Shown here: piece after piece, positions 1 to 64,000 of the stretch
How positions within the stretch are numbered: the stretch's first letter is position 1
Layout of the letters: the number at the start of each line of letters is the position of its first letter
DNA from: the human T2T-CHM13v2.0 reference genome, Homo sapiens
Assembly (NCBI RefSeq): GCF_009914755.1
Contig: NC_060929.1
Length of the DNA: 64,000 nucleotides
Direction: 5' to 3' (one strand)
Program-made: the position numbers and the translations under genes
The notes under the pieces: generated by a model
Databases searched by the model: none
What the model was told of the DNA's origin: nothing
Seen by the model: the letters and a program-made list of their open reading frames with translations, nothing else

Positions 1-780
1 TTTAAGGCATGTCTACTAGCAAAGAATTGTCTTAGTTTTTGTTAATCTGGGAAATCTTTATTTCACCATCATTTTTTAAAGAAGCTTTGGTGGATATAGG
101 ATTCTTGGTTGTCAGGTTTAGTTTTGCTTCTTTTTTTTTAGAGCACTTTGAATATGTTTGTTATTCCACTGCCTTCTGGCTGCCACTGTTTCAGCTGAAA
201 AGTCAACTGTTAATGTTATTGGGGTTCCCTTGTAAGTGACTCATTGTTTTCTTTGGCTATTCTTTGTTGCTGAGTCTCCGCATTTTTCCTATGATGTTTC
301 TGTTTGTGGGTCTACTTGTGTTTATCCTACTTAGAGTTCATTGAGCACTCTATATGTGTCAGTTAACATTCAATAAATTTGGCAAGACTTCAGCCATTGT
401 ATCTTCAATTTTTTTTTCTGCTCCATTCCTTTTCCCCTCTCCTTCATGCTTCCGTTACTTCTGTATTGATGAATTTAGTGGTGTCCCAAATTTCTCTAAG
501 ACTCTGTAAATTTTTCTTCATTCTATTTTCTTTTTGTTCTTCATGTTACATAAACCCTATTAATCTATCTTCAAATTCACTACTTTTTTTATTCTGCCAG
601 TTTGAAGATACTGTTGAATCCCCTCCTCCCTACCCCCAACCCCTAGTGAATTAATATTTAATTTGTTGTTATACTTTTCAACTCCAGAATTTCCATTTGT
701 CTCTTTAGAGTTTCTATCTCTTTACTGTTATTCTCTATTTAATGCAACATTTTTCTCATATCTTCCTTTACTACTTCTTT
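1..780 (-). mobile_element. Old L1 (L1M-type) fragment
   Basis: T-rich degenerate sequence resembling antisense ancient L1; L1-like sequence resumes around 1740-3470. Confidence 0.6.
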
Positions 781-784
781 TTTT

Positions 785-930
785 ATTATTATAAAAGGAT
801 ACAGTTTAAGAACAGCCAGGTGGAAGACATGCATAAGGCAAGGTATGGAGGAAGGAGCAGGGAGCCCCTATGCTCTCTTCAGGTGCACCACCCTCTCAGC
901 ACCTGCATGTGTTCAGCAACCTGAAACTAT
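785..930. mobile_element. MER21-type ERVL LTR fragment
   Basis: GAACAGCCAGGTGGAAGACATGCATAAGGCAAGGTATG resembles the recalled MER21 consensus. Confidence 0.6.
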
Positions 931-968
931 TCATTTTATTTTTTTCTTTCTCTTTTCTTTCTTTCTTT

Positions 969-1529
<561 letters not shown>

Positions 1530-1596
1530 GGAACTACTTCTTTAATCATAGTTTTCTTAATGTTTCCTTTGAAGGCTTTGTTAAAACTGACAGCTT

Positions 1597-1723
1597 GGCC
1601 AGGCACAATGGCTCACACCTGTAATCCAAGCACTTTGGGAGGCTGAGGGAGGATCACTGGAGCTCAGGATTCAAGACCAGCCTGGGCAACATAGTGAGAC
1701 CCCCCATCTCAATAAACAAAAAA
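1597..1723 (+). mobile_element. FLAM/Alu monomer
   Basis: Left monomer plus A-tail; TSD AAACTGACAGCT. Confidence 0.85.
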
Positions 1724-2221
1724 GAAACTGACAGCTGGTCATTTCTGTTACTTGCTTTTTTTTTTTTCTGGTGAATGGATTATACTTCTCTCTTTTTTTT
1801 TGCATGTCTCAAAATTTTTTGTTGGAAAATGGATATTTTAGAAAATATATTGTAGCAACTTTGGGTACTAACTCCTTCCAGTCCCACCCAACTCTAGTGC
1901 ATTTTGTTCTTATTTGCTTGTTTACTTGTTTAGTGACTGGCTGGATAATTTTAGTGAAGTTTAATCTCTCCCCACCCCCATTCCCACCCCCACATCCACC
2001 TGCAGTGTTAAACCTCTGATGCTGTTTCTCAGGATCTCAGCCTTGGCTATGCCCAGTTACCCTCTGATGACAGTGGTTTTGGCAGGACTCTCTTCAATAT
2101 TTATTTCCCTAACTCCACCCAGCTGTTAAGCTCCACTAATTGCAGGCTGATTGCTCTATTGTTTTCAACAACACCCTAAGGAATGAATTGCTCCAAAGAC
2201 TAATCCCATTACATTTGGGCT

Positions 2222-2488
<267 letters not shown>

Positions 2489-2735
2489 TAGTTCTCAAGG
2501 TCAGTGAGATTTGTTCTTACTCCAGAAGGATCCTTCCAGCTATCTCTTTCCCTGGTTCTCTCAGTCAAACTAGCCAGCCTACAGTTTCTATCTCCAGTGA
2601 GTCTACCAATATCCTTTCGATTGCCTGTCATGACAACCTCCCTTGTGTTGGAGAGCCCCTTAGGCTTAAGCTTCTCCAAACACTTTTGCAAAAAAGTCAT
2701 GTCCCCTGGGAAGAAAGTAGGAGCTAGGTGTGTTA

Positions 2736-3086
<351 letters not shown>

Positions 3087-3476
3087 GGCACAAATCTCTC
3101 CACATGACACACCTATTCCAGGAGTTGAGCATTCACTGGAATGGAAGGACAGTGTAATTGGGTCTTCTTATCTTGCTTCTCCCAGCATGGAACCACCACC
3201 TTACAACCTGGGCAAGTGTAATTGGGGCCTCAATATTCTTGGTGGCTATGTGCGCAATGTAGAGAGCTTCTATCCCATGGGTTGAAGCAGGGTAGAAGAC
3301 AGTCCCCACCTCTTGGTCACACTTGCCTGGTGCTTAGCCTGAGAAACAAGTAGGGGGAAGGATGAGAAATACTGACATCTTGCCCCTCCTGGGAGGATAG
3401 CCCTCTGACTAGAAATGGGAGAAGAGAAGCCCTGTATTCAAGTTCAAGTTCATCTACAGAGTCATGTTCTCTAGAG

Positions 3477-4225
3477 TATGTGGTCAGAATTCTTACAGAA
3501 GCACCGGGACTGCCCCCTGTAGCCTTTCAGTCCAAACAACTTGACCTTTCTGTTTTAGGCCGGCCCTCATGTCTGCATGCGGCAGCTGCTACTGCTCTAA
3601 TACTTTTAGAGGCCCTCAAAATCACAAACTATGCTCAACTCACTCTCTACAGTTCTCATAACTTTCAAAATCTATTTTCTTCCTCACACCTGATGCATAT
3701 ACTTTCTGCGCCACCACCTCACTCCCCCACCACCCCACTCCTTCAGCTGTACTCACTCTTTGTTGAGTCTCCCACAATTACCATGTTCCTGGCCCGGACT
3801 TCTATCCAGCCTCCCACATTATTCCGGATACCACACCTGACCCCCATGACTGTATCTCTCTGATCCACCTGGCATTCACCCCATTTCCCCATATTTCCTT
3901 CTTTCCTGTTCCTCACCCTGATCACACTTGGTTTATTGATGGCAATTCCACCAGGCCTAATTGCCACACACCAGCAAAGGCAGGCTATGCTATAGTATCT
4001 TCCACATCTATCGTTGAGGCTACCGCTCTGCCCCACTCCACTACCTCTCAGCAAGCCAAACTCATTGCCTTAACTCGAGCCCTCACCCTTGCAAAAGGAC
4101 TGTGTGTCAATATTTACACTGACTCTCTTTTCGGACTCTGCCCACTTACACCCAAGTGAAATAAACAGACTTGTTGCTCACACAAAGCCTGTTGGTGGAC
4201 TCTCTTCACACAGACTCGCATAACA
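3477..4225 (+). mobile_element. HERV-H pol (tether/RNase H) segment fused to LTR7 R-U5
   Basis: ORF 3480-3863 (VAFQSKQLDL...LLEALKITNYAQLTLYSSHNF) matches the minus-strand HERV-H pol at ~25200-26800; switches to LTR R-U5 at CTGACTCT (4119-4126) and ends ...TAACA. Confidence 0.92.
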
Positions 4226-4613
4226 TAGAAAACATAAGTACGGACCAAAGAATTAGAAGAAATACTAGACTAATTCTCTCTTCTTATTTGGCACGTACTG
4301 AAACCTAAGTAAAGGTATATGAGAAGAGATAAACAGTGAGCTATAATTTACATAACTGTGCCATTCTGTAACCCAATTCAGTCCAAGACTTGAGAAATAA
4401 CTGGGAGTACCTCACAGAGGAGTTATTTTATACATTTAAGGAACAAAAAGCTGGTAGTCCTGAATTTCTAAAAGCTATTTAGGATAAGTAGATTTTTACT
4501 TCTTATAATCCCCTAATACTACCTTACCACTAAAATAGACCAGAGCCAATTAAGCCACTTCTCTTTAAGAGGAAGCAGTATCGGCACTCTGTGTCTATTA
4601 AGAATCTTTCCAG

Positions 4614-4912
<299 letters not shown>

Positions 4913-5291
4913 TTATTTTCCCTTCCACTGAAAGGGCTAAAGGTAAATTTAGCTGGTAATAGAATAATTTCCAGCAAGGTCTTCGAGTAAAATTTTGAGG
5001 TATTTCTTATGTTTATACCACTCAACTAGAATTCAAAATCCAAGGTAATTACTGAGACCAAATTTCCTAGGAATGAGGAATGGGAATGTTGCAGGGCATC
5101 CTAAAGGGGCTACACCCTCTATGAACAGATACCTTGCACTCCAGGAGCTCATTAGAGTAAAATTTTTGTACATTTCCAGAATTAAATGGGAAAAAAAAGA
5201 AGGTGAACACAAGAGTTGAACTGAACAATGCACAGTGCTTTGTTCTGGCCCCACGAAAACATCTGAATATATCGTTTGCATCTAATCGTGC

Positions 5292-5739
5292 TGTGAAAGT
5301 TATCAGGAAGAAAAATGGAGTACCTAATGTTAAAAATAAAACCCTGATAAATAGAGCCAGGGATGGCTGTGAAGAGAGGATTTTCATGTTTATATGCCTG
5401 ATAACAAAAACTATCACAAAAGGCTCTGCAAAAACCAACCTCCATTGCAAACTTACACAAAAAAAAACTTCTGCAAGGACATCTGCCTAGTAACTCCTTG
5501 TCCAATTTCAGACTGATGTCACCCTTGTTATTGATCTCTGTAGCCAAGAATAATTATTTCAAAACAGTTATGCAATCCTCTTCATTAAAAACAAAACAAA
5601 ACAAAAAAACCTTTGTCTTGCTTTACTTCTCTGAATACATACATACTATGGCATGTGTATTCTCATTGCAGTGCTCTAGTCCCAAGTAAATATCATTTTC
5701 TTTTGGAGCGCCTCTCTCTATGTGTTATTTAAATTGACA
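5292..5739 (+). mobile_element. MER65-type ERV1 5' LTR
   Basis: TGTGAAAGT...TTGACA; direct repeat of 9623-10058; resembles recalled MER65A consensus. Confidence 0.85.
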
Positions 5740-5757
5740 TGGTGTCAGAAATGGGAC
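5740..5757 (+). promoter_or_regulatory. Primer binding site, tRNA-Leu type
   Basis: TGGTGTCAGAAATGGGA directly after the LTR; near-complement of the tRNA-Leu(CAA) 3' end (TGGTGTCAGAAGTGGGAT). Confidence 0.75.
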
Positions 5758-6508
5758 CTGAAAAAGATCACTATTGGAAGACGATGGCAATTCTTGGAAT
5801 TGGAGTGCAGTAGTCAATTGAGCCCTTTGAGCTCTCTGCTTCCATGGCTAGCCTTTTCTGCGCTGAGTCTACTCTCAGGCCAGGCCTCCCTCTTTTTGGT
5901 AGAACCTCTTAACTTTGTTTGGGATCTGATTTGAACAAGCCCATCTTAATGGCAAACCATCCATCCCTCCTGAGATGATAAAAGACTTTTTGTCTTTTAT
6001 GGTAACTTATTTCTTGTATAAGAATGTATATCCTTCTAGACTGAGTACTCTGGAGTCTACAGAATTGACATTCTGCCTGTGAGGCATGTCTTTTCTGGTT
6101 AATTTATTTTTGGTTTGGTTTGCACGCCTAGTTAAATATTTAACCTGCACTCCTGGGTTAAAATTTTTGTGAGCTTTCTTATCTTGGTTTCTTTTTATTT
6201 AGTTTAACTCTTTTCCCTTGATTATTGCTAAAAATCTTTCAGGAACAAAATTAATTGTTCTGGATGGTGGGCACAGGATGGCTAATTAAAAGCCAGTGGG
6301 GCATTCATCACCATCTAAAAGACTGGTTTAAACTTCTACCATTTCCTGACAGGATTTATAGAATTTTCTTTGCTCTTGAGATATTAATAAGAAATGGAAA
6401 AGGATTTTCAAGCAATAAGGCGTGCCAGGTTTTTTGGGACTCCAGAGAGCTACAAATTATAGCCCATTTTTAAACTGATGCACATTTTTAAATTGATGAA
6501 CAAAATTA

Positions 6509-6872
<364 letters not shown>

Positions 6873-7508
6873 GTTGGTTCAGAGCTCAAATGGTGATTAT
6901 TCAAACTATCAAAAAAAAAATTTCACAACTATAGAGCCAGCGTGTAGTCTTCTAAGTTCTCCATCTTTCTATTTTTTTTTCTCCCTACTTTACTTTCAAT
7001 CTGCTGACAAATCTACTGGCCTTGAGATAAAACTCACTGCTTATGGCATTCCAGCCATGATTTTTTTTTTTTAAGTCTCAGAATTTCAAATTTCTTAATT
7101 TTCAAAAGGCCTTCAAATTAATGACTTTACAAATTACAACAGCTTCATGGTAACCAACAACTTAGATAGCTTTAGGAAATATAAATTTAAGTTTTCCTAA
7201 CAATTGATTACAATGATAGAACACTTAATTGAAAAACTAATAATTTAAAAGAAAAAGAACTAGGTAAGTGTTTATAAAAGGCTGTCATATCAAACAGGTC
7301 AATACTTTAAAGCTTAGAAAAATAATATCAGGAATCTCTGCTTGGCATAAAAATTTTACTTTTTCTGCCATACAGAGGCCAAAAAGAAACAACTGGGAAA
7401 AAAATGATAAAACTGATTGCTGAACAAAAATATGTTTGTTCTTGGCTTCTTAACCTTTATAGAAAGACTAAATATATTTGATTTATTAATAAACATTTTA
7501 AAAATTAC

Positions 7509-7994
<486 letters not shown>

Positions 7995-8185
7995 TAATGC
8001 TATATTTTTCATTTGGCAGGATAATGATATTATTGAAATCTCATAATCAGAAGCTTCTGCTGTCAATTTAGCAGATTCTAGCCTAAGAAATCCTTTCCTA
8101 TTCATTGGTTAAATAAGAAAATTTCTGTGCTATTGTTAATACTACCTGCTGTAACTGGATAAATTCCTTGGGAAAGTTGAGACCC

Positions 8186-8752
8186 TGTGTTAGTCTGTTT
8201 TCGACTATGCTGGGCACAGTGGCTCATGCCTGTAATCCCAGGACTTTGGGAGACTGAGGTGGGAGGCTTGCTTGAGCTCAGGAGTTGGAGACCAGCCTGG
8301 GCAATATAGCAAGACCCTTGTCTCTAAAGAAAATAAAAATATATTCTTTAATTATTAAAAAAAAAAAGAAGAAATATCTGAGTCTGGGTAATTTAGAAAG
8401 AAAAGAGGTTTAATTGGCTGACAGTTCTGCAGGCTGTCCAGGAAGCATAGCAGCTTCTTCTTCTGGAGAGGCGTCAGGAAACATACAATCATGTCCGAAG
8501 GGGAAGGAGGAGCAGACACATCACATGGCTGGAGTAGGAGCAAGAATGAGAGCAGGGAGGTGCTACACACTTTTAAACAACCAGATCTCACGATAACTCA
8601 CTATCATGAGAACTGCACAGAAAAGATGGTCCTACCCATTCATGAGAACCCCTCCCCATGAGCTAATCACCTCCCACTAGACCCCACCTCCAACATTGGT
8701 GATTACAATTTAATGTGAGATTTGGGTGGCAACACAGATCCAAACCATATCA
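8186..8752 (-). mobile_element. MSTA/MSTB MaLR solo LTR with FLAM insertion (~8209-8370)
   Basis: TGTGTTAGTC...CCAAACCATATCA; 5-bp TSD GACCC/GGCCC. Confidence 0.85.
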
Positions 8753-9251
8753 GGCCCACTTACACAAAACAAGAAAACAGGCCACATGGTTACAACAGGT
8801 ATTTGTACAACATGCAATTCCATATGGTCATTTGATTTAATCAGTTGGTTGTTTTTAAGCCTAGGTTTATGGCTCAAAAACATATTATGCAAATTGGGAT
8901 TGTCATACTATTATTCATTTTACTTTGTATTTTTCCTTTTTAAACTTTGTATCTGCTACTTGTTAAATTTTTACAGAAGTACAACTCTTAACAAAATAAT
9001 ACTGGCTCAACACTTTGAGATGATGGTAAAAGACTATGGAACAGACAAAATTGAACTTTAATAATGGACTTTAGGTATACTTAGCCTGAGAGCCCCTCCC
9101 TTCGAACCTCCCTTGTTGCTTAAATATTGCTGAAAGTCTTTTGACACTGACTTCTAGTCACTAGTCACTAGTCACTACCCTTAACACGAGAAGAAACCAG
9201 CAACTGGGACAAATTCATCCCTGCACCGAGGGACATCAAAACCTAAGTACA

Positions 9252-10058
<807 letters not shown>

Positions 10059-10887
10059 ATGCTAATCCATTCACCATTCTGTGAGATCTGACTCGAAGAC
10101 TATCTCATTATCCTAAAATATCCATTTTTCTGCTTTTCTGCTTAATTTTCCCTAAGTTTCTGTGACCCCTCCAAGTTATTTCCCAATGAGCAATTCTATC
10201 ATTCCTCATTTAATTTCACTCTCTTAAATGTAAACTCTAATTAATTTATACCTTTGGCCTACTCCTTTCAGAGCCCTCTTCTTCCACAATTTGTTAGTTT
10301 GAGATTGTAAACTTCCGCACAAGAGAGCAGAATATTATGCTGGGTGGGTTAGTCCCAGTGATTGCAAAAAATGCCAGTGAGTATAATTTTCATATGCTGA
10401 GAATACTGGTGATTACATTTCACAGTTACTCATTAGCTTCTTGTCAGGCTGAGCATCACCAAGAGCAGGTCTGTAGGTGAATCCCATATAGGGGAGTATG
10501 GGAGAGGAGGTGAGCAGTGGCTGGAATCTAGCCAGCACCCCACTCACCAAGCTGTGTGAATCTCAGGGCATTCAGTGAGGCCCTGGCAAATGGGGATCAA
10601 TATAAAAATACTCAGTAAGACGTCTTCTCTGACTTTAACGTGATTTACTGATAGAAGCCTGCCTTTCAGAAAACATCTTTTTCTTCTTTTTAGAATGTGG
10701 GAAGATGTGTGTGATAGAATACTAAATAAGTTGAGATTTACCTAGTTTTGTGGACAAAAATAACGCATATGACCAGAAAACAAAGTCAGTGCATCCAATT
10801 GTTTCCAGTATTATTTCTGCATGGAGGAGTTATGGATGATTCTTATTTATATCCTTATACCTTTAAAAATTATCAACAGCATGGCTG

Positions 10888-11191
10888 GGCTGGGCGATAG
10901 CTCACACCTGTAATTCCAACACTTTGGGAGGCTGAAGCAAGGGGATTGCTTGAGCCCAGGAGTTCGAGATTAACCTGGGTAACATAACAAAACTCCGTCT
11001 CTACCAAAAATACAAAAATTAGTTGGGCGTGGTGGTGCACTCCTGTTGTCCCAGCTACTCCAGAGGCTGTGGTGGGAGGACCACTTGAGCCTGAGAGGTC
11101 GAGGCTACAGTGAGCCGTATTGCACCACTGCACTCCAGCCTGGGTGACAGAGTAAGTCCTTGTCTCAAAACAAAAAAAAAAAAAAAAAAAA
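10888..11191 (+). mobile_element. AluJ
   Basis: Alu consensus with J diagnostics; TSD AAAATTATCWACAGCA. Confidence 0.9.
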
Positions 11192-11831
11192 AAGGAAGAA
11201 AGAAAATAAAAATTATCTACAGCAGATGTATTTTATCAGAAAAGACGGAACAATTTTTGCTTTGTATACACTGCTCCTCGTGTGGAATGCACTCTCCCTC
11301 TGTTCTGTCTGTTAGAGTTTCAAATCCAAGATAAATGTCAAGTCTTCTGTGAAACCTGTTTCCTAGTCTATTTTCTCCTTAACTTGACTTTTCCACCCTG
11401 ATTTTTCCAAGTTCATTATTTGCCTAATACTTCCGCTTCCTGACCAGAAGAGGTCGGTGTTGCGTCGCTTAAGAAAAAGCAAAGCCTTTCTGATAAATTG
11501 TTTTGGGGTTTTTGTTTGTTTTGTTTTGCTCTTTTTTACTAAGGGAAAACTTTTTCTTTAGAAATATGATATTATATTTCCTAGAGATATTATGATATTA
11601 TAGAAGTTAGACATAAACATCTATCAGTGCCTCTGTAACTAACAAGTTTTCAAGTGGAGTATTATCAACAAATGGAAACTTATAGCCTTTGGATTATTCT
11701 CATTAGTACCTAGCACTTTACTAAGCCACAGAGAATTTTATCTGATATGTAAAACTTTGAAAGTAGAAAAAGAGAAAACAAGAGAGAATACATTTAAACA
11801 GGAAAACCAAACTTTTCCAGGGACAAACTAA

Positions 11832-12500
<669 letters not shown>

Positions 12501-12705
12501 CATAGCTGTCCGCTCTTTAATTTTCACTGTGGGAACTACTCTCCTGGCACCAAGTGTCTTACAATAACCTCTTAGTTCATCCCCTGCCTCCTCTCTCACC
12601 TTTCCCATAAATAAATTGGGACAATTCAGTTAATTCTGTATGCTGCTACTAGAATGATGTAGTCACCTGTGGTCCCTTCATCTTTCTGTTAAAAAGCCAT
12701 TCATA

Positions 12706-12993
12706 GGCGGGGTGCGGTGGCTCATGCCCATAATCCCAGCACTTTGGGAGGCCGAGGAGAGTGGATCACTTGAGGTCAGGAGTTTGAGACCAGCCTGGCC
12801 AACATGGCAAAACCCCTTCTCTATTAAAAATTAAAAAAATTAGCCGGGCGTGGTGGCGCGGGCCTGTGGTCCCAGCTACTCAGGAGGCTGAGGCATGAGA
12901 ATTGCTTGAACTCGAGAGATGGAGGTTGCTGTGAGCTGAGATCGCCACTGCACTCCAGCTTGGGTGACAGAACAAGACTGTCTAAAAAAAAAA
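12706..12993 (+). mobile_element. AluS
   Basis: Alu consensus; TSD AAAAGCCATTCAT. Confidence 0.9.
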
Positions 12994-13002
12994 AGCCATT
13001 CA

Positions 13003-13135
13003 TGAAATGTTCTGTGGATGGATGGTGACGGTGATTCCACAACAATGTCAATGTACTTAGTGCCACTGAACTTACACTCAAAAATGGTTAAAATAATAAA
13101 TATTATGTTATGCATATTTTATTACCAAAAAAATT
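13003..13135 (+). mobile_element. L1MB-type 3' end
   Basis: gaaatgttctg...tgccactgaacttacactcaaaaatggttaaa followed by an A-rich end. Confidence 0.7.
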
Positions 13136-13586
13136 AATGATTCAAACATCCACAACATAATGTTCTATAGGGACCATCACCATCCAACTCCAGTCAATCT
13201 TCATTAGTACAGCTGCATCTTACTGTATGATGGTCATACCACCCCCAGCGCCCCCACATACGCTTGCACTCACACTCCTTTCTCGGCAACAACTTCCTTC
13301 AAAGTCCTCATACCTAGCCTGTGCTTTTTCTTGGATTTAGCTCTTTTGTTTTTCAAACTTGCTGGATATAACCATATGCTGACCTTCCAGCCATTCAAAG
13401 CCCAGTTCAGCTGCATTTCGTCCATGAAGTCTTCCCTCTCATATCTGTCGTGTTGGAAATAATCTCTTTTGCTGGGCTTCAGTGTTTTCTATCACTATTC
13501 TGCCTGTATAAATCTTCTTAAGGACTGAGACCGTGCCTTAATCCTCTTGGTATTTCCCCTCACTTTTACCACAGTGCTTCGCACGG

Positions 13587-13700
13587 AGCTACTTGGGAGG
13601 CTGAGGTAGGAAGACAGCTTGAGCCAAGGAGTTGGAGGCTGCAGTGAGCCATAAATGCACCACTGCACTCCAGCCTGGGTGACAGAGTGAGACACTGTCC
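13587..13700 (+). mobile_element. Alu right-arm fragment next to an L2 relic
   Basis: Partial Alu consensus. Confidence 0.75.
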
Positions 13701-14017
13701 CCCCAAACTCCTCCCAAAAAACAGATGAATCTTCATTGTAAATGATTTGTAACAATGAACTCTGGACTTCTTAGCTATTTTTACTAGCTTAGCCATTTTA
13801 CTTGGCCATTTTTACTAGGAGAAAAGTTTAACTCTTTTTTTCCTTTTTTGTTTTTTTTTTTTTACCTTTTTTTCTTTTTTTTAAACTTTTTTTCTTTTTT
13901 CTTATTTTCGGAGAAAAGTCTCTTAAAAAACAAGAAAACAAAAACACAAAGAAAGAGTTTTGAACCTACTTGAGGACTGAGCTCCTGGTCTAATATAAAT
14001 ATACATTTTCTATTTCA

Positions 14018-15054
<1,037 letters not shown>

Positions 15055-15389
15055 GTAGTCACAGCCACAGCCCACATAACTGAGGCAGATTTAGAGAAAT
15101 TGGATCATGGGTAAATGACTTTCATTTCCTATAAGCAAGGTTGATGATGTTGCTGTTTCACTAGTACAGGCTGCTTATGACCATGTTCATTCTGATTGAT
15201 GAATACTACTGCTGAATAGTGTGTCAATGATTTTGATTACTGCTCTTTTCTGAAAGCTTTTAGGCCTAGCTTTTGAAAACAGAATGATCTAGAAACAGAG
15301 AGAAGAATCATTCTCCACCACCAAATACAGAGTGCTGAGTCCTCAGTACTGAACCCAAAGGCTGGTAGGTCATAGAGAGTATATCCTGA

Positions 15390-16550
<1,161 letters not shown>

Positions 16551-16645
16551 AGCATCCTCTTTGTTCTCTGGCAGCGTGAGGGAAAAGCATGCCCCTTTAT
16601 TTTCTCTAGGGACTTCTTGTCTCCTATGGATAGGCCTTGGGCAAA

Positions 16646-16646
<1 letters not shown>

Positions 16647-16687
<41 letters not shown>

Positions 16688-16692
16688 ACACA
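16647..16692. repeat. (CA)n microsatellite
   Basis: Direct reading. Confidence 0.95.
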
Positions 16693-17018
16693 CCCCAAGC
16701 ACAGATGAGCAATAATTCTCAGCGATGATGAAGTTCAAATCCAAACTAAGAACAACACACATTTTCCCAAACACAAAAATAATTTTCAAAGATGACTCCT
16801 GCACACAATGAAGAAAATAATTTGGGCTCTCCAGATCTTTGCACTAACAAGAAAATTATTTGTGATGCTTTACTTAGCAAAACAAAACAGCCATTTATAC
16901 CTAGTCTCTACCATCAGCAGCATGAAGAATTAGCAAAGGCTTTGAAATCAATTTTTTTTTTCTGAAGATCACCAGGAGAAAAATGTACTGTCCTCTGTCT
17001 GGAGTCTTTGGAATTTAA

Positions 17019-17702
<684 letters not shown>

Positions 17703-17838
17703 TCTCTGGCCACTTCTGATCTGTTCTTTGTTACTGTAATTTTGCCACTTCAGAAATGTAATATTAATGGAATCATAAGGCATATAACCTTTGAGACTGG
17801 GTTTTCTCACTCAGCATAATGCACTTTTAACTAATTAA

Positions 17839-18697
<859 letters not shown>

Positions 18698-18775
18698 CAG
18701 ACCAGCCCTTTGCAACATTGTAACCTCTGTGAGTTTGTTTTCATTAAATACACTTTCTCTTTTCTATATTTATGA

Positions 18776-19141
<366 letters not shown>

Positions 19142-19236
19142 ATTCTTTCTTTCTTCCTTTTCTTTCTTCCTTTTCTTTCTTCTCTTTCTTTCTTTCTTTT
19201 CTTTCTTTCTCTCTCTCTCTCTATCTCTCTCCCCCC

Positions 19237-19267
<31 letters not shown>

Positions 19268-19292
19268 CTTCCTTCCTTCCTTCCTTTCCTTT
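19142..19292. repeat. CT-rich compound microsatellite
   Basis: (CTTT)n/(CT)n/(CCTT)n. Confidence 0.9.
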
Positions 19293-19566
19293 TTGGTCAG
19301 GATTATAAAGGTGTTCATCCTTTGTCTTTCTGGGGAGTTGATTAATTATTTTCAAGTACAGGAAGGTTCATTGTCATTCTGGTATTGGAAGACAAAGATG
19401 ATACTTGTGTCATAGTTTTTTCAAGCAATCGCCTGTGCACTTTATCCTAAGTGTTTACCACACAAGAAGTCTTTGACCGGTGCTACCTGTCAGAGGAGAG
19501 AGAAGTTTTTGTGAGCCAAGGGTCAGAGTGGGTTCCAAGAGGTCACAGGATTTGAGGAGATGAGAG

Positions 19567-19697
19567 CTGGGCATGGTGGCATAGGCCTGTAGTTCCAGCT
19601 ACTCAGAAGGCCAAAGCCGGAGGATTGCTTGAGTCCAGGTGTTCAAGGTCAATCTGAGCAACATAGTGAAAACCCATCTCTGTTAAAAAAAAAAAAA
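19567..19697 (+). mobile_element. FLAM
   Basis: Monomer; TSD AGGATTTGAGGA. Confidence 0.85.
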
Positions 19698-19699
19698 GG

Positions 19700-21087
<1,388 letters not shown>

Positions 21088-21488
21088 TAATTAGGAGGGA
21101 ATAGACTATGCACCCAAGATCAAGATTGGACTTGCTTTGTTACCTTCTAAAGACTCATGAGAGTGGCAATATTTAAGAATTGATACACTGAGAACAAGCC
21201 ATGAATGGATGTGTGGGTGTGCATTTTTAATCAAAGCAGGAATGACATAACTAATCATGTCACTAACTCAAATTTCTCGTGTCTTAATGCAAATCAAATT
21301 AACACTATGACTCTCATTTATCTTATTAAAAAAGCAATTCCCAACATGTATTACTTATTTATTTAGAAAATAAATAACTTTATCAACCTGCTTTGGAGAT
21401 ATAAAATGCCCTGAGGAAGCAGTAGTCAGGATAAAAGCCAGCTACTGCCAATTATCTTATACTGCCCTCTTGGATTCAGAAACTCACA

Positions 21489-21930
21489 GCTGGGCATGCA
21501 CCTGTCATCCCAGCTACTTGGGAGACTGAGGTGGGAAGATTGCTTGAAAACAGGTGTTCGAGACCAGCTTGGACAATGTAGTGAGACTCCTATCTCAAAA
21601 AAAAAAAAAAAAAAAAAAAAAAAGAAGATTCACAAGCCTAGTTTCTCCCTGTTTCCTCTCCTTCACCACATTCCACTGATGTTGGCCTTCCTCCTGTACT
21701 TCAAATATGGTGAGTTTGTCCCCATCTCAGAATGACCTGGAAAGTTCTTCCTGAGATTTTCACATGGCTGTCTCTTTCTTATCATTTATTTATTTATTTA
21801 TTTATCTGAGACAGGGTCTCACTCTGTCACCCAGGCTGTCACTGCAGCCTCGACCTCCCAGGCTCAAGTGATCCTCCCACCTCAACCTTCCTAAGTTCTG
21901 GGATTACAAGTGAAAGCCACCATGCCTGGC
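21489..21930. mobile_element. FLAM (+), L2 relic and deleted Alu (-)
   Basis: Partial consensus matches. Confidence 0.7.
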
Positions 21931-21971
21931 ATCATTCAGTTTTTTCTTTTCCTTTTTTTTTTTTTTTTTTT

Positions 21972-22684
21972 TGAGCAATAAAGCTTTTTAATCACCTGGG
22001 TGCAGGTGAGCTGAGTCCAAAAAGAGAGTCAGCAAAGAGTGGTGGGATTATCATTAGTTCTTATAGGTTTGGGATAAGTGGTGGAGCTAGGAGCAATTTT
22101 TTGTGGTCAGGGGGTGGATCTCACAAAGTACATTCTCAAGGTCGGGGAGAATATTACAAAGTACCTTCTTAAGGGTGGGGGAGAATATTACAAAGTACCT
22201 TCTTAAGGGTGGGGGAGAATATTACAAAGTACCTTCTTAAGGGTGCGGGAGAATATTACAAAGTACCTTCTTAAGGGTGGGGGAGAATATTACAAAGTAC
22301 ATTCTCAAGGTCGGGGAGAATATTACAAAGTACCTTCTTAAGGGTGGGGGAGAATATTACAAAGTACCTTCTTAAGGGTGCGGGAGAATATTACAAAGTA
22401 CCTTCTTAAGGGTGGGGGAGAATATTACAAAGTACCTTCTTAAGGGTGGGGGAGAATATTACAAAGTACCTTCTTAAGGGCTGGGGAATATCGCAAAGTA
22501 CGTTATCGCAAGGGCGGGGAGGGTGTATTGTTATAAGGTCAGTTGATCAGTTAGGGTGGGGCAGGAACAGATCACAATGGTGGAATGTCATCTTTCATAG
22601 TTCTTCAGTTGCTTCAGGCCATCTGGATGTATACATGCAGGTCACAGGGGATATGATGGCTTAGCTTGGGCTGAGAGGCCTGAC
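21972..22684 (-). promoter_or_regulatory. LTR7 (type I) U3-R without U5
   Basis: GTCAGGCCTCTCAGCCCAAGCTAAGCC start; TATAA at 22065-22061; ATTAAA poly(A) signal. Confidence 0.9.
22123..22525. repeat. 34-bp tandem array (12 units) inside LTR7 U3
   Basis: Unit ACAAAGTACCTTCTTAAGGGTGGGGGAGAATATT, counted directly. Confidence 0.95.
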
Positions 22685-23876
22685 TTCTTATAGTAATTAT
22701 TAATTATTCCTGTCTTCTTATATTAATAAGAAAAACAAAACAAAATGGTGATGAAGTGTTGTGGCGGCGAAAATGTTTGGCGATGGTATGGAGAGATAAT
22801 GGGCGATGTTGCTCAGGGCTGCTTCAAGTGGGATTAGGGGCGGTGTGGGAACCTAGAGTGGAAGAGATTAAACTGAAGAAAGATTTGGGGGTAAGGGGTG
22901 GTGGTGTGGGGTTGTTAGAGGGAGCATTTGTACAGAATGATTGGTGATGGCCTAGATGTGGTTTTGCATGAATTGAGAAACTAAACAGAAGACACGAGGA
23001 CCAAATAAAAGAAGGAGAAAAATAGGTACTAAAGGACTAAGAATTAGGAGTACCCAGGACATCCAATTAGAGAGTGTCCAAGGGGGTCCAGCATAGTTGT
23101 TTGCTTGGCTAGCGAGTTTTTGGGTTTTATCCTTGAGTTTTTTTTTTTATGTTGTCATATACCAGGCCAGATTGATTTAGGTAAAAATAACACTCTTCAT
23201 TTAAAAATATACAGAGTCTCCTTTTTATTTTTGTAGCATTAAGTCGGGTCCTCAGCAATTTTGGAGGAAAGAGAAACGCAAAGCCAGCAATTGTTTGTTA
23301 AAGAAGGATTAGAAATGGCTAGGAGAGAGTGAGTAAGATTGACAGTGTGGTGGAGATAGCTGGGGAGAGGTAGAGGGTGGCATAGAATAAGAGTGAATAT
23401 AAAAGTAAAGAATAGGACTTCATCAGGGTGAAAGTATTTGTGTGTGCCCTATCAGCAAAGATCATCTATCCACTCCAAGAGGGAGTCAAGAGTGGCAGAT
23501 TGGGGAAAGTACCAGGAGATATCTGCTACGATGGTTTGGAGGAAAAGTGTAAACCGGCAGTGTAAACAAGGGCAGGGCATATACGAGTAGTTAAGAATGG
23601 TGAATAGGAGTATGACTAGACAGAAGATGGTAGGGATGACAAGTTTTTGGGGTGCAGTCCAAGTAGTGGGGGTGACTGCGTTGTAAAGAGTACTCTGCAT
23701 TGTAAAGAGTAGGGTAAGGAAGAAGAGACCTAATAAAAATGAAAGGATGTATTAGGCTTATAAGGGTTACTATTATCCTTTAGGAATGCAGGTGAGTTTA
23801 AGGGAAGTAGGAGAGAGTACTTGCGACTTCCAGGCGGAAGAAGAGAAATCAGGCTGTCTGTCTGATGGGCACAGCT

Positions 23877-24865
23877 TTACTCTGGGATGATGAACCTAAA
23901 GGGAGGAGGGTCCTGCAGATGAACAGCTGTTGGGGTACTATAGATGACTAAGTGGGGTCCGGTCCACCGAGGTTGTAGAGTTTGAGGGGTCAGATTTTTA
24001 ACAAGAACTGATCGATGAGCTAGGGTGTCTTCATATGGCTGGGAATCTAGGGTAGGCAAAAGAAGATTAGCAGCTCAGCAAATTTCCTGTCTAGCTTGCT
24101 GGAGGACTGGAAGATAATCACCTAGAGGGCTGGTGTCTGGAATGAGACTGGGGCCTAATCAAAAGGAGCGTCCATACAGGAGCTCAAATGGGCTGTACCC
24201 TGTAGCATCCCGAGGACAGGCCCGAATTCTGAGAAGGACAAGTGGTAAAAGTACTGTCCAGTCGTTTTTAAGCTGGAGGCTGAGCTTGGTGAGGTGTGTC
24301 TTTAAAAGACCATTAGTTCTTTCTACCTCTCCTGAGTATTGAGGGCAATAAGGAGCATGAAGTTTCCATTGAATGCCCAGGGCCTGGGAGACTGCCTGAG
24401 TGACTTGACTAATAAAGGTCGGTCCATTATCGGGCTGTATAGAGGTGGGAAGGCCAAACGGAGGAATTGTCTGACAGAAGGGAGGAAATGACCGTGGTGG
24501 CCTCATACCCTGTGGGAAAGGCCTCTACCCATCCAGTGAAAGTGTCTACCCAGACCAAGAGGTATTTTAGTTTCCTGACTCGGGGCATGTGAGTAAAGTC
24601 AATTTGTCAGTCCTGGGTAGAGGCAAATCCCCAAGCTTGATGTGTAGGGAAGGTGGGGGGGCCTGAACAATCCCTGAGGAGTAGTAGAATAGCAGATGGA
24701 ACATTGAGAAGTGATTTCCTTGAGGATAGATTTCCATGATGGAAAGGAAATGAGAGGTTCTAAGAGGTGGGCTAACGGCTTGTAACCTACATGGAAGAGG
24801 TTATGAAAGGACAACAGAATAGAATGGGCCTGTGAGGCTGGAAGGAGATATTCTCCTTGGTCCAA
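23877..24865 (-). pseudogene. HERV-H integrase relic
   Basis: IPPFGLPTSIQPDNGPTF...SGEVERTNGLLK (D and E of the DDE motif), HNLFH...CSIC zinc finger, WTGPH (GPY/F-like); frames broken. Confidence 0.9.
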
Positions 24866-25260
24866 GAACTGTTTGCCTTGTGTGGGAAGAGATTAATAGG
24901 TGGAAGTTTCAGTGGGAGAGTAGGTGGGAGTGACCGATGAGAAGGAGACAAACTGGCTGTGAGGGACAGAAGTTGGAACACTAGCTGCTTTTTAGCTACC
25001 TTATTAGCATAAACATTGTCCTGAGCGATGAGGCCACTGCAAGGTGGCCCTTGCAGTGAATGACTCCAGCTTCCTTTAGAAGTAAAGCAGCCTTGAGAAG
25101 AGTTTTCATTAAAGAGGCATTAATGATGGAGGGCCCTTGCCTAGTGAGGAAACCTCTTTCTGCCCATATAACAGCATGGTGGTGCAGGATATGGAAGGCA
25201 TATTTAGAGTCAGTATAAATATTGATGCATAGTCCCTTTGCAAGAATGAGGGCCTGAGTT

Positions 25261-26211
25261 CAACCTACAAAATGGGAGAAAATTTTCACAACCTACTCAT
25301 CTGAAAAAGGGCTAATATCCAGAATCTACAATGAACTCAAACATATTTACAAGAAAAAAACAAACAACCCCATCAAAAAGTGGGCGAAGGATATGAACAG
25401 ATACTTCTCAACAGAAGACATTTAGGCAGCCAAAAGACACATGAAAAAATGCTCATCATCACTGGCCATCAGAGAAATGGAAATCAAAACCACAATGAGA
25501 TACCATCTCACACCAGTTAGAATGGCAATCATTAAAAAGTTAGGAAGCAACAGGTGCTGGAGAGGATGTGGAGAAATAGGAACACTTTTACACTGTTGGT
25601 GGGACTGTAAACTAGTTCAACCATTGTGGAAGTCAGTGTGGTGATTCCTCAGGGATCTAGAACTAGAAATACCATTTGACCCAGCCATCCCATTACTGGG
25701 TATATACCCAAAGGACTATAAATCATGCTGCTATAAAGACACATGCACACATAAGTTTATTGCAGCACTATTCACAATAGCAAAGACTTGGAACCAACCC
25801 AAATGTCCAACAACGATAGACTGGATTAAGAAAATGTGGCACATATACACCATGGAACACTATGCAGCCATAAAAAATGATGAGTTCATGTCCTTTGTAG
25901 GGACATGGATGAAACTGGAAATCATCATTCTCAGTAAACTATCGCAAGGACAAAAAACCAAACACCGCATGTTCTCACTCATAGATGGGAATTGAACAAT
26001 GAGAACACATGGACACAGGAAGGGGAACATCACACACTGGGGACTGTTGTGGGGTGGGGGGAGGGGGGAGGGATAGCATTAGGAGATATACCTAATGCTA
26101 ATTGATGAGTTAATGGGTGCAGCACACCAGCATGGCACATGTATACATGTGTAACTAACCTGCACATTGTGTACATGTACCCTAAAACTTAAAGTATAAA
26201 AAAAAAAAAAA
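25261..26211 (+). mobile_element. 5'-truncated L1PA (L1PA3/4-like) inserted in HERV-H RNase H
   Basis: ORF2 C-terminus ([18 protein letters not shown]), 3' UTR G-rich tract and poly(A); 19-bp TSD AAGAATGAGGGCCTGAGTT (25242-25260, 26212-26230); lacks the L1Hs ACA diagnostic. Confidence 0.95.
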
Positions 26212-26242
26212 AAGAATGAGGGCCTGAGTTAAGGCAATGAGT

Positions 26243-27210
26243 TCAGCTTACTGAGAGGTAGTGGAGGGGCAGAGTGGTAGTCTCAATGATAGATGTGGAA
26301 GATACTATAGCATAGCCTGCCTTTGCTGGTGTGTGGTGATTAGGCCTGGTGGAACTGCTATCGATAAACCAAGTGTGATCAGGGTGAGGAACAGGAAAGA
26401 AGGAAATATGGGGAAATGGAGTGAATGTCAGGTGGATCAGAGAGATATAGTCATGGGGGTCAGGTGTGGTATCAGGAATAATGTGGGAGGCCGGATTGAA
26501 GTCCAGGCCAAGAACAATGGTAATTGTGGGAGACTCAACAAACAGTGAATACAGCCAAAGGAGCCGGAGGGCAGAAAGTATATGTGTCAGGTGTGAGGAA
26601 GAAAATAGACTTTGAAAGTTATGAGAACTGTAGAGAGTGAGTTGAGCATAGTTTGTGATTTTGAGGGCCTCTAAAAGTATTAAAGAAGCAGCAGCTGCCA
26701 CACGCAGACTTGAGGGCTAGGCTAAAAGAGTAAGGTCAAGTTGTTTGGACAGAAAGGCTACAGGGCGTGGTCCCAGCTCTTATGTAAGAATTCTGACCAC
26801 ACAGCCCTGCACTTTGGCTGTGTGTAATGAAAAAGGTTGGGATGAGTTAGGGAGAGCTAGTGTGGGAGCAGATTTTAGGGCTGTTTTTTAAGGAATGGAA
26901 AGGGGAGTGGGGCAAGGATTTAGGATTTATGGGGTCAGCTAGGTTTATCTAGAACAGAATAATGGGTTGTAGAGGGAGATATTGAGGATAGGAGAGTATA
27001 TGGGTTTGGCACCATGGGGTGGATAGGCAAGACAATTTGGTTGATAAGGCGCAGATTCTGAACTAACCTGTAAGGCTTGTCTGGTTTTTGGACAGGTAAA
27101 ATGGGGGAATTGTAAGGAGAGTTTATAGGCTTTAAAAGGCCATGCTGTAACAGGCAAGTGATGACAGGCTTTAATCCTTTAAAGTGTGCTGTGGGATGGG
27201 ATATTGGCAT
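26243..27210 (-). pseudogene. HERV-H RT/RNase H relic with RT core deleted
   Basis: SPYNSPILPVQKPDKPYRLVQNLRLINQ...YSVLD then a jump; no YXDD seen; WFIDSSS...AKAGYAIV RNase H. Confidence 0.88.
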
Positions 27211-27492
27211 TGAGTGGGGTAAGGGTGATTAAATTTTAATGGGATGGTAAGGGGTGCATCATCCGTCACCAAGGAGGGAGTAGAGGTGTCCTATACTTGT
27301 AGATTAAGGTGGGGAGATACAAAGGGAGGATGTGAAGGAGGCTTTGAACTGGGGAAAAAGGTGGCAATGAGGTGTGGCTATAGCCCAGGAATAGTCAGGG
27401 AAGCAGATAATTTAGTTAAAATGTCTCGACCTAGTAAGGGAGCTGGTCAGGTGAGGATAACTAAAAAGGAGTGCATTAAAGAATGTTGTCCA

Positions 27493-28350
<858 letters not shown>

Positions 28351-28438
28351 CAGGGGATGGACTTACCCTCCACTGTAAGAGTTACTCGAAGCTCGGGGTC
28401 CGTGATAGTCCAGGAGCTTCCAAAGCGATTGGGCAGCG

Positions 28439-29330
28439 TCAGTCTTCAGCTGTTGAGCCAAGGAGATCTGGAAAGGAGTCGGCCAAGGAACGTTGGGTTT
28501 GAGCTCTGGGAGCTTTAGGAGTGGCAGCTATGTGAGTTGGACAGTCCGACTTCCAGTGGGGGCCCGCACAGACAGGGCACAGCTTAGGAGGAATCCCGGG
28601 CTGCAGGCATTCTGAGGCCCAGTGGCCAGGCTTTTGGCATATGAAGCAAGGTCCACAGGGAGGTTTTGAAGGAGCCCCTGGGAGATGTGGCTTGGATGTT
28701 CTGAAGTTTTTGTATGCTGGAGACAGGGTTTTGGGTTGTCTTACAGTGGAGGCAGGTAGCTGTAACTCAGAGATGCATTGTCGCTTGGCTGCTTCTTCTC
28801 TATTATTGTACACCTTGAAGGTGAGGTTAATTAAGTCCTGTTGTGGGGTTTGAGGACCAGAATCCAATTTTTGGAGTTTTTTTCTAATGTCGGGAGGGGT
28901 CGGGTAATAAAATGCATATTGAGAATAAAACGGCCTTCTGTCCTCTCTGGGTCTTGGGCAGTAGAGCATCTAAGGGTTGTTGTCAAATGGGCCATGAACT
29001 GGGCTGGGTTTTTATAGTTGATGAAAAAGAAAAAAGAGCCTAAATGCTAACTGATTTGGGAGAGGTCGGTTAAAGAAAAAGGAGCATTAACCGTGACTAT
29101 GCCTTTAGCTCCAGCCACCTTTCTAAGAGGAAACTGTTGGGCAGGTGGGGGAGGGCTAGTCCCAGAACGAAGCTGTAAACCAGACCAGGTGTGAGGAGGG
29201 GAGGTGATAGAATGATTATAGGGTGGGGGAGGGGAGGCTGAGGAAGAATTGGGACCTGGCTACACCTGGCGCGGAGCAGCCTGGGGAGGAGGGGAGAGGT
29301 CAGATGAGTCCGTAGGAAAGGAGGATTCAA
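28439..29330 (-). pseudogene. HERV-H gag relic
   Basis: PDIRKKLQKL...FKVYNNREE; zinc knuckles CFICQKPGHWASEC and CPVCAGPHWKSDC. Confidence 0.9.
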
Positions 29331-29807
29331 AGGACTCAGAGCTTGGAGTGGAGACTGAAGGAACAGACAGGAGAGAAAGAGGAAAGATTTGGGAAGAGTC
29401 GCATTGGGAGCAGAGATTAGGAAGCGACCGATGTGTAAAAGAATGCCTGGACGTCAGGCACCTCAGACCATTTGCCCATTTTTCGACAAAAATTATCTAG
29501 ATCTTGTATAAGGATCTTGTATAGGATAGACAAATCGAAAGTGCCATTCTCTGGCCACTTGGAACTACTGTCGAGTTTGTATTGGGGCCAAGCAGTATTG
29601 TAGAAGAAAATAAGACATTTAAGTTTAAGTTCTTGAGAGAAGAAGGGGGAATGGAGGGCAGAAGTTTAGTGAAAAGACCGCTTACCCGATTTGAAATTGG
29701 TGAGATGTTCCTTGGGCTGGCTGGTCTGAGGACCCAAGGTCGTAGGTGGATCTCCTCATGGAGTGAGGGCGAGGACAGGGGGCTGGTCTCCCAAAGGAGT
29801 CCTCCTG

Positions 29808-29826
29808 TCCCAGGTTTTCAGCACCA
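29808..29826 (-). promoter_or_regulatory. Primer binding site, tRNA-Phe-like
   Basis: TGGTGCTGAAAACCTGGGA vs Phe TGGTGCCGAAACCCGGGA and His TGGTGCCGTGACTCGGAT. Confidence 0.8.
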
Positions 29827-29875
29827 AATGTCACGCACATCCACATGAAGATACCGCCAAACAGGCTTTGTGTGA

Positions 29876-30281
<406 letters not shown>

Positions 30282-30617
30282 TAGGGGAGGTAGAGCAGAT
30301 GCTGCTGGGTGCCCTGCCCATACCCCCTCACCAGGCTGTGCATTCACCCTCCAGCTGCTACAGGCCTTGGCTGCTAATGGCTCAGGCCATTGTCCTTTCA
30401 CAGAGGATTGTTGTTGGCTGAGAGGAGCCTCCTCCCCTAGAAGTGGGTCCTGAAGATGATGGCTGAGAGGTTATGTCCTCCTCCTGGAGGAGCCAGGGCC
30501 AAAGACTCACTGATGAAGAGATATAGCAGCCTTCTGGTCTCGGGGTGGGACAACTTCTGTGGTACAATTAACAGCTGAGAGCTTGCCGTGGGGATGAGGT
30601 GGAGGCTAAATTTCCTT

Positions 30618-30939
30618 TATTATTATTATTATTGTTTTTTTTTTTTTTTTGAGGCAGAGTCTCACCACTCTGTTGCCCAGGTTGGAGTGCAGTGGTATGA
30701 TATTAGCTCAATGCAACCTCCGCCTGCCTCCCGGGTTCAAGCGATTCTCCTGCCTCAGCCTCCCAAATAGCTGAGATTACAGGCACACACTACCGTGCCC
30801 GGCTAATTTTTTTATTTGTAGTACAGACGGGGTTTCACCATGCTGTCCAGGCTGGTCTTGGACTCCTAATCTCAAGTGATCCACCCGCTTCGGCCTTCCA
30901 AAGTGCTGGAATTACAGACGTGAGCCACTGCGCCCGGCC
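30618..30939 (-). mobile_element. AluS
   Basis: Alu consensus; flanking repeat GGAGGCTAAA. Confidence 0.9.
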
Positions 30940-31395
30940 AGGAGGCTAAACTTCTGAAGTCATTTTGCCTAACTTTTTCCCTGGTGTCTTCTACTTTTCT
31001 TACTCCCAGCTTCCTTCTTAAAATCACCGAAGGAAGAATTCCTGCCTCAGTTTCTGCCCACCGGGGAACATAATCTAAAGGTAGTGACAGAAGTTGGCCT
31101 AGGAAAGTGACTAGATCTAGATTTGGACATTGGATCACTCGTCCACTAGATGGCAGTGAGAACCCCATCATCGGTGGTGGGAATTACTGTGATGATGCAA
31201 TTGCTAAAATGTTCACCTGTAGTTTACTGGGGACGAAGTGTAGTTAGAAGTTGTGTTAACTTGTGGAATGGCTCTGGCATTTGAGTGTATGGAGAAAGCA
31301 GGGGAAACCTGGGCATGCAGGGCCACTGTACTATTTTTTCAACTTCTTGTGTGTCTGTAATTCTTTCAAAATAAAAACTTTAAAAACTGAAGATA

Positions 31396-31696
31396 GGCTG
31401 GGCGAGATGGTTCACACCTGTAATCCCAGCCTTCTGTGAGGCCAAGGCAGGAGGATTGCTTGAGCCCAGGAGTTTGAGGCTAGTCTGGGCAACATGGTAA
31501 AACCTCATCTCTACAAAGAAATACAAAAATTAGCTGGGTATGGTGGTGCATGCCTATAGTCCCAGCTACTCAGGAGGCTGAGGTGGGAGGATCGCTTGAG
31601 CCAGGGAGGTCAAAGCTGCAGTGAGCCATGATTGTGCCCCTGCACTCCTGCCTGGGTGACAGGGTGAGACCCTGTCTCAAAACAAAACAAAACAAA
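31396..31696 (+). mobile_element. AluJ (after an L1M 3' end relic at ~31300-31390)
   Basis: J diagnostics. Confidence 0.88.
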
Positions 31697-32444
31697 CCAC
31701 TGAAGTAAATAAATAGCAATATCATGAAAACAATATTGTATCCTAGGTGGACTAGTAAACATTAGTACCATCCTCAAGGATTAAAAGATGCAGAAACAAT
31801 GATTCTCACATATCCCTATTTAATTCAATAACTTGGTTTCTGCAAAAATCAAATGAATTGTGCCAGATGACATGGACTACCAGAAACTCAACAAATAGTA
31901 TCCCCATTTAAAGCTCTTGGACTGGAAGTATTATTTTTACTAGAACAGATTAACATAGATTTTGATATGTGGTGTGTAGCTATTGGACTGGCAACTATAT
32001 AAATATAAATTAATGCAATTGAATATATTCATGACTTTGTGTCAGGACTATGTTAACGCTCCTATTCTCCATCACAATGCAGTCCAAAGGGACCCAGATC
32101 ATGTGGCCATTCCACAGAATTTCACATTCAGCAGTTATGTTGATATGATAAGTGAACATAAGAAGTACCCTGGGTTGCTGATAAGACACATGCACTTCAG
32201 AAGGTAGAAGATAAGCCCTTAAAGGAGTCTGCCACATGCATTGGTGAAGTTTACAGGGGTCCAGTGCTCTGAGGCATGCCGGCACATGTCCTCTATGGTA
32301 AAGAACAAGCTATTGTACCTTCCAACTCCTACCACTAAGAAAAAAGCACAGAGCATGGTAGGCCACTATGCATATTGGAGTTATGTATCACACTTGGAGA
32401 ACACTGCTTTGATTCATTTATTAGATGATGATGAAGGTTACCAG

Positions 32445-32754
<310 letters not shown>

Positions 32755-32979
32755 TTAAAGTTACCAGTTTAAGTGAAACCCAGGGCAGAAAAAGGCTCTA
32801 TAGTAGATCCAGTTTGCACTGCAAGGAACATTACCACTTGGGCCATATGACCAAGGAGATTCTAAGGTACTAGATGTATCTGTGGTAGATAAAGATGCAG
32901 TGTAAAAGCTCAAATATGAGAATCTCAGGGCAGATGAGAAGGGTTCTGGGGCAAGGCCAAGCCACTGGCAACAAAACTA

Positions 32980-33638
<659 letters not shown>

Positions 33639-34048
33639 ACCCAGCTTCTCACACACTATTGGGACCTGGAAGAGACTGATTATGAGACATCCAATGATCA
33701 TGAAATTAGAGTGAGCTGCCTATTATGATCTACCAAGTCATAAACTCGCAGATGTCAGTGCATTCCATCATAAGGTGGAAACAGTACATCTGAAACTGGG
33801 ATCAGGTAGGTCCGGAAGGCACAAATAATCTGTACAAACTGATGTCAGTAGTCCAGGCTGACATATCACCCACTATTCTTACACAAACATTTTTCCTTCA
33901 GCTCATACCTATAGTTTCATGAGGCTTCACTAGGACCACCCAATAGAGAAAGAAAAATCCTGGCCTTGGTATGTTGCTATAGGCAGAAAAGAGACTGTTG
34001 CTGCTCTACGGCCCATTTGGGCTGAAAGATAATGGTGGACGCTAATTA

Positions 34049-34513
<465 letters not shown>

Positions 34514-35349
34514 GAATGCTTGGAGAAGAAGCATGTGAGTAGATTGATGGGAGTGGGCAAGAAATGCCAGCTAATGTCCACTAGAGAGCATGCACTGCAG
34601 ATGAGGCTCTAAACAGGCAGTCACCTAGTGGATGCCAGCTAGCTTCTATCCTCAGCCACACCAGCGTTTGCACAGTGGTTTATGAGCAGAGTAGCTGTGG
34701 TAGAAGCAATGTGGGTTATGCGTGAGTTCAGCAGCATGGGTTCCCTCTCAAAAATGCTGATCCAGTTACTGTTGCTGCTGAGTGTCCAGCCACAGGAACA
34801 AAGAGCAAAACTGAGCCCTCCAGGCAGTACAGCACCTTGAGAAAACCAACCGCTACTTGTTGGTAAAATGATTATATCAGACCCCTTTCATTCTGCAAAG
34901 AGCAACAATTCAACCTGGGCAACACTGTATTTATTATAGCCTCAGGACCAGCCGCAGCAGTCAGGGTTGTTCAGTTTGTTCCACTAGCCTTTCTCTTTTA
35001 AGGTCCCAGAAATTGCACCAGCCAGAATCCCAGAAAACCTGCAGCCAGATGGACTGACATTAACATGAGAAACATTTGGAGCTGAATGGTACAAAGGGTA
35101 GACTGTAGCAGATGCTGTTGGTGCCCTCATAAACCCCCCTAGACAGGCTGGTGTGCCAGCATTGACTGCTAATGGTTTACACATGTGCTCCTCCCCAGAG
35201 ATTTGCATTTGGCTGAAGGGAGCTGCCTAAGCCTCAGATGACTGAAAGATTAACATACTCCCCACCCCACAGATAATCTGTGGTCAATGACTGTTGGATG
35301 CAGGGGAATAGGCCCAGCCCCTTGCTTCCGGAAGGTTCACCAAACATTT

Positions 35350-36095
<746 letters not shown>

Positions 36096-36218
36096 CCCTC
36101 TACCTAGGAACTCTAATGGAATTTCTGATGTACTAGAAAGTTGAACTGCATGTTTCCAAAGGTTTCTTTTCATCCAGATTCTCTGGCACATCTCTGAAAA
36201 ATGACTGAATTGTTTTAG

Positions 36219-36660
<442 letters not shown>

Positions 36661-37498
36661 TAAAACGTAACTTTACCTCTCTGAGCCTGAGTTTTATCAA
36701 CTGTAAGATGAAATGTGAGAGAGGTCAATGGGACCTCTAAGAGCCTTTCTAGCTCTGATATTTAATGATTATCTATAGTGTATTTCTTCAAGAAATACAC
36801 AGCAACAGTTCTTTATAGGCTGAGAGGAGTGGGAGCACAGAACTTCAATGCATTAAATTTTGCAGTCAACTTAACTTACAATAAACTATTTAATCACTGA
36901 GTATCTTTTATTTTTGGAGTTTAACATTTGGAGATGAGTCAAAGACGCTAGATTCTTTGCTTCTGGCGCTAGATATAATCACGTAGACTCAAATATTCCA
37001 TTCAATTAAGGCAGTAATTGGGGGTGATTTATCTTTCAGAGGAGTGCAGAATGGGGCCAAGGAAGTCCAGTGGGAAATGGCTGTGTTTGGCAATACCAAG
37101 AAACACTCCAGGGCACCTGGCCACCACCGCATCAGTGACGCATAGCCCAAGCCAATAATGAATTCAACGTTAAGCTAAAAGCTACTGAAATTTTAATTCC
37201 TTTAGAAACAAATAGGTATGGCTGTGTTCCAATAAAATCCTATTTTCTGGTTTCAGTAATCATTTTTTTAAAGAAAGTCATTTGGAAGGCACAAAATTAT
37301 TAAAGAAAGATTTCCAAAAGCTACCGCAGATAAATCTGTTTTCCTGGTAAATGTAAAGTCTTCTGACATTCTGTTTTTCTGAATCTCACATAGTTTTTGT
37401 TTGTTTGTGTTTTGGTTTTTGGTTTTTGGGTTTTTTTTGTACAGGACAGGGCATTTAACTGATCACTTGATGCTTGTGTAAGAAATCCAGGCCAAGTG

Positions 37499-38030
<532 letters not shown>

Positions 38031-38308
38031 TCAGCTGCAGTTTGAGCAAAGACATCTTGTAAGGCTTTTCAAGGGACAGAAAAGACAGATGATCTCTTCC
38101 CCCTCTTTGTCAAGCATTTTGCTCCATTCAGTTTACCACAAACCTGGCTCTTCAGTGTTTAATCTGTGTACTCCTATTACTAGTATAAAAGGAACAGTGA
38201 TTTCCTTAAGAACTGAGACCTAAGGTGTTGCTGGCTTTCTCTGCTGAGGATCTGGGGAATTATTTCAAAATCTCCTTACAGAAAAATGCATCAAACACTA
38301 GAGGAGGT

Positions 38309-38720
38309 TAATATAGTTTGGATATTTTCCCTCTCCAAATCTCATGTTGAAATTTGATCCCCAATATCGGAGTGGGTCCTAGTGTTTGGGTCACGAGGGC
38401 AGATCCCTCATGAATGGCTTGGTGCCATCCTCGTAGTAATGAGTGAGTTCTCTCTTGCTCTACTAGGTTCCCTCAAGAATTGGTTCTTAAAAAGAGCTTG
38501 GTACCTTCCCCTCTCTCTTGCCTCCTTCCTCTTGTCATGTGATGCCTGATCCCTTCTGCCTTCTGCTGTGAGTGGAAGCTTCCTGAGGCCCTCATTAGAA
38601 GCCGATGCTGGTACCATGTGTCTTGTACTGCCTGCAGAACCGTGAGCCAAATATAACCTCTTTCTTTATAAATTACCCAGTCTCAGGTATTTCTTCATAG
38701 CACTGTAAATAGACTAAGAC
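38309..38720 (+). mobile_element. MSTB MaLR solo LTR
   Basis: TAATATAGTTTGGATA...GACTAAGAC; TSD GAGGT. Confidence 0.85.
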
Positions 38721-39078
38721 GAGGTGTTGGAGGATCTAAGACCCGTTCCATTAGGAACGAACAGCATCTAGCACGTGCTTCTAGTATCACCTGGACTTAA
38801 AATCTCCGTGGCCTCTGTGTTTCCTCTTTTACCTTCTAAAACCATTCATTTGCCAACTTATGTCTAGTCAATATACACAGGGTTTTTCATATCATTCCTT
38901 TCTAAAATTGCCATCACTTATTTCAGGCTCCCTCAATGACACCATAGCATTAGACTCTGAACAGCCTTTCTAGCCCCAAGGCATCTTGACATGCTAGTAG
39001 ACTATTCATTTTAAACCCATTTCCTGTCCTATTTATTTCTGCTCATTTCTTCTCAGTGGTTGTCTACTGCATACGTAA

Positions 39079-40208
<1,130 letters not shown>

Positions 40209-40224
40209 GGAGCTCTCTGACTTC

Positions 40225-40550
40225 CTGAGAGTAAACTGTGGAAAGACCAGGATAGAAACAGGAAAAATCATTTAGAAGCCTCTACAATAATCTGTGATGG
40301 TGGCTTAGACCAGGGTGGTGGGCAAGGTTATGAAAAGAAGTCAGAAAGAAGTCAGACTCTAGAGATATTTTAAAGGTAGAGCTGACAAGATCCACTGATG
40401 GGTCAAATACAGGATGTGAGAGAAAGGGAAGAGACAAGCATAATTTTAGTTATCCTTTGTCAACTAGAAGGATGAAGTCGGCATTCACCACAATGTGGTA
40501 GACTACAAGAGGAGCAAGTTTTGGAAGGTGGGGTGAAGGGAAGACAGATT
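40225..40550 (-). mobile_element. L2 relic
   Basis: gatggtggcttagaccagggtgg...gatattttaaaggtagagc. Confidence 0.65.
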
Positions 40551-40624
40551 TTTATTACATTATCAGTGATAACTTAAAAATAGTCCTAATCTTATTCAAC
40601 ATTTTCATTAAAATAGTCCTTTCT

Positions 40625-41400
<776 letters not shown>

Positions 41401-42026
41401 TAAACCAAGTATTTTAGCTTGAGTTTGTGGGAATCAAACTCTGAGATAGAAATGAGTGCAGAAGATTTGTTGGGGAGTGTTCTCTGGAGATAACACCTGC
41501 AGGAAGTGAGGAAAGCAGCACTTTTTCTTTTTTTAATGTGGGGCAAGTACAGCTGTCCCCAGGGCTCTGGGAGTTCTCTATGGTCTGTCAGGGAATCCCT
41601 GGGGGCTAAGACTGCAGTGGCCAGGTTTTGTGCTTATTTACTGGGGGGTGGATTGAGGGAAGAGCTATGTACCCTTGGAGTACCCTGGCCTGACCATCTT
41701 TCAGGACACGTCTTGGTCAAGGCTGTCCACCTGTTGCCCTTGGTCCTTGGGCACTGGGAGCCATGGTTGCTGCTGCCTGTCCAGCTGGGCTCCCTTCCTA
41801 GGCCTGCCTGAGACCAGAGGCCTTAGAAACCCACAGTGCAGTTGCAGCTGAGAACTCAGCCTGCTCTACAGTTCTGTGATGAGCTCTGGAGTTGGGATGG
41901 TCCTTCAGCATCATAACAAATTGAGGTAAGAAAAACAGGAGTTTGTGCCCCCAACCCCTGCAGCCCATCACTGGCCTAGGGCTGCCCTCTGGGAAGGCCC
42001 TGGGAAAGGTAGCTCCATGCGGTTCA

Positions 42027-43953
<1,927 letters not shown>

Positions 43954-43959
43954 ATCCCC

Positions 43960-44290
43960 ACTGCAAATGAATATTTTTAAGACAATCAGGGAAATTCAAA
44001 CACGGACTAGGTATTAGATGATACCAAGAAATTATTGTCCATTGTACTACATATCATTTTGAAGTCCTTATCTATTAGCAATCCACGTTAAAGCATTTAT
44101 GAGTGAAATAATACAATGTCTGAAATTTGTTTTTAAAATTTCATCTAAAAAGAGGGGTGGTGGGAGGGATAGATGAAACAATATTGGTAACATAATAGTA
44201 ATTGCTGAAGCTGATAACAAACACATTGAGTTTAATGTGCTATCCTCTCTACTTTCATACATATTTTTAAATTTCCATAATGAAAATGTA
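43960..44290 (+). mobile_element. L1MC-type 3' end
   Basis: gacaatcagggaaattc...ttccataatgaaaa. Confidence 0.65.
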
Positions 44291-44846
44291 AGAAATTCAT
44301 GTATCTAAGTATAGATACTTACTCTGTCATCTCCCTGAATTGTATCATTGAAGAAAAAATGAAGACCACTACATGTTCAAATCATGACTCTCTTTTGTAT
44401 TGATACAATTAGTGGGAGCATCAAGCCTCAATTTGTTCACACATTAGTGTCTGTGTTGGTTCAAAATTTGCTATTTCTACCACTGCAATTTCCTGCACAA
44501 AGCATTTCATTTATGACAGTCTAGGCTAATAACTGTAGCCATGAAAAACATGACAAAAGAAAGCTTAGTGCTTCTCAGCACTTATGAGAGTGAAGACACA
44601 CTCTTTCCATGGCAGAGTCTCATGTACTGGCATGTAAATTTCCCCCACTAAATTAATTTATGCATTCATGTGTGCACCTGGGGTGGGTTAGAGGTGTAGG
44701 AATATGTACCCATTCTACACTGGTCTGTTTCTTCAATGAACAAAACAAAACACTGCTTGAAGATCATTTCTAAATCATTTCTAACAATGATGTTCACATA
44801 TTAAGCCCTCTGTGCTTTCTGATTTCAGAGAGATTATACTAATAAA

Positions 44847-46218
<1,372 letters not shown>

Positions 46219-46474
46219 CTATATAATGTATGTGTGTAGGAAAGTTCATCCATATGTAAAAATCAGAGAGTGGACCTACTGGCCCCTGAGACCCATGGAG
46301 ACCTGGAGATACCTGGTTATTGTCAATCACTCACCCACAGTTTTTACGACTACCTCAAAAAGAATTCCTCAGAAACAGCTCGAAAGAGAAAAATTGTACC
46401 CTTACCTGAAAGATAATCTAACCAATGTTAAATAAGGTTTTTAAACAGAGATTTAAAATGCTTTCATGACATAA

Positions 46475-47313
<839 letters not shown>

Positions 47314-47384
47314 TTATTTCCATTCAGTAAAATATGTTTAAACAACAACCTTTGGTCAACATTCTACTAGTGATGCATTACTCT

Positions 47385-48163
<779 letters not shown>

Positions 48164-49757
48164 ATTACTTTTTTTTTTTTTCTGATTATGGTTATAAAAG
48201 TAAGACATCGTCAATGAAAAAAGTTTAGAAAAAATCCAGAAAAATATAAAGAACAAAATAAAGATTATATGTAACCAGCTTCCAGAGACAATCACTGTTA
48301 ATATTTTGTAGTCATTTTCCAAATTGTATTCTACATATCACAGTACACAGGTAGATGTCTTAAAATCAGATTCAGCAAACAAGTAACATTTGACCCTTTT
48401 GCCTTAATGTTTGGAATAAACTGAAGCATGATCATGACAGGCATTGCAAAAATACATGGCTTTAGCTTATATTAAAAGAGCATCTTGTGACCCTAGAAAC
48501 TTAGTATCAGAATTTTTTTTCATAATTTACTAAAACTATGAAGAGTTAATTTATTGATGCTACTAATCCATCTAGATATTGGTTTCAGGGTCAAATTTAT
48601 TGTCATGGACAAATAAGCCAGAGTTTATTGATTTGTTGGCAACACTGTAGTTTTGCAAATTACAAGGCCCGATACACACACATCACATAATTTTATACAG
48701 ATATTATGGTAAAAGAAGCATGTGAATGAGAATTTCCAAATTAACCAAACACATTCTTGTATGTCTCATTGTTTTGATTACCACATCAATAACCCTTTTC
48801 GTGTATTTTCTCTGAAGTGTTCATCCAGTTATTCTCTGAACAGATGGTCCCCTGAAATTACCTCATTCAGGATAGGTTAATTAAGCATGAAAATTATGAT
48901 ACAAAATATGGTTCCACCTTCCATAAGAAATGCTACCAAATCCTGCAAACAAAGTAGATTTGAACAAAGTGTCCTCAGGTTGTGCTTAGAAAAGAGAGTA
49001 AGAGAAGCCCATGCTTGGATAAAACAAGTTACAAAAGAGTAGAGGCTGTTGTTCCTGTATTTCCAGTTAGTAAGGGAAGAAATTACAGGGTTCATTGGTG
49101 ACCCATGTACCTGAGGTTTTTAGTGATAAACCCCAAGTGAATACGTCAAATTTTTCCAGGGCCTGACCTTTCCGCATGAAAGTTTGGATTAGGAGACAGT
49201 TGTGAAGCATTTATTGCTTTGATATATTAAATGTCTGCTTTCAAGTCAGACGTTTGGAAATTGCATCAAATCTTTAAAATCTAGAGTTTAGTCTAGTGTA
49301 GTTGATGATTTATACAGTGATGGTCAGCAGGGTTCTACCCCATCCTGAAGTGTGTTTTGGAAGTTTGTAGAGATCTTTTTATCCCTCACAGTGATTAGAG
49401 GATGCAACACTAGCATTTAATGGATGGGAACTAGGAATGCTGGACCTCCCTCCGTGTGTGGAAATGTCTCACACGACAAAGAATTAGCCTCATATTGCAT
49501 GCCTTTCCAGTGATCCACCATAATGAACCCACTTCAAACATAAATCAATGACAATTTGGTAGATTTAAGTAATAAAAAGCATTTTGTTGTTGTTTTTCAC
49601 AAGTTACTCCCCAAACCTCTGTAATTTAGGAAAAGGTGGTTATGAATAAGGAAATGAATTGAAGACATGTCTCTAAATAATTGATTTACTAACTCTGAAC
49701 TTCCTCCCTATGTGAATATGGTTACAGTTCTAAAAAATTGATAGTAAATAAACTGGA

Positions 49758-50063
49758 GGCTGGGCACAGTGGTTCATGCCTGTAATCCCAGCACTTTGGG
49801 AGGCCGAGGCAGGAAGATCACTTGAGGTCAGGAGTTCCAGACCAGCCTGGCCAAGATGGTGAAACCCTGTCTTTACTAAAAGTACAAAAATTAGCCAGGC
49901 ATGATGGTGCATGCCTGTAATCCCAGCTACTCAGGAAACTGAGGCAGAAGAATTGCTTGAAACCCAGGAGGTGAAGGTTGCAGTGAGCAAAGATCACACC
50001 ACTGCACTCCAGCCCAGGCAACAGAGCAAGACTCCATCTCAAAAAAATAAAATAAAATAAAAT
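49758..50063 (+). mobile_element. AluS
   Basis: Alu consensus. Confidence 0.9.
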
Positions 50064-50489
50064 AATTTAAAAACTGGAAAAGGAACTATTAGTAGTGATT
50101 CATTATTTCCCTCTTAGAACACATTTGATCACTGATGACACATCATAGGCATCCCATTGTGTCACTTGTTATAATGTTGAAGTTATGTAATGGTTTGAAA
50201 GTGTTCTGCAAAGTCCTTTTGGAAATCTAACAACCCTAGTGGGCTGGATTAACACAATTCCACTGCTCATTTGTAACAATATCACACCTTCTCATTTCCT
50301 CCAGTACACAGTCTTAGCACATTATCCCTACTTTTTTTTATTTTACCGTCTACAAACATAAATCACATTTGTCCCCCTGCTATTTCATTTTTCTTGGATG
50401 GAATATCCTCTGATCTTCTTCTCTTAAATCCAATCCTATTGATTACAAGCAGCTTCAAGGATCTGACTTCTTTATATCTTTTAGTGCCT

Positions 50490-50655
50490 CACTGCTACTC
50501 AAAGTGTGGCCCAAGGGCCAGCAGCATCTGCTCCACCTGGAAGCTTGTTAGACCTGCAGAATCTCCACCCTCTGCAGAAATACTAGATCAGGATCTGCAT
50601 TTTTGACAAGATTCCCAGGGATTCATATGCACAACTACAGTTGGAGGAGCACTGT
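50490..50655. mobile_element. MER5A hAT MITE
   Basis: ctcaaagtgtggcc...gcagcatc...cacctgg...ctgcatttttgacaagattccc. Confidence 0.7.
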
Positions 50656-50697
50656 TGTAATGTAGCCATGACCACTGATTTACATATTAAAATATTA

Positions 50698-51886
<1,189 letters not shown>

Positions 51887-52121
51887 TGATCACCTCAGCA
51901 CTAGATATTCTGCCATTTTTAACTTGAAGTGATTAACTGAGGATATACATGAGTTGAATATATCATTGAGATACTCTAATTGACCAACCCATGGAAGTCA
52001 TAGAAATGGTTTTATCTTGTTACTCATTTCAGAACTGCATATGAATGCCATTTCCCTCAACAGCCAGCACGTTTCAGCATGGAAGAGCAGGATGTGCCTG
52101 TTTCTTTTTGAAGGATATTTC

Positions 52122-52221
52122 TAGATATATTTAGTAGTTTTTACTTTGTTATATTTACAACTTTATGAAGCATGTTTTTAGATACATTTAGTAGTTTTTA
52201 CTTTGTTATATTTACAACTTT
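52122..52221. repeat. 43-bp direct repeat, period 57 bp
   Basis: TAGATAYATTTAGTAGTTTTTACTTTGTTATATTTACAACTTT twice. Confidence 0.9.
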
Positions 52222-52266
52222 CACGTTCATTTCTGAATCAATTCCTAAAGGTGTACTGTTGACCAC

Positions 52267-52966
52267 TGTCTTAGTCCATTTGTGCTGCTATAACAAAATA
52301 TTTGGAACTGGGTAATTTATAAAGAACAGAAATTTATTGCTCACAGTTCTGTGGGCTAGAAGGTCTAAGATTAAGGTGCTAGCAGATTTGATGTCTGGTG
52401 AGGATTTGGTTTCTGCCTCCAACATGGCACCTTGTTGCTGTGTCCACATGGCAGAAGGGCAAAAGGATCTAGGGGCTGGGCATGGTGGCTCATGCCTGTA
52501 ATCCCAGCACTTTGGGAGGCCGAGGCAGGCGGATCACCTGAGGTCAGGAGTTCAAGACCAGCCTGGCCAATAGGGTGAAACCCCATCTCTACTAAAAATA
52601 CAAAAATTAGCTTGATGTGGTGTTGGGCACCTGTAATCCCAGCTACTCGGGAGGCTGAGGCAGGAGAATCACCTCAACCTGGGAGGTGGAGGTTGAATGG
52701 AGCTGAGATCACGCCAGTGCATTCCAGCTTGGGCAACAGACAGAGACCCCATCTCAAAAAAAAAAAAAAAAAAAGAAAAAGAAAAAATGAAGGAACTAGG
52801 GAGCTCCCTTAAACCTCTTTTATCACAGCACTAATCCCATTCATGATGGTGGAGAGCTCATGACTTAATCACTTCCCAAAAGGGTGCCACCTCATAATTC
52901 TATCACATTGGGTATTAGGTTCTAACATATGAATTTTGGAGGGACACATACATTAAAATCATAGCA
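52267..52966 (-). mobile_element. MST-type (MSTD-like) MaLR solo LTR with AluS insertion (52474-52786, +)
   Basis: TGTCTTAGTCC...ATAGCA; TSD ACCAC. Confidence 0.85.
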
Positions 52967-54400
52967 ACCACCCGGGCTCTGTGGATAAAGTATTGTTTGG
53001 ATGGGCATCCAAAAGCAATTTCTTTTATTCATTTCATGTAGCAATTAATATGTTTTAATTATTATTATGTGCTCTTCTGCAATACCGAGACACCTCTTTT
53101 ATTTTTTGGTCTGTTTGGTATAAGGAAAACAACTTTGAATTGTGACTCTAAAGTTTCTGTCTGTTCTCTGATGAAAGATAAAATGGTCACTTTCTACTAG
53201 AGAGCATAATATTGTGGTTCTTTTGGAAAAATCAGCTGATTTATGAGATAGGTCATTGGGCTTTGTTGGAAATTATGAAAATGGCTTAGTAGCTTTAAAG
53301 CACCATTTGAGAAATTGAGATTTTCCCTGTATGCAGTCTTAAAATTAAACTAGGGACATTATTTAAATTGACATTTATAGATGGGGTAGCATTCTGGGTG
53401 TTTTTGAGGTTTGTTTTGTTTGGTTGTTTTTGTAGAGATAGAGTCTCCCTATGTTGCCCAGGCTGGTCTCAAACTCCTGGGCTCAAGCCATCCTCCTGCT
53501 TCAGCCTCCCAAAGTGCTGGGATTACAGGTGTGAGCTACTACGCTTGGCTGGGAAAGCATTCTGGAAAGTCTGTTTTGTTTTGTTTTGTTTTGTTTTGTT
53601 TTGTTTTCAGATCAAGTCTTGCTCTGTCACCCAGGCTTTACAGTGGCACGATCTTGGCTCACTGCAGCTTCCGCCTCCCAGGTTCAAGCAATTCTCGTGC
53701 TTCAGCCTCCTGAGTAGCTGGGATTACAGGCCCTTGCCACCACACCTAGCTAATTTTTGTATTTTTTTAGTAGAGATGGGATTTCACTATGTTGGCCAGA
53801 CTGGTCTCAAACTCCTGACCTCATGATCTGCACCTCGGCCTCCCAAAGTGCTAGGATTACAGGCGTGAGCCACCGTGCCTCACCTGCATTCTGCAAAGTT
53901 TTGTCTAGAATTTCCATGTCCCACATCTCCACCAATGCTTAGTGTTATATAACACATGCCCATCTGATTGATGTGGAATGGTATACGTGTATATGTGTGT
54001 TTTGTTGTTGTTTTAAATAAGTAGTTTTTTTGCAAAGACCATACAAACTTGCACTCTGTAGCAGTGGTTTGTCAGTAAGTTGTAGAATTCTTGTGGATTT
54101 AAAATACACTTCCCCAAACGCTAATGAGGGTGAGCATTTTTCATATCTGCACTGGCCATTCAAGTTTTGCCTCCTGACAATTCCTTGTTCTCATTATTTG
54201 TTCATCTTTTGCCTTTTTTTTATCACTGTTTATCAATATAAATATTCCGGATATTAATCCTTTATCTATAAGATGTATTGGCCAGGCATGGTGGCTCACG
54301 GCTGTAATCCCAGCACTTTGGGAGGCCAAGGAGGGCAGGTCACCTGGGGTCGGGAGTTCGAGACCAGCCTGACCAACATGGAGAAACCCTATCTCTATTA

Positions 54401-54553
<153 letters not shown>

Positions 54554-55074
54554 TCAAAAAAAAAAAAAAAAGGTGTATTGCAACACTTTCTTCAAGTCCG
54601 TGGTTTGTCTTTTAAGTTTATATTTGATTCTTTCTATTGAGCTGAATTTTAAAACTAACTCAACTTTTTCATTATCTTTCTTTGTATTTTGTGCCTTCTT
54701 TAAGGTTTTAAGATCCTTTCCTGCCTACATGTCATAAAGATATGCTGTTTTGTTTTGTTTTGTTTTGTTTTGTTTTAGATGGAGTTTCACTCTTGTGGTT
54801 CAGACTGGAGTGCAATGGCAAAATCTCGGCTCACTGCAACCTTCGCCTCCTGGGTTCAAGTGATTCTTCTGCCTCAGCCTCCTGAGTAGCTGGGATTTAC
54901 AGGTGCCGGCCACCATGCCTGGCTAATTTTTGTATTTTTAGTAGAGATGGGGTTTCACCATGTTGGCCAGGCTAGTCTCAAACTCTGGACTCAGGTGATC
55001 CACCTGCCTCTGCCTCCCAAAGTGCTGGGATTACAAGCATGATCCACCCCGCACAGCCCCAGATTTGCTTCTAT

Positions 55075-55275
<201 letters not shown>

Positions 55276-55280
55276 GATGA

Positions 55281-55388
<108 letters not shown>

Positions 55389-55471
55389 TAGCTGGGACTA
55401 CAGGCGCGTGCAAACATGCCTGGCTAATTTTTGTATTTTCAGTAGAGACGGGGTTTCACCATGTTGGCTAG

Positions 55472-55570
<99 letters not shown>

Positions 55571-56303
55571 TAAAAATTTTAACATATAAACTGCTTATTT
55601 AGCTCTAGTAACTACCTGAAATATATTTTATATAGGGTTTGAGATAGGGATCTCACATAGAGATACAGAGAGCTAATAAAGATAGTAAATATTTATTGTG
55701 TGTACTGCGTGAGTGCACTGTTTAAAATGATTTACCTGTTTTAACCCATTACATTCTCACAACTTCATGAGGAAATAATAACATTATCCTTGCTTATAGG
55801 TTAAAAAAAAAAAATAGAGAAACAGGCCAGGTGCAGTGGCTCAGGCCTGTTCTCCCAGCACTTTGGGAGCCCAAGGTGGGCGACTGCTTGAGGACAGGAG
55901 TTCGAGACCAGCCTGGCCAACACGGTAAGACCCTGTCTCTATGAAAAATACAAAAATTAGCTAGACATGGTGGCACATGCCTGTAATCCCACCTACTCGG
56001 GGGGGCTGATGCATGAGAATCACTTGAACCCGGGAGGCGGAGGTTACAGTGAGCTGAGATTGCGCCACTGCCTTCTGGCCTGAGTGACAGAGAGAGACCC
56101 TGTCTGAAAAACAATAATACACATACACAAAAAAACCAGAGGCACAAATATGTTAAGTAACTTGCCTGAAGTAATGCAGCTATTAAGCAGCAGAGTCAGC
56201 TGTCAATCTTTGGTAGATTTGCTCTAAAGCCCATGATCTCAACCTCTGGAATATTTTTCTCTCATTGTCCACCACATATACTAAATAGACCAGTAGTTTG
56301 TAA

Positions 56304-56530
<227 letters not shown>

Positions 56531-56767
56531 TGATGCGGGCAGATCATGAGGTCAAGAGATCGAGACCATCCTGGCCAACATGGTGAAACCCCATTTCTAC
56601 TAAAAATACAGACTGCTTTTTTAAAGTACAATATTCGAAACTTTTTCAATCCCCTGTTTTCATTCCATGCTGTTTTAATTACTCCAAGTTTTAATAAAAG
56701 ATTCTGTGTCTGTTCAGGTGAATTCCTTCTTCTAATTTTTCTTCTTTTTGGTTTTTCTTTTGTCCTT

Positions 56768-56872
56768 ACCATATGAATATATATATATACACACACACAC
56801 ACCATATACTATATATACCATATGAATATATATATACCATATGAATATATATATGTATACCATATGAATATA

Positions 56873-56890
<18 letters not shown>
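56768..56890. repeat. AT-rich repeat with recurring ACCATATGAATATATAT units
   Basis: Direct reading. Confidence 0.85.
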
Positions 56891-56906
<16 letters not shown>

Positions 56907-56908
56907 GA

Positions 56909-57205
<297 letters not shown>

Positions 57206-57362
57206 TAAGGAAAAAGTGCGGCCAGGCACGGTGGCTCACGTGTATAATCTCAGCACTTTGGGAGGCTGAGAAGGGTGGATCACCTGAAGTCAGGAGTTCA
57301 AGACCAGCCTGGCCAACGTGGCATAACTGCATCTCTACTAAAAACACACAAAAAATTAGCTA

Positions 57363-57572
<210 letters not shown>

Positions 57573-57776
57573 TTAACTCAATAAATTAATTTGGGGATAA
57601 TTTCCATATTTATCATATTGATTCTCCTCATCCATGAACATCGTCTACTTCTCCATTTAAGTATTTTTTTATGTCCTGCAATAAAATTTTATAATCTATA
57701 AGAAGCTTTATTTTTTTAAATGTTGTCTTAATTATCTGATACAGTTTATTGTAATCATCAATGACACTCTTATTAG

Positions 57777-58246
57777 TGTTATGCACGCATCTAAGTGAAG
57801 AGACACCCTGAACAGACTAAGTGTGAGCAACAAGGCTGTTTATTCACTTGGGTGTGAGCAGGCTGTGTCCAAAAAGAGAGTCAGCGAAGGGTGGTGGGAG
57901 TGGAACTGGTTTTATAGGTTTGTGGTAGGTAGTGGAAAGTTACAGTTAGGGGCAGTTTTTTGGAGGGGCAGGGGAAGAATGTCAAAAGGTGCATAGTCAC
58001 GAGGTTTGGGGGAGGTCACAAGGCATGATATCACAAGGTCGATCGATTAGCTAGGGTAGGGCGGGAACATATCACAATGGGAATGTTGCAAGGTCGGTTA
58101 ATCAGTTAAGGCAGTAACTAGCTGTTTCTTCTTCTTTAGTGGTTCTCCTGTTGCTCCAGGCTTTGTGACTCCAGGAGGCCTGTATGTGTGGGTCACAGAG
58201 GTCACAATGGCTCGACCATGGTGTACCCCGCTCAGAGGACCTTACA
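57777..58246 (-). mobile_element. Solo LTR7C (old HERV-H LTR)
   Basis: Minus strand TGTAAGGTCCTCTGAGC...ATAACA; 5-bp TSD ATTAG (57772-57776, 58247-58251). Confidence 0.88.
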
Positions 58247-58289
58247 ATTAGGATGTAGTATCAGTTTTTAAAATATCTTAAACTTATTA

Positions 58290-61005
<2,716 letters not shown>

Positions 61006-61049
61006 TTATATTATTTGTTTACTCTCATTTGTTTTCCTCTTGTCCTTTC

Positions 61050-62165
<1,116 letters not shown>

Positions 62166-62342
62166 CCCTAAACTTTCTTCTAAGTGCTTACTTTTTATTG
62201 ACTGATTGGAGAGTGAGTGATGGAAGATCTGGTTCTGGCTCATCTCAATAAGCCCTCTGGGACATAATTATCTCCACATGTTGCAGTCTGCCGATTTTAA
62301 AATGTGTGGAACTTAGTGCCTTTTACTTCACTTTTGGCCTTA

Positions 62343-63125
<783 letters not shown>

Positions 63126-63129
63126 TTTT

Positions 63130-64000
63130 ATTTTTGTTTACAATGATATACAGAAACTCCCCTCTGTCACCTTGTTTTGTTTTTTGCTTTAGTCTGTTAC
63201 CCAGCAACCTTGTCAAATTCTCCTACTATTTTTAATAGTTTTCCCATATATATTCTTAATATTCTATGTGGAGAGTTATACTTTCTATATATAATGATGA
63301 ATTTGTTTTAACCTTTTTAATCCTTACACTTTTTTTCTTGACTTCTTGCATAGTCTAGGATCTTCAGTTCAATGTTGAATAGAAGCAGTGACAGCAAACA
63401 TCCTTTTCTCATTCCAGGCATTAATAAGAATATTTCTACTATTTCACTATTAAGTATGATGGTTGCTGTAGGTTTTTGGAGATTACTATTATCAGGTTAA
63501 GAAACAGATTTTTAGCTAATTGTTTTTTTTTTTTTTTGGTTAATTTTTTGTTGTTGTTAATCTTGAAGAAGTATCAAAATTTGTCAGTGCCCTTTTTATG
63601 TTGATTAAAATGAGTTTTTGTCCTTTAATTTGTTAGTGTGGTATATTATATTAATAGATTCTCTCATCTTAAACCATCTTTACATCCCTGGGATAATGTC
63701 TACTTAGTCACATATTGCTGGATTTTATTTATAGATGTTTTATTTAGGATGTTTGCTTCTATGTGTATAACCAATAATGAGCTATAATCTTCTTTTTTCA
63801 TGACTTTCTTCTCAAGTTTTGATATCAAAATTACACATTAAGCATCATGAGTAAGTTTTCTGTTTCTCTAGTATTTGGAAACATTTGTAGATAATAAGAA
63901 TTATCAGATCTTTGAAGCTTGACAAAACTCATCTGTAAAATTTTCTGGCCTTGATGCTTTCCCTGGGTATATTCTTAAATGTTGATCCTGCTACTTTAAC
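63130..64000 (-). mobile_element. Old L1M ORF2 relic
   Basis: aatgttgaatagaagcagtgacagcaaacatcct...ttcactattaagtatgat antisense ORF2. Confidence 0.75.

What the first reader, a model, noticed from the sequence alone, without database searches (positions are those of the whole stretch)
3472..4230. Possible neo-LTR: HERV-H pol sequence replaces U3, suggesting aberrant strand transfer during reverse transcription
Seen: ~640 bp of pol joins LTR R-U5 through the 8-bp microhomology CTGACTCT (4119-4126). This motif occurs in pol (TATACTGACTCTAAA, minus strand near 25205-25215) and at the very start of R (GCTGACTCT). The element ends in CA and starts TATGTGG, where the pol counterpart (26803) reads TGTGTGG. 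Flanks are TAGAG/TAGAA (4/5 match, integrase-sized). In pol the start is preceded by AAAGTGCAGGGC|TGT, loosely resembling the true PPT junction AAGACAGGAA|T. Inference: minus-strand strong-stop DNA jumped to an internal microhomology, plus strand primed at a cryptic PPT, and the product integrated and now remains as a solo LTR with a pol-derived U3. This would be a direct route to new LTR architectures.
Basis: partly seen in the sequence, partly recalled or inferred. Interest (0 to 1): 0.8.

Follow-up and report, generated by a model that had tools for sequence, protein, structure and literature searches.

The report
HERV-H LTR with pol-derived U3
This is a 749-bp solitary retroviral end-repeat whose promoter half was replaced by part of the virus's own polymerase gene through a copying error, and a second copy elsewhere in the human genome shows that the altered repeat was inserted at least twice.

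Summary
Window 3477-4225 is 642 bp of HERV-H pol (RT connection domain to the RNase H 'YTDS' codons). It is fused at the 8-nt microhomology CTGACTCT (4119-4126) to an LTR7-type R-U5. It ends in CA and is flanked by TAGAG/TAGAA.

New evidence:
- T2T-CHM13 holds exactly one more copy (chr2:138,267,905-138,268,616). It has the same first base, the same junction, TG...CA ends, unrelated flanks and a perfect 5-bp duplication (ATATG).
- Both copies share a 1-bp deletion found in none of about 860 other HERV-H pol copies, so they have one source.
- An L1-made retrocopy of HERV-H RNA in this same window starts at G-GCTGACT. This places the junction at nucleotide +2 of R, where finished minus-strand strong-stop DNA ends.
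- The two copies carry R-U5 of different LTR7 subtypes, as heterologous strand transfer would give.
- The left end follows a weak purine-rich site, and the major HERV-H pol deletion (549 copies) ends within 1 nt of it.

No proviral form was found, and no outgroup genome could be checked. No report was found in print. I score it as a new variant of a known kind, of moderate-to-high interest.

The parts
3472..3476 (+). Left copy of the 5-bp target-site duplication (TAGAG)
   Evidence: It matches 4 of 5 bases of the right copy. A 5-bp duplication is the HERV-H size, as seen in a canonical chr12 provirus (CAATT/CAATT) and in the nested LTR7 of this window (CAGGG/CAGGG).
3477..4118 (+). Pol-derived 'neo-U3' of 642 bp, running from the RT connection region to the N-terminal half of RNase H. 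It starts TA (TG in the chr2 copy and in pol).
   Evidence: 86-90% identity to the full-length HERV-H pol copies listed, all ending at window 4126 or earlier; 3923-4126 translates to Pfam RNase_H (E 1.4e-7, profile positions 5-68 of 141); homology to pol starts exactly here in both copies.
4119..4126 (+). Junction microhomology CTGACTCT. It is shared by pol (the codons of YTDS) and by nucleotides +2 to +9 of R.
   Evidence: 7 of 7 pol copies continue with AAAT.. after it, and 10 of 10 LTR7 copies have U3 (...CCCTT-TG/CA) before it. map the R start to the G just upstream.
4119..4180 (+). R region (lacking its first G). The AATAAA signal is at 4160-4165 and R ends at TTGCTCA (4174-4180).
   Evidence: The R boundaries come from the L1-type retrocopy, which begins G-GCTGACT and ends TTGCTCA followed by 19 A. 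R-U5 subtype A.
4181..4225 (+). U5, ending in CA (4224-4225). No primer-binding site follows.
   Evidence: it aligns to LTR7 U5 ends. Canonical 5' LTRs are followed by TTTGGTGC...; here host DNA follows.
4226..4230 (+). Right copy of the target-site duplication (TAGAA)

Best explanation
A chimeric HERV-H LTR made by two errors of reverse transcription, then inserted by integrase.

**Step 1 (inferred from the junction).** Finished minus-strand strong-stop DNA has a 3' end that is the complement of the first bases of R. Instead of annealing to the 3' R, it annealed to the 8-nt match CTGACTCT inside the RNase H coding part of pol. This removed the rest of pol, env, the polypurine tract (PPT) and U3.

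**Step 2 (inferred).** With the PPT gone, plus-strand synthesis started at an internal site 642 nt upstream, after AAAGTGCAGGGC. That made TGTGTGG... the new left end.

**Step 3 (shown by ends and duplications).** DNA bounded by TG...CA was integrated with 5-bp target duplications, on chr5 (this window) and on chr2.

**Step 4 (inferred).** Each provirus carried this 'pol-R-U5' repeat at both ends and later collapsed to a solo LTR by recombination.

**Descent of the two copies.**
- They come from one pol source (shown by a unique shared 1-bp deletion).
- Most likely (about 55-60%), one founder provirus with the new LTR was copied again. One daughter took R-U5 from a co-packaged HERV-H RNA of another LTR7 subtype.
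- Less likely, one defective source RNA gave the same aberrant product twice.
For: **Second copy.**
- The chr2 copy (L010:975-1686) aligns to window 3476-4214 as a single match, with no homology in the flanks.
- It has the same start and junction and a perfect ATATG/ATATG duplication.
- Three independent junction patterns each find only these 2 places in the 3.1-Gb genome, with controls at 0.
- A looser pattern gave 1468 matches against 1604 in the control. All 20 non-self hits that I checked lacked any homology.

**R start.**
- The window's HERV-H copy on the minus strand has no 5' U3. It begins G-GCTGACT (29935/29934) and ends TTGCTCA plus 19 A, flanked by a 16-18-nt duplication. It is therefore a copy of the RNA.
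- That puts the neo-LTR junction at R +2.
- TATAAA lies 31 nt upstream of CTGACTCT in 7 of 10 LTR7 copies.
- In a reference provirus, 89 LTR-internal 8-mer pairs exist at 76 LTR positions. The pair used here is one of only 3 at the R start.

**Common descent.**
- Both copies lack one T (ACCA-TGTTCC), where 28 of 28 aligned pol copies have it.
- Genome-wide, the T-less version gives 5 hits. Two are these copies and 3 are other variants. The normal version gives 858 hits.

**Mosaic R-U5.**
- chr5 carries subtype A motifs. chr2 carries subtype B motifs plus an R-start variant shared with L061 and L065.
- The pol parts are 89.6% identical, while R-U5 matches at only 88 of 107 positions.
- Intermolecular first-strand transfer is normal in retroviruses (PMC3187697, passages).

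**Left end.** It has 9 of 12 purines upstream (rank 4-10 of 214 TG sites). It is tied best of 214 in similarity to the true PPT context AAAAAGACAGGAA|TGTCAGG.

**Both loci are solitary.** No other HERV-H sequence lies within about 5 kb of either copy.
Against: - No provirus with two such LTRs exists in T2T-CHM13, so the solo-LTR step is unseen.
- The internal priming site is only moderately purine-rich, and better purine runs exist upstream.
- The neo-U3 has lost the TATA box and GC/GT box, so how a founder would be transcribed is open.
- The pol tree does not join the two copies. chr5 groups with L002/L003/L006/L038 at 93/91 support. The AU test of a two-copy clade gives p 0.16, which is neither rejected nor shown.
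- chr5 has a C-rich insert that chr2 lacks.
- The base before CTGACTCT is the pol A, not the R G. The strong-stop DNA must therefore have stopped one base short, or the RNA began at C.
- Orthologous empty sites could not be examined.
Confidence: 0.8

Rival explanations
1. The junction arose first at the DNA level, or as an internal template switch: a microhomology-mediated deletion from pol to the 3' LTR inside an ordinary provirus. The deleted element then retrotransposed, using the internal plus-strand start because its PPT was gone.
For: The 8-nt microhomology would serve any microhomology-driven process. The rest of the model (internal priming, integration, two copies) is unchanged.
Against: A generic process could have used any of 89 LTR-internal 8-mer pairs at 76 LTR positions, including 9-11-nt matches. 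The pair actually used is one of only 3 at the R start, which is exactly where strong-stop DNA ends. No provirus with a normal 5' LTR and this junction exists in the genome.
Confidence: 0.08
2. The 749-bp unit was never a pair of LTRs. A short double-stranded cDNA (pol fragment-R-U5) was integrated directly. It formed when minus-strand synthesis ran off an RNA end at the TGTG site after the aberrant jump.
For: - Only solitary copies exist.
- The major HERV-H pol deletion (549 genomic copies) ends within 1 nt of the same site with one extra A. An RNA end or strong stop there could give that pattern.
Against: - It needs integrase to process a U5 end carrying an 18-nt PBS overhang.
- It needs the same rare product twice from one source.
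- Solo-LTR formation is the common fate of ERVs (established knowledge) and explains the same data with standard steps.
Confidence: 0.1
3. An ordinary HERV-H provirus was reduced to this fragment by two post-insertion deletions, and the flanking 5-mers are coincidence.
For: The chr5 copy alone (4 of 5 flank match) could not exclude this.
Against: A second locus has identical boundaries at both ends and at the junction, unrelated flanks and a perfect 5-bp duplication.
Confidence: 0.01
4. LINE-1-mediated retrocopy of a chimeric transcript, or a DNA-level duplication of one locus.
For: L1-made HERV-H retrocopies do exist; one lies in this window.
Against: - There is no poly(A) tail.
- The element includes U5, which lies beyond the poly(A) site.
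- The duplications are 5 bp rather than 7-20 bp.
- The ends are TG...CA.
- The flanks of the two copies are unrelated.
Confidence: 0.01

Closest known systems
Canonical HERV-H LTR7 solo LTRs (for example window 27946-28350, and the chr12 provirus LTRs)
   Same: R-U5 sequence, AATAAA in R, TG...CA-type ends, 5-bp target duplication, solitary state.
   Different: The whole 362-bp U3 (TGTCAGG... through the TATA box) is absent. It is replaced by 642 bp of pol. The element is 749 bp, against 405-470 bp.
Products of nonhomologous minus-strand strong-stop DNA transfer in SNV/MLV vector experiments (Yin et al. 1997 J Virol 71:2487; Pulsinelli & Temin 1991 J Virol 65:4786). I saw only the titles, in a reference list. 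The papers are not held, so their content is recalled.
   Same: Strong-stop DNA lands on an internal site through a few bases of homology, and U3 is deleted. As I recall, the products are integrated proviruses.
   Different: This is a natural germline fossil about 25-30 My old. The PPT was lost as well, so a new plus-strand start defined a new left end. The product exists at two loci.
HIV-1 proviruses with asymmetric LTRs (Joseph et al. 2022, PMC9278108; passages read)
   Same: [quoted passage not shown] Rescue comes from the co-packaged RNA.
   Different: Those proviruses keep a normal 5' LTR and are somatic. Here the left integration end itself is the pol sequence, so the repeat was rebuilt.
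Central or second plus-strand origins (lentiviral cPPT, Ty1 PPT2). Recalled, not tested here.
   Same: An internal plus-strand start inside pol.
   Different: In those elements the internal PPT copies the 3' PPT and is used routinely. Here the site is only PPT-like and its use is inferred from a DNA end.
L1-made ERV processed pseudogenes (HERV-W; PMC5537654 abstract, seen in a search listing)
   Same: A non-standard ERV-derived insertion lacking one U3.
   Different: Those are R-U5...U3-R-poly(A) with long duplications, as is the HERV-H retrocopy in this window. The finding has U5 at its 3' end, no poly(A) and 5-bp duplications.

Membership tests
Retroviral LTR / solo LTR (generic) | 5'-TG...CA-3' termini | tested here: met
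   chr2 copy TG...CA. chr5 copy TA...CA, with one transition at base 2.
Retroviral LTR / solo LTR (generic) | Target-site duplication of the family's length (5 bp for HERV-H) | tested here: met
   chr5 TAGAG/TAGAA (4 of 5) and chr2 ATATG/ATATG (5 of 5). The 5-bp size is shown by CAATT and CAGGG.
Retroviral LTR / solo LTR (generic) | Independent insertions with unrelated flanks | tested here: met
   2 loci, with no flank homology. Only 2 are found by 3 junction patterns.
Retroviral LTR / solo LTR (generic) | Occurs as a direct repeat at both ends of an internal region (PBS...PPT) | tested here: not met
   No locus has two junctions. No HERV-H internal sequence lies within about 5 kb of either copy. 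Other primates were not searched.
Retroviral LTR / solo LTR (generic) | U3 carries the promoter (TATA about 30 nt before R) | tested here: not met
   The LTR7 TATAAA at -31 and the following C-rich box are absent. RNase H coding sequence lies there instead. Promoter activity of the pol segment was not tested.
HERV-H LTR7 family (name recalled from Repbase/Dfam usage) | U3 homologous to LTR7, starting TGTCAGGCC | tested here: not met
   Nothing upstream of 4119 matches LTR7 U3.
HERV-H LTR7 family (name recalled from Repbase/Dfam usage) | R-U5 homologous to LTR7 | tested here: met
   89-96% identity to genomic LTR7 R-U5 copies. Subtype motifs were assigned.
Product of nonhomologous minus-strand strong-stop DNA transfer | Donor breakpoint at the 5' end of R | tested here: met
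   The junction is at R +2. The R start is mapped by the retrocopy's 5' end and by TATA spacing.
Product of nonhomologous minus-strand strong-stop DNA transfer | Short homology between the strong-stop 3' end and the internal acceptor | tested here: met
   8 nt, CTGACTCT.
Product of nonhomologous minus-strand strong-stop DNA transfer | The event happened during reverse transcription | not testable with these tools
   Inferred from the anatomy only.
L1-mediated processed retrocopy | 3' poly(A) at the end of R and a 7-20-bp duplication | tested here: not met
   There is no poly(A), U5 is present and the duplication is 5 bp. Compare the true retrocopy.

The most novel reading that the evidence does not exclude
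A coding-sequence-derived LTR completed at least one further full cycle of retrotransposition. It was transcribed without a U3 promoter, copied again from the same internal plus-strand start, given a new R-U5 by strand transfer from a co-packaged HERV-H of another subtype, and integrated.

This would reveal a functional internal plus-strand origin in HERV-H pol. That origin would lie at the very nucleotide where the pol deletion carried by most HERV-H copies ends.
Probability: 0.4. Interest if true: 0.8.

Novelty: new variant of a known kind. Interest (0 to 1): 0.62.

Why it matters
LTR families differ mostly in U3, and how a wholly new U3 arises is seldom caught in the act. Here the anatomy records the event base by base:
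- the strong-stop DNA end,
- the 8-nt landing site,
- the new plus-strand start,
- the integrase-made duplications.

A second insertion shows that the product was not a dead end.

This gives a natural counterpart to vector experiments on nonhomologous strand transfer. It points to a specific nucleotide in HERV-H pol as a recurrent discontinuity. It also warns that repeat annotation will split such units into 'internal' plus 'LTR fragment' and so miss them.

Tried and rejected
- **Third copy or proviral form.**
  - The exact 29-mer found only the window itself.
  - A degenerate 30-mer and two gapped anchor patterns found 2 places each.
  - A loose 25-mer gave noise, 1468 matches against 1604 in the control. 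I compared 20 of its hits with the element and none was homologous.
  - DNA-query searches score only 40 of about 2000-2700 candidates, and one of them missed the chr2 copy. Counts therefore rest on the pattern scans.
- **Junction at the other internal CTGACTCT of HERV-H.** None found; the single hit is an ordinary LTR7.
- **Empty-site proxy among paralogous repeats.** The chr2 pattern found no match.
- **Pol phylogeny to test common descent.** The tree is star-like and undecided: AU p 0.16. The shared substitutions sit in CG contexts in my reading of the printed columns and are uninformative. The 1-bp deletion was the usable character.
- **Splicing as the cause of the 211-bp pol deletion.** Rejected on the junction sequence.
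- **Literature.** Six searches found no report of a HERV-H or other ERV LTR with pol-derived U3.
- **Key older papers not held.** Sjottem 1996, Yin 1997, Pulsinelli & Temin 1991 and Temin 1993 could not be read.
- **Outgroup orthologues.** No primate genome is available.

Full report
**What is there**

Window 3477-4225 (749 bp) has two parts.

- Bases 3477-4126 are HERV-H pol.
  - They match the window's own HERV-H copy on the minus strand (26801-26217, 88.0% over 608 bp).
  - They match the full-length genomic pol copies listed at 86-90% identity. Every such match stops at window 4126 or earlier (40 of 2661 candidates scored).
  - The last 68 codons (3923-4126) hit Pfam RNase_H (E 1.4e-7, profile positions 5-68 of 141). 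The fragment therefore runs from the RT connection region to the YTDS motif in the middle of RNase H.
- Bases 4119-4225 are LTR7-type R-U5, with AATAAA at 4160-4165 and a terminal CA at 4224-4225. They are 89-96% identical to genomic LTR7 copies.
- The two parts overlap in CTGACTCT (4119-4126).
  - In 7 of 7 pol copies this word is followed by AAAT..., the codons after YTDS.
  - In 10 of 10 LTR7 copies it is preceded by U3 (...CCCTTTG, or ...CCCTTCA in one copy). TATAAA lies 31 nt upstream in 7 of 10; two have TGTAAA and one has TATAAG.
- The flanks are TAGAG (3472-3476) and TAGAA (4226-4230).
The element ends at 4225, not 4226.

**A second copy**

- A search with the junction region (window 4040-4226) returned one hit besides the window itself that spans the junction. 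It lies at chr2:138,268,431-138,268,605 (40 of 1958 candidates scored).
- Comparing window 2500-5200 with that locus gives a single match, window 3476-4214 to L010:974-1675 (84.2% over 742 columns). There is no homology in the flanks.
- The chr2 element (L010:975-1686, chr2:138,267,905-138,268,616) starts TGTGTGG at the same base and has the same pol|R junction. It ends ...GAGACA and is flanked by ATATG on both sides.
- The 5-bp duplication size fits HERV-H. A canonical chr12 provirus has CAATT/CAATT, and an ordinary solo LTR7 in this window has CAGGG/CAGGG.
- Three different junction patterns each find exactly these two places in the genome, with reversed-pattern controls at 0:
  - a degenerate 30-mer with up to 3 mismatches;
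  - two patterns made of a pol anchor, a gap and an R anchor.
- A looser 25-mer was uninformative (1468 matches, control 1604). I compared 20 of its non-self hits with the element and none had any homology.
- By my arithmetic, the 30-mer scan would catch a third copy at about 8% divergence with roughly 85% probability. 'Two copies' is therefore likely but not certain.
- Both loci are solitary. No other HERV-H sequence lies in window 1-9000 or within about 5 kb of the chr2 copy.
- Two loci with identical boundaries exclude post-insertion deletions, and unrelated flanks exclude a segmental duplication.

**Where R starts**

- The window supplies its own measurement. The HERV-H copy on the minus strand (29935 down to 21953) has no 5' U3.
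- It begins G-GCTGACTTT directly after an 18-nt flank, GGAAAAAAGAAAAAACTG (29953-29936).
- It ends with U3-R up to TTGCTCA, followed by 19 A and the same flank in 16-nt form (21952-21937).
- That is the structure of an L1-made copy of the genomic RNA, so its ends mark the cap site and the poly(A) site.
- R is therefore GCTGACT...TTGCTCA, 62-63 nt. The extra first G is what cap copying often adds (recalled).
- The neo-LTR junction thus lies at R +2, one base from the end of full-length minus-strand strong-stop DNA.
- In a reference provirus, the LTR and the internal region share 89 8-mer pairs at 76 LTR positions, some extending to 9-11 nt. The pair used is one of only 3 at the R start.
- A generic microhomology deletion had many other choices. 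A strong-stop DNA end had only this donor point.
- The base before CTGACTCT is the pol A in both copies, not the R G. The transferred DNA therefore ended at the complement of C.

**The left end**

- In pol, the start is preceded by ...CACACAGCCAAAGTGCAGGGC in 7 of 8 copies and in 21 of 27 copies.
- The true PPT junction in the chr12 provirus is AAAAAGACAGGAA|TGTCAGG.
- I scanned the 214 TG sites between the PBS and the junction of that provirus.
  - The site used has 9 of 12 purines upstream, which ranks 4-10.
  - It is tied best (11 of 21, with two other sites) in similarity to the true PPT context.
  - It is followed by TGT..GG, as the real LTR start is.
- This is modest support for internal plus-strand priming. 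Selection for an integrable TG end probably also narrowed the choice (inference).
- An unexpected coincidence concerns the other 6 of 27 pol copies.
  - They carry a 211-bp deletion whose 3' edge lies within 1 nt of the neo-LTR start, with one extra A at the joint.
  - Its junction occurs 549 times in the genome, so it belongs to the major HERV-H form.
  - Two independent rearrangements at one nucleotide suggest a site-specific discontinuity in reverse transcription. I cannot say which kind.

**One origin or two**

- The pol parts of the two copies are 89.6% identical (K2P 0.114).
- In a tree of 30 pol fragments they do not group. The fragments were the 2 neo copies, the window retrocopy, and 27 of the 40 scored hits (the lower-scoring or partial hits were left out).
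  - chr5 sits with L002/L003/L006/L038 at 93/91 support.
  - The tree is star-like, and an AU test does not reject a two-copy clade (p 0.16).
- The shared substitutions sit in CG contexts in my reading of the printed columns, and many other copies have them too.
- One character is decisive.
  - Both copies lack a T in ACCATTGTTCC, where 28 of 28 other fragments keep it.
  - In the whole genome the T-less word (up to 2 mismatches) gives 5 hits. Two are these copies and three are different variants.
  - The normal word gives 858 hits.
  - The two copies therefore share a pol source that left no ordinary descendant in the genome.
- Their R-U5 parts are of different LTR7 subtypes.
  - chr5 has CTT.CACCCAAG and GGTGGACTCTC. 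This is type A, seen in 6 other rows of the 36-row panel.
  - chr2 has CTGCACCCAGG and TTTGGTGGTCTC. This is type B, seen in 14 other rows.
  - chr2 also has the R-start variant CTGACTCCTTTTT, seen in L061 and L065.
  - R-U5 identity between the two copies is 88 of 107.
- In retroviral replication, R-U5 of the progeny comes from the RNA that made the strong-stop DNA, and U3 comes from the RNA it lands on. Transfer between co-packaged RNAs is common (PMC3187697, passages).
- A founder with the new LTR, re-copied with strong-stop DNA from a co-packaged HERV-H of another subtype, would give exactly this mosaic through an ordinary homologous R-to-R jump.
- The alternative is two separate aberrant jumps onto the same source RNA.
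  - It needs a rare event twice. Nonhomologous recombination is at least 1000-fold rarer than homologous recombination (same review).
  - It also needs no normal progeny to survive, unless the source RNA lacked a 3' R.
- I put propagation at about 55-60%.

**Age**

- The end branches are 0.051 (chr5) and 0.080 (chr2), against a median of 0.057 for ordinary copies.
- Half the pol K2P distance is 0.057. With a neutral rate of about 2.2e-9 per site per year (recalled), that is about 25-30 My.
- This falls within the main HERV-H expansion. The estimate is rough.

**What is known**

- Six full-text searches found no description of an ERV LTR with a pol-derived U3.
- The mechanism has experimental precedent in vector systems. 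I saw only the titles of those papers, and their content is recalled.
- It has a somatic parallel in HIV proviruses with asymmetric LTRs (PMC9278108, passages).
- The finding is therefore a new natural variant of a known kind of error. Its unusual points are loss of the PPT, a rebuilt left end and two insertions.

**Limits**

- No outgroup genome was available.
- No proviral form was found.
- Plus-strand priming at the pol site is inferred from DNA ends.
- The promoter status of the new U3 is unknown.

Noticed in passing
window 21937-29953 (minus strand): The window's HERV-H 'provirus' is an L1-type processed retrocopy of genomic RNA. It has no 5' U3, starts G-GCTGACT at 29935/29934 and ends TTGCTCA plus 19 A (21971-21953). 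It is flanked by a 16-18-nt duplication, GGAAAA(AA)GAAAAAACTG (29953-29936 and 21952-21937). A review abstract calls HERV-W the sole HERV group mobilised by L1 (PMC5537654, search listing), so a HERV-H case may be worth recording. Its 3' U3 holds about ten tandem copies of a roughly 34-bp unit (22130-22490).
   Followed up: partly
HERV-H pol, the site homologous to window 3477 (L004, L030, L031, L034, L040, L043; 549 genomic matches): The major HERV-H pol form carries a 211-bp deletion (joint ...CATGGTT-A-GTGC...). Its 3' edge lies within 1 nt of the neo-LTR's first base. Two independent rearrangements at one nucleotide remain unexplained.
   Followed up: partly
window 27946-28350 (+): An ordinary solo LTR7 (405 bp, TGTCAGG...CATGAAA, subtype B R-U5) is nested in the opposite orientation inside the retrocopy. 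It has a perfect 5-bp duplication, CAGGG (27941-27945 and 28351-28355).
   Followed up: yes
window 25261-26211: A roughly 950-bp insertion with a poly(A) end splits the retrocopy's RNase H region. It is flanked by a 19-bp duplication, AACTCAGGCCCTCATTCTT on the minus strand (26230-26212 and 25260-25242). It looks like LINE-1 by recall. Neither the family nor a possible 5' inversion was tested.
   Followed up: no
G000:C2:233705286-233705895 (-) and G000:C4:134970092-134970871 (+): At two loci, LTR7 R-U5 is followed within about 20-150 bp by the same pol region. These look like 5' LTR-to-pol internal deletions, the mirror image of the finding.
   Followed up: no
LTR7 R-U5 panel, loci L011-L020 and L048-L067: R-U5 motifs occur in mixed combinations (A/B, B/A and the R-start variant) in several copies. 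Recombination between LTR7 subtypes would give this pattern.
   Followed up: partly
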